Source of the DNA: Candidatus Marinacidobacterales bacterium
GTDB taxonomy: Bacteria; Acidobacteriota; Vicinamibacteria; Marinacidobacterales; DATDRI01
Assembly: GCA_965226495.1 (NCBI GenBank)
Contig: OZ245365.1
Coordinates: forward strand, 2,560,001-2,624,000
Direction: 5' to 3'
DNA length: 64,000 bases
Shown: positions 1 to 64,000 of the stretch, in pieces
Layout of the letters: each line of letters starts with the position of its first letter
Numbering within the stretch: position 1 is the stretch's first letter
Made by a program: the position numbers and the translations under genes
The notes under the pieces: generated by a model
What the model saw: only the letters and a program-made list of their open reading frames with translations
What the model was told of the DNA's origin: nothing
Database searches by the model: none

Positions 1-79
1 GGGTAGGCTCCCCCTTTTTCAAACGCGCTTTGGGGGAGTCGCGTCAGACCCTTTCCAGTCTTGGGAGGGGACTCCGATG

Positions 80-2263
80 CTAGTCGCTCGATTTCGCCTC
101 GTTTTCTCGGTAGCATTCACGTCGACTTAGCTGGGGCCACTGAAAGTCACGGCCCTTCGCTTGGTAGTCGGCGCCACTTGGGTCGCTCACGACCTCGACG
201 GTCTGCATCATGCCGTTGTCCTCGTGCAGCAGGATGTGGCAGTGATCGACATAGCTACCCGCGTAATCCAAAAACCGCGCGCGAAAGATCGCTCGACCAC
301 CATTGCGTGGTAGGCGAACCGTGTCTTGCCATCGGGGATGCTCCAGCAACTCCTTTCCATTGCCATCTCGAAGGCTAATCACCCAGAAGGGATTGACGTG
401 GATATGGAAGGGATGGTCGACGGCTTTCGTGGTGATTTTCTTCCCTGATGTCTTAGCTGGCTTCTTGTCCCAAATGGTCTGCGAGCAATTCCAGACCGTC
501 CACTCCTCCGCCGACCCCAAGAGCATCTTATGCGCGACCGTATTTGGATTGAATTTCGCGCCATCGATTCGCATGGTATCTCTCGGCTTCCCTCCATCGG
601 GAAAAGTAGCCGTCCCCCAACCGGAGTACTTGACCTGGCGTTTTCGGTACTTGCCCGCCTCGTCCGGCTTTTCACGCTTGACGGCCTCGTCGCGAGGAAT
701 CACGAGCTCGTCGTCTCCCACCGGGTGGAGCATCCTGGGAACCGCCGGAAACTCGATTCCCTCCAGCGGAACGTCCGGCAGAGGCGGCAACGGTTTCTGG
801 TCTTCATTCTTGGTCTCACGGACGACGAGGGTGGCTATGACCACATCTGGCAAAGGCTTGTAGTCGGGGTCTTGTTGCTTCTTGAACGCATCTTCGTCCG
901 CGGCATTCGGATAGTACTTTGCAACGACGGTGAAGACTTTCTCCTCTACTCCATTGAGTCTAGGTGCCTTGAACAAGAAATCGGCGCGATTCGCGGGAGC
1001 CATCACCAGGGACTTGATCGGCCTGGTGGTGTATCGCGGGTTGGCCTCATTGGTTACGAGTGTGATGCCATCCATCGCGAGGTGTCGCAGCGGCTGTCGC
1101 TTGCTCCGGTCTTCAGGCACATCCGGCAGCACATCTTCGGCGGAAGTGTCCCCTTCGACGACCATGAATCGAATGTAGCCCCTGCCGTCGACGCTTCCAT
1201 TGAGGACCCGCCACCGCTCCACCGCGCCCGGCCGCATCACCATCACCCGCCGTCCGGGTGATTTGCCATTGACCGCCGGGAAAGCGAGCTGGGACTTCTG
1301 CCTTGGGACGCCGTCGGGAGACCTAAACCCCTCCGGGTCCGTGGGTTTCGGCGCCACGACTCGTTGAACAAGAATGAGCCGCTCTCGGTACGCCCCCACA
1401 CGGTTCGGATCGTCGGGGTGAGGGTCGAAATGTTTCTTGAGCGCGTGGTCTACATCGCCCTCAATGATCAGGAAGCCCGCCATTCCGCTTGCCACCTGGG
1501 TGAAGGTCGCTCCATGGCTGTGCGGATGATACCAATGGGTCCCGGGAGGGTGGATTTCTCCGAGCGCGCCCAATTTGAATTCGAAGTTCGCCTCGCCCAC
1601 AACTTCGTTTCCTTTGAGCGGCCAACAGTCTGGATCGCCTGCGGCTCTCCTCAAGTCATAATCCCCTTGGGGAATAACTCTCAAGAAGACATTGTCTGAG
1701 AAAGTGGCGTCCGGATTTCGCGCGGGTTCGACGTGCAAGCCATGTGTATGGAGGTTGGTCGTGTGCACCTGATGCTTCCCGTTGGTATGTCCTGGGAGGC
1801 AGAAATCCTTTTGGTTCGGTCCCAGTAGATTCCGGACCTTCAAAAATAGTGTCTCGTTGCCCTTCAGCCGGATGGTGGGACCGGGCGATGTGCCGTTGTA
1901 GCTAAACAGAAAAGGCTCCCCGTCGCCCGTCTCGGCATCACCAAATACGGCCTTCGGGGCCGCGTGCTTGACCAGATTCAGGTGAAGTTGCTGACCGGGC
2001 CAATCGCTGGGCCGCCACTCCCAGGGTTCTACCCAGTTGTCCTCGAGAGTTGCTCGAGTTCCTGCCCCGCCTTTTTGTGTGGCACCCGGGTCATCACCCT
2101 TGTCTCGCGCCGCCGCGTCAGTGCTTGAGGCCTTGAAGCCCCCCGCTACTAGGGCGGCGGCACCGGTCGCGGATAGTCTTAGGAAACGACGGCGGCCGGG
2201 ACTCGTCGTCTCCTCCGCTGGTTGCGCATCTGTGTCCCTGTGAAGATCCCTTTTATCCGACAT
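80..2263 (-). CDS. Tat-exported multicopper oxidase (three-domain, laccase/CueO-like)
   Basis: Tat signal RRRFLRLSATG; all four Cu motifs present: NLHTHG, WYHPHSH, HPFHIH, HCHILLHEDNGMM. Confidence 0.93.
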   Translation of the reverse strand: MSDKRDLHRDTDAQPAEETTSPGRRRFLRLSATGAAALVAGGFKASSTDAAARDKGDDPGATQKGGAGTRATLEDNWVEPWEWRPSDWPGQQLHLNLVKHAAPKAVFGDAETGDGEPFLFSYNGTSPGPTIRLKGNETLFLKVRNLLGPNQKDFCLPGHTNGKHQVHTTNLHTHGLHVEPARNPDATFSDNVFLRVIPQGDYDLRRAAGDPDCWPLKGNEVVGEANFEFKLGALGEIHPPGTHWYHPHSHGATFTQVASGMAGFLIIEGDVDHALKKHFDPHPDDPNRVGAYRERLILVQRVVAPKPTDPEGFRSPDGVPRQKSQLAFPAVNGKSPGRRVMVMRPGAVERWRVLNGSVDGRGYIRFMVVEGDTSAEDVLPDVPEDRSKRQPLRHLAMDGITLVTNEANPRYTTRPIKSLVMAPANRADFLFKAPRLNGVEEKVFTVVAKYYPNAADEDAFKKQQDPDYKPLPDVVIATLVVRETKNEDQKPLPPLPDVPLEGIEFPAVPRMLHPVGDDELVIPRDEAVKREKPDEAGKYRKRQVKYSGWGTATFPDGGKPRDTMRIDGAKFNPNTVAHKMLLGSAEEWTVWNCSQTIWDKKPAKTSGKKITTKAVDHPFHIHVNPFWVISLRDGNGKELLEHPRWQDTVRLPRNGGRAIFRARFLDYAGSYVDHCHILLHEDNGMMQTVEVVSDPSGADYQAKGRDFQWPQLSRRECYRENEAKSSD

Positions 2264-2461
2264 ACGAACGTCCTCCTAATCGAGTGCTCCTTCAACCGTG
2301 CCCATTGCGCTCGAGGTGGCAGTACCTGTCGAGGATGCGGCGCCCCATCGCTTCCTGGGCTGGTCATTGCGTACCTGCTTACTAATGTTCAGTCACCTGC
2401 ACGCCCGCGGTCGAGCAGCTGCGGCACGGGCAGACAGGGACTCCTGTGTGAAGAGACCGCG

Positions 2462-4264
2462 TCAGTACGTGAGGGGGTTCTTCGGAAACGCAATCCCCTT
2501 GCGGACGCCGACGCTCACGACGAGCCGGACTCGGTTCTGGGCTCCCAGAGCGAGCTCTACATCGCTCGGCGAGTCATTAAAAATGTCGGCCCGGAGCCCA
2601 ATTTTGGTATCGAAGAACAAATTTCTTTGAAATTTCGCGAAGTTCAAACTAACCGCCCATCCAACGTCGATGCCCCAGCGCGTCCGGCTCAGTGCCGCTC
2701 GGTCAGGAAACTGTCCGATTCGCGCCGCCACCTCATCTGCCGCTTCAAGGGTCAAGTCGGCCGTCCCCGCAAGACGTTCTCGACGAATATTGATCCCTCC
2801 GTAGAAACCGGAATATCCCCCGCGAAAGAACAAGTAGTGGAGCTCGGTGCTATGAAACTGCCAGTTCTCAGTGTCGAAGTTGAAATTAACCTCGAACATG
2901 CTGTTGGGAAGCCACTGCGTGCCGGAAAAAGTGATCTCCGCGACACGAATGGATCCTTGCACCAGCATCCCCGACCCACTGGGATCGTCCCACTGGACCC
3001 CGCCGCCGAGTGACACCGTGGGGTAGAGATGAAGCTTGAAAATGTTGTTGGGATCTTGCGCATCAGGATGTTCGAGGAGCTTGATGTGGTGCGTGTCGCC
3101 TTTCCATTGCTTGCGGTCGGGCCAACGCCGCAATGCCGCCGACGCTCCCGGGCTCAGAACGGTCGACGTGGGAGGGTTGTCGAGCCAGAAGCAATCCTTG
3201 TGTTCCGAGAGAAACTCCTCGACCGAGCCACTACAGGAGGCATCAACCGCGGCGTCACGCCCCAAGAGCTGGTACAGACAGGCAAGGTCCTGCATCGGAA
3301 AAAGCGTGTAACGATTCAGATACTTCAAAGACCGATCTTTCGGGAAGCGCGACCGATAAGACTCCGTATAGTCTCCGTAGTACGCATCCTCCTCATATTG
3401 CGACTCAATCCAAATATTGTCGTCGTTTCTCGGCAGCGAGTACCAATCCTTGAAATCTCCGATGATGTGAAAGAAACTGCTCGGCTCGATGTCCCTCGAC
3501 CCCCAAGCTGCGTCCCGAAACAAATTGACATCGGCACCGACGTCGAATCGTCCATCGAAATTGCGATCGGGAGCGCTGGCATGCTTACCGCGCTCGACCA
3601 GGATGGGAAGATGGTTCGGCAGCACGGTGGGAAAGATTTCCGTCCGAGGATCCGCGTTCCTCCCGGCTACCAGAACGTTGTTGGCGGTATGCGTTTCGTG
3701 GCCGGCGCCCACCACGCCCACTACGTTGCCCTCGAGTAGGTCGTCGTAAACCTCTAACTCCTTGTCGATCGCTACGAAGACGAAGGCGTGTTCTGAGTCC
3801 CCTTTATGGCCGCCGCCCATGCCACGATCGTAGGGATAATAGAACCAGTACTCGAGCGCGTAGACGTAGCGATCCCCCACTCGCCGAGACCAATGATACG
3901 CCGGAGGTAAGGCGGGCAATTTGTAGAGAACGCGAGCCCGAAGACGCCCTTCTTTGGATTGCTCGTCGATCACGCGCACTACGTCTTCGTAGGAGGCTTC
4001 GATGTCCCACTCCAGCTCGGCGAGACTATTGAGATCTTTCTCTGACCCACCAAAGTTAATCTGTCCATCGAAGGCGAGAGCGTGAGGAAGCATCGGCATC
4101 GTCGGTTCATCGGTCGCGAGCCATAGTACCGGAGCGAAAGTCCGCATCACTCGGACCTCCGGATGAAGATCTTCCGGGGGGCCCGTGCCCTGAGCGGTGA
4201 GAAAAGCCTCAGCGTAGGTAACTGGCAAAAATGACAAAATTAGGGCAAGACAATCGGCGCGCAC
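2462..4264 (-). CDS. Exported hypothetical protein with Vps62/NPP1-like N-terminal motif and possible C-terminal beta-barrel
   Basis: Signal peptide; YWFYYPYD...HKGDSEH motif; DRNFDG Ca-loop-like motif; C-terminal amphipathic aromatic/Gly strands. Confidence 0.6.
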   Translation of the reverse strand: MRADCLALILSFLPVTYAEAFLTAQGTGPPEDLHPEVRVMRTFAPVLWLATDEPTMPMLPHALAFDGQINFGGSEKDLNSLAELEWDIEASYEDVVRVIDEQSKEGRLRARVLYKLPALPPAYHWSRRVGDRYVYALEYWFYYPYDRGMGGGHKGDSEHAFVFVAIDKELEVYDDLLEGNVVGVVGAGHETHTANNVLVAGRNADPRTEIFPTVLPNHLPILVERGKHASAPDRNFDGRFDVGADVNLFRDAAWGSRDIEPSSFFHIIGDFKDWYSLPRNDDNIWIESQYEEDAYYGDYTESYRSRFPKDRSLKYLNRYTLFPMQDLACLYQLLGRDAAVDASCSGSVEEFLSEHKDCFWLDNPPTSTVLSPGASAALRRWPDRKQWKGDTHHIKLLEHPDAQDPNNIFKLHLYPTVSLGGGVQWDDPSGSGMLVQGSIRVAEITFSGTQWLPNSMFEVNFNFDTENWQFHSTELHYLFFRGGYSGFYGGINIRRERLAGTADLTLEAADEVAARIGQFPDRAALSRTRWGIDVGWAVSLNFAKFQRNLFFDTKIGLRADIFNDSPSDVELALGAQNRVRLVVSVGVRKGIAFPKNPLTY

Positions 4265-4310
4265 TGGTAACCTCCGTCTTGTCGTAGGAACGTGTCCGGA
4301 GATGATGCAA

Positions 4311-5732
4311 TCAGGACGTCCGGAACGCTTCCGGATCGGCCTTATAGACGGGCTGCTTGAACGAAAAGAGGCCGTTCGGGTCCAGCCGCGCTCGGATCGT
4401 CTCGAAGCGCGGGTCTTTCTCCGGACGCGTGTAATACACCTTGCCCCAGTGGGGTCTGCCGTCCAAATTGATGAGCCGCCTCTCGATGTCCGGCAGCCAC
4501 GTATGCACTCCCTTGCCGGTGGTGAAGAAACTGATGCTGAAAGAGACGGTAGGCGAAAAACGAAAGTGGCTCAGCAGACTCCGTTCGCTTTGCTTCGTAA
4601 ACCGGACCTGAATCGGAGAGCCGACGAACACACCCTTCGTCTCCGCAAGGGCGATGCTCTTCTCCATCTCGTCAAACGCCTCCCAAAGATGTGCATACGG
4701 GAACTGATACTCCATGGTGTAGGTCTTAACGGCTTCGCGCCATATGTTGCCCTTGCCCAGCAGGATCTTGTAAGACGGACCCTGCCGATCCACGCTGGGG
4801 AAGATCGTGTCGTTCACCGAGTTCCTGAATAGATCGGGCAAGCCTTCCGGGTTCCACCGTCCCTTCGTTTCCGCGTAGCGGGAGCTCACCAAGATTAGGG
4901 CTCTTTCCCACGCGGTCATCGGATTGATCTCTTCCGTGGAGTCGACCTTGTTGCGCACGATGCGTGCCGCTTTGTCGGTGTAGGGGTAGTACCAGTACTC
5001 GAGGTGTCGGTTCTCTAGGAGCGCCGGTATCTCGGACTGCTCGTCTCGAAATCGGACCAGGGTTTCTTTGTGGTCGAGGAAGTAGCTCGGAAGGACCGCG
5101 AGCCGTACCGAGTAGATGACGCCCAGCTGTCCCAAGGAAACCCGTCCCGCCGCAAGGTCCTCGCCCTCGAGAGATTGCGCCTGGCCGTCCGCGGTGACGA
5201 TCGTCATACCCTCCACGAATTCCGAGAGCGAGCCCAGTGTCACACCGGAGCCGTGGGTCTCGGTCGAGATCGCTCCGGATATCGTCTGGGGGTTGGCATC
5301 TCCCATGTTTGCCAACGCCAATCCGCGGCTGAAGAGCTCCTCGTTTAAGTTCGCGATAGACATCCCGCCCTGGACCTCGACGACACTCCCGTCTTGGCCG
5401 ATGATCTGATTCAGCTTCTCCATGCGGATGACGGCGCCGCCGCTGTCTGGGAGCCCGAGATTCGACCAGGCGTGGCCGCTCCCGACGACCCGTAGGCGCC
5501 AACCGTTGTCCGCCGCTTCCTTGACGTTGGCCTTCAACTCTTCGAGGTTTGCCGGTTGATAGATCGCCATCAAGTTCTGGTGGACGACGGTCTCCGCCCA
5601 ATTCTTCCATTGCTTGCCGGTGGTCTCCGTCGGCGGCGTGGTCGACTTGCCGCCACAACTTATCGCTGCACCCGCTAGCCCCACCGCCGCGCTGCTTTGC
5701 ACGAATTCACGCCGTGATATTTTTCTCGCCAT
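4311..5732 (-). CDS. Tat lipoprotein FAD-linked oxidase, aldonolactone oxidase (ALO/GULO) family
   Basis: Start reassigned to MARKISRREFV (Tat); lipobox AAISC; WKNWA, VGSGHAWS (flavinylation His), TMEY and RPHWGK motifs. Confidence 0.88.
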   Translation of the reverse strand: MARKISRREFVQSSAAVGLAGAAISCGGKSTTPPTETTGKQWKNWAETVVHQNLMAIYQPANLEELKANVKEAADNGWRLRVVGSGHAWSNLGLPDSGGAVIRMEKLNQIIGQDGSVVEVQGGMSIANLNEELFSRGLALANMGDANPQTISGAISTETHGSGVTLGSLSEFVEGMTIVTADGQAQSLEGEDLAAGRVSLGQLGVIYSVRLAVLPSYFLDHKETLVRFRDEQSEIPALLENRHLEYWYYPYTDKAARIVRNKVDSTEEINPMTAWERALILVSSRYAETKGRWNPEGLPDLFRNSVNDTIFPSVDRQGPSYKILLGKGNIWREAVKTYTMEYQFPYAHLWEAFDEMEKSIALAETKGVFVGSPIQVRFTKQSERSLLSHFRFSPTVSFSISFFTTGKGVHTWLPDIERRLINLDGRPHWGKVYYTRPEKDPRFETIRARLDPNGLFSFKQPVYKADPEAFRTS

Positions 5733-5778
5733 CTCGCCCCTTTCAGAAGCGTCGCACGCGAAACCGCACGCGAAGCCC

Positions 5779-6894
5779 CTAGGGATCCTCACCTTCCGGC
5801 CAAAACTGAAACAACGTCTGCGGCGCCGGGAGGTACACTTCCGCCTCAGGCGCTGCCTTCTGAACGGCCTTTACGACTTTGCCCGCGAGTGGAAGTCCCT
5901 TGAGTTTTTCATCCTGTGGCCGAAAAAAGGCTTCCCAGTGCCCCAGGATCACAAAGCGCGGATTCGTGTTCGCAACTATATGGGTCGGTACCGTGTTCGG
6001 CACATCGAAGAAGTTGCCGACACAAAGCAACGCCAGGTCCACTCGCTTCTCGTCGGTGAGCGAAGGGTGCACTTGTCCGACGGGAGCACTGGTGGGAGCG
6101 TCTTGATAGTAAATCCGAAAGACGGACGCCGTGCCCTCCTCGTTCATGAAGTCGATCAGATACGCGTGCGTTTCGCCCTCCTGATAGTTTACGGCCATAT
6201 CAGGGGGCCGAAAACGAGGCCGGAGGACGCCGCCAGGCCAAAGATGGACCATTCCAGCTATTTGCGCTGGATGTTCGGAGCACAAGGGCCGGAAGCGGAC
6301 TCGCGCGCGTGGAACGTCTACCCAGCTGCCCTTGATCCCCGCCTGAGTCGCGTCGTCATCGCTAAAGGCTTCCCGATCCAGGCACATCCTGTAGTCAACG
6401 ACATTGTCGCTGGAACTGTTCAAAGCCCGCACTTTACTGGGCGGGATGACGGGTGTGCCGGCGGGCACGGAGGCGCTCGGACTGTACCCCGCCAGTATGT
6501 TCTTGGTGCTCACATTCCCGTAGATCATCGCGTCCGACGTCTCGTCCCAAATATACGGAACGTCCATCAGGTGGTCGTAGTGTGCGTGGCCCACGAAGAT
6601 GGCGGTCACGTCCTCGGTCGGGGGATGAAACTTGGCGATGAGGTCAGTGTTCGGCTCGACGAGGCCGCCTAGTTCCGTTATCTTCGGGTTCGTGTACAAA
6701 GGTGCAGTGAGGACGGCATCCTCTCCTCTTCGGATAAGAAATCCTCCCACTCCGAGAAAGCGAACCTGAATGACGGACTCGTAGCCCTGCGCCGCCGCGG
6801 TCATCTCCGCTTGGTTATTGCGATGGATCGGAAGGCAAGAGACCAGCGTCGCGCAGATGGCGAGCACTGCGGTCGAAACCCCGACGTTTTTCAT
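5779..6894 (-). CDS. Metallo-beta-lactamase-fold hydrolase, lipoprotein
   Basis: GHAHYDHLMD metal motif; GHWE; lipobox LVSC; start taken at MKNVGV. Confidence 0.85.
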   Translation of the reverse strand: MKNVGVSTAVLAICATLVSCLPIHRNNQAEMTAAAQGYESVIQVRFLGVGGFLIRRGEDAVLTAPLYTNPKITELGGLVEPNTDLIAKFHPPTEDVTAIFVGHAHYDHLMDVPYIWDETSDAMIYGNVSTKNILAGYSPSASVPAGTPVIPPSKVRALNSSSDNVVDYRMCLDREAFSDDDATQAGIKGSWVDVPRARVRFRPLCSEHPAQIAGMVHLWPGGVLRPRFRPPDMAVNYQEGETHAYLIDFMNEEGTASVFRIYYQDAPTSAPVGQVHPSLTDEKRVDLALLCVGNFFDVPNTVPTHIVANTNPRFVILGHWEAFFRPQDEKLKGLPLAGKVVKAVQKAAPEAEVYLPAPQTLFQFWPEGEDP

Positions 6895-7275
6895 AAGCCG
6901 CTCCCCGAGCGCCAACCGGCCAGGCGGTCGCAACAAACGGTGGTTGGACACCGTGCGCACGGCCAACATCTCAAGCTACTGAATAGTACCCCACACTTGC
7001 GACACGCTTGCACTAAAATTCAGGCCGAGCACCGACCTCCATAGGCAAAACTTCAATTATTGCTCTGCTCTTCATGAAAAACAGTGCGCGATTGCGCAAG
7101 CGTTCTAATGGATCTATGCTATTTGTCGACATTTGATGCCACAGACTGTTCCGCGTCACTCCCTGCTGGTTGGATGGCTGGCTGGGATTCCACATCGAAA
7201 AATAATTACTCTCGACAATGAAATGGTGGGCGGAAGCGTCCGTCTAGACGGAGTGCTCACGCCGGAGGGTCGGTT

Positions 7276-9255
7276 ATGAAATGGCTAGCCAGCGCCGGGT
7301 TCGCGATGATGATTGGTGTCTTCGCGGCCTGTTCGATCTTTCGGTCGGGTCCTCGCACTGTTCCTCAGCCGCGAGGAACGAGCGAGTGGCCATCGTACGG
7401 GAACGATCCCGGCGGGATGCGTTACTCGCCGCTGACGAGGATCGACAAGACCAATGTCCGCCGGCTCAAGAAGGCATGGACTTACAAACATAAGGACAAG
7501 TCCAAAGGGACTTCCGAGATTCCCTCTGCCACCGCCTTCGAGGCTACTCCCATTCTGGTGGAGGGGCGGCTTATCTTCTGCACGCCCTTCAATCGGGTGT
7601 TCGCGCTCGATCCTCTCACCGGAGAGAAACTGTGGGTTTTCGACCCGCACATCCTTCGACAAGTGAAGTACGAGAACCAGCTCGTTTGCCGTGGGGTGTC
7701 GGCCTGGACCGACTCTGCCCGCCCGATCGGCGAGCCGTGCCAGGCTCGCATTTTCACCGGAACCAACGACGCGCGCCTCTTCGCTATCGATGCAAGAACC
7801 GGCGAGCGCTGCTCGGAGTTCGCCAACAACGGAGAATACGATCTGGCCCAGGAACGAGACATCGGAGGGCTACGATGGAAAGGCGAGTATCAAGTTACTT
7901 CACCGCCTGCAATCTTTCGGGATCTGGTCGTGGTTGGCGCGGCCGTCGCGGACAACCAACGAACCGAGGCACCGAGCGGAGTGGTGCGCGCCTTCGATGC
8001 GCGGACCGGTGAGTTGAAGTGGCATCAGGACTTCCGACCACCTGATTTCGACGGGCCGGTCAGCGAGGCTGGATACGCCCTGGGAACTCCCAACGTCTGG
8101 TCGATCATGTCCGTCGACGAGGAGCTGGGACTCGTTTACGCCCCTACCGGTAATCCCGCGCCGGACTTCTTTCGTGGCGAACATACCGAGCTGGCTGACA
8201 TGGGCTACTACGGAAGCTCGGTGGTGGCACTAGTCGGCGACACCGGCGAAGTTGCCTGGCACTTCCAAACCGTTCATCACGATCTGTGGGATTACGACGT
8301 TCCCGCTCAGCCGGTGCTCTACACGTTCCAAAGTGACGAGGGCCCCGTTCCGGCCTTGGCGCAGGCGACCAAAACGGGCCATCTCTTTCTGTTAAACCGA
8401 GAGACCGGCGAGCCTCTGTTTCCTGTGCATGAAAAGCCGGTGCCTCAAGAGGGTGTGGCGGGCGAATGGCTCTCGCCTACCCAGCCTTTTCCGGAGCGGC
8501 CAACTGCGCTGTCGGAGCAGGCACTCCGAGTCGAAGACATCGATACCAGCACGGGGCACGGACGCAAATGTCGTCAGCTTCTCGAGGGGATGGACAGCAA
8601 CGGCATCTTCACGCCGCCGTCGGTCCGGGGCACGGTTTTATTTCCTGGTAGTGGAGGCGGCCTCAACTGGAGCGGGGTGGCCATCGATCCCGTGCGGCAG
8701 ATCTTGATCACCAATTCGACCAACATCGCGTGGACCGTGCGACTCTTTCCCAGCTCCAGTTACGCACAGGAGCGTAGCGACGACCCGCAGGGCGAGGTGC
8801 GGCCGCAGGACGGAACCCCCTTCGGGATGAGTCGCGCCTTTTTTACGGAGAGTTTCGCTTTGTTTTTCAAAGATGTTCCGTGCAATCCCCCACCGTGGGG
8901 GCACCTTCACGGGATCGATCTCGAGACGGGCACTCCCATTTGGAAAACGAAACTCGGTAAGGCCTTCGGTAAACAAGGGCTCCCCAGCTTGGGCGGCGCC
9001 ATCCTGACGTCTACCGGGCTAGCGTTCATCAGCGGGACGGTTAAGGACAATCACCTAAGAGCCTTCGACGTCGAGACCGGCGAGGAGCTGTGGAAAGGGA
9101 AACTCCCCTTTGGCGGCCAAGCGACTCCCATGACGTACGAGGTTCAGTTGGAGGATGGCCGTCGGCGTCAATTTGTCGTTGTCGCGGCAGGCGGTAACGG
9201 CCGCGCCAGGACCAAGATAGGCGACTCGCTAGTGGCTTTCGCTCTGCCAGAATAG
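7276..9255 (+). CDS. PQQ-dependent dehydrogenase (glucose/quinate/shikimate family), lipoprotein
   Basis: WPSYGNDPGGMRYSPL, FEATPI, CRGV, HHDLWDYD, GQATPMTY; lipobox FAAC. Confidence 0.93.
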   Translation: MKWLASAGFAMMIGVFAACSIFRSGPRTVPQPRGTSEWPSYGNDPGGMRYSPLTRIDKTNVRRLKKAWTYKHKDKSKGTSEIPSATAFEATPILVEGRLIFCTPFNRVFALDPLTGEKLWVFDPHILRQVKYENQLVCRGVSAWTDSARPIGEPCQARIFTGTNDARLFAIDARTGERCSEFANNGEYDLAQERDIGGLRWKGEYQVTSPPAIFRDLVVVGAAVADNQRTEAPSGVVRAFDARTGELKWHQDFRPPDFDGPVSEAGYALGTPNVWSIMSVDEELGLVYAPTGNPAPDFFRGEHTELADMGYYGSSVVALVGDTGEVAWHFQTVHHDLWDYDVPAQPVLYTFQSDEGPVPALAQATKTGHLFLLNRETGEPLFPVHEKPVPQEGVAGEWLSPTQPFPERPTALSEQALRVEDIDTSTGHGRKCRQLLEGMDSNGIFTPPSVRGTVLFPGSGGGLNWSGVAIDPVRQILITNSTNIAWTVRLFPSSSYAQERSDDPQGEVRPQDGTPFGMSRAFFTESFALFFKDVPCNPPPWGHLHGIDLETGTPIWKTKLGKAFGKQGLPSLGGAILTSTGLAFISGTVKDNHLRAFDVETGEELWKGKLPFGGQATPMTYEVQLEDGRRRQFVVVAAGGNGRARTKIGDSLVAFALPE

Positions 9256-9307
9256 TTGGGTTCCGGCAGGCGTTGGGCTCCGAGCCGTTAAGATTGCCGG
9301 TCATTGC

Positions 9308-9769
9308 TCAGCGCGCCGCGACTTGGACCGTCTGCCAGTCGGCAACCATGGCCGCGCACGCCTCTTTGACGGCGTTTCCGAGGCTGCGAGTGGAGCCGCT
9401 CCTGATGGCATCTCCCTCTGCGTTGTAAACCGCATACTTGTTGTTCTTCCGCACGAACACTTTCCCGCCCTCGTGCTGGAGCACGAGGATGTAGTCGGCA
9501 CGCTCCTCTTTCCGCGTCACGATCAATTTGGGACATCGCTCGTTAAGCGTCTTCACGATCTCGGCGGTCTGCGGCTTGGCTCCGCCGGTCACCCCGCCCC
9601 CACCCACGCCGTCGCCAAAGTCGAAAATATCGAACTCGCCCCCGAGCGACCACGACTCGCTCTCGGGAACAAATACACGGGCGCGCCCGTCATTTTTGGA
9701 CTCGGCGCTCGCAACAAGTGCCGTCAGCGCGGTCAGCACGAAAACCATCAGCGTTGTTGGTTTAGACAT
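9308..9769 (-). CDS. Small exported hypothetical protein
   Basis: Signal peptide, GGAGG RBS, protein-like composition. Confidence 0.7.
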   Translation of the reverse strand: MSKPTTLMVFVLTALTALVASAESKNDGRARVFVPESESWSLGGEFDIFDFGDGVGGGGVTGGAKPQTAEIVKTLNERCPKLIVTRKEERADYILVLQHEGGKVFVRKNNKYAVYNAEGDAIRSGSTRSLGNAVKEACAAMVADWQTVQVAAR

Positions 9770-9949
9770 TTTCCGTTCCTCCGCCGACTACACTGCAAAG
9801 ACCATACCAGGCCTTTTCGAGCTTTCATCGCCCTCGAACGGTCATTTCCGTCCTTTCGCGGAGACGAGGCCGCCCAGGAATGGGGACGGGCTCATCAGGA
9901 TGAAACGTACTCGTCCGGACCGAGTAACCAAAAGTAACCCCCAGGGCTT

Positions 9950-10040
9950 GATGTCGAGGATAGCTTCCATGGCCCGATCGCAACCGTCGAAGAAGTCTCG
10001 CGAGGACATTGCAACCGGTAGGTCGGGCTTATGGGTAGGC
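9950..10040 (-). pseudogene. Possible C-terminal remnant of an S41-family peptidase-like gene
   Basis: Manual translation PDLPVAMSSRDFFDGCDRAMEAIL resembles the PD.PV....DYF.GRD.ALEA tail; no upstream body. Confidence 0.3.
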
Positions 10041-10078
10041 GCGGGTTGTCTGCGGTGGTTCGCTGGCGGTAGAGGGCT

Positions 10079-11629
10079 TCAGTTGCCGAGCTTGTTCCGG
10101 ACCCCCTCCACTTCGGCCCTCGAGAGACCGCTCCCGCCTCGGGTCACGATGCTCTGTTGCCGGCCGGTAGACTGATCGAGTGCGGTCACTCGGACGATGC
10201 CGTTCAAGTCGATCTCGAAGGAGACTTCGATTTGGAGGACCCCCTTCGGGGCGGGCGCGATGTCGATCATTTGGAACCGCCCCAGCGAGGTGTTGTCGGC
10301 TGCTTCCTTGTTCTCGCCCTGCAGGACGTGAACCTCGACCTTCGTTTGGTTGTCGGTGACGGTCGTGAAGATCCTGGTCTTCTTGGTCGGAATGGCGGCT
10401 TGCCGATCGATGAGAGGAGTAAACGTCCCACCCGCGGTCTCGATACCGAGCGTGTGCGGCGTGACCTCGAGAAGAACGAGGTTGGCGACCTCTCCGGACA
10501 GGATGCCGGTCTGGATGGCGGCGCCCATCGACACGACCTCGTCGGGGTTCACACTTCGGCGGGGTTCGCGGCCGAAGATTCTCTGCACGAACTCGACGAC
10601 CTTGGGCGTACGGGTCTGACCCCCGACCAAGACGACGTCATTGATCTCGTCCCTCGTAATACCGGCGTCCTTCAATGCGGTCACGCACGGCAGTATCGTC
10701 CGCTCGAGCAAGGGATGGATCATCTCTTCGAACTTTTCTCGCGTAAGAACGGCCCTGAGATCCTTGGGGCTGGACTCGTTCCCGGAGATAAAGGGAAGAA
10801 CGATCTCCGACTCAGCGGCCGTAGAGAGCTCGCACTTGGCTCTCTCCGCGGCTTCCTTGAGCTTTTGGACTGCCATGGGGTCCCCGGTGAGATCGCTCTT
10901 GGTATCCCTCTTGAACTCATCGACGAGCCAATTGATGATGAGTTGATCGATGTCCTCGCCCCCGAGATAGGTGTCGCCACCGGTTGCGAGCACCTGGTAA
11001 AGCCCGTCCGTCGCCTCTAGGATCGAGATGTCGAAACTTCCTCCACCCAGGTCGAAAACCGCAAACCTACCGGCCTTCGTCTGTCGGGCTCCATAGGCCA
11101 GAGCAGCCGCAGTAGCGTCGTTCAAGATACGCAGCACCTTGAGGCCTGCCATGTAGCCGGCATCCTTGACGGCCTGCCGCTGCGAATCGTTGAAATAGGC
11201 CGGAGCGGTGATGATGGCGTCTTCCACCGGCTCACCGAGATAGTCTTCCGCCGCCGCCTTCAGTTTCTGAAGGACCATCGCGGAGAGCTCGGAGGGGCTA
11301 TAAATCTTGTCCTCAATTTTGATGTGCGCGTCCCCGTTGTCGGCCTCGACGACCTCGTAGGGAAGAACGTTCTTGGCTCCCTGGACTTCTGGAGAGTCGA
11401 AACGCCGTCCGATCAGCCTCTTGACGGCGTGGACCGTGTTTTGAGGATTGGTCAGTGACTGCTCTTTGGCAATCTGTCCGACCAGCCGCTCGCCCTTGTC
11501 GGAAAAGGCCACGACGGAAGGAGTCGTCCGCGAACCCTCCTGGTTGGGGATGATTTGTGCGGTTCCACCTTCCATCGCGACCATGCACGAGTTGGTCGTG
11601 CCGAGGTCAATGCCGACAACTTTGCTCAT
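10079..11629 (-). CDS. dnaK: Hsp70/DnaK-family chaperone, short (516 aa), lacking the alpha-helical lid
   Basis: GIDLGTTNS, DLGGGSFD, VGGQTRTP, NPDEVV, SBD-beta PAPKGVLQIEVSF; ORF ends just after SGLSRAEVE. Confidence 0.9.
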   Translation of the reverse strand: MSKVVGIDLGTTNSCMVAMEGGTAQIIPNQEGSRTTPSVVAFSDKGERLVGQIAKEQSLTNPQNTVHAVKRLIGRRFDSPEVQGAKNVLPYEVVEADNGDAHIKIEDKIYSPSELSAMVLQKLKAAAEDYLGEPVEDAIITAPAYFNDSQRQAVKDAGYMAGLKVLRILNDATAAALAYGARQTKAGRFAVFDLGGGSFDISILEATDGLYQVLATGGDTYLGGEDIDQLIINWLVDEFKRDTKSDLTGDPMAVQKLKEAAERAKCELSTAAESEIVLPFISGNESSPKDLRAVLTREKFEEMIHPLLERTILPCVTALKDAGITRDEINDVVLVGGQTRTPKVVEFVQRIFGREPRRSVNPDEVVSMGAAIQTGILSGEVANLVLLEVTPHTLGIETAGGTFTPLIDRQAAIPTKKTRIFTTVTDNQTKVEVHVLQGENKEAADNTSLGRFQMIDIAPAPKGVLQIEVSFEIDLNGIVRVTALDQSTGRQQSIVTRGGSGLSRAEVEGVRNKLGN

Positions 11630-11959
11630 TTCTTGGGGCGCGGGTTATGGGCACCTTGGCAAGGCTTCATGGCGTGACCTCTCGATTCAACTTCTCGATT
11701 GGGGGTATTTATAAATTTACACCCTGTGAGTGGTCGCCGTCAAAGGCGGAGGTGATGAGCTTTCACGAGAACCTAAAGCCAGAGATCGATGTACGGACGG
11801 CTATTCGGTAACTTTTAGGGTCGCCAGCCCAACATCCCTCGAAGTAAGCGTCGAACCTTCAAGTTTTTCTGCTTAGACTCTCCGAAACTGTGAAGAGATT
11901 CACGGCCACGACCCATAGCCCGCGCTAGGATCCGAACGAGGGAGACTGAGGAGGTTCGC

Positions 11960-13135
11960 ATGAGCGCCAGACGGTCCCGACCCAAGAAAGAAACGCCCCG
12001 CACTTCCCACGCCCACCTCGGTACTTCCCTTCTGACTTCGGATCGCGAACGAATGGAGGTCGGATGCCTGACCGAGCAGACTCGGCCATTCCAGGAAGTC
12101 CTCTCCAAGCGAATCGTCGGACAGGATGAAGCCAAAGAGAAACTGATTTGCGCGTGCTCCAGAGTCACTTCCGAACTGAGAGACCCGAATCGTCCGGCGT
12201 TGAATTTGCTGCTCCTTGGCCCTACCGGTGTCGGCAAAACGGAGACTGCCAAGGCCTTTGCAGAGACCCTGTTCGGCTCGGAGAACGCGTTAACTCGAGT
12301 CAATTGCGAAGAGTATCCCCATGGGCATGAGCTCGCGAAACTGTTGGGTGCTCCGCCCGGATACGTTGGCCACCACATAGAGCCGCTCTTGAGTCAACGT
12401 CGGATCGGCAAGCACCATCGCCAGGCACTCATTGAAGGTAAGGGTATTGTGGGGGCGAGGCAACTCTCGGCGAGCAGCGTTCCTGAGACAGGGAGTGAGC
12501 TTTCTGTCATCTTGTTCGATGAGATCGAAAAAGCGCATCCGGTTCTCTGGAACTCCATGCTCGGCATTCTCGAGGGCGGTACCCTGACGCTTGGCGACAA
12601 CAGTACGACGGACTTTACTCAATCGATCATCGTGATGACCTCCAACGTCGGCAGTCAAGAGCTGGGTAACCTCTTGGAGAGGAAACCCATGGGTTTCCGC
12701 TCGGCGTCAGAAGACCGGAAGCGTAACGATTCTCGAAAGACAGTTCTGACCGCGGCACGAAACAAATTTCCGATGGAGTTTCTGAATCGTTTCGACGAGA
12801 CGCTCGTTTTCGCCTCACTCGAGCGCCGGCACTTGAAGGCGATCTTCGACAAGTTTCTGGCCGAGATTCACGACCGGGCCATGCGTATGGCGGGCGTTCC
12901 GTTGCTTATCAAAGTAAGTGCGGAGCGGCGGGACTTGATCCTCGAGCGCGGCACCAATCTGGCATTCGGCGCTAGGCCCCTTCGTCGCGCCGTGGAGGCC
13001 GGCCTGGTGGACCCGCTGTCTCGGCTCATCGGCTCGAACCGCGTGAGCGCCGGAGACGTTGTGGATGTCGAGCGAAACGGTGACGAGTTAGTGTTTTATC
13101 GCCGAGCCGTGACCGAGCCGACACTCGTGGTCTGA
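11960..13135 (+). CDS. Stand-alone ClpA/ClpB D2-type AAA+ ATPase (single nucleotide-binding domain)
   Basis: IVGQDEA, Walker A GPTGVGKT, pore loop GAPPGYVG, Walker B ILFDEIEKAH, EFLNRFD, FGARPLRR. Confidence 0.88.
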   Translation: MSARRSRPKKETPRTSHAHLGTSLLTSDRERMEVGCLTEQTRPFQEVLSKRIVGQDEAKEKLICACSRVTSELRDPNRPALNLLLLGPTGVGKTETAKAFAETLFGSENALTRVNCEEYPHGHELAKLLGAPPGYVGHHIEPLLSQRRIGKHHRQALIEGKGIVGARQLSASSVPETGSELSVILFDEIEKAHPVLWNSMLGILEGGTLTLGDNSTTDFTQSIIVMTSNVGSQELGNLLERKPMGFRSASEDRKRNDSRKTVLTAARNKFPMEFLNRFDETLVFASLERRHLKAIFDKFLAEIHDRAMRMAGVPLLIKVSAERRDLILERGTNLAFGARPLRRAVEAGLVDPLSRLIGSNRVSAGDVVDVERNGDELVFYRRAVTEPTLVV

Positions 13136-13212
13136 TGGCCGTCAGTCGACGCGGGGTAACGGACTACGAGCATAATAAGTGACGTCCTCGATTATTCGTC
13201 CGTCTTTGATTT

Positions 13213-14094
13213 TTATGAAAGCGGCGATATTTTCTCGATGGGGACGTAAATATCTGTTTCCCATTTCTCGGGCGGCAAAGTATCAGGGTCGGCCAGATAG
13301 TGATTGTAAGAAGGCTCTTCCCTCAACACAGTCCCTGAAGAGCTCAACCAGGAGCCATAAAGGAAATCGTACTTTTCTTCCAAACCTTCATAAGGGCCCA
13401 CATGGCGGGTCACGGCATAGAGCCCTCCTCCCAACAACACCTCCCGGTGATTCGCGTCAGGTTGAACATTTGGTCCAAAATCGAAGCAACAATCGAACCT
13501 GCATTCTTCTTCGGGAACTCCTCTAGGGTCATCAATCGGGATTCCGTAGATTCCCGTGAAACCCTTTGCTCGGCCCGTCTTCTCCGCCCAGCGAATCAAG
13601 CCTCCGTAGACTTTGAAAAGCCCTTTGTGTGGGCCGACGTGGCGGGAGGCGATCACCTTGAGGGGGTCTACCGACACGAGTCTGACTTCAAGCATCTTTC
13701 TGGTCGTTTGTTTCGGAGGACTGGACAAATCCTCTATCACGGCTTCGAGTTTGTGTGGTTCTTGGCGCAATACGCTGGCACTGAAGCCGGTCACCTCGCG
13801 GAACGCTTTGGCAAACGCCTGAGAAGATTGATAGTCGACGTCAAAAGCAATATCCGTTACAGGTTTTTGGGTGTCTTTCAGCATGACGGCCGCCCGCGCT
13901 AGGCGCAGGCGTCGAAGTGTCCCCGAAGGCGTCTCGCCCGTGATCGCGCGGTAGACTCGATGAAAATGAAAGGGGGAGATTCCGGCGATATCGGCCAGCT
14001 CCTGCAAGGTGGGCGTCGCTTCCACCCGCTGGTTCAAGTGGTCAACCACCCGATGAATGCGCTCGATATAGCTGTCTTTGGTCTTCGGTTTCAT
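13213..14094 (-). CDS. AraC-family regulator with GyrI-like effector domain
   Basis: N-terminal AraC HTH (LADIAGISPFHFHR); C-terminal HVGPY...WETDIYVP. Confidence 0.92.
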   Translation of the reverse strand: MKPKTKDSYIERIHRVVDHLNQRVEATPTLQELADIAGISPFHFHRVYRAITGETPSGTLRRLRLARAAVMLKDTQKPVTDIAFDVDYQSSQAFAKAFREVTGFSASVLRQEPHKLEAVIEDLSSPPKQTTRKMLEVRLVSVDPLKVIASRHVGPHKGLFKVYGGLIRWAEKTGRAKGFTGIYGIPIDDPRGVPEEECRFDCCFDFGPNVQPDANHREVLLGGGLYAVTRHVGPYEGLEEKYDFLYGSWLSSSGTVLREEPSYNHYLADPDTLPPEKWETDIYVPIEKISPLS

Positions 14095-14234
14095 CCTTGC
14101 CCCTCGGCCGGCCTACTTAGCCAGGGGAACACATTAGCAAATGTTTCAGGGATTGGCGTTTCCAGGATTGCTGCTTTTTTTGGAAACCTCCGGCTTGCTT
14201 GCTGGGCGTGAAATCTCTATCCTGCCGTCCTTAC

Positions 14235-15455
14235 ATGGGAAACATCAGACCTGCGTCCATCGTGTCGCCCGAAGACCAGCGCGTTACGTTCGTCGAGCTT
14301 TTTTTTGATCTCGTCTTCGTCTTTTCGGTCACCCAGGTTGTCCGACTGCTCCACCATCACCTGGATTGGACGGGGGTCGGGCAGACCGTCCTCGTCTTCT
14401 GGCTCGTATGGTGGGCGTGGTCGCAGTTCACGTGGGCCCTCAACGCAGCGGACACCACACATGCTGGGGTCGAGCTCCTGACCCTTTTAGCCACCGGCGT
14501 CGCGTTCTTCATGGCGGTTTCCCTCCCCAACGCCTTTTCGGGCGGTGGCGCTTGGTTCGCGGTCCCGTACGTGCTGGTGCGAATCATCGGCTTGGGCCTT
14601 TACATCCGGGTCTCCTTGGATGCGGGGCCGTCGCACCGCACAGCGGTCCGAACCTTCGCGCTACTCTCCGTCGGGGGCCTCGCCGCCGTGCTGGCCGGCG
14701 GATTCGCGGGAGGTAGCACAACGTATTGGCTCTGGGGGATCGCGATCCTGCTCGACATCGTTGCCGCACTCGTGGGCGTGGAGGCCGGTGAGTTCGACCT
14801 ACACCCGGACCATTTCGCGGAACGTCACGGCCTGTTTGTGATCATCGCGCTCGGCGAGTCACTCATCGTGGCCGCAGGCGGGCTTTCAGGCGCGGAACGC
14901 CGAGCCAGATCGCGGTGGGCGCGCTGACTGTGGCGACCACGTGTGCCCTTTGGTGGAGCGGAAATCACGCCGAGCCAGATCGCGGTGGGCGCGCTGACTG
15001 TGGCGACCACGTGTGCCCTTTGGTGGAGCTACTTCGGACGCGCCAAGCCCGGGCTGGACGCCGCCTTGGAAGCGGCGAACGGGCCGGACCGAGCGCCACT
15101 GGGGCGCGACGTGTTCACATTGCTGCACTTCGTGATGATCCTGGGGGTCATCGCGTTCGCCGTGGCAGTCGAGGAGGCGGTCCTCCACCCAACGGACGCT
15201 TTGGGTTTGGAGAGTCGCTTGGCGCTGGCGATGGGCGTCGTCCTCTTCACGGGTGGCATGGCGCTCGCCATGTGGCGCGCAATGAGGAAGCTTCCCCTTT
15301 TCAGGGTGTTCGTCGCAGTCGCTACCGGGATCGGCGTCGTGGCGGCGGCAGGCATTCCGCCCGCGCTGCCCGTAGCCATTGCGTTCGTCGGCGTCACGAC
15401 GATCGCGGTTGCCGAACACCGGACTGACGTTCCGGCCTCCACGATCAACCTCTAA
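14235..15455 (+). pseudogene. ltrA: Low temperature requirement protein A (LtrA), interrupted by an imperfect tandem duplication
   Basis: ELFFDLVFVF and HFAERHGLFVIIALGES motifs; both halves lie in the same frame, separated by TGA 14925-14927 inside the duplicated segment. Confidence 0.85.
14892..15027. repeat. Tandem duplication, 70-bp period (first copy 66 bp, lacking ATCA)
   Basis: cgccgagccagatc...tggtggagc occurs at 14898 and 14968. Confidence 0.95.
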
Positions 15456-15494
15456 CGTCTCTAGTCGGAGACAGGGCGACCCCGCCTCCGCATC

Positions 15495-16010
15495 CTAGCC
15501 CGTGAATTCAGCGATCTGCGAACCGCACTGTTGTGCGTGCACGATCTTCTCGTATTCCTCGCGAGGCACCGAGGGTCCCTTTCGCGTGCAGTGCTCACGG
15601 AAAGCCTTCTCGAGCCCCGAAGCGATCGCTTCAACCGTCATGCGCTCGATCTGTCGCCGCTCTAGCACGTAGGCGAGCTTGCCATCTTTAAACAGCGCGA
15701 TGGAAGGCGACGAGGGCGGGACCTCGTACATCTGCTTGCGAGCACGTTCGGTCGCCTCTCGGTTCACGCCCGCGAAAACGGTAGTCAACTGATCGGGAAT
15801 CACCTCGTTTTGAAGCGCCCGCGTGACTCCCGGTCTGGCGGAACCCGCCGCGCAGCCGCAGACGGAATTGACGACGACGAGCGTCGTTCCGGGTTTCGCG
15901 AGTGCCTCCTCAACTTCTTCAACGGTCGCTAGCGGCGTGACGCCACATTGTGCGAGCTCCTCCCACATCGGTCGAACGGCTTCTGGATCGTAGAGCGGTT
16001 GCATGTTCAA
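15495..16010 (-). CDS. BrxA/BrxB (YphP/YqiW) family bacilliredoxin
   Basis: VVVNSVCGCAAGSARPG (CGC motif), TVFAG, PPSSPSIALFKDG. Confidence 0.9.
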   Translation of the reverse strand: MNMQPLYDPEAVRPMWEELAQCGVTPLATVEEVEEALAKPGTTLVVVNSVCGCAAGSARPGVTRALQNEVIPDQLTTVFAGVNREATERARKQMYEVPPSSPSIALFKDGKLAYVLERRQIERMTVEAIASGLEKAFREHCTRKGPSVPREEYEKIVHAQQCGSQIAEFTG

Positions 16011-16047
16011 TTCATTCCTCCCCTTCGTGCGTTAGTCTTACTCACCA

Positions 16048-16482
16048 CTACTTGTCGCTCACGATACAGGTTCCCCGGTACAGTCGATAACCCGGATCGC
16101 AATCCCAGTCGTGCCCGGAGAAGTCGACGTGAGCGTTCGCCGGAATCTGGACGACCACGCACGATTAGTCGACTTGCCAGTAGCCTCGATCGCAGCCGCT
16201 TCCGCCAGAATCCAAAAAGGCGTTTATTGGCACTTCGAATATGACACATCCCTCGTTGACCTGCCAGTAGCCACGGTTGCACTCCCATCCGTTGCCGAAA
16301 TAGTTCAGGCCGGCGTTTGGAGGGACCTGGATTGGGACGCATAAGTGATCGACTTGCTGGTAACCTGGGTCGCACTCCCAACCGCTGCCGGAGGGCTTCG
16401 CGTGAGCATTGGGAGACTGCTCGATCGGGTCGGCCGGTGCCGATGCCAGCCCAGGAGCGATACGAACCGTCGCTCAACCCAT
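16048..16482 (-). pseudogene. Cys-rich repeat protein (4 x PxNA...W-x-C-x-x-GY...C, EGF-like) with premature stops; absent from ORF track
   Basis: Manual translation: PNAHAKPSGSGWECDPGYQQVDHLC / PPNAGLNYFGNGWECNRGYWQVNEGC / PINAFLDSGGSGCDRGYWQVD*SC / PANAHVDFSGHDWDCDPGYRLYRGTC; stops at 16474-16476 and 16165-16167. Confidence 0.8.
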
Positions 16483-16605
16483 TGCTTCCCGGCTTTCAGT
16501 TCCTGCGACACTAAGACTCTCTCTTTCCTTTCGGGGCGCCTACGAGCCCCCCCAACAACAATGAGGGGGCCCTCTCTGTGATAAAGGCGCGCTATGCCTC
16601 GAGCC

Positions 16606-18258
<1,653 letters not shown>

Positions 18259-18311
18259 TTACTTGCCTTTCTCCGAGCGGACGGCTCGACTTGTTTTGTG
18301 CAAACGCGATG

Positions 18312-18602
18312 TCACGCAATGATCCCAAGCACGTCGTCTTCGCGGAGGATCAGGTATTCCGTATCGTCCAGTGTGATTTCCGAACCGGAATACTTTCCGA
18401 TCAGAACCTTGTCGCCAACCTTGACGTCCAGTGGGAGCTTTTTTCCGTCCTCTAGCACTTTGCCGGAGCCGATGGCGATAACCTTGGCCGTGAGAGATTT
18501 CTCTTTGGCCGTGTCGGGAATGATGATGGAGCCGACTTTTTTTCGGTCGCTCTCCTCGAGGCGCTTAACGACGATATTGTCTTTGATTGGTTTGATTTTC
18601 AT
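18312..18602 (-). CDS. groES: Co-chaperonin GroES
   Basis: MKIKPIKDNIVV...IIIPDTAKEK...YSGSEI...LREDDVLGII; start reassigned to 18602. Confidence 0.96.
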   Translation of the reverse strand: MKIKPIKDNIVVKRLEESDRKKVGSIIIPDTAKEKSLTAKVIAIGSGKVLEDGKKLPLDVKVGDKVLIGKYSGSEITLDDTEYLILREDDVLGIIA

Positions 18603-18720
18603 GGTCTTTCCTCTTCCTTTTAAGGTTGTTCGCTCCGAGGTTCTGTGGGTTTCGGTAGGGGCGGTTTCAAGTAACCCGAATTGGTTCAGGATGGATACAG
18701 TTTTCCCTCCTGAGTTAACC

Positions 18721-18750
18721 ATCATAGGTAAACTTAACTGGGCTTGTCAA
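18721..18750 (-). promoter_or_regulatory. sigma70-type promoter for groES-groEL
   Basis: Minus strand TTGACA-N18-TATGAT in an AT-rich patch; no CIRCE inverted repeat seen. Confidence 0.7.
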
Positions 18751-18993
18751 GTAAATTATTAGAATAAAAAGTCACTTCACTTTATGCAGTTAATCGCTGG
18801 AGAGACGGGCGGGCCCAGCCAGGGGGCAGGAAAGTCCAACAGGGGGCGCGGCTGCCTCACATGGTAGCCCTGCGCATAGTCCTCGCGACGCCGATCTCAT
18901 CACGGAGGAGGCGTGAGGTGTCCTCGTCGCCCACGGACTCGGGTCGTGGGGGCTCAGCGAGAGAGGCTCCCTGACGAGGAGCGCGCGCGGGAC

Positions 18994-20133
18994 TCAGGCA
19001 GGTGCACGCGAGCCCTTCTTGGCGCTTTGCGCGCCGCGCCCGCCGCGCCGTCTCCGACGTCCCAGCGCGACGAGGACGTGGTGCGTGCCCGCATCGTCGG
19101 CGAGAGGAATCGCTTTGGGATCGACCGGTTCGCAGTCGAGCGTTGCCTCCGCGATCCCTCGGCTTCGCCGTTCCGGATTCGAGACGGTGATCTCGTATCG
19201 CGTCCCGCCGAATCGCCACGTGATCCCGTATTCAGGCCAGGACGAGGGGATGCAGGGGTCGATGGCGAAAGTCTCGCCGCGGCGTGTGATTCCAAGAATG
19301 CTTTCCAGACCGGCGCGATACATCCAGCCCGCGGAGCCCGTGTACCAGCTCCAGCCGGCGCGGCCGGCCGACAAGCGGGGACCGTACTCACGCATGCGTT
19401 GAAGAAGTTGCAGAACGAAGGCAGGGTGAAGCACCGCCGGCAAGGGGGGTGGTTTTCCTTGTCCGGCGTGTCCGGCCTGTCCGGCGTGTCCGGCCTCCCC
19501 TGCGGCCTCGATCCCCGCGACATAGGCATCGGCCGCCCGCCGCGCGTCGCGCGCCTCCATCATCTCGTCCGCCAGGCGCCTCAGGTTCTCGATGAGCGCC
19601 AGCTTCAGCATGCTCGGCCAGGCCCAGAGCTCGCCGATCGTCAGCGGAGCGACGGTCTGATAGCTGTTCACAAAACGCAGGAGTTTTTGTCGGTCCAGGC
19701 GACTGTCGCCATGGCGGATGAGCGACACCGCCATGGCATAGACGCGGGCGTGGCCCGCCAGCTCCCGCAACGCGAGCTCGGGGAGCTGGCGGTAGTACCC
19801 TCGCGGAAGGTTGTGGCGGATGTCCCGGACCTCGGAAACCACCAAGTGGAAGTTGTCGAGAAGCCATTCCACCGCCGGCGTGACGAACTCTCCCTCGTGC
19901 ACCTCGTCGGCCAACGAGCGGTACGTGTCGCGGAGGACGCGAGCGTTATCGTCGAAACGTCGAAAGACGCTCCGCGAGCGACGACGGGGATTCGGGTCGA
20001 TCGTGAATCGCGCCGCCAGCGCCTTGGCTGTTTCTTCGAGCCCCTCGACGCTCAAGAGCTCGTCGCGCAGAGGCTTCTCCAGAGGTGCTGCGGGACCGCC
20101 CCGAAAAGAACGCTTCTTGGAGTGCCCGAACAT
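18994..20133 (-). pseudogene. Internally deleted cyclic beta-1,2-glucan synthase (NdvB/Cgs-like): N-terminus fused in frame to the GH94 C-terminal tail
   Basis: EWLLDNFHLV, YYRQLPEL and ELWAWPSMLKLALIENLRRLA (N-term) followed directly by GRAGWSWYTGSAGWMYRAGLESILG and PCIPSSWP (GH94 C-term). Confidence 0.85.
19460..19495. repeat. 4 x 9-bp tandem repeat TGTCCGGC(G/C)
   Basis: Seen directly; encodes AGHAGQAGHAGQ. Confidence 0.9.
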
Positions 20134-20382
20134 GGATTCCTTTGATCATCGAAGCTGGTACCGGATGCCAGCGGGAAGACGGGGTTTGGGCGAGGTCCCG
20201 TCTGGAAACGGGATGCCAGACTTCTTCAGAAGAGCAAGAAGCTCCGAGTCGCTAGCGTGTCACCGGCGGGTATCAGGTTTTGCCGGCACGGAAAAGGTCC
20301 CCCTGGATGGGCTCCACAAGGTAGTTTCGGGCGCCTTGGGGGACCTTGTTACGAAGGCTTGTCGTTCTTCGATGATGCGTGG

Positions 20383-20541
20383 TTATTCCGTGGGGACCTT
20401 TGCGACGGCAACCTTCTGCGGCTGCGGGACATTTGCAACCTCCCCTATTTTTTCGGCTAACGCGGAAAACATTCTTCTCCAACGACGCTTCCGCTCGACC
20501 CACCCGTCGTGTTTTCGGCTACTCTGCGACCACTTTCTCAT
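20383..20541 (-). CDS. Small basic hypothetical protein (52 aa)
   Basis: AAGGAGG RBS then MRKWSQSSRKHDGWVERKRRWRRMF...; lies downstream of the minus-strand promoter at 20732-20760. Confidence 0.35.
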   Translation of the reverse strand: MRKWSQSSRKHDGWVERKRRWRRMFSALAEKIGEVANVPQPQKVAVAKVPTE

Positions 20542-20731
20542 TTCGAACCTCCTTCTAGAGAATCATCAATTTTCGTTGAGGCGAGTCGGCATCGCCCCCC
20601 ATCCTTGCGCGCAACCAAAGGCGCGGACGAGAGCGTACAACCCTTCAGGCCACTTTCCTGCTGGCCCAAGGTGGGTTTGAGATAACCCGGTTCATGTTCA
20701 GGGAATCTGAGGCCCGCCCCAGTGCTTCACT

Positions 20732-20760
20732 ATATTAGGTGAATTCACTTGCTTTGTCAA
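20732..20760 (-). promoter_or_regulatory. sigma70-type promoter with palindrome GTGAATTCAC in the spacer (candidate operator)
   Basis: Minus strand TTGACA-N17-TAATAT; aligns with the groES promoter sequence. Confidence 0.6.
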
Positions 20761-20839
20761 GTGACATCTGGAATACTTTCTTTAGGTAACTACTTTCGGT
20801 TAATTCGTTAGCCGCCTGATGCAGGAGGTAAACGCCGTC

Positions 20840-21724
20840 ATGGACATGCCATTGGTCATCAAGCAACGCATGGAAGACTTGCGTCTTGAACAAAAAGACC
20901 TGGCCGCCCGCGCCAAAGTGACCGAGTCCTATATTTCGCAACTTCTGACTCGCAAAAAGCCACCCCCGGACCCCGACCGGACCGACATTTACGTCAAGTT
21001 GGAGAAGTTCTTGAAGCTCCCCAAGGGGCAGCTTTCGAAGCTGGCTGAGCTCCAGCGCAAGGAGGACTTGAAGAGGAAGGTCGTCGATCCTCCCGCGCCT
21101 CTGTATGAGGACGTTCGGCACTTGATCCTCCGTAAATGTGACCCTGGCAAAGCCAAACAAATGCACTCCATTTTCGAGAAACAACCCTTCGGGGAGCTCG
21201 AACGCTTGGTCACCCAGAAGCTCTTGGACGTGGTCAAGAGAGTGGCCAAAGAAGAGTTAGAGAGTGAGGAATGGCTCCAACAAGTCGCTCGACTCAGCGG
21301 CCGAAGCTATGAAGAAATGCGCGTCAGTATCCTCGAGTTTCTGGATACGGACGTCTTCCACGTGTCGGTCGAGAATTGTGTAGCGTTCATGGACCCGTTG
21401 ATTGAGTCCTGGGATATCGACCTTGCTACCTTCGGTATCGAGATCGTGTTGAACGGCCGACTGACCGCGGAGCACCTAAAGAAATTCGAGTTCGTTGAAC
21501 GGGAGCTCGAACCCTCTTTCGAAGAAGAGCGGGGGCTCAAAGAGTTTCTCAATGACGGTTCCCTCAGCGGCGATGCCACTGAAGAAGAGGTTGAGTTTCT
21601 GAAGAAACTCAGGTTCAAGGGCAAACAACCCACCCGGCTCTATTACTACCGGGAATTGCAGAACCTCAGAGATCCTCTTCATTTTCGCCCTGCGAGGGCG
21701 CAACGTGAACACGCTCCCAAGTGA
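20840..21724 (+). CDS. XRE-family HTH transcriptional regulator with uncharacterised C-terminal domain
   Basis: LEQKDLAARAKVTESYISQLL HTH; GGAGG RBS upstream of ATG 20840. Confidence 0.85.
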   Translation: MDMPLVIKQRMEDLRLEQKDLAARAKVTESYISQLLTRKKPPPDPDRTDIYVKLEKFLKLPKGQLSKLAELQRKEDLKRKVVDPPAPLYEDVRHLILRKCDPGKAKQMHSIFEKQPFGELERLVTQKLLDVVKRVAKEELESEEWLQQVARLSGRSYEEMRVSILEFLDTDVFHVSVENCVAFMDPLIESWDIDLATFGIEIVLNGRLTAEHLKKFEFVERELEPSFEEERGLKEFLNDGSLSGDATEEEVEFLKKLRFKGKQPTRLYYYRELQNLRDPLHFRPARAQREHAPK

Positions 21725-21775
21725 CTACCGTCGGTCTAGCGTGCAGCCGGCGTCGCACGGGCAAAAAGAAATCAT

Positions 21776-22543
21776 TTAGGGCTTCTTCCCTCCCTTTTCC
21801 AGTAACCGCGTTATCAAGTCCACGGGCAAGGGAAAGATGACGGTGGAGTTCTGCTCGGTGGCAACCTCAGTCAAGGTCTGTAAATAACGCAGCTGCATCG
21901 CCATCGGATGTTGCCCCACGATCGCCGCCGCTGCGCTGAGCTTCTCCGAAGCCAGGTATTCGCCTTCGGCGTGAATGACTTTGGCCCGCTTCTCGCGTTC
22001 CGCCTCCGCTTGTTTCGCTATCGCGCGCTGCATCTCCGGAGGCAAATCGACGTGTTTGACTTCCACCATAACGACCTTGATGCCCCAGGGATCGGTGGCC
22101 TTGTCCAAAATATCCTGAAGCTGTATGTTGACTCTCTCTCGCTGCGCGAGAAGATCGTCCAGCTCCACTTGACCCAATACACTACGCAACGTCGTCTGCG
22201 CGAGCTGTGTGGTCGCATGGAGGAAGTCCTGCACCTCGACGACTGCCTTCGTGGGGTGAAGAACCCGGAAAAACAGGACGGCATTGACCTTGACCGACAC
22301 GTTGTCCCGAGTGATGACGTCCTGCGGCGGGACGTCGAGTGCCACCAACCGCAAGCTGATCTTCACCATCTTGTCGATTGGGCTAAAGACAAAGACCAGC
22401 CCTGGCCCCTTCGGCTCCTTTAGGAGTCGTCCCAATCGGAAAACGACGCCGCGCTCGTACTCATTGAGGACCTTGACCCAGTTAAGGAAGAAAATAGCCA
22501 CTACGATGACGGCGAGAACGGCTCCAGTCGACATTTCGAACAT
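21776..22543 (-). CDS. SPFH/stomatin (slipin) family protein
   Basis: [50 protein letters not shown]. Confidence 0.95.
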
Positions 22544-22753
22544 TGTTTCGGCCTCTTTTAGCTTGTCTAGCCTGGATAGGACTGGCTTCGACCCCCCAAG
22601 TCTAGTCTGGACCAAGGGCTCGCCACAAGGGGGGATTCTGAGTCTTCCCCCCTTCCCTGGCCCGGGAAAATTTTGTTCGCGTTTTCCTTGAATCCGTGCT
22701 ATCGTTTCCAGCGTAAAGTGTAGTTTTTCTTCTTGCTCAAAAAAAGACAGTCG

Positions 22754-22792
22754 ACCACAGGGAGAGAGAAAAGCACCCTGTGGTTTTTTTTT
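22754..22792 (+). terminator. Terminator-like hairpin in the csp 5' leader
   Basis: ACCACAGGG/CCCTGTGGT stem followed by a long T run. Confidence 0.6.
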
Positions 22793-22868
22793 GTTTTGTC
22801 AGCGTAGAGTCTACACCTTACCGTAACGCCGATCGGGCGAATCTACGAAGAAAGGAGGTAGACTCCGT

Positions 22869-23069
22869 ATGGCAACTGGTACAGTAAAGTGGTTTAACGA
22901 CGGCAAGGGCTTCGGCTTCATTCAGCGTGAAGACGGCCCCGATGTTTTTGTTCACTTTTCAGCGATCGGGGGCGACGGTTTCCGCTCGCTCCAAGAAGGT
23001 CAGAGTGTCGAGTTCGAGGTAACGCAGGGTCCGAAAGGTCCCCAAGCCGCGAACGTGAAGCCTCTCTAA
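22869..23069 (+). CDS. cspA: Cold-shock protein
   Basis: [30 protein letters not shown]; AAGGAGGT RBS. Confidence 0.97.
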
Positions 23070-23093
23070 CCGACCGCCGATTTTTGACGTTTC

Positions 23094-23133
23094 AAGCCCC
23101 GCTGGCCCTATTGGTCGGCGGGGCTTTTTTTTT
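23094..23133 (+). terminator. Rho-independent terminator
   Basis: AAGCCCCGCTGGCC/GGTCGGCGGGGCTT stem plus poly-T. Confidence 0.9.
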
Positions 23134-23168
23134 GGTTCGAAGCTCCCACGAGCTCATCGTCTCCTGTC

Positions 23169-23687
23169 ATGAAGCTTGCTGGCCCTGTTAAGAAACTTAC
23201 TTTGTTGTCCGCGGCGGGATATCTGTTTACTTTTGCCCTGGCTGCCAAAGGGATTTTCCTTTTCGGGTCACTGCACCCGCCGAAGGCGGAATTGCTTTCC
23301 GTCGTGGGGGTTGTGAGGCAAGTGCGTGTTGGCGGTCAGGGCAAGTCGACCCGGTTTCAAATCCAATCGGATCGTGGAACTCACCGCTACTCGTCCTACT
23401 ACGGCAAAGTGTGGCCGGGAATGGAGCGCATCCGCCCGGAAGACCGCGTCCGGGTGCTCGCCGAGAGGAACAAGCTAAATAGCAATGAACTGATCGGCGG
23501 CAAACAGTACTATATCTGGGAACTGATTCACCACAATCAGGTCATTGTGACATATGAGGATGTACGTGATTTGGTCAGAGAAAAGGAAACGACCGCAAAT
23601 CGATACGCAAGCGCGGTTCTAGCGGCCAGCGTCGTCTTCCTAGTCATCGCCTATACGCGGAAGCTGTTTCTTGGCCGAGAGCAATAG
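23169..23687 (+). CDS. Hypothetical membrane protein (two TM helices)
   Basis: Hydrophobic N- and C-terminal segments. Confidence 0.65.
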   Translation: MKLAGPVKKLTLLSAAGYLFTFALAAKGIFLFGSLHPPKAELLSVVGVVRQVRVGGQGKSTRFQIQSDRGTHRYSSYYGKVWPGMERIRPEDRVRVLAERNKLNSNELIGGKQYYIWELIHHNQVIVTYEDVRDLVREKETTANRYASAVLAASVVFLVIAYTRKLFLGREQ

Positions 23688-23745
23688 GCCTGCCTTCATC
23701 CTTACTACACGGTAAGGGCCGTGCTCGCCACAGCCCGCACCTGGA

Positions 23746-24077
23746 CTACGGGTCTTCGTCTCCCATATCGAACACGACTTTCCATCGACTGTCTGCCTGA
23801 CGCCGCCAGATCGTGACGTAATTGCCGGTCACCGACTGCTCCTCTCCACCCTCCAGCGTAACCTGCGCTCGTAACGGCCGAACGTATAGCCGAGATTCCC
23901 ATCCGGGGAGACCTCGGCCTCCGCGGCCATGAGCTCCAACTTCCAGACCTCGGGATGGGCAGGGGGATCGGGAGGGGCATCACCGCCTCCGATACAGCCC
24001 GCAAAAAAGCAGGCCAAAGCGAAAAACACAGTTCCACGAGAAGCAATCGCTGGAGCAACCTGCGGATTTGGATTCAT
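23746..24077 (-). pseudogene. SnoaL/DUF4440 (NTF2-like) lipoprotein remnant with internal deletion and frameshift
   Basis: FAGC lipobox and AEVSPDGNLGYTFGRYE, then in another frame TGNYVTIWRRQADSRWKVVFDMG*. Confidence 0.7.
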
Positions 24078-24171
24078 TCCGGGGTTTTAACACGAGTGGG
24101 GTCTCGGCATAGGGATAAGACGTAATGAAGACGCGTGCGCGGCCAAGCTTGGCCTGGCAGCATGAGGCCCG

Positions 24172-25872
24172 CTATTGGGCGTCGAGCCGGCCGTATATTT
24201 TTTCGCGGTAATCGCGTTCCTCCTCGAGGTTGCCCAACTTGAAGTGGACGTCCGACAGCTTGAGAAAGATGGGATTGGGCTTTTTCCGTCCTTCGAGGCT
24301 TTCCTCGTAGAACTGAAGAGCGGCCGGATGGTCGCCTCGGTAGAACGCGGCGTCCCCTTCCCTTTCAATCCACCTGCTGGGAGAGAGCTGCATCTTCCGT
24401 AAAAGCTCCGCCATATCCCCCGCGTAGCGTAGCGCCTCCTGGTAACGCTTCTGCCAAAGGAGAACATAGAACTTGTGCTCCGCGGTAAGTGCGGTCTCGA
24501 CATAGTCCGGCCAGTCGGCGGGATAGGCCGACTTCAGTTCGCGCACCAACTCTTGGTCCACCCTGCCCCACCACAGTCGCCGGATGCGGGGATCCTCGAG
24601 ATAGCTCGGCAGACTCTCGATCGCGGTCTGGAGCCATTGCTGGGCCGCGTCCAAGTCTCCCCTGGCGATCCCCAAGATCGCCGAAATTCCTGGAAAACGG
24701 GGATCATCCTGCCAGTCGTAATAAATCGAAAGAAAGACGGAATCTGCTTCTTCCCACCGCTCTTCCGAAGTCAACGCCAGAACCGTCGACATAAGATAGA
24801 GCTTCGCTTCCGGGACGAGCTCGCTCGCTCGCATGAAGATTGCCGACGCGCACGTCTCTGACTCGCAGTCGCTCGGTGCCACGCATCCTTGACGCCAGAG
24901 CTCCATACCCTGCAAGAGCCGCCGCAGGTACTCCGGTACATCCTCCGGTAGTGATTGAACCTCCCGGCGCCGGTCCGCTCTCTCATCGAAACGCTCGAGT
25001 TGGCCGAGATCCGCAAGGGTGTAGAGATCGGTACTCGAAATCCCGAAATCCCCGTGATCCAAGGCAGGAAGACACCGTGGCTCTTTATAGAGGCGAGACT
25101 GCCAGTAGTCGAAGAGATCCACGAATAACATCCGGCGGCCGGGAGCGACAAAGGGCGTCTGATGGATGGGACCATCTGCAGTAATAATGATGTCGTCCAC
25201 GTAGAACCGGACGTTCGAGCGGTCGAGGCCGGGAGGGTCGCCAATGAACGAGAACTTTCGGAGCTTGGAGCCCGGTATGCCTACCGCGTTCGGGTGGTCG
25301 ACGATGGAAACAACGGGTTCGTCCTGCCCCTCCTCCGCGATCGTCAGATCATAGGTGCCGCGGTCGATGTCGTAGGTCACGTCGACTACGTACCAGGCGA
25401 ACCCTTCGACGCGAAAAAGATCTTCCTCCTGCCCCGCCGTGACGTGATGGAGAACGCCGTTTTCGGTCTTCAACCAGAAGCCGATGCCGTCCTTCACCAT
25501 CCGGAAATGGGAGAAACCTGCGAGCGCGATGTTCAGCGGCTCGTACGGCTCGGCGACCATGAACGCGAAGTGGATGAACAGCCGTCCGGTCTCTTTGTCC
25601 GGAAAGAAGCCCTGAAGTTCGGCGAACTCGGCGTCTCCTGCCACGGCCCGGATCTCCACCGCACGGTGTCCGCTGAAGGGGTAGGTGGATGAAAGAGAGA
25701 CGCTTCCCTGCGCATCCTCGAAGACACTCAACGTATAGGGTCCGGTCTCTATCTCGCTCCCGTCGAAATCGTACCAGACGAGCACGTGGGCGGCTTCTTC
25801 TCCGGCCTCTTGCCCCACCGCCGTTGCACCCAGGCTGAAGACAAAAAGTCCCCATAAGATTTTGGAGCCCAT
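24172..25872 (-). CDS. Exported protein with beta-sandwich N-terminus and TPR-like C-terminus
   Basis: Signal peptide; beta-rich N-half ending YVDDIII; helical TPR-like C-half. Confidence 0.7.
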   Translation of the reverse strand: MGSKILWGLFVFSLGATAVGQEAGEEAAHVLVWYDFDGSEIETGPYTLSVFEDAQGSVSLSSTYPFSGHRAVEIRAVAGDAEFAELQGFFPDKETGRLFIHFAFMVAEPYEPLNIALAGFSHFRMVKDGIGFWLKTENGVLHHVTAGQEEDLFRVEGFAWYVVDVTYDIDRGTYDLTIAEEGQDEPVVSIVDHPNAVGIPGSKLRKFSFIGDPPGLDRSNVRFYVDDIIITADGPIHQTPFVAPGRRMLFVDLFDYWQSRLYKEPRCLPALDHGDFGISSTDLYTLADLGQLERFDERADRRREVQSLPEDVPEYLRRLLQGMELWRQGCVAPSDCESETCASAIFMRASELVPEAKLYLMSTVLALTSEERWEEADSVFLSIYYDWQDDPRFPGISAILGIARGDLDAAQQWLQTAIESLPSYLEDPRIRRLWWGRVDQELVRELKSAYPADWPDYVETALTAEHKFYVLLWQKRYQEALRYAGDMAELLRKMQLSPSRWIEREGDAAFYRGDHPAALQFYEESLEGRKKPNPIFLKLSDVHFKLGNLEEERDYREKIYGRLDAQ

Positions 25873-26017
25873 GATTCCATTGTAACAAGCGGTACTGGAT
25901 CTTCAACGATCGGAACACGTTGACGCCGGTCATGTCGCAGCGGCCCCGCCCTCCAGAACCGAATAGAAGTGGGTGGCGGGAGTGCGGTACCTTTAACGTC
26001 TGCATCCGGAGGGAGCC

Positions 26018-27307
26018 ATGAAGCGTCTTCTTGCCGCCATTTGTTTCGTCACCTGGCCCGCGCTGGCGGGAAACCAGGCTGAGGACTCGTCCGTCGCTTG
26101 GCGGCAGTGGGGAGGGCCGGACCGGAACTTCCATTCGAAGACTACCGGCCTCGCGAAATCGTGGCCGGCCGATGGTCCGCGGCCGCTTTGGAGTCGTCTC
26201 CTGGGCGAAGGCTATTCCACGGTGATCGCGGACGACGGCACTCTCTACACCATGTACCGCGAGGAGGCCCTCGTGTCACAGGCAAGCGAAGATCAAGAAA
26301 TCGTCGTGGCGCTCGATGCCGATAGCGGCGAGACGCTCTGGGAACACCGCTACGACGCGCCCCTTGCCGAGAGCATGCCCCCGGTCTTCGACTTCTGGCT
26401 CAGCCAAGCCGGACCGGGTCCCTATTCCACGCCGCTGATCTCGGGAGATCGGCTCTTCGCGGTGGGCGTTACTGGAAAATTCCACACGCTGAACAAGAGG
26501 ACGGGAGAGGTTCTGTGGACTCATGACCTCCAAGAGGCGTTTGGGATGTCTCTTTCTAGCGGTTATGCCAGTAGCCCCATCGCCTACCGCGACACGGTCA
26601 TCCTGCCGGTCGGAGGAACGGGACACGGGGTCGTCGCCTTTCGCCAAAGCGATGGCACCGTGGTCTGGAAGACGCAGGATTTCGCCTTGGCCCCGGCTTC
26701 TCCCATTCTCATCAATCTCGATGGCGAGGATCAGCTCGTCCTGTTCACTGGAAGCCGGATAGCAGGCCTCGATCCCCGTAACGGCGATCTTTTCTGGAGT
26801 CACCCCCACGAGACCGACTATGGGCTCAACATCAGCACGCCGGTTTGGGGCGACGGTAACTTGCTCTTCTGTTCATCGGCCTATAACGGTGGAAGTCGAG
26901 TGCTTCGTCTGAGCCGGGTGGACGGCAAGACCTCGGCACAAGAGTTGTGGTTCAACAACCGTATGCGACTGCATTTTGGCAACGCCATCCGCATCGGAGA
27001 TTCTGTCTATGGCACGAGCGGCGATTTCGGACCCGCCTTTTTCGCCGCACTCGATATCAATACCGGAACCGAAGCTTGGCGGGAGCGTGGGTTCGGCCGC
27101 TCCCAAATGATTTACGCCGACGGGATGTTGGTCATTATTGATGAGGACGGGGATCTAGTGCTAGCCACGCCGTCGGCCGAAGGCTTGGAAGTACATTCGA
27201 GAGCAGAAGCCTTGACCGACAACGCCTGGACGGCCCCGACGCTGGTTGGAACGACGCTTTATTTGAGGGATCGGAAATCCATCCGCGCCTTCGAATTAGG
27301 CAAATGA
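26018..27307 (+). CDS. PQQ-like beta-propeller (BamB-like) protein
   Basis: WRQWGGPDRN, LGEGYS, ALDADSGETLWE repeats, WTAPTLVGTTLYLRD. Confidence 0.88.
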   Translation: MKRLLAAICFVTWPALAGNQAEDSSVAWRQWGGPDRNFHSKTTGLAKSWPADGPRPLWSRLLGEGYSTVIADDGTLYTMYREEALVSQASEDQEIVVALDADSGETLWEHRYDAPLAESMPPVFDFWLSQAGPGPYSTPLISGDRLFAVGVTGKFHTLNKRTGEVLWTHDLQEAFGMSLSSGYASSPIAYRDTVILPVGGTGHGVVAFRQSDGTVVWKTQDFALAPASPILINLDGEDQLVLFTGSRIAGLDPRNGDLFWSHPHETDYGLNISTPVWGDGNLLFCSSAYNGGSRVLRLSRVDGKTSAQELWFNNRMRLHFGNAIRIGDSVYGTSGDFGPAFFAALDINTGTEAWRERGFGRSQMIYADGMLVIIDEDGDLVLATPSAEGLEVHSRAEALTDNAWTAPTLVGTTLYLRDRKSIRAFELGK

Positions 27308-27314
27308 CTCCCCG

Positions 27315-27353
27315 ATGATCGGTAGCTCGCTCGCCCACTACCAGATTACGGCC
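27315..27353 (+). pseudogene. First 13 codons of a Ser/Thr kinase gene (stub)
   Basis: MIGSSLAHYQITA matches the start of the kinase at 49419 (MIGTTVTHYHITA). Confidence 0.55.
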
Positions 27354-27888
27354 GCGGTATACGAGCTAGTTGCGACCCTTCAACCTGCTGAGTTGGCAGA
27401 CACACCGTGAAGGTCGTCCCCCTGTTCTCGCCCGGAGTGACCTCGATCCGTCCGTTGTGATCTCGTACGATCTGGTAGCAAATCGCAAGTCCCAGCCCCG
27501 ACCCCACCCCGACTCCCTTGGTCGTAAAGCCGGGATCGAAAATCTTCGAGAGCACGCTCGGTTCGATGCCTTTGCCTGTGTCTTTGAAGGAGACATGAAC
27601 CTGTCCGTCTCGAGAGCGCGTTGAGATAGTGATAGTCCCTTTTCCCTGGATGGAATGCGCAGCGTTCACCAGGATGTTCATGAAGACTTGATTCAACTGG
27701 CTGGGCGAGCACTCGATATCCGGAATGTCACCATAATGCCGTATCACCTCGATTCGGTTCTTGAGCTCGTGGTGCACCAAAGTGAGAGTGCTTTCCAACC
27801 CATCGTGAAGATCCGCCTTCTTCCGCTCCGCCTCGTCGAGTCGCGCGAAATTTCTAAGGCTCCGAACGATCTTAATGAAGGGCTTCAC
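27346..27888 (-). pseudogene. C-terminal HATPase_c fragment of an NtrB-type histidine kinase
   Basis: QLNQVFMNILVNA, DTGKGI, FDPGFTTKGVGVGSGLGL; no H-box or sensor domain. Confidence 0.8.
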
Positions 27889-28256
27889 AGTTACACCAAT
27901 CTCTCCACGCTCTTGCTAGCCATCGGAGAGGACTTGCCCGCTGGTTTTCCGAACCGCTCGCCGTTCCTTCAAGACCCACCGCGACGAGATCGCCACGGCT
28001 CTCCGCAAAACGGTCCCCCCCGGTATGCCGCCAAAAGATTCCCAGGCGTTACTCACTACGAGGCGTGGGAAATCAACCCGGAGCATGTCGCAGCGGCCCC
28101 GACGGCAAAAGTGACCGCGAGACGGTCGGCTAGCGCGTGCCCAGCGAGTCTCACTCGTACCACCTTAGGCTGCGTCCCAAAGGGGTGAATGTGGCAAATC
28201 CTCCAACTTTCAAAAAACACTCAAATGCCCTTAGAATCCCCACGGAGGACCTTGGG

Positions 28257-28769
28257 ATGAAAACACCGGTCAACAGACAAACAGTCGACTTGAGCGCATT
28301 TCCTGATCTCGTGGTCATATATCTGGGTATGCGTGTGCGAACCATACAAGGCGTAAAGATGTTACTGGGCATAGGGCCTCAGATTGACAAGGCAGGGGCC
28401 GGACGACCCGACGGGCTCTTGCATTACGAGAATAGAATTATTTTCAGTGTTTTCCCCCTACATCTAGGAATGAGGTGGTACTGGAAAGACTTCGAGTCCA
28501 TGGAACAATGGACGCGCTCGGAGCCGCACAGCACCTGGTGGAAAGACTTCTTACAGAATTCCAGAGGCACCGGCTTTTGGCACGAAACGTACTTTATGCG
28601 AGGAGGGATGGAGGCGGTGTATGACGATGTATCCAAACCCATGGGGTTCCAGGCGTTTGCGGGTTCGGTCCCAGCACGCGGGTCGATGTTTGCCGCTCGC
28701 CGCCGGCTCGGCGTAGCGGGCGACACACCAGCCAATCCGGAGGGCATGGACGAGAAAAATCTCTACTAG
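28257..28769 (+). CDS. DUF4188/monooxygenase-like protein
   Basis: LVVIYLGMRV, WYWKDFESME, TGFWHETY, GGMEAVY. Confidence 0.75.
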   Translation: MKTPVNRQTVDLSAFPDLVVIYLGMRVRTIQGVKMLLGIGPQIDKAGAGRPDGLLHYENRIIFSVFPLHLGMRWYWKDFESMEQWTRSEPHSTWWKDFLQNSRGTGFWHETYFMRGGMEAVYDDVSKPMGFQAFAGSVPARGSMFAARRRLGVAGDTPANPEGMDEKNLY

Positions 28770-28825
28770 CCGATTCGGCCGTCCAACTACCCGTTCAACC
28801 TAGCTACATCACACGGGAGGATCCA

Positions 28826-29272
28826 ATGAATCTACCCAACGCGCCTGTCCCATCCGAGGGCTTTCTCGTCACACACTTTCTAACGGTGAACGACCAGGTC
28901 AAATCGCGAAACTTCTACGCCGGGATCCTCGGGGGCAAAGTGCTCGCTCCAGAGAATCCGTGCATTATCAAGTTGGCGAATTCCTGGATCATCCTCAACA
29001 GCGGAGGAGGCCCGACGCCCGACAAGCCGGATGTCACGCTCGAACCTCCTCAAAGCTCGACTCGTGTTAACAGTTTCCTGAATCTCCGCGTCGCCGATGC
29101 TCAAGCTTGTTATGCCGAATGGAAGGCCAAGGGAGCCGAGTTCATCACCGAGCCTCTGGACAACCACGGCTGGGAAACGAGATGTTACATGCGCGACCCG
29201 GACGGTTACATCATCGAAGTAGGACAGTCGAGCCAGAAGATGGTTGAGCTTTTACAGAGTTTCGCAACGTGA
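28826..29272 (+). CDS. VOC/glyoxalase family protein
   Basis: FLTVNDQVKSRNFY, RCYMRDPDGYIIEV. Confidence 0.9.
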   Translation: MNLPNAPVPSEGFLVTHFLTVNDQVKSRNFYAGILGGKVLAPENPCIIKLANSWIILNSGGGPTPDKPDVTLEPPQSSTRVNSFLNLRVADAQACYAEWKAKGAEFITEPLDNHGWETRCYMRDPDGYIIEVGQSSQKMVELLQSFAT

Positions 29273-29302
29273 AACCGGGGGAAATCGAAAGGAGGAAGAC
29301 TG

Positions 29303-29809
29303 ATGGCCAGAAACCGTTGCCGATGAACTCCGAGCTAGCGGCGTGGCGAACGTAATCGAGCCTGCCCATCCTGACTACGACCGTGCCCGACGCGTCTGGA
29401 ATGGTGACATTGACCGTCGCCCGACGGTGATCGTCCAGTGCCAGGGTGTGGCGGACGTTATCGCCGCGGTGAACGCCTCCCGCGAACACACCATGACCCT
29501 GGCGATCCGTGGCGGGGCTCACAACGTAGCCGGACACGCCACCTGTGACGACGGCATGGTGATCGACGTCTCCCCGATGAAGGGGATCTGGGTTGCGCCC
29601 GGCCGAATGATGGCGAGCGCCCAGACGGGGGTGGTCTGGAGGGAGCTCGATCGCGAGACACAGACCTCAATCACTTGGCCGGTGACGATAGCGCCGAAAA
29701 AGTACGCGTGTCATACGGTGCGAACCACAAAAGACTTGCCGCGATCAAGGCGACGTACGATCCAGGAAACCTATTTCGACTAAACGCGAACGTCCAGCCG
29801 GCTTCATGA
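29303..29809 (+). pseudogene. FAD-binding oxidoreductase (BBE-like) with the central part deleted
   Basis: N-term ARRVWNGDIDRRP...RGGAHNVAG; C-term in another frame YGANHKRLAAIKATYDPGNLFRLNANV*. Confidence 0.85.
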
Positions 29810-29857
29810 CTTGGCCGCGACCCGGCACATCAACCGGCCCAATGCGAGGGATGAGAC

Positions 29858-30247
29858 ATGACTGACCCAGTACGCTTCGACCCTTCAATCCATACTGTGG
29901 GGCTAACCCGTGATCTGTTGGCATCGCTAGTTCCGGCCAGGCCCGACCCGCCTATTCCATTCGAGGGCGTCACAATCGGTGTAGCGACGATGAAGGAGAG
30001 CTCTCCTCACGGCGGAGAGATGCATCCGGATGGAGATGAAGTGCTCTACTTGATAAGCGGTCGGGTTCGAGTCACGCTCGAACGCGCCCCCGCTGAGAAA
30101 GTTGACGAGCTCGTGATGCAACCGGGCGACGGATTGATCGTGCCAAAAGGTGTCTGCCACCGTGTTGATGTTCTCGAGCCCTGCCAGATCGTATACGTGA
30201 CTCCAGGCCCCCGCGGTGAGTACCGGCCGCTTGAAAGCGCTGGCTAA
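29858..30247 (+). CDS. Cupin domain protein
   Basis: GEMHPDGDEVLYLISG, VPKGVCH. Confidence 0.85.
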   Translation: MTDPVRFDPSIHTVGLTRDLLASLVPARPDPPIPFEGVTIGVATMKESSPHGGEMHPDGDEVLYLISGRVRVTLERAPAEKVDELVMQPGDGLIVPKGVCHRVDVLEPCQIVYVTPGPRGEYRPLESAG

Positions 30248-30268
30248 GAAACGGGGCGCGGTCGAGCC

Positions 30269-31663
30269 TTAACCGGGGGCGACAGGAAGCGCCATCCGCA
30301 CCGTGGTACCTTCTCCCTCGACGCTTTCGAGAGCTAATCGTCCTCCCATTTCCTCGATGTTCCGCTTGCTCATGGGCAGGCCGAGTCGCAGCGCGATGCG
30401 CCCCGCCTTGCGGGTCAAGCCGAGCTGGAAGATTTCCGGCATCATCGTGGCAGGGATGCCCTTGCCGTTATCGGCCAGTTCGACCTGAATCCAACCATCG
30501 AGCTCGCGCGCCGAGACGCGAACAACTCCCTTGCCTTCGATCGCCTCGACCGCATTCTGCAGAACACAAAGGAACACCCGGTTGAGCTTTGCGGGAAAGC
30601 ACATAACCGGCGGCACCGTTTCGGCATAGTCACGTACAACCTCGATCCGGTCGTGAAGGGACGGACCGAGAATCGCCAAGGCCCCGTCAATCCCGAGGCG
30701 CACATCCAATGGCTTGTGTTCCGCCTCGTCCAACCCGATGAAGTGCCCGAGCCCTTCGACGACCGTCGAGATGCGCCCCGTGCTCACCGCAAGCGAGTCG
30801 CAGAGTTGAGAGGAGACCTCGATGGCACGGAGCGCGGCTTGCCCGTCGGGATGGTTGCCGTCCGCGTGCTGGGCAACGACCTTCCCCCAACGCGCCACGG
30901 CTGTGGTAATCGTGTTAGCCGCGGACCGAATCGAACCGAGAGGCGTATTCACCTCGTGTAAAAGCCCCGCAACCAGCCGCCCTAGGATGGCCTGGTTCTC
31001 GGCCTCGATCATCTGCGCCTGGGTGGCCTGCAGGTCTCGGAGTGTTCTGGCCAGCTCACGCGATCGTGCCTCGAGCTGCGCTTCGGCGATGATCGTTCTA
31101 CGATGGGAGTAGTAAGAAATAAATGCTATGAGCGCCGCCGTCATGATGAGGGCCAGGCCGTAGTACATGTGCGAGGTCTCGGAATCGAAGCCCACGAGAG
31201 ATGGAACGTTGTCACCCCACAAAACGAGAGCAATGAAGGTAGCGAGACCGGCGACTACAAACAACGCGGCTGTTCTCCGATGTCTGGGCGAGTAGAGGAG
31301 CGTCACACCGCCCAGGATCGGCAAGAAGTAGAAGTGGTTCCCGGAGGCCGTCCCAAACGCGAAGGTAAACGTGAGTTGGGTCGCGAACGCTGCGATGCAT
31401 AAAAACGTCGTGGCGGCCCAATACAGCCTTCGTTGGTTCAACCAGGGCGGAAGCGAATAAAGCGCGGCGCTCAAGAGCGGCGGCCCAAGCTGAACGGAGA
31501 CTCGGTTCTCCACGGACAGGTTCACGACAAGATAGATTAAACTCACGAACATTCCCAACAAGCTCACCGAGTTGGTCAAAACGACATATTTTGCGTCGGA
31601 TGGTGGGTTTTCGGGTGTGACACCGAGATGCGTCAACTCGTGCAAGACGTGGCGAAGTGACAT
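30269..31663 (-). CDS. Membrane sensor histidine kinase
   Basis: About 6 TM helices, H-box LLHEVNTPLG, N-box LQNAVEA, DNGKGI; degenerate G2 box. Confidence 0.85.
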   Translation of the reverse strand: MSLRHVLHELTHLGVTPENPPSDAKYVVLTNSVSLLGMFVSLIYLVVNLSVENRVSVQLGPPLLSAALYSLPPWLNQRRLYWAATTFLCIAAFATQLTFTFAFGTASGNHFYFLPILGGVTLLYSPRHRRTAALFVVAGLATFIALVLWGDNVPSLVGFDSETSHMYYGLALIMTAALIAFISYYSHRRTIIAEAQLEARSRELARTLRDLQATQAQMIEAENQAILGRLVAGLLHEVNTPLGSIRSAANTITTAVARWGKVVAQHADGNHPDGQAALRAIEVSSQLCDSLAVSTGRISTVVEGLGHFIGLDEAEHKPLDVRLGIDGALAILGPSLHDRIEVVRDYAETVPPVMCFPAKLNRVFLCVLQNAVEAIEGKGVVRVSARELDGWIQVELADNGKGIPATMMPEIFQLGLTRKAGRIALRLGLPMSKRNIEEMGGRLALESVEGEGTTVRMALPVAPG

Positions 31664-32016
31664 GGTTTCGAGCTCGACTGTCGGAGCAGAGGGCTTCCGG
31701 GCACCCACTTCCCCACTGCAGACAGTATTGGGCGCTAGGATAGTCCTTCCCTTGGGGACACGCCAGACGTGACGCTGCGATGTGCAAAAACAGTGGTAAC
31801 AACCACAGTTTGCCGGCAGCCCTCGACGATTGGACACGGGACGAGCTCTTCGTACCGAAGCTTTCGTTTCACTAGCGGCTTTCGGATCTATGGGAAACGA
31901 TACCGCCCGTAGGCTGTCCTTGTGAGCCACGAACGGCAGCAGTATTCAATGTAACATGTCGGTGCGAGCGAGGACGCTGCGGCTCTATCAGGGCTCTCTC
32001 GCACCAAGGAGGCCCC

Positions 32017-32496
32017 ATGGGGCATCGCCCAAGACTCGTTGTGATCCTTTCCGGGATCTTTTTCACCGTCCTTCTTTCAGTGAGCGCCGGGTTTACCCAG
32101 AGCACAGATCACACCTGGCCGAACCGCGTGCTCATCACCAACGATGATGGGATTGACATGGAAGAGATCCGCCAGCTAGCGCTGGCCTTTGCGCAGATTG
32201 CGGAAACCTACGTCGTCGCTCCACTGGAAGAGCGGAGCGGTAGCAGCACTCACATCAACCTTCGCGGACCGCTTGGGCTAGCTATCACGCTCGAGCAGGC
32301 CATCGACGCATTCACCATCAACAGCGCCTACCAACTGAATCAGGAGCATGTCACCGGCTCGCTCGAAGTGAGAAAGTTTGCCGATTTGATCGTACTCGAT
32401 CGGAACCTCTTCGAGATCCCGATTGCCGAGGTATCCGACACAAAGGTGCTCATGACAGTGGTCGGTGGCAAAGTTGTCTATTCGAGTGAATCCTGA
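32017..32496 (+). pseudogene. In-frame chimera: exported SurE N-terminus plus amidohydrolase-3 C-terminus
   Basis: RVLITNDDGI...VVAPLEERSGSS then ITLEQAIDAFTINSAY...GSLEVRKFADLIVLDRN...TVVGGKVVY. Confidence 0.8.
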
Positions 32497-32582
32497 CCCG
32501 CTAGGGCGTTAATTGACTTGCCCCGCTATGCTGATATCTTCACCGCAGGAGTAGACGACGGAGTTATTTGGAGGGTGAACCC

Positions 32583-34001
32583 ATGAGCCTCGACTGGGAG
32601 AAAGTCAAAGAAATCGACGAAAAGTACTACCTGCACATCGGGCAGTCCAACCGCGAATACCACCACGTCCCGGTCGCCTCGACCGAAGGCCGACACTTGA
32701 TCATGCCCGACGGCACGAGGCTGCTGGACTTTAGAAGCCAGCTCATCTGCACCAACATGGGGCAGCGCCACCCGAAGGTCCAAGCGGCTATTAAGGAGGC
32801 CCTAGATCGCTTCGGTCATGTGTATGAGTCCTACTGCACCGACTACCGTTCCGAGGCGACCATGCTCATTATGGAAGATATTCTAGGGGCCGATGGCTGG
32901 GCGGGCCGACTCCGTTTCCTGAATACCGGCTCCGAAGCTGTAGAAGCATCGATTATCCTGGCCAAGCTCATTACCAACCGGCCGAACATCGTGAAAAGGA
33001 GCTTCGCCTATCATGGTTGGACGGAGGGTGCGCGCTACGCCTCTGGAATCCCGGGCGTTGCCACGGGTTCGGCATCGGATTCCGATCCAAAATCCATTCG
33101 CAGCTCGCCGACAGAATCCACGGTCGGGTACCACACGGTCCCGGCCCCTTATTGCTACCGTTGCCCGCTCGGGCTCGACTACCCGACATGCAAGACTTCG
33201 GACGGCACGCTCGGCTGCGTGAAGACGACCGAGGACATCGTCAAGACGATAGGTCCTGAATCGATCGCTGCGATCATCACCGAAGTCGTCTTCGGCGGCG
33301 GCGCCATCCACCCTCCCGAGGAGTACACTCCTCAGGTCCGCAAGATGTGCAAGGAGCTGGGCATTCTGTGGATCGATGATGAGGTGATGTGCGGATTCGG
33401 TCGGCTCGGCGAGTGGTTCGGATATCAGAAGTCTGACGGTGTGACACCGGACATCATGCCCTTCGCAAAAGGGGTCGGCAGCTCCGCCCTTCCTGCTTCG
33501 GGAGTTGTGGTGAGTGACGAGATCGCCAAGTTCTTCGATACGAATCGCTGGTGGACGGTGAGCACCTACGCGGCCCATCCGGTGGTGATGGCCGCGGTGG
33601 TCGCAAATCTGAAGGTGATGTTGGAAGAGAACGCGCCCCAGATGGCTGCAGAAACCGGCGAGTACTTCGGCCGTCAACTCCGCCAACTTCAGGAGAACCA
33701 CAAGTGCGTCGGTCTGGTGGACGGCTCCGGCCTTCTCTGGGCGGCCGAGATCGTCAAGAACCGAGAGACTCGGGAGCCATTCGTTAAGGAAGACCGTTAC
33801 TTCCGAATGGCGGGTGACGTCTCTGGCAACCCGAACATGATCATAGCGGGCAAATGTTTGGAGAAAGGAGTCTTGGTCGGAGACGTACTCCCGAATACGT
33901 TGCGCCTGGGCCCGGCCTTCAACATCACTCGCGACGAGATCGACTATGGCATCGAAGCTCTCGACGAGGGCCTGAAGGCCGTCGACGAGTTATGTGACTG
34001 A
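32583..34001 (+). CDS. Class III PLP aminotransferase
   Basis: NTGSEAVE, AYHG, IDDEVMCGFGRLG, PDIMPFAKG. Confidence 0.95.
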   Translation: MSLDWEKVKEIDEKYYLHIGQSNREYHHVPVASTEGRHLIMPDGTRLLDFRSQLICTNMGQRHPKVQAAIKEALDRFGHVYESYCTDYRSEATMLIMEDILGADGWAGRLRFLNTGSEAVEASIILAKLITNRPNIVKRSFAYHGWTEGARYASGIPGVATGSASDSDPKSIRSSPTESTVGYHTVPAPYCYRCPLGLDYPTCKTSDGTLGCVKTTEDIVKTIGPESIAAIITEVVFGGGAIHPPEEYTPQVRKMCKELGILWIDDEVMCGFGRLGEWFGYQKSDGVTPDIMPFAKGVGSSALPASGVVVSDEIAKFFDTNRWWTVSTYAAHPVVMAAVVANLKVMLEENAPQMAAETGEYFGRQLRQLQENHKCVGLVDGSGLLWAAEIVKNRETREPFVKEDRYFRMAGDVSGNPNMIIAGKCLEKGVLVGDVLPNTLRLGPAFNITRDEIDYGIEALDEGLKAVDELCD

Positions 34002-34212
34002 AGGATCTAGCGGCCCGTCAGGGCCGCCGGCCAGTCCGCCTTCGCCGCCGGCTACGGCGGGACCTCGCCGAAGCTGGGACGCGATCGGAGAGCCCAGCGA
34101 ACGCGGGGAGGAATTGTTAGTCAGCGAGCGCAGCCTTGAGCTGACGCGGAGTCGCGGAGCCGACGGAGCGTTCGGCGTTGGGGGTGGGGCCCCGACGCCC
34201 TGAGTGAAGACG

Positions 34213-34403
34213 GGGGCCCCGCGAGCGTTAATGCAGCCCTGAGCTCACGCGCAGCGGCGAGCCGGGGGAGGCCGCGTAGCGTGTAGCGAGCGGGGGTGGG
34301 GCCCCGCGAGCGTTAATGCAGCCCTGAGCTCACGCGCAGCGGCGAGCCGGGGGAGGCCGCGTAGCGTGTAGCGAGCGGGGGTGGGGCCCCGCGAGCGTTA
34401 ATG
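34213..34403. repeat. GC-rich REP-like tandem repeat, 85-bp period (about 2.25 copies)
   Basis: GGGGCCCCGCGAGCGTTAATG starts at 34213, 34298 and 34383; related degenerate unit upstream (34120-34200). Confidence 0.92.
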
Positions 34404-34417
34404 AATTGGAGGACAAC

Positions 34418-35932
34418 ATGTCGACAGTGAAAGAAGCAGTACCCTCGACCGTGCGTAAAGGGCAGTTACTCATCGGTGGCGAGTGGCGTGATTCGGTAAG
34501 CGGGAAGACCTTCGAAACCACGGACCCCGCGACAGGCGAGGTCATAGGTGTGGTTGCCGAGGGGAACCGCGAGGACGTCGATCTAGCGGTCAAGGCGGCG
34601 CGACGAGCTTTCGATGACCGTCAATCGCCTTGGCGAGCCATGAGCGCGTCCGATCGCGGTCGCTTGCTCAACCGCATCGCCGCGGGCATCGCGGCGCGCA
34701 AAGACGAGCTAGCCCTTCTGGAGACCAGTGACAACGGCAAGGCGATCCTCGAGAGCTCCAACCTGGACGTCCCGTTCGCCGTCGACTGCTTCGAGTACTA
34801 CGCGGGACTCGCGAACAAGGTCTTCGGGGAGACGATCCCGACACCCAAGCCGTTCTTTACCTACACACTCCGCGAGCCGGTGGGGGTGTGTGCCCAGATC
34901 GTTCCTTGGAATTTTCCTCTCGTGATGTCGGCCTGGAAGATCGCACCTGCTCTGGCTTGTGGCAACACGGTGGTGTTGAAGCCGGCAGAGTGGACGCCGC
35001 TCACTGCTTTGGTTCTGGGAGAGATCTTCCAGGACGCCGGGGTTCCACCCGGGGTCGTGAACATCGTGACCGGATTCGGAGACGCATCGACCGGGGAGTT
35101 CCTTGCGTCTCACCCTGACATCGACAAGATCGCCTTCACCGGAGAGACGACGACCGGGAAGAAGATCATGAAAATGGCTGCCGACGGGATGAAACGCGTT
35201 TCGCTGGAGCTCGGGGGAAAGAGCCCATGCATCGTCCTCGATGATGCGGACATCGAACGGGTGGTCGAGACCTCCCTTCCCGGGTTAATGATCTGCCAGG
35301 GACAGCAATGCGCGGGGGCGAGTCGACTACTGGTGCAGAAGGCGATTCACCAGCCCTTCATGGAGAGGTACGTCGAGCGGACGCGGCAATTACGCGTGGG
35401 CGACCCCAAGGATCCGGAAACGCAAATCGGCGCGATCGCCAGCCTCGAGCAGATGAAGAAAGTGAAGAGCTACATCGAGCTTGGGAAGCAAGAAGGCGCT
35501 CGATTGGCGTGTGGAGGCGGGACTCCGAAGGGGGCACCCGAGCGAGGACTGTTCCTCGAGCCCACCGTTTTCGACGGAGTCGAGAATCGAATGCGTATAG
35601 CGCAGGAAGAGATCTTTGGTCCGGTGGTGTCCATTATCGAGTTCGACGGACTAGAAGAAGGACTCGCCCTTGCTAACGACGTCAGCTATGGATTGGCCTC
35701 CGCCATCTACACGCGCGATATTCGAAAGGCCCACTACTTTGTGGAGAACCTGCGCGCCGGCACCGTTTGGGTGAATACGTACGGACGCTTGTTTAATGAA
35801 GCGCCTTTCGGAGGCTACAAGGCGAGTGGGATAGGCCGCGAGCTCGGCACTCACGCGATCGACCTTTACACCGAGGTCAAGACCGTCCACATGGACACGA
35901 GCTTCGAACCGCCCATGCGCTGGTTCGGCTGA
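34418..35932 (+). CDS. Aldehyde dehydrogenase
   Basis: IVPWNFP, FTGETTTG, LELGGKS, catalytic Cys in QGQQCAG, EEIFGPV. Confidence 0.96.
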   Translation: MSTVKEAVPSTVRKGQLLIGGEWRDSVSGKTFETTDPATGEVIGVVAEGNREDVDLAVKAARRAFDDRQSPWRAMSASDRGRLLNRIAAGIAARKDELALLETSDNGKAILESSNLDVPFAVDCFEYYAGLANKVFGETIPTPKPFFTYTLREPVGVCAQIVPWNFPLVMSAWKIAPALACGNTVVLKPAEWTPLTALVLGEIFQDAGVPPGVVNIVTGFGDASTGEFLASHPDIDKIAFTGETTTGKKIMKMAADGMKRVSLELGGKSPCIVLDDADIERVVETSLPGLMICQGQQCAGASRLLVQKAIHQPFMERYVERTRQLRVGDPKDPETQIGAIASLEQMKKVKSYIELGKQEGARLACGGGTPKGAPERGLFLEPTVFDGVENRMRIAQEEIFGPVVSIIEFDGLEEGLALANDVSYGLASAIYTRDIRKAHYFVENLRAGTVWVNTYGRLFNEAPFGGYKASGIGRELGTHAIDLYTEVKTVHMDTSFEPPMRWFG

Positions 35933-35941
35933 ACGGAATTA

Positions 35942-36036
35942 CCCTCACCCAGGCCCTCTCCCAGAGGGAGAGGGATTAGCGGAAGAGGAGGCCATTGTTC
36001 CCTCACCCAGGCCCTCTCCCAAAGGGAGAGGGATTA
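35942..36036. repeat. Two REP-like palindromic units CCCTCACCCAGGCCCTCTCCCA(G/A)AGGGAGAGGGATTA
   Basis: Copies at 35942 and 36000; internal CCCTCTCCC/GGGAGAGGG hairpin. Confidence 0.9.
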
Positions 36037-36037
36037 C

Positions 36038-36157
36038 GTGATCGTGGTCATCTGGCTGTCGATAGGCGTCACGCTCGCGGAGTACCTCGGCGGTGCGCGT
36101 CGCAGTGCCCTCGAAAAGGCGGCGACGATCGTTTACGAAGATGAAATGAAGCCGTGA
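36038..36157 (+). pseudogene. Probable C-terminal remnant of a membrane transporter
   Basis: VIVVIWLSIGVTLAEYLGG...EMKP*; its stop overlaps the GTG start of the next permease; begins at the REP end. Confidence 0.4.
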
Positions 36158-37551
36158 GCGACTCCCCGACTGACTCCACTGGCTCCACTCTTAGGCGTGG
36201 CGTCGGCTTTCACACCGCGCTTGCCACGTCTCTCGGCATCGTCGTCGCCTCGCTCACCATAATCTCCCTCAACCAGGGTTACGGCTTGGCGGGATACCGG
36301 TTCACTTGGGCCATCCTGATTGCCTACGCCATCATGATCTGCAACGTGCTCTCGTTCGCGGAGCTCAGTGCCCTCGTTCCGCGCGCGAGTGGCATCAGCT
36401 CCTACACGTTACCTGCCCTCGGCCCGTTCATGGCGATCATCGCCACGCTGTCGGGTTATGTCCTCGTGAATTTGCTGGCCGGAGGCGCGGAGGTTCTGGT
36501 CGGCGGATTCGTGCTTCACGACGTGTTGGACATCAAGATCTCCGCCCGTGCCATCGCCATGTTTGCGATTGCTGCGCTGACTCTCGTCAACTTCCTGGGG
36601 ATCAAGGTCTACGGCGAGGTGCAGGTCGTGCTTGCGTATTTCATGATCGGCTCGCTCGCGCTGATCGGTGCCATCGGCGTCTTGGAGCCCGCGACGGTTT
36701 CCGCTTCCACGGCACCGGCAGCGGAGTCCGGAAGTCTTCTGAGCCTGGTCGCACTTGCCATCTGGCTCTTCATTGGTGTGGACTACGTCTGCCCACTGGC
36801 CGAGGAGATGAACAATCCGGAACGAAACGTTCCCCTCGCCATGCTGTCGGCGCTCACTATCATCTTGGTAGCCAGCCTTCTCTTCGGGTTGGCGGGCGTA
36901 CGCCATGTCGATCCGCAAGTGCTTGTCGATTCCCGCACGCCGCACGTCACGACCGCCCGGGCGATCCTCGGGCCGTCGGGTGGATACTGGGTCGCTTTCA
37001 TCAGCATTGCCGCGAGTGGTTCCACTCTCAACACCATCATCGCCGCGATTCCCCGGCTCCTTTTCGGGCTTGCACGTCAAGGGGCGGCCCCGGCGGTGTT
37101 CGCTCGGCTCCATCCTCGGTATCGCACGCCGTATATCGGCATCTTCGCGGTAGGGGCCGTGCTTCTCGCCACGGTGGCGTTCGGCCTGAGCTCCAAAGAA
37201 GGCATCATTGTCTTTATTCTGGCGGCCACCTTTTCTTACCTCATCACTTATGCAACGGCGCATGTCGATGTCATGGTTCTGCGCGCTCGTTACCCCGAGG
37301 CGAAACGACCGTTTCGGTCGCCCTGGTTCCCCTTGCCGCAGGTCGTGGGCCTGGTCGGGGTTTTCTACCTTTTGATGAATATTTCTCCGGAGCCGTCGAT
37401 GACCTCGAGCATTTACCTCCTCGCCGGTGGAATGCTCGCCGTGACCGCACTCTATGCGGCGCTTTGGATTCCCTTCCGGATGAAGCGCCCGCTGTTCGCT
37501 CCCGAGCCCTTGCAGCAAGAATTACCCAACGAAAACAAAAAGGAGAATTAG
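36154..37551 (+). CDS. APC-family amino acid/amine permease
   Basis: About 12 TM helices; FAELSALVP, LAEEMNNPERNVP, LHPRYRTP. Confidence 0.92.
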   Translation: MSDSPTDSTGSTLRRGVGFHTALATSLGIVVASLTIISLNQGYGLAGYRFTWAILIAYAIMICNVLSFAELSALVPRASGISSYTLPALGPFMAIIATLSGYVLVNLLAGGAEVLVGGFVLHDVLDIKISARAIAMFAIAALTLVNFLGIKVYGEVQVVLAYFMIGSLALIGAIGVLEPATVSASTAPAAESGSLLSLVALAIWLFIGVDYVCPLAEEMNNPERNVPLAMLSALTIILVASLLFGLAGVRHVDPQVLVDSRTPHVTTARAILGPSGGYWVAFISIAASGSTLNTIIAAIPRLLFGLARQGAAPAVFARLHPRYRTPYIGIFAVGAVLLATVAFGLSSKEGIIVFILAATFSYLITYATAHVDVMVLRARYPEAKRPFRSPWFPLPQVVGLVGVFYLLMNISPEPSMTSSIYLLAGGMLAVTALYAALWIPFRMKRPLFAPEPLQQELPNENKKEN

Positions 37552-37555
37552 GCAC

Positions 37556-37750
37556 ATGACGGACGCGCCTCCCACCAAGATCTGGTATCAGAGCTTCATC
37601 GAACCTGGAAGGGATCCGCCCTACTTCGATAAGTTAGGGAGTTCCTCGGCACACTAGCGTTATGGGTACAGGCACCGCTCGCGCGGTCTCCTTCTCGACA
37701 CCCTCCGAAAAAGCGGTGCGCGAGTTCCTCGATTCACTTGCCTCGGGAGA
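37556..37750 (+). pseudogene. Probable Asp/Glu/hydantoin racemase remnant (N- and C-terminal stubs only)
   Basis: MTDAPPTKIWYQSFIEP...PYF then GTGTARAVSFSTPSEKAVREFL. Confidence 0.45.
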
Positions 37751-37788
37751 TGGTCATGAAACGCAAGCTAACGACACCCGTCGCCCGT

Positions 37789-38595
37789 TCAGTAAGCTAG
37801 CTCCTTACCTTTGTACTTGCGGAAGGTTTCTCGGGCCTCCACCTTCAACGCTTCGTCGTCGCCGGCCGGCGCCGGGTTTGGCGGAAAGAATTGGAGCGTG
37901 TCTTTGCCCCGAACCAATGTCGCGCCGTGGGTCGGAGCCGTCGTTTGCCGGACCGATGCCGCGATGTACGCCGTGGCGAACCCGATGCGCGGCTCGCCCG
38001 CTTCATTCGGCCCGGATCCGTGGACGGTGCGCGGGTGGTGCAGGGAGATCTGGCCGGCATCGAGCGTTAAGTAGGCCGCTTTCGTTGTATCCAATGCCGC
38101 GGTGATCTCGGGGCCGCGTGTCGAAAGATTATCCGGCTTCGGCTCCTCGACATGCGGTAGACGACCGCCCAAATGGCTTCCCACAACGCCGCGCACACAG
38201 CCATGCTCGGGATGGCTGTCCGTGAGGGCGACCCATGCCGTTACGGATTCGTCGCTATCGAAATGCTCGTTGTAGTTGTCCTGATGCCAGGAAACATAGG
38301 ATGTCGCGTCGGCCGGCTTGTAGAAACATTTGTTCTTCCAGGCCAGGATATTCGGCCCCAGGATGTCTTCGACCGCGTCCAGGACCCCCGCGTGACGAAC
38401 GAGCTCGTCCGCCCACCGCTGAACCAAGTGCACTTGCAGGAGATGGTTCTTGAGATCGTCGTCACACGACGCGAGCAAGTCCTCGGCACAGGCGCGGAAG
38501 TGGGCGACCTCTTGTGGGGAAAGGACCGGGATGCCATAAAGGAAGCCGTCCCGCCGATACGCTTCGAGCTGTTGGCTAGTCAGTCTTTTCCCCAT
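37789..38595 (-). CDS. PhyH-family Fe(II)/2-oxoglutarate dioxygenase
   Basis: YRRDGF, WHQD, TAWVAL, VHGSGPN...R. Confidence 0.9.
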   Translation of the reverse strand: MGKRLTSQQLEAYRRDGFLYGIPVLSPQEVAHFRACAEDLLASCDDDLKNHLLQVHLVQRWADELVRHAGVLDAVEDILGPNILAWKNKCFYKPADATSYVSWHQDNYNEHFDSDESVTAWVALTDSHPEHGCVRGVVGSHLGGRLPHVEEPKPDNLSTRGPEITAALDTTKAAYLTLDAGQISLHHPRTVHGSGPNEAGEPRIGFATAYIAASVRQTTAPTHGATLVRGKDTLQFFPPNPAPAGDDEALKVEARETFRKYKGKELAY

Positions 38596-38596
38596 C

Positions 38597-39454
38597 TCAA
38601 CCCCCCGTCCTATAACCGTATCCCTGCAATCGTGGATCATAGACCGATCTGAGCTGGTCTCCCAACAGGTTGACCGCCAGGACGACGAACGACATCGCCA
38701 GTCCCGGGAACGCCGCCACCCACCAGGCGTTCACCATGTGATTCCTTCCCTCCGCCAACATGAGTCCCCAACTGATCTGGGGCGCTACGACGCCCAAGCC
38801 CAAGAAGCTCAGGGCACCTTCCCCGAGGATCATCGCTCGCATCTCCAATGTCGCCACGACGAAGAACGTCGCACCGATATTGGGAAGGATATGACGAAAC
38901 GCGATCCGTGACGAAGAGGCCCCGGCCGCCCGAAGACCGACAATAAACGGACGTTCCCGGAGTGCGAGCGTCTCTCCCCGAAGGATCCGCGCGTACTGCG
39001 CCCATCCGTGGGTCGCGAGGACGAAGATGACAATGAAGATAGAGCGACCGCTGCTGGCAATGATGGAAATTGCGAGCAGCATGAACGGCAAGGCGAGCTG
39101 CGCCTCGATCACCCGCGAGACCACCGCATCCAACCACCCACGGTGGTAGCCGGCTAGAATGCCGAGGAGTCCACCGACCGAGGCCGAGAACACGACGCCG
39201 GCGATCGTGATGAAAAACGTGAGCCGTGCGCCATAGAGAAGACGCGCCGCCATGTCGCGGCCGAGATGATCGGTACCCAATAGATGCGTCACATCCCCAC
39301 CCGCCTGCCAGGCGGGCGGTCTCAATCGCTCCCTGAGATTCTGTTCGCCCGGATCCGGCAGCGGCAGCCAGGGGACCATCGCGGCGAGAACGAAGACGCC
39401 CGTGAGAATGATCGTGAGCGGCAACCACCCAGTCTTCCTGTTGCGTCGATTCAT
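38597..39454 (-). CDS. Peptide/nickel ABC permease (DppC-like)
   Basis: HLLGTDHLGRD, LSFLGLG, NLLGDQLR. Confidence 0.93.
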   Translation of the reverse strand: MNRRNRKTGWLPLTIILTGVFVLAAMVPWLPLPDPGEQNLRERLRPPAWQAGGDVTHLLGTDHLGRDMAARLLYGARLTFFITIAGVVFSASVGGLLGILAGYHRGWLDAVVSRVIEAQLALPFMLLAISIIASSGRSIFIVIFVLATHGWAQYARILRGETLALRERPFIVGLRAAGASSSRIAFRHILPNIGATFFVVATLEMRAMILGEGALSFLGLGVVAPQISWGLMLAEGRNHMVNAWWVAAFPGLAMSFVVLAVNLLGDQLRSVYDPRLQGYGYRTGG

Positions 39455-39463
39455 CGGGTCCGC

Positions 39464-40378
39464 TCAGATTTCCGCGTTACGGATACGCGGGTCGATGGCA
39501 CCATACAAAAGATCCACGGCAAGGTTAATGGCCACGAAGAGGCTCGCTCCGACGACGACGATGGCCTGTACGAGAAAAAAGTCTCGGAACTGTAGCGCCC
39601 CCACCGCCAGGGCACCAAGGCCGGGCCACGAGAACACGACTTCGAGCGTCACCACTCCCGAGAGCATTTGCCCCAAGTGAAGTCCGATGATCGTCACCAA
39701 CGGTAAAGCCGCGTTTCTCAATACGTGAACTGTGGCAACCCGCCAGTTCGACAAGCCGCGAGCCCGCGCCGCCGTCACGTAGTCTTCGCCCAAGACGTCG
39801 ATGGCACTCGAGCGGGTCACCCGGGCCACGCGAGCCATCGGGTAAGCGGAGAGTGACACGGCTGGCAAGATCACGTGCTGCCAGCTTCCGCTCTGGCCCG
39901 CCGGCAACCACCCCAACTCCACTGCAAAAAGAAGGATGAGCATCATGCCCAACCAAAAGAGAGGGAGCGATTGACCGATAAGGGCAAAGAACATCGTGAC
40001 GCGATCGACGACGGTCCCTTCCCGGAGCGCCGCGAAGAGTCCCAGTGGCACCCCGATTACCACCGCCAAGAGCATCGCGACTCCAGCCAACTGCAGCGAA
40101 GCCACGAGCCGACCGGCGATGAGTTGTCCATTCGACTGTTGGTACCTCAACGACTCGCCGAGATCGCCGGTAAGCAAACTCCCCATGTAGGAGATGTATT
40201 GCACGATGAGCGGACGATCGAGGCCGAGCTCTTGACGCTTCGCCTCGATCTGCTCGGGTGGCGCCACGCCACCGAGCATGTGAACAACGGGATCTCCGGC
40301 CAAGCGAACAAGAAGAAACGCGAGGGTGACCGCGAGAACCAGGGTGATGACACCTCCCGCGAGCCTTCGGAGCAGCAT
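39464..40378 (-). CDS. Peptide/nickel ABC permease (DppB-like)
   Basis: GLDRPLIVQY, GDLGES, EDYVTAARARG, DPRIR. Confidence 0.93.
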   Translation of the reverse strand: MLLRRLAGGVITLVLAVTLAFLLVRLAGDPVVHMLGGVAPPEQIEAKRQELGLDRPLIVQYISYMGSLLTGDLGESLRYQQSNGQLIAGRLVASLQLAGVAMLLAVVIGVPLGLFAALREGTVVDRVTMFFALIGQSLPLFWLGMMLILLFAVELGWLPAGQSGSWQHVILPAVSLSAYPMARVARVTRSSAIDVLGEDYVTAARARGLSNWRVATVHVLRNAALPLVTIIGLHLGQMLSGVVTLEVVFSWPGLGALAVGALQFRDFFLVQAIVVVGASLFVAINLAVDLLYGAIDPRIRNAEI

Positions 40379-40396
40379 GCCTTCGCTCTCGCCCTC

Positions 40397-41935
40397 TTAG
40401 GTCTCGGATTTCAAGGAGACCGCGTGCAGATCCCAAATTTGATCGCCTCGAGGCACAAAGCCCTCGACCCGACCGGCGACGCCGAAACTCCGGATCTGGA
40501 TGTAAAGTGGGATGGGGCAGACTTCTTCGATGATCAAGAGTCGCTCGATCTGGTTGTACACACGGTCTTGCTCGTCACCGTCCGCGGTTGCCGCTTCCTC
40601 CACCAGACGATCCACGCGAGGATCGGAGCAATACGTCACGACGCTCTTGGTGGTCCAATAGGAACGGATGGGTCCGTCTTCATGGGCGAATGTGGGGATG
40701 GTGCTGATGAGATGCATTCCGCTCATGTCATCGGTCAGGAGTAGATCCAGGAAGGCTCCTTCTTCCATTGGGTCGCGCTCGACGGTGAATCCGGCGGCTT
40801 CCAGCATGCCCGCGATCGCCCCCCCCACTTCGTTGTCCAACATGTAGCGACCAACCGTGTAGTGGAACTCGATCGGAGGCAGATCGCCGACCTCCTCGAG
40901 AATGGCTCGTGTCGCGGCGAGGTCGTAGGTTACATAGTCGTCGTGTCCTCCGGCACTCGGGAACATTGGATGGAACAAGTTGGGATCCGAAATCGCACCG
41001 TCGGCTCCGAAGATCGCTTCGACGAGAAGCTCCGTGTCGATCGCGTGGGCGACCGCCTTCCTGACCCGGAGGTCATCGAACGGGGGCGCCCGCCGATTCA
41101 TCTGCAACATCATCTTAGTGAGCTCCGGGACCCGGAGCACGCCGGCGTCCGGCGCCGTTTCGACCATTTTGGTGAGCTGTGGAGGCAGGTCAACGACGAT
41201 GTCCGCCGCACCGGAGACCAGTAGGGCGGCCCGCGAGCTTGCCTCGGCACTCCAGCTCAAACGCACTCCGCCCAGAGTCGGCGCCCCGCGATAGAACTCC
41301 TCGTTCCGCACCAAGACGATCTCCCGCCCCTCGTTCCATGCCTCTAGTTCGAATGGCCCGGTTCCCACTGGCGAGAGTCCGACGCCGGTGGCCCCGACAG
41401 CGAGGTAGTGCTCCTTGGGAAACACCGGCACCATCATCATCATCATGGGAAGGAACGACAGCGGCTGTGAAGTCGTCACCCGCACGGTGTCCTGGTCGAT
41501 CGTCTCGATCGATTCGAGCGCCGCGAAGTATCGGGAGGAGACCCCCGTCACTTCGTCTCGTGCCTTCAGGATATTGAACGCCGCCACTTCGGCATCAAAG
41601 ACCTCGCCGTTGTGGAATTGGACGCCGGTTCGCACGTCGAATTCCCACGTCAAAGGTTCGAGCCGTCGCCAGTCGACCGTGAGGCCGTCCTTGGTCGCTT
41701 GGTAGGTTTTAGAGTCGGGAGCCACCAGTGCTTCGACCACCAACCGACTGACTCCCACGCTCGCTCGGCTGTTGTCGATGAACGGATGGAAGGAGCGAGG
41801 TTCCGAACCGAGAACGATCCGAATGCGGCGCTCCGCCGGATCCGCGTCGTCTGTCCCCGGCCCGCTCCCACACGCCACGGCGAGCAAGCAAAGCCCGGCT
41901 ATTCCACTCGACCTTGGTGACAGGAAACCTCTCAT
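40397..41935 (-). CDS. ABC substrate-binding lipoprotein, family 5
   Basis: Lipobox AVAC, VQFHNGE, PVGTGPF, PFDDLRVRKA. Confidence 0.92.
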   Translation of the reverse strand: MRGFLSPRSSGIAGLCLLAVACGSGPGTDDADPAERRIRIVLGSEPRSFHPFIDNSRASVGVSRLVVEALVAPDSKTYQATKDGLTVDWRRLEPLTWEFDVRTGVQFHNGEVFDAEVAAFNILKARDEVTGVSSRYFAALESIETIDQDTVRVTTSQPLSFLPMMMMMVPVFPKEHYLAVGATGVGLSPVGTGPFELEAWNEGREIVLVRNEEFYRGAPTLGGVRLSWSAEASSRAALLVSGAADIVVDLPPQLTKMVETAPDAGVLRVPELTKMMLQMNRRAPPFDDLRVRKAVAHAIDTELLVEAIFGADGAISDPNLFHPMFPSAGGHDDYVTYDLAATRAILEEVGDLPPIEFHYTVGRYMLDNEVGGAIAGMLEAAGFTVERDPMEEGAFLDLLLTDDMSGMHLISTIPTFAHEDGPIRSYWTTKSVVTYCSDPRVDRLVEEAATADGDEQDRVYNQIERLLIIEEVCPIPLYIQIRSFGVAGRVEGFVPRGDQIWDLHAVSLKSET

Positions 41936-41944
41936 GCGCGACTG

Positions 41945-43174
41945 TCAGGAGGCCGGGGCGTCGTTCCGCACGACCTCCCCGCCCTTCATGACGAAACGCA
42001 GCTTCCGGTAGGCCGAGATGTTCTCCAGCGGGTCCCCGTCGATGCCGACGAGGTCCGCGTATTTCCCCGGCCCTATCGTTCCGATCTGGTCCTCGACACG
42101 CAGCCACTCCGCCGGCTTCACCGTGGCGGCTCGCAGCGCCTGCCGCGGCGTCATGCCCGCTTCCACCAGATACTCGAGCTCCCGCACCGTAGCGGTCGTA
42201 CCCTCGAACGGCTCGGCGGGCAGCATGTCCGTCCCGAGAGCGACATTCACGCCGGACTCGATCGCGAGCTTGAGCCCCGCCATATGTGCCGGTCCTTTCC
42301 CGAGCGCTCTCTCCACCATCCACGGTGGCGCCTTAATCCGGTCGTAGAATTCCTTGCAACGCGTCACCAGGATCGTCGGCACCAGCCACGTCCCGCGCTC
42401 CACCATGAGCTTCACGACCTCCTCATTCAGCTCGTAGCCATGCTCGATACAGTCGAGGCCGCACTCGATCCCCATCTTGATGACATGCGCCGGCCCGACA
42501 TGCGCCGTTACCTTCTTGTCCCATCCATGAGCGACTTCCGTCACCGCCCGGAGCTCGTCGGGAGCCACCTGAGAGTCCATCCTGCCTTCGAACTCTCCTG
42601 AGATACCCCCCGAGATCATGACCTTGATGAGATCGGCACCGGCCTTGAGCTGCGCCCGCGCCACTTTTCGAAACTCCGCCGGCCCATCCGCCTCGACCGC
42701 GCCGGCTCCCCGGCCATGCCCGCCGGTGCAGGAAATCGCGGTTCCTGCCGTAAAGAGGCGAGGACCCTGGGCTTCGCCTCGGCCGATCGCTTTCCTGAGC
42801 GCGAGATCGGCGTGGCGTTTCTCCGAGACCAGTCGCAGCGACGTGGCTCCGGCGTGGAGCGCCTTGCGCGCATTGGAAGCGATCCGGAGTGCCAGCTCGG
42901 CATCGTTCTCGGTCGCGAGACGCGTCGCTTCCGCGCCCGGCAGTGCGAGGCAGAGGTGTACGTGCATATTGATGAGTCCGGGCGTGACATACGCGCCCCG
43001 GAGATCGAGGGTCTCCGTCACCCCCGCTTTCTTGGCACGCTCGACGACTTCGTTCGCGCTTCCCGACTCCACGATGCGCTCGCCCTTCACCCAGATGGCC
43101 GCGTCCTTGAGTGGCGCTTCCAGCGTCGCATCAACCATGTGACAGTTCGTCAGTACTAGCGCTCGCTCTTTCAA
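41945..43174 (-). CDS. Metal-dependent amidohydrolase (prolidase-like)
   Basis: PGLINMHVH, GADLIK, AH, IEHG, GTD, GKYADLV. Confidence 0.92.
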   Translation of the reverse strand: MKERALVLTNCHMVDATLEAPLKDAAIWVKGERIVESGSANEVVERAKKAGVTETLDLRGAYVTPGLINMHVHLCLALPGAEATRLATENDAELALRIASNARKALHAGATSLRLVSEKRHADLALRKAIGRGEAQGPRLFTAGTAISCTGGHGRGAGAVEADGPAEFRKVARAQLKAGADLIKVMISGGISGEFEGRMDSQVAPDELRAVTEVAHGWDKKVTAHVGPAHVIKMGIECGLDCIEHGYELNEEVVKLMVERGTWLVPTILVTRCKEFYDRIKAPPWMVERALGKGPAHMAGLKLAIESGVNVALGTDMLPAEPFEGTTATVRELEYLVEAGMTPRQALRAATVKPAEWLRVEDQIGTIGPGKYADLVGIDGDPLENISAYRKLRFVMKGGEVVRNDAPAS

Positions 43175-43230
43175 GTCTCGCTCCTATGTCATGGCTCTCA
43201 CTAGAACTTAGAGAAACTCTGCAGGCGGCC

Positions 43231-43259
43231 ACTGTATGCAGGAGCGAATCCAGTGTCAA
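43231..43259 (-). promoter_or_regulatory. sigma70-type promoter for the amidohydrolase-ABC-PhyH operon
   Basis: Minus strand TTGACA-N17-TACAGT. Confidence 0.6.
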
Positions 43260-43279
43260 TCTCGTGTATAACGGGATTC

Positions 43280-44677
43280 ATGACTCGTGAGTTGTGGCAG
43301 CTCGGCGTTGGCGCGTTGACGTCACGTTACCGAGAGCGGAAGACCTCGCCCAGCGAGGTCATGGCGGCGCTCGCCCAGCGAATCGAGCGGATCGAACCCA
43401 CCGTCAACTCCTTCGCTACGCTCACCCTCGACAAGGCTAGAGAAGAGGCGAAGGTCCTCACCGAAGAGCTGGCCCGAGGTGAGAACCGGGGCGCCCTGCA
43501 CGGGATTCCCGTCGCACTCAAGGAGCTCTTCCACGTCGCGGGAGTAGAGACCTCGTACGGGGCGACATTAATAAAGGTGGTGCCGGACCAGGACGCAGCC
43601 TCCGTACACCGTCTTCGTGAAGCCGGTGCGATCGTTATCGGACTAACCCGCTCCCACGAATGGGGTTGGGGCATCACCACCCAGCACCCAGATGGTGGGG
43701 GTACACGGAATCCCTGGGATCTCACCCGGGTGCCCGGCGGGTCCAGCGGGGGCTCCGCAGCGGCGGTCGCCGCGGGGCTCGTCCCTCTGGCGCTGGGAAC
43801 CGATACCGGAGGTTCCGTCCGCCAACCCGCGAGTTACTGCGGCGTCGTAGGCTTCAAGCCAACGTTTGGTCGAATCCGCCGGGGCGGCGTCTTACCGCTC
43901 GCGCCATCCTTCGATCACATCGGCATCATGGCTCGCGAATCCGGAGATACCGCGATCGCTCTCTCCGTTCTCGCCCGCGGCGCTCCTGAATTACCTAAAC
44001 CGCCTGAATTGCCGGTGCGGGGTCTCCGCGTCGGACTCGCTCCAGACTTGAACGTCCTCGAGCTCAAAACCGAGTACGCCACCACGTTGGATCACGTCAT
44101 CCAGCTCCTCACGAGAGAAGGTGCCATTCTTACCGAGCGGCGCGGGTTGGATCCCGATGAAGTCCTCGCTACCTACCTCACCATCCAAATGGCGGAGGCG
44201 TACGACGTGCACCACGACCGGCTCGAGACCTACCCCAAGAGGGCGACCGGCTATTCCGCGCGCATCCGTGCGCGCCTCGAAGAGGCTCAAACGATCGATT
44301 CGTCTCGTGTCGTGGAAGCTCGCGCGAACGTCCCGCGGATCCGTAAACGATTCGAGACGTTCTTCGAAGGGATCGATGTCCTTCTGACACCCGTTGCCGC
44401 CGCGGGCCCGTCCCTCGTCGCAAACCCAGATACCGTTTCACACCGAGGCGTCGAGGTTCCATTTCGAGATCTCGCGATGCACTACGTGATTCACCAGAAT
44501 CTCACCGGCTTCCCGGCTGTCACGATCCGCGCCGGCTTCGATGAAGAAGGCGTTCCGGTCGGTGTTCAGCTTACGGCCGTGCCAGAGAAAGAGAGCCTGC
44601 TCCTCCAACTAGCGGGGAAGCTCGAAGGGATGCTCGCGACGGACCGCCGAAACTGGCCGCCGCTCGAAGATGGTTGA
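43280..44677 (+). CDS. Amidase (amidase-signature family)
   Basis: LHGIPVALKE, GGSSGGS, GTDTGGSVRQP. Confidence 0.94.
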   Translation: MTRELWQLGVGALTSRYRERKTSPSEVMAALAQRIERIEPTVNSFATLTLDKAREEAKVLTEELARGENRGALHGIPVALKELFHVAGVETSYGATLIKVVPDQDAASVHRLREAGAIVIGLTRSHEWGWGITTQHPDGGGTRNPWDLTRVPGGSSGGSAAAVAAGLVPLALGTDTGGSVRQPASYCGVVGFKPTFGRIRRGGVLPLAPSFDHIGIMARESGDTAIALSVLARGAPELPKPPELPVRGLRVGLAPDLNVLELKTEYATTLDHVIQLLTREGAILTERRGLDPDEVLATYLTIQMAEAYDVHHDRLETYPKRATGYSARIRARLEEAQTIDSSRVVEARANVPRIRKRFETFFEGIDVLLTPVAAAGPSLVANPDTVSHRGVEVPFRDLAMHYVIHQNLTGFPAVTIRAGFDEEGVPVGVQLTAVPEKESLLLQLAGKLEGMLATDRRNWPPLEDG

Positions 44678-44761
44678 GCCTTCTGCCGGGAAGGAGGCGC
44701 CGCCCGGTGTGTGGATAGCTCCTAATCTACTCGGCCTGACAACCGTCACCTTCCTTTTCTA

Positions 44762-44790
44762 TTGACATTTCCGTGACCGAGGTGTAATTA
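44762..44790 (+). promoter_or_regulatory. sigma70-type promoter
   Basis: TTGACA-N17-TAATTA with a T-rich upstream tract. Confidence 0.65.
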
Positions 44791-44796
44791 CTAAAT

Positions 44797-45145
44797 TAGC
44801 TTCCACGGTAGCTTACGCTTGCTACCGCGAACCGGAAAGGAGACACTTCGTGACTCCACCTGGCCATTTGAGGCCTTCAAAAGGCTGAGGCCAGCCGCAC
44901 GCATCACGCGAGCCTGGTCGCTTTTGAAGGTAGGCATACGAGACCGTTTTGACTTAGGTCCGGCCTGTAAACGTATCCTTAGATCGCTGAGCCGAGTTAG
45001 CGCCACAGAATACGGCGCCCCGCGCTCCGATCGGGTCCGGCTTCCAAAAGCCTTTCGGTCGGCTCCCCTAAGTCACTCACTCCTTAGGCTGCTTTCCCAA
45101 GCGGCCCGAAAAGGCGGGGTGTGCACGTGGCCACTCCGCCTTTTC
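44797..45145 (+). ncRNA. Candidate structured non-coding RNA (~350 nt), family not recognised
   Basis: Lies between a promoter and a terminator; many complementary helices including a 9-bp long-range pairing; no credible long ORF. Confidence 0.55.
45108..45145 (+). terminator. Intrinsic terminator-like hairpin
   Basis: GAAAAGGCGGGGTG/CACTCCGCCTTTTC, 14 bp with one G-U pair. Confidence 0.75.
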
Positions 45146-45285
45146 ACATCCACTGCTCCACTTGCGCGTCCCAACTACCGAAGGCTAAAATACGTCTCGC
45201 ATTTGGAAGCGTTGTCTAACTCCGAGGTGGGTGCCGCCACACCTTGGTCAGTCGAAATCGTCAACCGTATTGGGGGTCAGCAACC

Positions 45286-46314
45286 ATGGCAGAACTCGAT
45301 CCATCCAAGATCTTGCAAGTCGGACTCGGCTACTGGGGTTCGAAAACTCTACTGAGCGCCGTGGAACTTGGCCTCTTCACCGAGCTCGCACGTCAGCCGA
45401 TGACCGGAAAACAAGTCGAGGCGAAGCTAGGGTTGCATCCTCGCGCCACTTACGACTTCCTCGATGCAGTGCTTGCGCTCGGTTTCCTACGGCGCGACGG
45501 AGACGGCGCGGACGGCGTTTATCGCAATACCGAAGAGACCCAGGCCTTCTTGGATCGAGAATCCCTCCGCTACATCGGTGGGATGCTCGAAATGAGCAAC
45601 GCACGCCAGTTCGCCTACTGGAACGACCTCACCGAAGGGCTGCGCACCGGCAAGCCGCAAAACGAGGTAAAGCACACCGGCAAGTCGATCTTCGAGGTGC
45701 TCTATGCTGACCCCGCGCAGCTCGAGAGCTTCATGAACGCGATGGCCGGCATCTCGATGGGTAACTTCAACGCCTTCGCACAGAAGTTCGACTTCTCGCC
45801 CTACAAGACGATGTGCGACGTGGGCGGGGCGACGGGGCAACTGTCGATCGTCTGTGCGCAACACAATCCTCACTTGAAGTGTATAAGCTTTGATCTGCCA
45901 CCGGTGGCGCCCATTGCGCAACAGAGCATCGACGCCGCCGGGATGAGCGGCCGGATCGAAACTGCCCAGGGCAACTTTTTCACGGACCCCTTGCCCGCGG
46001 CAGACCTCATCACCATGGGCATGATCCTGCACGACTGGAACTTGGAGAAAAAGATGCACCTGGTCCGGTCGGTCTACGACGCGCTGCCCCCCGGGGGGAC
46101 GTTCGCGGTCATCGAAAACCTCATCGATGACGCGCGGCGGGAGAACGTGTTTGGCCTCTTGATGTCACTCAACATGCTGCTCGAATTCGGAGACGCCTTC
46201 GACTTCACGGGCGCCGACTTCGACGGCTGGTGCCGGGAGGTGGGCTTCGAGCGGACCGAGGTACTTCACCTCGCCGGGCCCGCGAGCACGGGCATCGCCT
46301 ACAAAGCTAAGTGA
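45286..46314 (+). CDS. SAM-dependent O-methyltransferase (Methyltransf_2 plus dimerisation domain)
   Basis: AVELGLF, CDVGGATG, GNFF, ILHDW. Confidence 0.92.
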   Translation: MAELDPSKILQVGLGYWGSKTLLSAVELGLFTELARQPMTGKQVEAKLGLHPRATYDFLDAVLALGFLRRDGDGADGVYRNTEETQAFLDRESLRYIGGMLEMSNARQFAYWNDLTEGLRTGKPQNEVKHTGKSIFEVLYADPAQLESFMNAMAGISMGNFNAFAQKFDFSPYKTMCDVGGATGQLSIVCAQHNPHLKCISFDLPPVAPIAQQSIDAAGMSGRIETAQGNFFTDPLPAADLITMGMILHDWNLEKKMHLVRSVYDALPPGGTFAVIENLIDDARRENVFGLLMSLNMLLEFGDAFDFTGADFDGWCREVGFERTEVLHLAGPASTGIAYKAK

Positions 46315-46324
46315 AGTGATCTGC

Positions 46325-47497
46325 TCATGTAGCTACCGTCCCGACGTCGAAAGCAACGGCGAGACGGTCGGCCACCGCGAGTCCATCGAGTGTCGGTCGG
46401 AGCGAGTCTTCTTCGAGCTCGACGAGTCCGTCGGCAGAGAGCTTCGCAACGAGGGTCTCGTTGATCTTCAGGAGGTCGACGTCGAACCGCTCGCGTACCC
46501 AGGCAAGATTTAAGCCGTCCTTGGTGCGCATGCGGAGCATGACCGCCTCTAGAAGAAAGTCCTCGTCGCCGAGCGTCTCTCGCCCATCGACCGCACTCTC
46601 CCCGCGGCCGATCTTCTTCTCCCAATCGAAAAGCGAACGCTCGTTCCAAAAACGGGAACGACCGTCGAAGGAATGGGCCGAGGGCCCCAGACCGAGGTAC
46701 GGAGTGTGGTACCAGTATTTCTGGTTGTGGCGCGAGCGGTGCGATTCGGAGCGGGCGAAGTTCGAGACTTCGTAGCCCTCATAGCCCGCATCGGCGAGAA
46801 ACTCATGCGTAAGGCGAAAAAGCTCGGCCTGTCGGTCCTCCGAAACCTCCATGACCTCCCCTTCGCTTTTCCTCCGCCCAAAGAGTGTCTGGTCGTGAAT
46901 CGTCAGCTGGTAGCAAGACAGATGATCGGGCGCTAGGGCGACGGCCGCTTCCAGCTCCTTTCGCCAGCCGGCGACCTCCTGTCCCGGACGGCCGTATATG
47001 AGATCCAGAGAAAGCTCGTTAATGCCGGCCTCGCGCGCGAGGCCGACACTCCGGCGCACGTCGTCAACGGTATGGTGCCGACCCAGCCACCCAAGTGCAT
47101 CGTCGTCCAACGCCTGAACACCCAGCGACAGCGTTCCGATGCTGAGCTCTCGGCAGACGGAGAGCGAAGAGGGGTTTACGTCTTCCGGGTTGGCCTCCAA
47201 AAACCATCGACAACTAGGGGCTAGCCAACCCTTCTCGGCAATGGCTTCTGCGATCTCCGATAGGCCCTCGCCGTAGAGGAACGATGGGGTCCCACCTCCG
47301 AAGTACACGGTGTCGAAGCCCCGAATCTCCTCATCGGCGAGATCGATCTCTCTCAATAGCTGTGAGACGAATCGCTCCTGCCGCGAGTGGTTTCCCGTGA
47401 GCACCGCGAAGTCGCAGTAGGGACAGATCGAAGAGCAGAAAGGAATGTGAACGTAGAGTCCGGGCTTACTCGACTTCGAAGACCGATCAGTCTTCAT
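46325..47497 (-). CDS. hemW: Radical SAM heme chaperone HemW
   Basis: LYVHIPFCSSICPYCDF, GGGTPS, YEVSNF, HNQKYW; adjacent to lepA. Confidence 0.9.
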   Translation of the reverse strand: MKTDRSSKSSKPGLYVHIPFCSSICPYCDFAVLTGNHSRQERFVSQLLREIDLADEEIRGFDTVYFGGGTPSFLYGEGLSEIAEAIAEKGWLAPSCRWFLEANPEDVNPSSLSVCRELSIGTLSLGVQALDDDALGWLGRHHTVDDVRRSVGLAREAGINELSLDLIYGRPGQEVAGWRKELEAAVALAPDHLSCYQLTIHDQTLFGRRKSEGEVMEVSEDRQAELFRLTHEFLADAGYEGYEVSNFARSESHRSRHNQKYWYHTPYLGLGPSAHSFDGRSRFWNERSLFDWEKKIGRGESAVDGRETLGDEDFLLEAVMLRMRTKDGLNLAWVRERFDVDLLKINETLVAKLSADGLVELEEDSLRPTLDGLAVADRLAVAFDVGTVAT

Positions 47498-49289
47498 CCG
47501 TCTTGAGGACGGCCACGAAGGCCGCTTGAGGAATCTCGACGGCACCCACCATCTTCATGCGCCTCTTCCCTTCCTTCTGCTTCTCGAGGAGTTTTCGTTT
47601 GCGGGTGATGTCTCCACCGTAGCACCTGGCGGTGACGTCTTTCCGGTAGGCGTTGATGGTCGTGCGCGCAATGATATTGCCTCCGATAGCCCCCTGAATG
47701 GCAATTTTGAACTGTTGCTTAGGAATGGCTTCGGCGAGACGCTCACAGTAGTGAAGCGCCCGCGGACGGGCCTTGTCCACGTGTACGAGCTGCGAGAGGG
47801 CATCGACACTCTCGCCGTTGACGAGAATGTCCACCTTGGCAATCTTCGTCTCACGATAATCGAGCATGTCGTAATCGAAAGAACCATAGCCCTGGGTGAC
47901 GGTTTTCAGGCGGTCATAGAAGTCGAAGAGCACCTCGGCCAAAGGTAGCTCCGAGGTGAGCTCGACCCTCCCTACCGCCAGGTAGTGGAACGTCGTATTC
48001 ACACCGCGGCGGTCACGGCAAAGCTCCATGACGACCCCCAAGTACTTCTCCGGCATCATCACCGAAGCCTTGATGTAAGGCTCTTCAGACTTGATGATCT
48101 GCATCGGATCCGGGAAGCGGCTCGGGTTGTCTATCATCACCACACCCTCCTTCTCGAGGGTGAGGCGGTATTTAACCGACGGAGCGGAGAGCAGCAAGGA
48201 GAGGTCGTACTCGCGCTGAAGGCGTTCCTGGATCACATCTAGATGCAAGAGGCCGAGAAAGCCGCAGCGAAACCCATACCCTAGAGCCGCCGAAGAGTCC
48301 TTCTCATAGGTCAGGGCCGGATCGTTGAGCGTGAGCTTGTCCAGTGCTTTCGTCAGGTCTTCGTAGTCGTCGGTGGACATCGGGTAGATGGAAGAAAAGA
48401 CGACCGGCTTGGCTTCCTTGTACCCCGGCAAGGGCTGTGGCGCTGGGTTCTCCTTATGGGTGATGGTGTCGCCGATGGCAATTTCGTGCACCGCCTTGAT
48501 GTTGGCGATCACGTAACCCACCGCCCCGGCGGAAAGCTCCTCTTGCTTTACCCGTTTGAGCTGGAGCAGTCCCACTTCCTCGACATCGTAGTCCTTCCCA
48601 CTGTGCATCAACTGTATTGTCTGTCCGGACTTCATGGTTCCCTGCTTGATACGGCAATACAGAACCACGCCACGATAAACGTCGTACTGTGCGTCGAAGA
48701 TGAGCGCCTGGAGCGGGGCCTCGGGATCGCCACTAGGAGCCGGTAGCTTCTCGATGATGGCCTCCAGAAGCTCGTCGATTCCCTGCCCCAGCTTGGCCGA
48801 AACGGGAATCGCTTCCAGGGCATCGAGCCCCAAATCTTTTTCAATTTCCTCTTGGACTCTGTCGATGTCGGCGGCGGGGAGATCGATCTTGTTGATGATG
48901 GGAAGCAACGTGAGATCGTGCTCTGTCGCCAGATAAAGGTTCGCAACCGTCTGCGCCTCGACACCTTGAGCGGCGTCCACCAGGATGAGCGCCCCATCGC
49001 TGGACATCATGGAGCGACGCACCTCGTGGGAGAAGTCCACGTGACCGGGCGTGTCGATGAGATTGAGTAGGTAGTCGCGTCCGTCCTTCGCCTTATAGTT
49101 CAGACTGACGGTGTTGCTCTTGATCGTAATCCCCCGCTCCCGCTCCAAATCCATGGAGTCCAGGAGCTGGTCACGGAAGTCCCGGTCGGCGACCCCTCCG
49201 CACCGCTGGATGAGGCGATCGGCAAGCGTGGATTTCCCATGGTCGATGTGGGCGATAATGCAGAAGTTTCGGATTTGCGTAAGGGCCAT
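47487..49289 (-). CDS. lepA: Elongation factor 4
   Basis: IRNFCIIAHIDHGKSTLADR, GFRCGFLGLLH, CYGGDITRKRKLLEKQKEGK. Confidence 0.98.
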   Translation of the reverse strand: MALTQIRNFCIIAHIDHGKSTLADRLIQRCGGVADRDFRDQLLDSMDLERERGITIKSNTVSLNYKAKDGRDYLLNLIDTPGHVDFSHEVRRSMMSSDGALILVDAAQGVEAQTVANLYLATEHDLTLLPIINKIDLPAADIDRVQEEIEKDLGLDALEAIPVSAKLGQGIDELLEAIIEKLPAPSGDPEAPLQALIFDAQYDVYRGVVLYCRIKQGTMKSGQTIQLMHSGKDYDVEEVGLLQLKRVKQEELSAGAVGYVIANIKAVHEIAIGDTITHKENPAPQPLPGYKEAKPVVFSSIYPMSTDDYEDLTKALDKLTLNDPALTYEKDSSAALGYGFRCGFLGLLHLDVIQERLQREYDLSLLLSAPSVKYRLTLEKEGVVMIDNPSRFPDPMQIIKSEEPYIKASVMMPEKYLGVVMELCRDRRGVNTTFHYLAVGRVELTSELPLAEVLFDFYDRLKTVTQGYGSFDYDMLDYRETKIAKVDILVNGESVDALSQLVHVDKARPRALHYCERLAEAIPKQQFKIAIQGAIGGNIIARTTINAYRKDVTARCYGGDITRKRKLLEKQKEGKRRMKMVGAVEIPQAAFVAVLKTDED

Positions 49290-49418
49290 AGATTTAGACG
49301 GTTTTTAAAGCGCGCAAACACTGTAGTTTAGCACGGTTTTCCCGCACGGGTGCGACCCCACCAACGTGAGCGTGGCTGGCGAGCCTCCGGCCAAGTGATT
49401 TAGAATCCTTCAAGCACA

Positions 49419-51527
49419 ATGATCGGGACCACTGTCACCCACTATCACATTACCGCCAAGCTCGGCCAAGGCGGCATGGGTGACGTCTATCGAGCGACCG
49501 ATCAGAAGCTCGGGCGTGAGGTGGCGCTCAAGGTACTACCCGACGAGATGGCGTCGAGCCCGGAAAGGTTGGACCGATTTAGGCGTGAAGCCAAAGCTCT
49601 CGCCGCTTTGGACCACCCGGGTATCGTCAGTGTGTTTTCCGTCGAAGAGGCCGTGGAGATGGGACCCGACGGCCTTGAAAGAAGAATTCACTTCTTGACG
49701 ATGCAGTTGGTCGAGGGCCGGTCCCTCGACAAGGTCATTCCGGACGGGGGGCTGCCACTTGAAACGCTCCTCAGTTATGCAACGGCGCTCACCGACGCTT
49801 TGGCGGCCGCTCACGAGAAAGGGATCGTACATCGCGACTTGAAGCCGGCGAACGTCATTGTCACCGACGGCGGACGATTGAAGGTCTTGGACTTCGGTCT
49901 GGCGAAGATCACGGCGCCACCAGACGAGAGGCTCGCCGACTCGGAGGCGCCGACCGACCTTCAGACGCGAGAAGGGGTCGTCATGGGGACGGTTCCCTAC
50001 ATGTCGCCGGAACAGCTCTCGGGCCGGACGGTCGATCATCGATCGGACATCTTCTCGCTCGGCATCCTTCTTTATGAGATGGCCGCGGGGCGGCGGCCTT
50101 TCGAGGGACGGTCTGGGGTGGAGCTCGGGTCTTCGATCCTTCGGGATACTCCTCCGCCGCTCAGCAGGGTGCGGCCGGACTTGCCGGCGGAGCTCGAGCG
50201 GGTCCTCTCGCGCTGCCTGGAGAAGGAACCCGCAACGCGGTATCAGAGCGCGTCAGAACTTTTGGAGGCGTTGGCGGCCCTCGGTCGCGGCGAGGAATCG
50301 AAGCCCCCGACCGGTCCGTCTCTTTCCCCGCCGCCGGGTCCGTCGATCGCGGTACTCCCCTTTCGAAATCAAAGCGGAGATCCGGAGCAGGAGGCGTTCG
50401 CTGCTGGAATTACCGAGGACATCATTGGTGGACTCTCGCAGAGTGGCCTTCTCTTCGTCATGGGGAGCAGTGCAACGGAACGCTACCGTAGTAAGACCGT
50501 CGATGTCCGGGAGATCGGCCGAGAGCTCGAGGCGCGCTACGTGCTACAAGGGGCCGTCCGGAAGGCTGGCGATCGGCTTCGCGTTTCGGCGCAGCTCGTT
50601 GACGCGTCGACTGGGATACAGGTGTGGTCGCAGAAGTACGATCGGAACCTATCCGCCAGTGACGTCTTCGATGTCCAGGACGAGATCCGCGAGCAAATCG
50701 TCGCGACGATCAGCGACGTCCATGGAATCATCTACTCAACCGGCCTCGAGGAAGCGCGGAGTCGCCCCACCGAGAATCTGGACGCCCATGAATGCGTCTA
50801 TGTGGCGCTAGCGTATGATAAAAAAATTAGCCCGGAGAACCACCTCCGTGCACGCGAAAGCTTGGAGCGTGCGGTCGAGTTGGATCCAGACTACTCCCTC
50901 GCCTGGGGCTATTTGTCTTGGATCTACACGGATGAGTACGTCTACGGCTTCAATGCCCTGCCCGATTCCATGCCCCGGGCGCTCGCAGCCGCCCGTCGCG
51001 CGGTCGATCTCTCCCCCAGGAACCACATAAACCGCTGGTTGCTATCGCGCGTCTACTTCTTCCGCCGGGAGCCCAGCCAGTTCTTCGCCGAGGCCGAGAA
51101 ATCGCTCGAGCTGCACTCGAGCGAAGGTACGACCCTGGGTCTCATTGGCGTGTATACCGCGTACGCCGGGAAATGGGATCGGGGACTCGCGCTGATGCGC
51201 AAGGCGGTCGTCCTGAACCCTCATCATCCTGGTTACTACTACATGGTTTTCGGCGCCGCCCACCTTCGCCAAGGCAAGTATGAAGAAGCGCTTCTCGAAT
51301 ACGAGAAGATGGATCTTCCGGGTTTTTTTCTGGCTCAGATCCCCCTAGTGGCAGTAAACGCGCACCTCCGGCGGGAGAGAGAAACGCAAGCGGCAATGGC
51401 ACAGCTTCTCGAGCTTCGTCCCGGCTACAATCTCGAGCAGTGCGCGGAGGACCTCCGTCGCTTCGGGTTTCCCAAAGATGTCGGGGAACCGCTGCTCAAA
51501 GGGTTGCGGATGGCGGGGTTGCCCTAA
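49419..51527 (+). CDS. Ser/Thr protein kinase with TolB-like and TPR domains
   Basis: GQGGMG, VALK, HRDLKPAN, DFG, YMSPEQ; SIAVLPF; TPR tail. Confidence 0.95.
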   Translation: MIGTTVTHYHITAKLGQGGMGDVYRATDQKLGREVALKVLPDEMASSPERLDRFRREAKALAALDHPGIVSVFSVEEAVEMGPDGLERRIHFLTMQLVEGRSLDKVIPDGGLPLETLLSYATALTDALAAAHEKGIVHRDLKPANVIVTDGGRLKVLDFGLAKITAPPDERLADSEAPTDLQTREGVVMGTVPYMSPEQLSGRTVDHRSDIFSLGILLYEMAAGRRPFEGRSGVELGSSILRDTPPPLSRVRPDLPAELERVLSRCLEKEPATRYQSASELLEALAALGRGEESKPPTGPSLSPPPGPSIAVLPFRNQSGDPEQEAFAAGITEDIIGGLSQSGLLFVMGSSATERYRSKTVDVREIGRELEARYVLQGAVRKAGDRLRVSAQLVDASTGIQVWSQKYDRNLSASDVFDVQDEIREQIVATISDVHGIIYSTGLEEARSRPTENLDAHECVYVALAYDKKISPENHLRARESLERAVELDPDYSLAWGYLSWIYTDEYVYGFNALPDSMPRALAAARRAVDLSPRNHINRWLLSRVYFFRREPSQFFAEAEKSLELHSSEGTTLGLIGVYTAYAGKWDRGLALMRKAVVLNPHHPGYYYMVFGAAHLRQGKYEEALLEYEKMDLPGFFLAQIPLVAVNAHLRRERETQAAMAQLLELRPGYNLEQCAEDLRRFGFPKDVGEPLLKGLRMAGLP

Positions 51528-51538
51528 GCGTTCGATAG

Positions 51539-51904
51539 CTAGTCCAGCACGATAGCATCGCCCTTTCGCACGATCCCTTCCACCAAAACAGCGCCGTACA
51601 CGCCGGCCATCCCTTTGTGGGCTTTGGCGACCGTCCGCAGGACCTCAGGATTGGATTCAGCCGTGTCGGGATCCAATGTGATCATCTTGCACCGCGGGTC
51701 GCGCTCGAGAATCGAGAGCACCGCCTTCGATCCGCTCCGAAGCGAGCGTCCGATGAAAGTATCCTCACCGAAGCCCCCGGCAGATTCCAGATCTACATAA
51801 ATGTTGGCGCGGAAACGCCGCGGGTCGACATCGTCGCCGATCTCCTCACCGAGTTGTCGGGCCGTTTGGACCGAGAACATCGACACCGGACGGCAATCCG
51901 TCAT
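51539..51904 (-). pseudogene. MOSC domain protein, 5'-truncated
   Basis: DPRRFRANI, ERDPRCKMITLDP, GVYGAV; N-terminal part missing. Confidence 0.7.
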
Positions 51905-51929
51905 CGCCCGGTCCGCGGGGCGGACCGGT

Positions 51930-52422
51930 TCTATGCTATTGACATGATCCGGTTAGAAGGATGGGCATTCTGGCTCGAAGAAATGATGATGCACGCGGGC
52001 TATCTCGATACCCGTCCCCAGCGGGCTCGTGAGATCGCCTACTGGCAGGCGGCGTTCCGCACCTGCCGCGCCATCGCCGACCTTAAGATGCACAGCAATG
52101 AATTCTCTCTTCAGGAAGCGATCGATTACGCCGTTGACTGCGCCCCTAACGGTTGGCTCATCCCCCAACAGCCCCCATGCCTGGTATGAAATGCAGACCA
52201 ACCTCCGCTACGTTGGATGGCACATGGGAATGGTCATCGGGAATGGTCATCGGCAAGCTCTCCATAAACCACATGATCGCCGAACGCGTACGGCAGGTGG
52301 GTGACGAGTTCAGTTATGAGGAATTCTTCGAGGAGTTTTTCTCTGCCGGTATCATCCCACTCTCACTCATCCGATGGCAGATGACCGGCCTCGATGACGA
52401 AATGCAAGTTCTGCTTCGATAG
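51930..52422 (+). pseudogene. DUF885-like C-terminal fragment with frameshifts
   Basis: EGWAFWLEE, ADLKMH, FFEEFFSAGIIPLSLIRW; 13-bp tandem duplication GGGAATGGTCATC at 52226-52251. Confidence 0.7.
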
Positions 52423-52602
52423 GTGACTTCAACGGTTGTTGTCTCTTCGGTCGTCCTTTGGGTATTCGTTCTTGTCGACGGGCGACGTTTGAAAATGAGA
52501 CACCTTTGGGCACCAATCGCTGCCACTCTCACCGTGGGGGTTTCGCTCGGCTTGCCTCTTTTCCTATATATGCGAGAAGCGAGACTCGCCCGGTCAGCGT
52601 AG
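52423..52602 (+). pseudogene. DUF2834-like membrane protein, C-terminal half only
   Basis: VVSSVVLWVFV..DGRRLKMRHLWAPIAATLTVGVSLGLPLFLYMRE. Confidence 0.6.
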
Positions 52603-52711
52603 CGGGTCCTACCGGTTGAAATCGCTTGCGAGGAAATAATAAGATCCGCTCCGGACAACAAACGAGGGAGTCGAATGACGACGAATAGCTACCGTGGAGA
52701 AGGAGAATAGG

Positions 52712-53125
52712 ATGAAACGAGAATCGGTGAATCCCTGGGATTGGGGTCTGAAATGGAGTATGGATCAGGGACAGATCGTAGAGGGTGCCACGCGGCATCT
52801 TCACTGCTCGGGGCAAGTCGCGCTCAAGCCGGATCCGGAGGCGGAGCACGGTGTTTCCGTGGTTTCTCCGGGGGACATTCGTGGACAAATGGAATCCTCT
52901 CTAGCCAACATCGATGCGGTACTGGCCAAAGCGAACATGAGCCGCAAGAACATCGTTGGCCTGCGATTCTTTACGACCGACATCGATGGATTTCTCGCCA
53001 ACTACGACGTCTACGCGAATTGGATTGCAGAGGCGGGAACCAGACCGCCTCAGTCGTTGCTCGGAATCCAGCGACTTGTTTTTCCCGAGCTCATGGTCGA
53101 GATCGAAGCCGAGGCGGCGGCATAG
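52712..53125 (+). CDS. RidA/YjgF family protein
   Basis: CSGQVA, ANIDAVL, PELMVEIEAEA. Confidence 0.88.
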   Translation: MKRESVNPWDWGLKWSMDQGQIVEGATRHLHCSGQVALKPDPEAEHGVSVVSPGDIRGQMESSLANIDAVLAKANMSRKNIVGLRFFTTDIDGFLANYDVYANWIAEAGTRPPQSLLGIQRLVFPELMVEIEAEAAA

Positions 53126-53145
53126 AGCAGACTACGGAGGTCAAC

Positions 53146-53496
53146 ATGATCAACGGTGCGCATTCGATCATCTACAGCAAGAGTCCTGATGAGGATCGCG
53201 CATTCTTGTGCGATGTCTTGAAGCTCCCGAATGTCGACGTCGGAGACGGATGGCTCATCTTTGGATTGCCCCCAGCCGAGGTGGCTGTGCATCCTTCCGA
53301 GAAGAACGACGTGCACGAGTTCTATTTCATGTGCGACGACGTCCAGGCGCTTATCGCGGAGATGGAAAAGCAAAAGATCGGCTGTAGTGAGGTGCAGCAC
53401 CTAGGCTGGGGTTTGCTCACACATGTCACTCTGCCGGGTGGTGGTAAACTCGGGATCTATCAAGCACGGCACGCTCGGCCGGAGAGTCGAAACTGA
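53146..53496 (+). CDS. VOC/glyoxalase family protein
   Basis: MINGAHSIIYS...GWLIFGLPPAEVAVHP...LPGGGKLGIYQ; GGAGG RBS. Confidence 0.85.
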   Translation: MINGAHSIIYSKSPDEDRAFLCDVLKLPNVDVGDGWLIFGLPPAEVAVHPSEKNDVHEFYFMCDDVQALIAEMEKQKIGCSEVQHLGWGLLTHVTLPGGGKLGIYQARHARPESRN

Positions 53497-55007
53497 TGAG
53501 CCTTTCCCGACGTCGGCTGTTGGCTCTAATGGGCGGGAGCGTCCTTGCCTCCTGCTCTTCCGATTCAATGATGGATTCCCAGACGCCTGGCGACGTCGAT
53601 GCCGAAACACTCCCGTTCGCCAGTCTGAGGGACGTCGCGCGCTTGATCGAAGCGAAGCGCATTTCCCCCGTCGAGCTTACTCAAATGATGCTCGACCGGA
53701 TCGCGGTCGTCGACCGCCGACTCAGAAGCTACGCAACGGTGATGGCCGACCACGCTCTGGCCGCAGCCCGTGTGGCCGAACAGGAAATTCACGCGGGAAA
53801 CTACCGCGGACCGCTTCATGGTGTCCCCATTGCAGTCAAAGATCTCTGCTACACGAAAGGTGTCCGCACCATGGGAGGGCTTGGCGTCTTGGCCGATTTC
53901 GTCCCAGACTACGACGCGACGGTCGTGTCGAAGCTCGAACAAGCAGGTGCGATTCTGCTGGGCAAGCTCAACATGACGGAAGGTGCGATGGCCGGGTACC
54001 ACCCAGATTTCGACATACCCGTGAACCCCTGGCGAGATGACCTGTGGGCGGGGGCTTCTTCGAGCGGGTCGGGCGTCGCGACCGCGGCCGGCCTCTGCTT
54101 CGCCTCTCTCGGTTCGGATACTGGAGGATCGATTCGTTTCCCTTCGATGACCAACGGAATCGTTGGCCTCAAGCCGACGTACGGTCGGGTGAGTCGGTAC
54201 GGCGTACTGGTCCTGGCCGCGTCATTGGATCACGTGGGACCGATGACCCGTCGTACCGCCGACGCAGCCATTGTTTTGGAGGCGATCGCAGGCTTCGATC
54301 CGAACGACCCGACATCGCTGGAAGCACCGGTTCCGAACATGCTCCAAGGGCTCGCCCGCGGCGTTGACGGCGTGACCATCGGTTTCGATCGGAGGTTTGC
54401 CACCGCAGGCGTCGACCCCGCTCTCGTCGCATCGATGGACGAAGCACTCGCCCAGTTGGAGCGATTGGGTGCAGAAGTGCGCGAGGTGGAGCTGCCCGAG
54501 TGGACGGATGAAATTCAACAAGCGTGGTTCACGATTTGCGCTTCCGAGGCTCGCGTCGCCCACGAAGCCAACTATCCCTCCCGCGCAAACGAATACGGAC
54601 AGTATCTTCGCGAGTTTCTTGCGCAGGCTTCAGACTTCACAGACGCGGACTACGCGGCCGCCAGCCAAATCCGCACCGAATTCAGCGACCGCTTCCGAGC
54701 CGCGTTGTTGAATGCGGATGCCATCGCGACCCCGGCTGGCGGTGTCCCGTTCGCCTTCTCCCAAGAATCGCAACGTGGTGGTATGGATCAATTCGATCGA
54801 TTGATTGAAAACCTCGAGCCGCGTTTCACTTTCCCGGCCGACTTCGCGGGCACGCCCACGATCTCCCTTCCTTGCGGATTCACAGAAGAGGGTCTGCCGC
54901 TCACGATTCAATTCATGGGTAGCGTACTGACTGAACCGATGCTGTGTCGGATAGGTCATGCCTACGAAGAAGCGACTGAGTGGCACGAGAAACATCCCGA
55001 CGTGTGA
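53496..55007 (+). CDS. Tat lipoprotein amidase
   Basis: SRRRLL, lipobox LASC, LHGVPIAVKD, GASSSGS, GSDTGGSIRFP. Confidence 0.93.
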   Translation: MSLSRRRLLALMGGSVLASCSSDSMMDSQTPGDVDAETLPFASLRDVARLIEAKRISPVELTQMMLDRIAVVDRRLRSYATVMADHALAAARVAEQEIHAGNYRGPLHGVPIAVKDLCYTKGVRTMGGLGVLADFVPDYDATVVSKLEQAGAILLGKLNMTEGAMAGYHPDFDIPVNPWRDDLWAGASSSGSGVATAAGLCFASLGSDTGGSIRFPSMTNGIVGLKPTYGRVSRYGVLVLAASLDHVGPMTRRTADAAIVLEAIAGFDPNDPTSLEAPVPNMLQGLARGVDGVTIGFDRRFATAGVDPALVASMDEALAQLERLGAEVREVELPEWTDEIQQAWFTICASEARVAHEANYPSRANEYGQYLREFLAQASDFTDADYAAASQIRTEFSDRFRAALLNADAIATPAGGVPFAFSQESQRGGMDQFDRLIENLEPRFTFPADFAGTPTISLPCGFTEEGLPLTIQFMGSVLTEPMLCRIGHAYEEATEWHEKHPDV

Positions 55008-55119
55008 CCATTCTGCCGGCAGCACGATAACGTCGCCAGGAGGTGGTCCCGTTCTCCGACCGGCTGCGGTAGAATACGGTCAGGCCCTTTGAGACAGGAG
55101 GTCGGACCTGAAAACAATA

Positions 55120-55377
55120 GTGAATAAGACGCACGAACCCCTCAGGATTCCTTTGCCGCGGGGCAAGACCCTTCACCTGGGGCCTAGCCAGACCGGTCAA
55201 ATCGCAGATGAGCATCTAGAACACAAGCCGCTCGAACGTTTGATCGACGCCGGCAAAATCGAGTGCAAAGACGCCGTCTCCGCCAAAGGAGTTCAGCACG
55301 ACCGTGGACGATCTCCTCACGAGTCGACCCACGGCCATCAGGCTCGGGGTCCGTCGCAGGTCAAGGGCGACCGCTGA
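55120..55377 (+). CDS. Small hypothetical protein
   Basis: AGGAGG RBS nearby; start uncertain (possibly a few codons upstream). Confidence 0.5.
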   Translation: MNKTHEPLRIPLPRGKTLHLGPSQTGQIADEHLEHKPLERLIDAGKIECKDAVSAKGVQHDRGRSPHESTHGHQARGPSQVKGDR

Positions 55378-55442
55378 GGCGCGGTCGCGCCAGCGATGAT
55401 TCTTTCACGCCGATTTAAGAGATCTCTGGATCTGTCCTACGA

Positions 55443-55703
55443 TCAACGGTAGACGTCCTTCCGATGCCCGACCTTGACGACATAGACCAAGAGAGTCTCG
55501 TCCTCGATCGAATACACGATTCGATACTTGCCATGACGAAGTCGATACCTGTCCCGCCCGGATAGCTTTTCACAGCCTGGAGGTCGGGGATCGACGGCCA
55601 GGCCCCGGATCCGACGTACGATACGCTGGCGGTCGGCTTTTTTGTCGATGGCCTCGATTTCCTTGAGAGCCGAGGTCTTGATGAAGACCTTATATCTTTC
55701 CAC
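55443..55703 (-). CDS. RelE/ParE-family toxin
   Basis: DPRPPGCEKLSG..YRLRHGKYRIVY...KVGHRKDVYR. Confidence 0.92.
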   Translation of the reverse strand: MERYKVFIKTSALKEIEAIDKKADRQRIVRRIRGLAVDPRPPGCEKLSGRDRYRLRHGKYRIVYSIEDETLLVYVVKVGHRKDVYR

Positions 55704-55923
55704 GTCTCTTGAGATCTTTGACGACGCTCTCGAAGGGAAGATTGGGCTCGCGGGCGCGATCCTCGAAGGCCGATAGGTCTTCGGCGTCCTCGGCCAGCGC
55801 GAACTTCACAGCATCGTTCACTAGGTCCGAGATAGGCCGATCGGTCTCAGCGGCCTTCAGCCTTAGAGCCCGGTGGATCTCGGGGTTGAAATAAACCGTG
55901 GCGCGCTTCGGTTCCTCACTCAT
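55690..55923 (-). CDS. RHH/CopG antitoxin
   Basis: KRATVYFNPEIHRALRLKAAE...ISDLVN; overlaps the toxin start. Confidence 0.88.
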   Translation of the reverse strand: MSEEPKRATVYFNPEIHRALRLKAAETDRPISDLVNDAVKFALAEDAEDLSAFEDRAREPNLPFESVVKDLKRRGKI

Positions 55924-55929
55924 GCTAAC

Positions 55930-55958
55930 ATTTTAACGTTTAAACGTTGAAACGTCAA
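55930..55958 (-). promoter_or_regulatory. TA promoter/operator
   Basis: TTGACG-N17-TAAAAT, 6 nt before ATG; overlaps palindrome AACGTTTAAACGTT. Confidence 0.8.
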
Positions 55959-56013
55959 GCCGTCCTGTGAGCCTTGGTGGACTTTTTTTCGGTACCGAAA
56001 TCTGAACATACTG

Positions 56014-57681
56014 TTACGTGGCGTCTTTGGCCTCAGCCAGCTCCGCCCGAGTAGCCCCCGCCGAGGCCAGCTCCACCAACTTCCCGTAGTAGTCCCGAGC
56101 CAATTCGGGCTTGCCGGCAGCCTTCGCCGCTCTTGCCGCTCCAAGATAAGTGTTGAAACGACGGGGTGCTTGGCTCATCGAAGCTTCATACTCCGCTAGA
56201 GCCTCCTCGGGACGGCCCATCTCCGCAAGCATGTCCCCTAGCTGCTCGTGCGCCGGAAGCACACGGCCCGGGCTGAGTCCGCTCTTATCGGTCTGACTTT
56301 CGAGCTCGGCCGCGGCGCGCATGAGTTCCACCGCGCGGTCCGATTCGTCCTTCGCCAGAGCGAGCCATGCCGTTGCTTGAAGCCTCAAGACCTCGGCGGT
56401 GTTGCGCGCCCAGACCATCTCGGCGCTTTGCATCTCACTTGCCAGCCGCTCGAGCTCGACCAGGTCGCGCTCTGCTTGTTCGGTCTGGCCACTGCGGGCC
56501 GCACCTACGACGCGCGCCCAGTAACGCAAAGCGACGGAGCCCCTAACCCAGTCGCTCCCACCCGCCTGCTCGGCAGCTTCGAGCGGCTCGAGGGAAGCGG
56601 CCGCTTCCCAATTACGTCTCTCGAACGCATATCGCACCGGGGCGGCGCCTGCGTTGAAGGCAATAACTCCGTTCCGCCAGTTCAGATTGTCTGTCGCGTT
56701 GATATCGTCGACGATAGCCCCCGCTTTCCCGTCCTCGCCTCGCTGCAAGTAGGCGTATACCAGATAGTCGAGTGCATGCATCTCGTTCATTTGCCCCTGG
56801 GCAACCCCGAAGCGTCGACCGCGCTCGCGCGCCGCTTCCGCGGAGCGGGTGTTCGCGTCGATGGAGTCCTCCCACATCCCCAGTTGAGTGAAGATGTGTC
56901 CCGACATGTGTAAAGCGTGCGGCATCGAGGTCGCGATGTCGAGGTAGCGGTGGGCGGCTTCGACCGCTCCATCGGCCAGCGCCGGATAGTCGTAACTATG
57001 GATGATGTAGTGGGCTAGTCCTGGATGGTTCGGCATATCGACGAATAGCGGCTCCAGCATACCGCCGGTTCGCTTCTGCACCGCATAAGTCTTGTCTGTC
57101 GGGTCCGCGTTACTCAGGAGAGCGAGCGCGTAGAAAATTTCGGCTTCCTTATCGTCCGGATTCTGCTCGTGCACCGTGGCCATCGCCTTTTCGTATCGGA
57201 TGGCGCGTGCCCGGTGCGGCGCGCCTGCTGGATCATCGAAGATCGTCCCAATCGCTTCGACGTAGAGTTTCTCCCGCTCGGTTGCCTCGAGGCTTCTTGC
57301 TTTTGCCACCGCGTCGGCACCCGATTTCAGCTCTTCGTCGCTCGGCGGCGCCCATAGAGGGTGGTAGTACGTCATGGCCACACCCCAAGCCGCCATCGCG
57401 CAGCCCGGATCCTCGGACGCAATCGTCTCGAACATTCCTCGCGCCTCGTCGAACTCGAACGAGTGGAGCGTGGCCACCGCACTGTCGAAGGCCACCTGGA
57501 CTTCTTCGGCGCAGGACGTCTCGAACCGCACATCCCCCACGACGTCCGCCGACTTCGCGCTTTCGCTAGGCGCGTCAACCTTCGTAGTCTCGGTACACGA
57601 TGCGAACACGAGCGAAAGGACGCAGACACTCGTCAATAACAAGCGGCTTGTTGCAAACATTTTAGGTCTCCTTGAAATCAC
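56014..57681 (-). CDS. TPR-rich lipoprotein
   Basis: Lipobox FASC, LHSFEF, HPGLAHYIIHSYD, PHALHMSGHIF. Confidence 0.85.
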   Translation of the reverse strand: MISRRPKMFATSRLLLTSVCVLSLVFASCTETTKVDAPSESAKSADVVGDVRFETSCAEEVQVAFDSAVATLHSFEFDEARGMFETIASEDPGCAMAAWGVAMTYYHPLWAPPSDEELKSGADAVAKARSLEATEREKLYVEAIGTIFDDPAGAPHRARAIRYEKAMATVHEQNPDDKEAEIFYALALLSNADPTDKTYAVQKRTGGMLEPLFVDMPNHPGLAHYIIHSYDYPALADGAVEAAHRYLDIATSMPHALHMSGHIFTQLGMWEDSIDANTRSAEAARERGRRFGVAQGQMNEMHALDYLVYAYLQRGEDGKAGAIVDDINATDNLNWRNGVIAFNAGAAPVRYAFERRNWEAAASLEPLEAAEQAGGSDWVRGSVALRYWARVVGAARSGQTEQAERDLVELERLASEMQSAEMVWARNTAEVLRLQATAWLALAKDESDRAVELMRAAAELESQTDKSGLSPGRVLPAHEQLGDMLAEMGRPEEALAEYEASMSQAPRRFNTYLGAARAAKAAGKPELARDYYGKLVELASAGATRAELAEAKDAT

Positions 57682-57752
57682 CGGGCTTCAGGCACGGCGC
57701 ATCATAGATAACCGGGTGCAGGAGAGCAAGGGTGTGCTAGCGTAATGAGCTA

Positions 57753-58175
57753 ATGAGCGGTGAACGTATGAAACGGCGGATTAGCAGCGGAGCGCCCATC
57801 GAGGAAAAGGCCGCCTTTTCCCGAGCCGTTATTGAGGATGGCTGGATCTTCGTTTCAGGCTGCACCGGTGTCGATCCAAACAGCGGAAAGATATCGGACG
57901 ACGTCGAAGAGCAGGCCCGCGAGTGTTTCCGCTCTATCGAAGGCGCGCTCGGCGAAGCTGGGGCGAGTCTTCGCGACGTGGTGCGCGTCCGTTACTTCTT
58001 GACCGATCGCGCTCATGCGGAACGGCTCTACCCCATCTTCCGCGAATACTTCTCGGGCATCAGGCCCGCAGCAACGGCGGTCGTGTGTGCGCTTCCCGAC
58101 CCTCGAGCGCTAGTCGAGATTGAAGTCACCGCGAAGGTGCCAGAGTCCCCCGCGGAAGAAGGACAAAAGGCATGA
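57753..58175 (+). CDS. RidA/YjgF family protein
   Basis: FSRAV, FVSGCTG, DVVRVRY, RPAAT, VEIEVTA. Confidence 0.9.
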   Translation: MSGERMKRRISSGAPIEEKAAFSRAVIEDGWIFVSGCTGVDPNSGKISDDVEEQARECFRSIEGALGEAGASLRDVVRVRYFLTDRAHAERLYPIFREYFSGIRPAATAVVCALPDPRALVEIEVTAKVPESPAEEGQKA

Positions 58176-58190
58176 GGAGTCTCATCGGAC

Positions 58191-59192
58191 ATGAAGCACG
58201 ATTACAAAGTTGAACGCCAGCCCATTGCCCGGCGCACGGTACTGAGCGGCGCCGCCGCCGGTTTGGTCGCCGCGGCCACTCCCCTCTTCGGCCAAGAAGC
58301 CACCCCGCCGGGTGTCAAGGGACCGCGGGTTTGGCTCGACCTGGATCAGAAGGAGCTCGATGACGCCTACGATCAGAGCGTCTACGCGCCGAACCTACGG
58401 CAGATCATCGGTCGGTGGATCACCAACAGCGAGGCCGTCCGCACGCGCTTGCCTACCCCGGAACGTCGATCCTACGGACCAACAAGTATCGAGGCTTTGG
58501 ACATCTATCGTACCGAACGTACGAACGCTCCCATCAATATTTACATTCATGGCGGCGGGTGGCGCTCCAGCGTTGCAAGCATGTATGCCTTCCCGGCCGA
58601 GCTCTTCGTCCATGCCGGCGCCCATTGGGTGGTGCCGGACTTCAACTCAGTCGACGATGTCGAAAGTAGTTTGATACCGCTAGCCGAGCAAGTACGCCGC
58701 GCGGTCGCATGGATTTACCGAAATGCCGAGAGCTTTGGTGGCGATCCGAACCGCATCTACGTTTCCGGCCATTCAGCGGGGGGACATCTGGCCGGCGTGA
58801 TCCTGACGACCGATTGGCAGAGGCTTTACGATCTGCCGCGGGACATCGTGAAGGGCGGTCTCTGCTGCAGTGGAATGTTTGATTTGGAACCCGTGCGGCT
58901 CTCGGCGCGGAGACACTACATCAAGTTCACCGACGAAATGGTGGAGACCTTGAGTCCCCAACGGAATCTCGACAAGCTCAGCGCCCCGGTGATCGTCGCC
59001 TACGGCTCGCTGGAGACCCCTGAATTTCAACGCCAAGCGCGAGACTTCGCGACCGCGGTGAAGGCTGCGGGCAAAGACGCGGAGCTTCTGGTCGCCGCTG
59101 GGTATAACCACTTCGAGGTCATCGAGACCCTGGGCAATCCCTATGGTGTCTTGGGCCGCGCGGTGCTGGAGCAGATGGGATTGAACGACTAA
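58191..59192 (+). CDS. Alpha/beta hydrolase, arylformamidase (kynurenine formamidase-like)
   Basis: HGGGW, GHSAGG, ETPEFQRQ, NHF; Tat-like N-terminus. Confidence 0.85.
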   Translation: MKHDYKVERQPIARRTVLSGAAAGLVAAATPLFGQEATPPGVKGPRVWLDLDQKELDDAYDQSVYAPNLRQIIGRWITNSEAVRTRLPTPERRSYGPTSIEALDIYRTERTNAPINIYIHGGGWRSSVASMYAFPAELFVHAGAHWVVPDFNSVDDVESSLIPLAEQVRRAVAWIYRNAESFGGDPNRIYVSGHSAGGHLAGVILTTDWQRLYDLPRDIVKGGLCCSGMFDLEPVRLSARRHYIKFTDEMVETLSPQRNLDKLSAPVIVAYGSLETPEFQRQARDFATAVKAAGKDAELLVAAGYNHFEVIETLGNPYGVLGRAVLEQMGLND

Positions 59193-59202
59193 GCTGCTAG
59201 GG

Positions 59203-60375
59203 TCATTCGGCCTTCACGATCAGGTGCTCGATCTCTTTCAACGCAGCAATGAGAAATTCGATGTCCTCCGGCGTGTTGTAGTAGTGGAAAGCGGCGCGGA
59301 TGTTCCCTTCGCGGCCGGTGATGACGATGTCCCGCTTGCCGAGCTCACCCAATACGGCCGGCAAATCGTGACACGAAACAGAAACATGGGGCCCTCGTTT
59401 TGCCGGGTCACGGGGTGTCGCCACGAAGAAACCTTCCTCAGTACAGCGATCGATGAAGTGCGCGGTTAGCGCCTCAATCCAAGGACCTATCTTGTCTAGG
59501 CCAACCGACTTGATGAGCTCGATGCCTGCCAGACTATCGAATATCGCAGGGAACGCCGCGGAGCCCATCTGAAAACGGCGCGCGTCGGGCGCCTCTTTGT
59601 TTCGTTCGATTTGAAAATCGTTGAAGTCTTCCTGTCCGAACCATCCCGTGGCTGCGGGGTGCAGGCGGTCGAAGAGTCCCTCGCGCACGTAGAGTAGCGC
59701 CAGACCTGGTGAGCCGAACAAATATTTGACCGTACCGGTCATCAGAATATCGGCACCCATCTCTTGAACGTCGATGGGCCGGGTCCCACAACATTGGTAG
59801 TCGTCCACCACGAACAGGATGTCGTGCGCACGGCACTTTTCCGCGACCGCCTGCAGATTCAACCGATGGGCGGTGTTGTAGTAGACGTGCGACACCGTCA
59901 GAAGCTGGACCTTCTCATCGAGGATGTCGTCGAAGGCTTCCGGGGGCAGTTCTCCGTTCCGCGACCGCGCCCGCCTCACCTCGACTCCGCGTGCTTGGTA
60001 GGCCAGCCACAAGTACACCACCGACGGGAAGCTGAACTCGTCGAACGCGACCGCTGGGCGATCTCGCCAATCGAAACAAGACGCCAGTCCCCCCATCGCG
60101 GCCGTCACCGACGGAACGATGGCGATCTCGGACATCTTTGCGCCGATCATGTCGGCGAACGACGCGCGTAGCTCCTCGTGCTTCGCGGCCCATTTTGCCC
60201 AGGGAGCCCCCTCCTGGTCCCAAGCGTCCATGTACTCCTGCACCGACTTCATTCCGTCCCGGCTGAGCGCGCTTCGTGAGTTGTTGGCAAGATGGACCTT
60301 GTGCGCCAAGATCGGGAACTCTTTACGAAAAGTGAGGACTTCCTGGGGGGCGGTCACCACCGTGCTTTCGGGCAT
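59203..60375 (-). CDS. Class V PLP enzyme (kynureninase/desulfurase-like)
   Basis: FRKEFP, VDDYQ, GTVKYLFGSPG, GWFG, FHYYNT. Confidence 0.88.
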   Translation of the reverse strand: MPESTVVTAPQEVLTFRKEFPILAHKVHLANNSRSALSRDGMKSVQEYMDAWDQEGAPWAKWAAKHEELRASFADMIGAKMSEIAIVPSVTAAMGGLASCFDWRDRPAVAFDEFSFPSVVYLWLAYQARGVEVRRARSRNGELPPEAFDDILDEKVQLLTVSHVYYNTAHRLNLQAVAEKCRAHDILFVVDDYQCCGTRPIDVQEMGADILMTGTVKYLFGSPGLALLYVREGLFDRLHPAATGWFGQEDFNDFQIERNKEAPDARRFQMGSAAFPAIFDSLAGIELIKSVGLDKIGPWIEALTAHFIDRCTEEGFFVATPRDPAKRGPHVSVSCHDLPAVLGELGKRDIVITGREGNIRAAFHYYNTPEDIEFLIAALKEIEHLIVKAE

Positions 60376-60458
60376 TCTCTCTCCTTGAAATTCGCGAACA
60401 TCACGGAATCGCCGTCATTGTAGACCAAGGTGTGAGCGCCCACCAATGAAGGCCGGGA

Positions 60459-62300
60459 TCACAAAGTGGTGAGACCCACACGGCGCGCCAGCTCGGAGAA
60501 TCGAGGATCGTTCTTTATTGGCGCCAGCCGCCAGTCGATGTTCATGCGTGACGTCACGAAGATCCGTTCGGCATAAGCTTCCTCTAGCGCGGCAAATGCT
60601 AGCTCCGTCTCTCCGAGCGAGGCGTGGATTGCTGCGACATGATACGGAGATAAATATTGGCGCGGCGCCTCCCGCTGAAGCTCCTCAAAAATGGCCCGTG
60701 CTTCCGCGGTTGCTCCGCTCTGTGCTCGAACGCAAGCGAGCGAGGTGCGATCTCCGGCTGCCTCGAAGAGATCGGCGGCTCTCCCCCAGTCACCCACCGC
60801 CATCAGAGTGTCCCCTAGACTTATCCGGGCTTGGTCGAAATCCGCAGCCAGCTCGAGCGTCTTCTCCAAATGGGCGACCGCTTCCTCGAGGCGACCGGCA
60901 TGATGAAGGGAATCTCCGAGAACCACGTTCGTCATCAGCCCGGTCGGATCGAGCTCCCAGGCCTTTCGGCGCAAAGCCAGGCTCTCCTCGAAGCGGCCGT
61001 GCGATTCAAGTAAAAAGCCGTACCACATATAAGAGATTGGAAAGTTCGGGTTCAGTTCAATCGCCCTCTGATAGGCTCCCTCTTCACCCTCCCAGTTCCA
61101 GTCAGCGCCGTGTAATAGCCCGACCGCCGTGTGGACCTCGGCCAAGGAGTCGTCGAGCTCGAGAGCGCGCAGCACCGCCGCCTTCATCTTTCGGGTGCCC
61201 TCAGCGGAGTCGATGTCCCCCCAAGTGACGAGCGGCGCGTAAGCGTAGGCGATGCCGGCGTAGGCCAGAGCGAACTTCGGATCAAGCTCTGTAGCTCGTT
61301 CGAAGGCGGCGACCGCCTTCAGTAGAGGTTCGGGGCTCCTCTGCTCAAAGAAGTAACGACCGCGCATGTACTGCTCGTAGGCCTCGAAGCTGGGCGTCGG
61401 CTGTTTCGCAAGCCGTGCACTTTCTTCGCTAGTCAGCCGGAGTGAGAGCTTGGCAGCCACCTGTTCAGAAACTCGATCCTGAAGCTCAAAGAGGTCGTTT
61501 ACCTCCTCCTCCTCGAGCACCTCCGCCCACAAGGACTGCTCGTCTTGGACTCGCAGGAGCCGGAGGCTCACCCGCACACGATCGCCCTCTCGCTGCAGAG
61601 TACCCTCTAGCACGTGGTCAACACCAAGCTTGCGCCCGAACTCGATCGAATCGGCGCTTTCCCCAGGGTAGCCGACGACCGCGCTCGTCGGGCGCACGGT
61701 CAGGCTCGAGACGTTGCTCAGCTTGGTGATCAACGTATCCGCCATGCCCAACCCTAGTGGAGCGGCATCTTCGCTAGGATCGAGGTATTGGAACGGCAAG
61801 ATAGCGAGGGAAGGTTTGCTGGGCGCCGGGTCGAAGTCGCTCGCCGGGACCGGTTCTGGAGACGGTGAGAGATGGAACCCAACAAAACCGATTACCATGA
61901 GTGCGGCCACGCCGACCGCGATCCGTTTGCCCCGGCCCGTCTCAGTAACCCCCGGAAGGGCCGCCTCGGTTGAAATCGGCTTGTCGAGAGAACCCACAAA
62001 CCGATAACCGTGGCGTGGGATGGTCTCGATGAATTGGGGTTTCGAGGGGGAGTCGCCAAAGGCGTTCCGCAATTTCAGGATCGCTTTATTGAGACTCGTG
62101 TCGTAGTCGATATGGACATCATCCGGCCATAAACGCTCGCGGAGTTGCTCACGGCTCACGAGCTCACCGGGCCGCTCCACAAGTACAGCGAGCACCTGCA
62201 GTGGCTGGTCCTGGAGTTTGCTCCGGGTGACGCCGCCCTTTTTGACGTCGCCGGACTCTAAATCAATTTCGAAACCCTGGAAACGAATGACGGTCGGCAC
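60459..62300 (-). CDS. CadC/OmpR-type wHTH regulator with TM, TolB-like and TPR domains
   Basis: GTG start after GAGGAGG; LQDQPLQVL, IETIPRHGYRF, SLAILPF, TPR repeats. Confidence 0.9.
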   Translation of the reverse strand: MPTVIRFQGFEIDLESGDVKKGGVTRSKLQDQPLQVLAVLVERPGELVSREQLRERLWPDDVHIDYDTSLNKAILKLRNAFGDSPSKPQFIETIPRHGYRFVGSLDKPISTEAALPGVTETGRGKRIAVGVAALMVIGFVGFHLSPSPEPVPASDFDPAPSKPSLAILPFQYLDPSEDAAPLGLGMADTLITKLSNVSSLTVRPTSAVVGYPGESADSIEFGRKLGVDHVLEGTLQREGDRVRVSLRLLRVQDEQSLWAEVLEEEEVNDLFELQDRVSEQVAAKLSLRLTSEESARLAKQPTPSFEAYEQYMRGRYFFEQRSPEPLLKAVAAFERATELDPKFALAYAGIAYAYAPLVTWGDIDSAEGTRKMKAAVLRALELDDSLAEVHTAVGLLHGADWNWEGEEGAYQRAIELNPNFPISYMWYGFLLESHGRFEESLALRRKAWELDPTGLMTNVVLGDSLHHAGRLEEAVAHLEKTLELAADFDQARISLGDTLMAVGDWGRAADLFEAAGDRTSLACVRAQSGATAEARAIFEELQREAPRQYLSPYHVAAIHASLGETELAFAALEEAYAERIFVTSRMNIDWRLAPIKNDPRFSELARRVGLTTL

Positions 62301-62415
62301 GAGCCGCCTCCTCGCGGATGGACGAAAACCCCGCGCGGAGCCTATCACGCGATGATAGGCGGCGGGAAATGGCCGCCGGCTAGAGAACACCGCGGGCAAC
62401 TCCCTTCTCGCACAA

Positions 62416-62677
62416 TCACTTACTAGGGAAGAAATATTCCATAAACAAGGAATGGCCGAACCATGGAACGGATTGGGACCCCATCGTAACGTGCCCTCGT
62501 GATGATGGGACCCTCTCCAGCAACCAGGCATGAATCATCCAGAGTTCTGACCGATCTCTAACCCAAAAACGAAAGTCATAAATAATGTCATCGCGATACT
62601 TCTTGGCCGCTTTCTTGCTCAGACTACTGGCGGATTTCAGCACTTCTGCCCGCCGCAGGAATTGGGTGATGTCTTAA
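62416..62677 (-). pseudogene. 3' remnant of a lower-GC gene truncated at the IS boundary
   Basis: Open frame runs up to the IS left end; AT-richer than its flanks. Confidence 0.4.
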
Positions 62678-64000
62678 GATTCCTGTCAAAGAAAAACGAT
62701 GTATGGTTCCCCAAGCTCAAACCCGTCCCCGTCATGGGGACAGAAAAGGAGAACCATACATCATGGGAAAGGTACTACCGAGTCAGCGATTGCTCAAGCA
62801 GTTCGAGGAACAACTGGTATTTGGGGAGATGAATCTCTCGGAGATCGTCCGGTCGGGAGCTCAGATGATGCTTCAATATGCGTTGGAGCGCGAGGTGACG
62901 GAGGCGTTGGGTCGAAACTACTATGAGAACGCTCCGGCAACGACGAAGGAGAAGGGACGACGCAACGGGTATGAGTCGCATCGGGTCCTCACGGGCGAGG
63001 GAGCGGTAACGGTGCAAGTGCCGCAGGTACGAGAAACAGAGAAGGTGTTTCAGTCAAAGATTCTCGACGCCTACGTGAGCCGGACCGAGAAACTCGATGA
63101 ACTGATCGCGCGGATGTACGTCCACGGGATGTCGACGCGTGACATTGAGGCGACGTTCGCGGACGTGCTGAGCGGCACGGGTGTCTCGAAGTCGGTGGTG
63201 AGCCGGGTCACACGGTGTCTGTCGGAGGATTTCGAGGCGTTTCGAAAACGGGATCTCTCGAACGAGAAGCTGTTGTATCTCGAGCTCGACGGCACGTACC
63301 TGCGCTACCACCAAGGAGCGGAGAGGAAAGAGCCCATCCTCGTTGCGACCGGCTATCGCGCTGATGGGACGCGAGTTCTTCTTCATATCGGTGTCGGCAA
63401 CCGAGAATCCTACGAGAACTGGAAGGGGTTCTTGCAGGAGATGGTGGCCCGAGGAATGAGGGAGCCGTTGCTCATCGTGACGGACGGGAATCCTGGAGTG
63501 CTCAAAGCGATCGCAGAGGTCTTCCCTCGAAGCCTCAAGCAACGTTGCCAGAAGCACCGCCTCGAGAACATCCTGGGCAAGGCTCCGAAGGAAGTGCGCG
63601 ACGAACTCAAGGCGGCCATCCTTGAGTCGTTCCATGCGAACAGCTACGAGCAAGGGCTGAAGAAGGGTCGGGAGGTGATCGCTCGGTACCGTCAACGATT
63701 CCCGAGCGCGATGAAGTGCATGGAAGAGACCCTCGAAGCGTGTCTTCAGGCGCTACGCCTTCCTGCGGCGCATCACAAAAGGCTTCGCACGTCGAATCTA
63801 CTTGAGCGCACGTTCGGAGAGCACAAACGTCGCACAAAGGTCATTCCTCACTTCTTCACCGAGGAGGCCGCGATGAAACTCTCGTTCGCTGTGCTCTTGG
63901 CCGTCGCAAACAAATGGCGCGGCGTGAGGATGGATGTCTTCGCCGCTAGGAAAGTCGAGGAGCTTCGCAACGAGCTTCTCCCGCAAGGCACGTCGAAGGA
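62678..64000 (+). mobile_element. IS256-family insertion sequence (right end outside window)
   Basis: Putative left IR GATTCCTGTCAAAGAAAAAC at about 62678, followed by the transposase. Confidence 0.85.
62763..64000 (+). CDS. IS256-family transposase (runs off the window; absent from ORF track)
   Basis: Manual translation: RRNGY, MYVHGMSTRDI, LELDGTY, IVTDGNPG, QRCQKH, RTSNLLER. Confidence 0.93.
   Translation, partial: MGKVLPSQRLLKQFEEQLVFGEMNLSEIVRSGAQMMLQYALEREVTEALGRNYYENAPATTKEKGRRNGYESHRVLTGEGAVTVQVPQVRETEKVFQSKILDAYVSRTEKLDELIARMYVHGMSTRDIEATFADVLSGTGVSKSVVSRVTRCLSEDFEAFRKRDLSNEKLLYLELDGTYLRYHQGAERKEPILVATGYRADGTRVLLHIGVGNRESYENWKGFLQEMVARGMREPLLIVTDGNPGVLKAIAEVFPRSLKQRCQKHRLENILGKAPKEVRDELKAAILESFHANSYEQGLKKGREVIARYRQRFPSAMKCMEETLEACLQALRLPAAHHKRLRTSNLLERTFGEHKRRTKVIPHFFTEEAAMKLSFAVLLAVANKWRGVRMDVFAARKVEELRNELLPQGTSK

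Follow-up and report, generated by a model that had tools for sequence, protein, structure and literature searches.

What is the tightly folded stretch of about 350 nucleotides that lies between positions 44,755 and 45,149 of the window, that is, of the whole 64-kb stretch of uncultured Acidobacteriota DNA analysed here? A preliminary description of the sequence had proposed an undescribed large structured ncRNA, possibly ribozyme-like, or else an attenuator leader of the downstream O-methyltransferase gene. Our results support the first of these proposals, given the lack of a matching Rfam family, a conserved promoter and terminator, covariation and the presence of contigs in RNA libraries, whereas nothing in the analysis speaks for a ribozyme-like RNA. 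The locus is very probably a gene in its own right, encoding a stable and highly structured sRNA of ~340–350 nt, with its own sigma-70-like promoter and intrinsic terminator, belonging to a family outside Rfam 15. This reading is carried by four features that can be seen directly in the comparisons below: the limits of the gene, the conserved fold, the RNA's occurrence in RNA libraries and its independence from neighbouring genes.

Gene boundaries and transcription

The features that delimit the unit are as follows.

44755–44790, + strand: predicted promoter, with a T-rich stretch, a −35 box TTGACA (44762–44767), a 17-nt spacer and a −10 box TAATTA (44785–44790)
44797–45149, + strand: predicted transcript of ~340–353 nt, with a predicted start near 44797 and an extent taken from conservation
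45109–45149, + strand: intrinsic terminator (hairpin 45108–45145), with an A tract, a G+C-rich stem of ~14 bp and then UUUU

Homologs of the unit occur in two of the seven further genomes from its family and on four metagenome contigs, giving seven loci and six distinct sequences; the copy on contig L021 was left out of the distinct set as identical to that on L020 across the aligned region. The promoter and terminator that the preliminary description had seen bracketing the region are conserved at all seven loci. The T-rich/−35 element, TTTTCT(A/C)TTGACATT, is invariant or nearly so, and the −10 box reads TAATTA, TATTTA or TAACTA (TAAYTA/TATTTA). The terminator hairpin and U run are likewise kept in 7/7 loci, and the stem shows exchanges of GC, GU and CG at columns 323/361 and of GU (three sequences) for GC (three) at columns 333/351. 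The RNA thus appears to be kept together with a predicted promoter and an intrinsic terminator of its own, as expected of an independent sRNA gene. A consensus promoter and terminator scan of 44300–45700 called neither element. Its rules call for T at the last −10 position and at least five T after the stem, and at this locus the last base of the −10 box is A and only four U follow the stem; because the rules exclude what all homologs conserve, we did not count this silence against either element.

Similarity among the loci begins at the T-rich/−35 element and includes the terminator in every case. In the G002 (82%) and G003 (74%) genomes it spans query positions 1–391, and in G003 it stops just past the terminator. 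The unit is single-copy, with no second copy found in the genome. Indels of 1, 2, 4 and 5 nt are scattered along it and mismatches show no three-base periodicity, a pattern indicating that the unit as a whole is not coding. Among paired cells of the six-sequence alignment, G.U combinations outnumber A.C combinations by 44 to 16, an excess that favours the + strand.

Assembled contigs from four metatranscriptome runs in three studies fall on 44806–45124; they carry no strand, end or level information, and DNA carry-over could in principle account for them. In every such contig the fitted part lies inside the unit, and in one X6 contig adapter letters precede 44806. The X1–X3 contigs do not differ from the window sequence. 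Contigs from two studies begin at 44806, a weak hint for the position of the 5′ end. On the flanks (44200–44793 and 45172–45800) no RNA-library contig was found, and such uncovered stretches say nothing on expression there.

A conserved fold

All the sequence motifs listed in the preliminary description, including the promoter boxes and the terminator hairpin at 45108–45145, lie where it had placed them. The proposed pairing segments are CGGTAGC/GCTACCG (44806/44821), GGAGaCAC/GTGaCTCC (44839–44857), CCTTCAAAAG/CTTTTGAAGG (44874/44921), AGGcATACG/CGTATCCT (44932/44972), GAGCCGA/TCGGCTC (44989/45059), TGACTTAGG/CCTAAGTCA (44950/45067) and GGCTGCTT/AAGCGGCC (45087–45106). Comparison of the homologs yields the following elements, with percentages giving the share of alignment cells that can pair.

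44806–44827, + strand: helix 1, hairpin CGGUAGC/GCUACCG (95%; a U-A pair becomes C-G in 2 of 6 sequences)
44835–44857, + strand: GAAAGGAG, then helix 3, hairpin GGAGaCAC-loop-GUGaCUCC (all 7 pairs invariant in 6/6 sequences; loop variable)
44873–44931, + strand: long stem GCCUUCAAAAGGC/GCUUUUGAAGGU (helix 5) around 44889–44898/44908–44919 (helix 6), with a 9-nt loop
44932–44979, + strand: local stem that encloses the 5′ strand of helix 8, AGGcAUACG/CGUAUCCU and/or CGUUU/AAACG
44951–45074, + strand: long-range helices 8 and 9, which close the 3′ domain
44982–45032, + strand: helix 10, a long irregular hairpin whose sequence varies (80%; 9 of 17 pairs changed on both sides, in an alignment fitted to the model)
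45039–45052, + strand: helix 11, hairpin GGCUU(CCAA)AAGCC (97%; nearly invariant)
45071–45085, + strand: C/U-rich segment AGUCACUCACUCCUU, conserved and mostly unpaired in the consensus fold
45086–45107, + strand: helix 12, hairpin whose UUCCCAA loop is conserved (94%; single-sided changes only, at 5 of 9 pairs)

Two comparisons that the preliminary description had proposed, folding energy against shuffled controls and covariation among homologs, both came out in favour of an RNA. The + strand has an MFE of −145.6 kcal/mol, where shuffles average −121.1 ± 6.6 (z = −3.70) and not one of 100 folds as well; the − strand gives z = −2.96. Among the six distinct sequences, 19 of 92 pairs are changed on both sides, compared with 7.9 ± 2.1 in shuffles (0 of 500 reach 19) and 2–6 in slid controls, and 91.4% of 538 cells are paired. 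These counts come from an alignment (A7) of fairly close sequences that was fitted to the model's structure, so the pairing figures are inflated. The structure was derived from the window, G002 and G003 copies, and the three sequences left out of the derivation retain 87–90% of pairs. Pair states in these test sequences that are absent from the training set are more often unpaired (8, 7 and 8) than paired (4, 3 and 9), so that parts of the model, namely helices 4, 7 and 9 and parts of helix 10, are wrong or variable. Overall, the pattern is suggestive of compensatory pairing beyond relatedness, as in a structured RNA, and is not statistically decisive with six sequences and a model-fitted alignment. 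Because the RNA is so narrowly distributed, the fold has limited statistical backing and the RNA limited general importance.

Of the helices that had been proposed, 1, 3, 5, 8 and 12 are borne out by comparison. Helix 5 is 97% paired, with one pair changed on both sides. The small hairpin GGCTG/CAGCC gives way to the longer covarying helix 6 (44889–44898/44908–44919; 95% paired, 4 of 10 pairs changed on both sides), and GAGCCGA/TCGGCTC, at 79% paired and not above shuffles, is unsupported as well. Helix 8 (GACUUAGG, 44951–44958, with CCUAAGUC, 45067–45074) is 96% paired, and one of its pairs is C-G in three sequences and U-A in two. Helix 9 (CCGGCC, 44960–44965, with GGUCGG, 45057–45062) is 87% paired with no double change and is poorly retained in both group-B sequences.

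The preliminary description had read the long-range pairing 44950/45067 as one that would make a pseudoknot. In the consensus fold this pairing is nested and the local stem competes with it. The local stem and the long-range helix, which would cross, each have some comparative support. In the local stem, AGGcAUACG/CGUAUCCU (44932–44940/44972–44979) is 73% paired and shows double changes at 4 of 8 pairs, and CGUUU/AAACG (44945–44949/44969–44973) is 93% paired with zero double changes in the six sequences. An H-type pseudoknot of the local stem and the long-range helix is possible; as only 1 nt lies between the local stem and the long-range helix of 14–15 bp, full coexistence seems sterically doubtful. 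A variant contig from the X6 library contributes two compensatory pairs to the support for the fold. Its changes 44945 C>T and 44973 G>A keep CGUUU/AAACG and break the AGGcAUACG stem, and 45004 C>T with 45014 G>A is compensatory at the loop-adjacent pair of helix 10.

A proposed trans-acting RNA

We infer that the RNA acts in trans and not on an adjacent gene. How it does so can be proposed only tentatively, and our first choice, itself short of probable, is a base-pairing regulator. Its C/U-rich unpaired segments (ACUCACUCCUU, 45075–45085, and the UUCCCAA loop of helix 12), which are invariant, would pair with purine-rich ribosome-binding regions of mRNAs, while the RNA's own GAAAGGAG/GUG region would be held in its hairpin or by the distal C/U-rich segment. 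The segment AGUCACUCACUCCUU contains two 6-nt blocks complementary to AAGGAG (44837–44842) and GUGACU (44850–44855). All 68 of 68 cells between 45071–45085 and these two blocks can pair, the only changes being two C-to-U substitutions that keep G.U, and the homolog alignment holds no covariation between them. A crude genome scan for complements of the conserved 16-nt segment 45071–45086, allowing up to three mismatches, returned nothing convincing: there were 20 matches, one of them the RNA gene, none with fewer than three mismatches and none in a clear start-codon context.

In stand-alone sRNAs of the RsaE/RoxS type, C-rich unpaired motifs pair with Shine–Dalgarno regions. The present RNA resembles that type in having its own promoter and intrinsic terminator, C/U-rich loops and linkers (UUCCCAA, ACUCACUCCUU) and no dependence on its neighbours. 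It differs in being 3–4 times longer and multi-branched with at least 10 helices, in showing no sequence or model similarity, and in carrying its own Shine–Dalgarno-like box and start codon. Nearly as likely as a base-pairing regulator, and on its own doubtful, is a protein-binding or RNP scaffold role. A CsrA sponge was set aside on inspection, as the 5′ part contains just two GGA motifs, too few for such a role.

The ribosome-binding site and short ORF

The 5′ part of the RNA contains a candidate translation start, with the following reading frame.

44850–44888, + strand: putative 12-codon ORF, GTG to TGA, with putative product (M)TPPG[HD]xxPS[KR][GA] and a start 7 nt after GGAG

The box GAAAGGAG is complementary over 8 nt to the 3′ end of the 16S RNA (the genome has a 16S-like 3′ end, GGATCACCTCCTTTCT) and, like the GUG start 7 nt after GGAG, is invariant in the six sequences. 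Of its 291 sites in the genome, 71 lie upstream of ORFs of 60 aa or more, which argues that it is a real ribosome-binding site in this organism. The reading frame is open and of equal length in all six sequences, ending in TGA in five and TAA in one, so that a Shine–Dalgarno box, a start codon and an open frame are conserved together, as in a small-protein mRNA; translation is only predicted. Given so strong and invariant a box, followed by a GUG start and an ORF of 12 codons, the RNA cannot securely be read as purely non-coding.

These observations raise the alternative, which we consider unlikely, of a dual-function or coding RNA, in which the ORF would be translated and the function would reside in the peptide or in its translation, with the remainder of the RNA modulating access to the box and start codon. 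The pairing of both elements, either locally in helix 3 or with the distal segment 45071–45085, resembles a translation gate, and the ORF shows one synonymous change (CCT>CCC) besides its constant length and its TGA/TAA stops. However, no selection on the amino-acid sequence can be demonstrated. The invariant or paired RNA segments that contain codons 1–5 and 9–10 suffice to explain why these codons are conserved, and codons 11–12 change along with their pairing partners in helix 5; the other codons are thus fixed or covary as RNA, and only codons 6–8 vary freely and non-synonymously (CAT/GAC/GAT; TTG/TCG/ATA/TCA/ACA; AGG/GGG/AAG). Moreover, the box and start codon both sit within a 7-bp hairpin, and a 12-aa peptide would leave 250 further nucleotides of conserved, structured RNA unexplained. 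SgrS/SgrT, RNAIII/hld and SR1/SR1P, dual-function sRNAs that double as messages for a small peptide, share with this RNA a structured molecule with a short ORF and a genuine-looking Shine–Dalgarno box and start; here, unlike there, the putative peptide has only 12 residues and the conserved codons coincide with helices.

A further possibility, also improbable, is a self-contained translation-coupled switch or ribosome decoy, or alternatively a new RNP scaffold or catalytic RNA. Pro-Pro-Gly stretches stall ribosomes that lack EF-P, and the putative peptide (M)TPPG..PS.. includes one. In such a switch, the strong Shine–Dalgarno box, the GUG and the Pro-Pro-Gly mini-ORF would be held alternately by the local hairpin and by the distal, 16S-anti-SD-like segment, and ribosomes that initiate or stall on the mini-ORF would rearrange the 250-nt 3′ domain, exposing or hiding the C/U-rich segments. 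If this were true, the RNA would regulate in trans, with its activity reflecting the state of translation.

Gene neighbourhood

The genes around the RNA bear on whether it could instead be a cis-acting leader, a riboswitch or attenuator governing terminator read-through into the O-methyltransferase gene. In four of the six distinct copies (window, G002, L022 and L023) an O-methyltransferase gene (PF00891/PF08100) follows on the same strand and begins about 135–165 nt after the terminator. The unit also ends in an intrinsic terminator, as an attenuator does, and an AdoHcyase-like gene lies upstream in G002. Nonetheless, we regard a leader as very unlikely. In G003 and L020/L021 (2 of 6 distinct) the next gene is a convergent peptidase S9, which leaves nothing to read into, and the G004 ortholog of the O-methyltransferase (59% identity) lacks the RNA upstream even with model filters off. 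The unit is therefore not in a constant same-strand position before one class of gene; these differing flanks and the G004 ortholog argue against the leader that the preliminary description had proposed. Upstream, the copies are bordered variously by genes for an amidase, an AdoHcyase-like protein, a Macro-domain protein, an F420-type oxidoreductase and an SDR, and by one ORF without a Pfam match. Judged from its flanks, then, the RNA is independent of neighbouring genes.

The shared synteny of the four copies is in any case expected from descent alone among close relatives, and a stretch that lies between the terminator and the start of the O-methyltransferase and is conserved in G002 (45230–45285) could contain that gene's own promoter. 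No known riboswitch model matches. Leader-peptide attenuators and riboswitch leaders share with this RNA a short ORF, alternative pairings, an intrinsic terminator and, in four copies, a same-strand gene; they differ from it in that two of the six copies lack such a gene downstream and the O-methyltransferase ortholog exists without the RNA. An anti-terminator pairing of CCCCGC (45019–45024) with the GCGGGG of the terminator was dropped on inspection, being unconserved in G003 and L020.

A family outside Rfam

At the gathering score, none of the 4227 models of Rfam 15 matches anywhere in the 64-kb window. With E values up to 10, the only two matches, of 14–15 bits, are chance ones on the terminator hairpin; homolog L019 gave no match and homolog L020 only four weak chance matches of 11–15 bits. 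Three large bacterial RNAs were considered and rejected. Bacterial type A RNase P RNA occurs once per genome, tmRNA combines a tRNA-like domain with a tag ORF, and 6S RNA is a long irregular hairpin with a central bubble. The genome's own copies of all three lie elsewhere, with matches that exceed the cut-offs (RF00010 at C1:4679515–4679886, 301 bits; RF00023 at C1:5341135–5341482, 174 bits; RF00013 at C1:1663744–1663919, 107.6 bits), and none of these models matches in the window.

The RNA is present in three of eight genomes of a single family of uncultured Acidobacteriota, in records titled Candidatus Marinacidobacterales. No homolog was found outside that family, in 47 other genomes of the order, 145 at class level or 150 of the phylum. 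The covariance model used for searching was built without the first 12 columns and the terminator, and a six-sequence model came later; two weak model matches (L019:5709–5757, E = 0.25; window 15058–15153, − strand, E = 0.5) were dropped as chance before A7. A mobile-element origin was also rejected, the unit being single-copy and without any match in plasmid, phage and viral collections. Within the open-access literature, the limit of our search, we found no report pointing to this RNA and no sRNA described for this lineage. The best reading of these comparisons is a new, narrowly distributed family that is absent from Rfam 15. Rfam holds curated families only and the literature search was confined to open-access text, but it is highly improbable that the RNA is a very divergent member of a described family missed by Rfam, or belongs to a published family outside it, given that three divergent homologs show nothing at E = 10 bar chance hairpin matches, that RNase P RNA, tmRNA and 6S RNA are already present in the genome, and that open-access searches gave no paper evidently on this RNA.

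It is rare for a long bacterial RNA to have a conserved fold of many helices and yet no assigned family, and several such RNAs have proved unusual in function. With clean gene boundaries, RNA-library contigs from three studies and an unusual combination of an invariant ribosome-binding site and an anti-SD-like segment, the present RNA may found a new Rfam family and is a concrete subject for structure probing. Among its closest counterparts are large structured ncRNAs whose function is unknown or has only recently been studied (raiA motif, OLE, ROOL, GOLLD and HEARO), whose models we take to be in Rfam. Like them, it is long and multi-helix, with conserved unpaired nucleotides, covariation, presence in transcript libraries and no obvious cis target. 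Unlike them, it matches no model, has a far narrower distribution and lacks an associated protein gene; it is also smaller than OLE, ROOL or GOLLD.

Boundaries and distribution of the RNA gene

The window carries a conserved, independently bounded and structured RNA gene of roughly 340–350 nt, which is represented in RNA libraries and tied to no single neighbour. Every sequence motif listed in the preliminary description was found where it had been placed, and the principal elements are as follows.

44762–44767, + strand: −35 element TTGACA, followed by a 17-nt spacer
44785–44790, + strand: −10 element TAATTA
44806–45107, + strand: series of complementary segments
44850–44888, + strand: 12-codon ORF, (M)TPPG[HD]xxPS[KR][GA], with a GUG start 7 nt past GGAG
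45109–45149, + strand: G+C-rich terminator hairpin between an A tract and UUUU

A consensus scan for promoters and terminators called neither at this unit, because A is the last base of the −10 element and the U run is just four residues long. Across an alignment of seven loci, similarity begins at TTTTCT(A/C)TTGACATT and stops just past the terminator, with −10 elements reading TAATTA, TATTTA or TAACTA. Both flanks of the RNA are unalignable between the window and G003, a genome of the same family. Long ORFs predicted over the unit can be dismissed as genes, since homologs differ by indels of 1, 2, 4 and 5 nt dispersed across it and their mismatches have no three-base periodicity.

The distribution of the RNA is very narrow. 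It is single-copy in the 6.34-Mb genome, and BLAST-type searches recovered full-length homologs in G002, a genome of the same genus (82% identity), and in G003 (74%), with none in 58 other relatives; three of the eight genomes of the family have it, the window's own included. A covariance model built from three sequences with the terminator left out (R1) matched the same three genomes among 55 of the order. A model from six sequences (R2) added no genome to the list when run on 151 from the class, where the window's own genome and G003 matched and G002 lay outside the sample, and had no match in a further 150 from the phylum; filters in these large searches were stricter and few candidates were scored for each genome, so weak relatives may have been missed. 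A search with an exact pattern taken from the invariant hairpin found two stretches in a species-representative genome collection, which we take to be G002 and G003 themselves because the model scores are equal, and a pattern of this type found four metagenome contigs, all strong model matches (150–271 bits). Plasmid, phage and viral collections held no match to the RNA. Two of the contigs, L020 and L021, have the same sequence throughout the region, and the homologs, from G002, G003 and the metagenome contigs, make up six distinct sequences together with the window.

Folding and covariation

The + strand of 44795–45150 has a minimum free energy of −145.6 kcal/mol versus −121.1 ± 6.6 for 100 dinucleotide shuffles, none of which equals it (z −3.70); the − strand gives z −2.96 in the same test. 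A consensus structure derived from three sequences and applied by model to all six comprises 92 pairs in 12 helices, with 91.4% of 538 cells pairing, a figure flattered by an alignment that was fitted to the structure. Both-side changes occur at 19 of these pairs, compared with 7.9 ± 2.1 in 500 shuffles, none of which had as many, and 2–6 in slid controls, and a MAFFT alignment folded with RNAalifold gives 103 pairs, 11 with compensatory changes. Paired cells hold 44 G·U against 16 A·C, an excess that fits the + strand as the RNA strand. With six sequences, these patterns are suggestive of a conserved fold rather than proof of one.

The best support falls on helices 1, 5 and 6, the variable hairpin 10 and the long-range helix 8, in which GACUUAGG pairs with CCUAAGUC and a C-G of three sequences is replaced by U-A in two others; helices 4, 7 and 9 are weakly supported. 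The three sequences outside the derivation of the structure retain 87–90% of pairs, yet pair states novel to them are more often broken (8, 7 and 8) than paired (4, 3 and 9), so that parts of the structure model must be wrong or variable.

The helices first proposed by eye fared unevenly. The consensus fold keeps those at 44806/44821, 44839–44857, 44874/44921, 44950/45067 and 45087–45106, whereas the GGCTG/CAGCC hairpin gives way to the covarying helix 6, and GAGCCGA/TCGGCTC, at 79% paired, does not rise above shuffles. The proposed AGGcAUACG/CGUAUCCU stem is 73% paired, with both-side changes in four of its eight pairs (4 of 500 shuffles have as many). An overlapping alternative, CGUUU/AAACG (44945–44949/44969–44973), is 93% paired with no double changes among the six; a variant contig from the metatranscriptome run X6 (44945 C>T, 44973 G>A) keeps this alternative and breaks the C-G pair of the other stem. 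The 5′ strand of helix 8 sits inside both local stems, so that helix 8 formed together with either of them would give a pseudoknot. Given single-nucleotide spacing between the local stem and a long-range helix of 14–15 bp, their full coexistence seems doubtful, and the two may be alternative states.

Representation in RNA libraries

When words were sampled from a 1.6-kb stretch, six RNA runs contained 10–18% of them; contigs of 107–283 nt from four of these runs, in three studies, all lie inside 44806–45124. Those of runs X1–X3 show zero differences from the window RNA; the X6 variant also carries 45004 C>T and 45014 G>A, which are compensatory in helix 10. The X2 and X6 contigs both start at 44806, with adapter letters immediately before this position in X6, a weak hint that a 5′ end falls on the first base of helix 1, which is about 9 nt past the start that the −10 element predicts; assembled contigs are uninformative on strand, ends and level, and the lack of contigs on the flanks is given no weight.

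Possible mode of action and an embedded putative ribosome-binding site

We infer that the RNA acts in trans. Our tentative proposal for its mechanism is that C/U-rich unpaired segments (45075–45085 and the helix 12 loop UUCCCAA) would pair with purine-rich ribosome-binding regions of mRNAs. Small RNAs with C-rich motifs offer a comparison, the likeness being C/U-rich unpaired segments that would pair with ribosome-binding regions. A protein-binding or scaffold role is only somewhat less likely. A crude complementarity scan of the genome for mRNA targets found none. The same scan returned two triplets of 50-nt contexts, near-identical within each triplet, on contig C1 of the window's genome, at 601343, 613626 and 632357 (+) and at 1359397 (+), 2628273 (+) and 4417187 (−), which are repeated genes or elements with no relation to the RNA.

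The invariant GAAAGGAG (44835–44842) is an exact 8-nt complement of the genome's 16S-like 3′ end, GGATCACCTCCTTTCT, and at 71 of 291 genomic sites this 8-mer stands ahead of an ORF of 60 aa or more. Followed by the GUG and a 12-codon frame kept in all six sequences (stop TGA in five, TAA in one), it would suit a translated mini-ORF or a dual-function RNA. We nevertheless consider this improbable: conserved codons lie within invariant or paired RNA segments, variable codons change non-synonymously and two codons change in step with the bases they pair with in helix 5, so that coding selection is not demonstrable, and in the predicted fold the invariant helix 3 hairpin occludes both the Shine–Dalgarno (SD) sequence and the start codon. 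They are also complementary, in two 6-nt blocks, to the anti-SD-like AGUCAC-UCA-CUCCUU (45071–45085), a conserved segment that shares nucleotides with the 3′ strand of helix 8; pairing is possible in 68 of 68 cells, without covariation and with just two C-to-U changes, both preserving G·U.

Neighbouring genes

The upstream gene differs among all copies compared.

Gene upstream of the RNA in each copy
Window: amidase
G002: AdoHcyase-like protein
G003: Macro-domain protein
L020: F420-type oxidoreductase
L023 (homolog locus): SDR, opposite strand
L022 (homolog locus): ORF without a Pfam match

Downstream, an O-methyltransferase gene follows on the same strand in four copies (window, G002, L022 and L023), about 135–165 nt past the terminator, as would suit the attenuator leader originally suggested. 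Against this, a convergent peptidase S9 gene follows in two copies (G003 and L020/L021), its stop codon about 26 nt past the RNA, and the O-methyltransferase ortholog in the related genome G004 (59% identity) has no R2 match upstream with filters off. That each is found without the other speaks most strongly against a leader, a reading we regard as very unlikely.

Several further observations concern these loci. Within G001, of the same genus, the RNA gene is absent and the O-methyltransferase is reduced to a 3′ remnant (residues 296–341, 87% identity; L026 1501–1638, G001:C23:283692–283829), which suggests that one deletion removed both the RNA gene and most of the O-methyltransferase. The G004 ortholog (L024 1501–2517, G004:C34:40283–41299) has one in-frame TAG within the match; sequencing error, pseudogenization or read-through might explain it. 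Window positions 45230–45285 (+), between the RNA terminator and the O-methyltransferase ATG (45286), are near-identical in the window and G002 and could accommodate a separate promoter for the O-methyltransferase, together with a short 5′ UTR that has no obvious SD. Beyond the O-methyltransferase, a HemN-like radical SAM gene and lepA (EF4) on the opposite strand (46325–49289, −) are an ordinary housekeeping context, and no mobile-element genes adjoin the RNA. The peptidase S9 genes (L003, the G003 locus, 1916–3373, −; L020 8293–10266, −) end a few tens of bases from the RNA terminator on the other strand, so the A-tract/U-tract hairpin in both loci of this group may be a two-way terminator.

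Comparison with described RNA families

The preliminary description had recognised no family, and a cmscan search with the Rfam 15 models at their gathering scores likewise gave no match anywhere in the window. Permissive Rfam scans returned only two chance matches for 44650–45320 (14–15 bits, both on the terminator hairpin), none for the divergent homolog L019 and four for the divergent homolog L020 (11–15 bits). The genome's RNase P RNA, tmRNA and 6S RNA all score above cut-offs elsewhere. Motifs from general discovery studies touching acidobacterial structured noncoding RNA are reportedly included in Rfam. Searches of the open full-text literature found no publication on Marinacidobacter, nor on acidobacterial noncoding RNA in sponge metatranscriptomes; on acidobacterial structured noncoding RNA and covariation they returned general motif-discovery papers (PMC2864571, PMC7749635). 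With no Rfam family matching the RNA, a described family overlooked by the search is extremely unlikely. We rate the RNA as a new family of a known kind, a stand-alone structured bacterial sRNA, and the bounded conserved unit, the fold support, the lack of an Rfam match and the library contigs agree with the large structured noncoding RNA envisaged at the outset. What is unusual is its size, its conserved fold and its SD/anti-SD-like arrangement.
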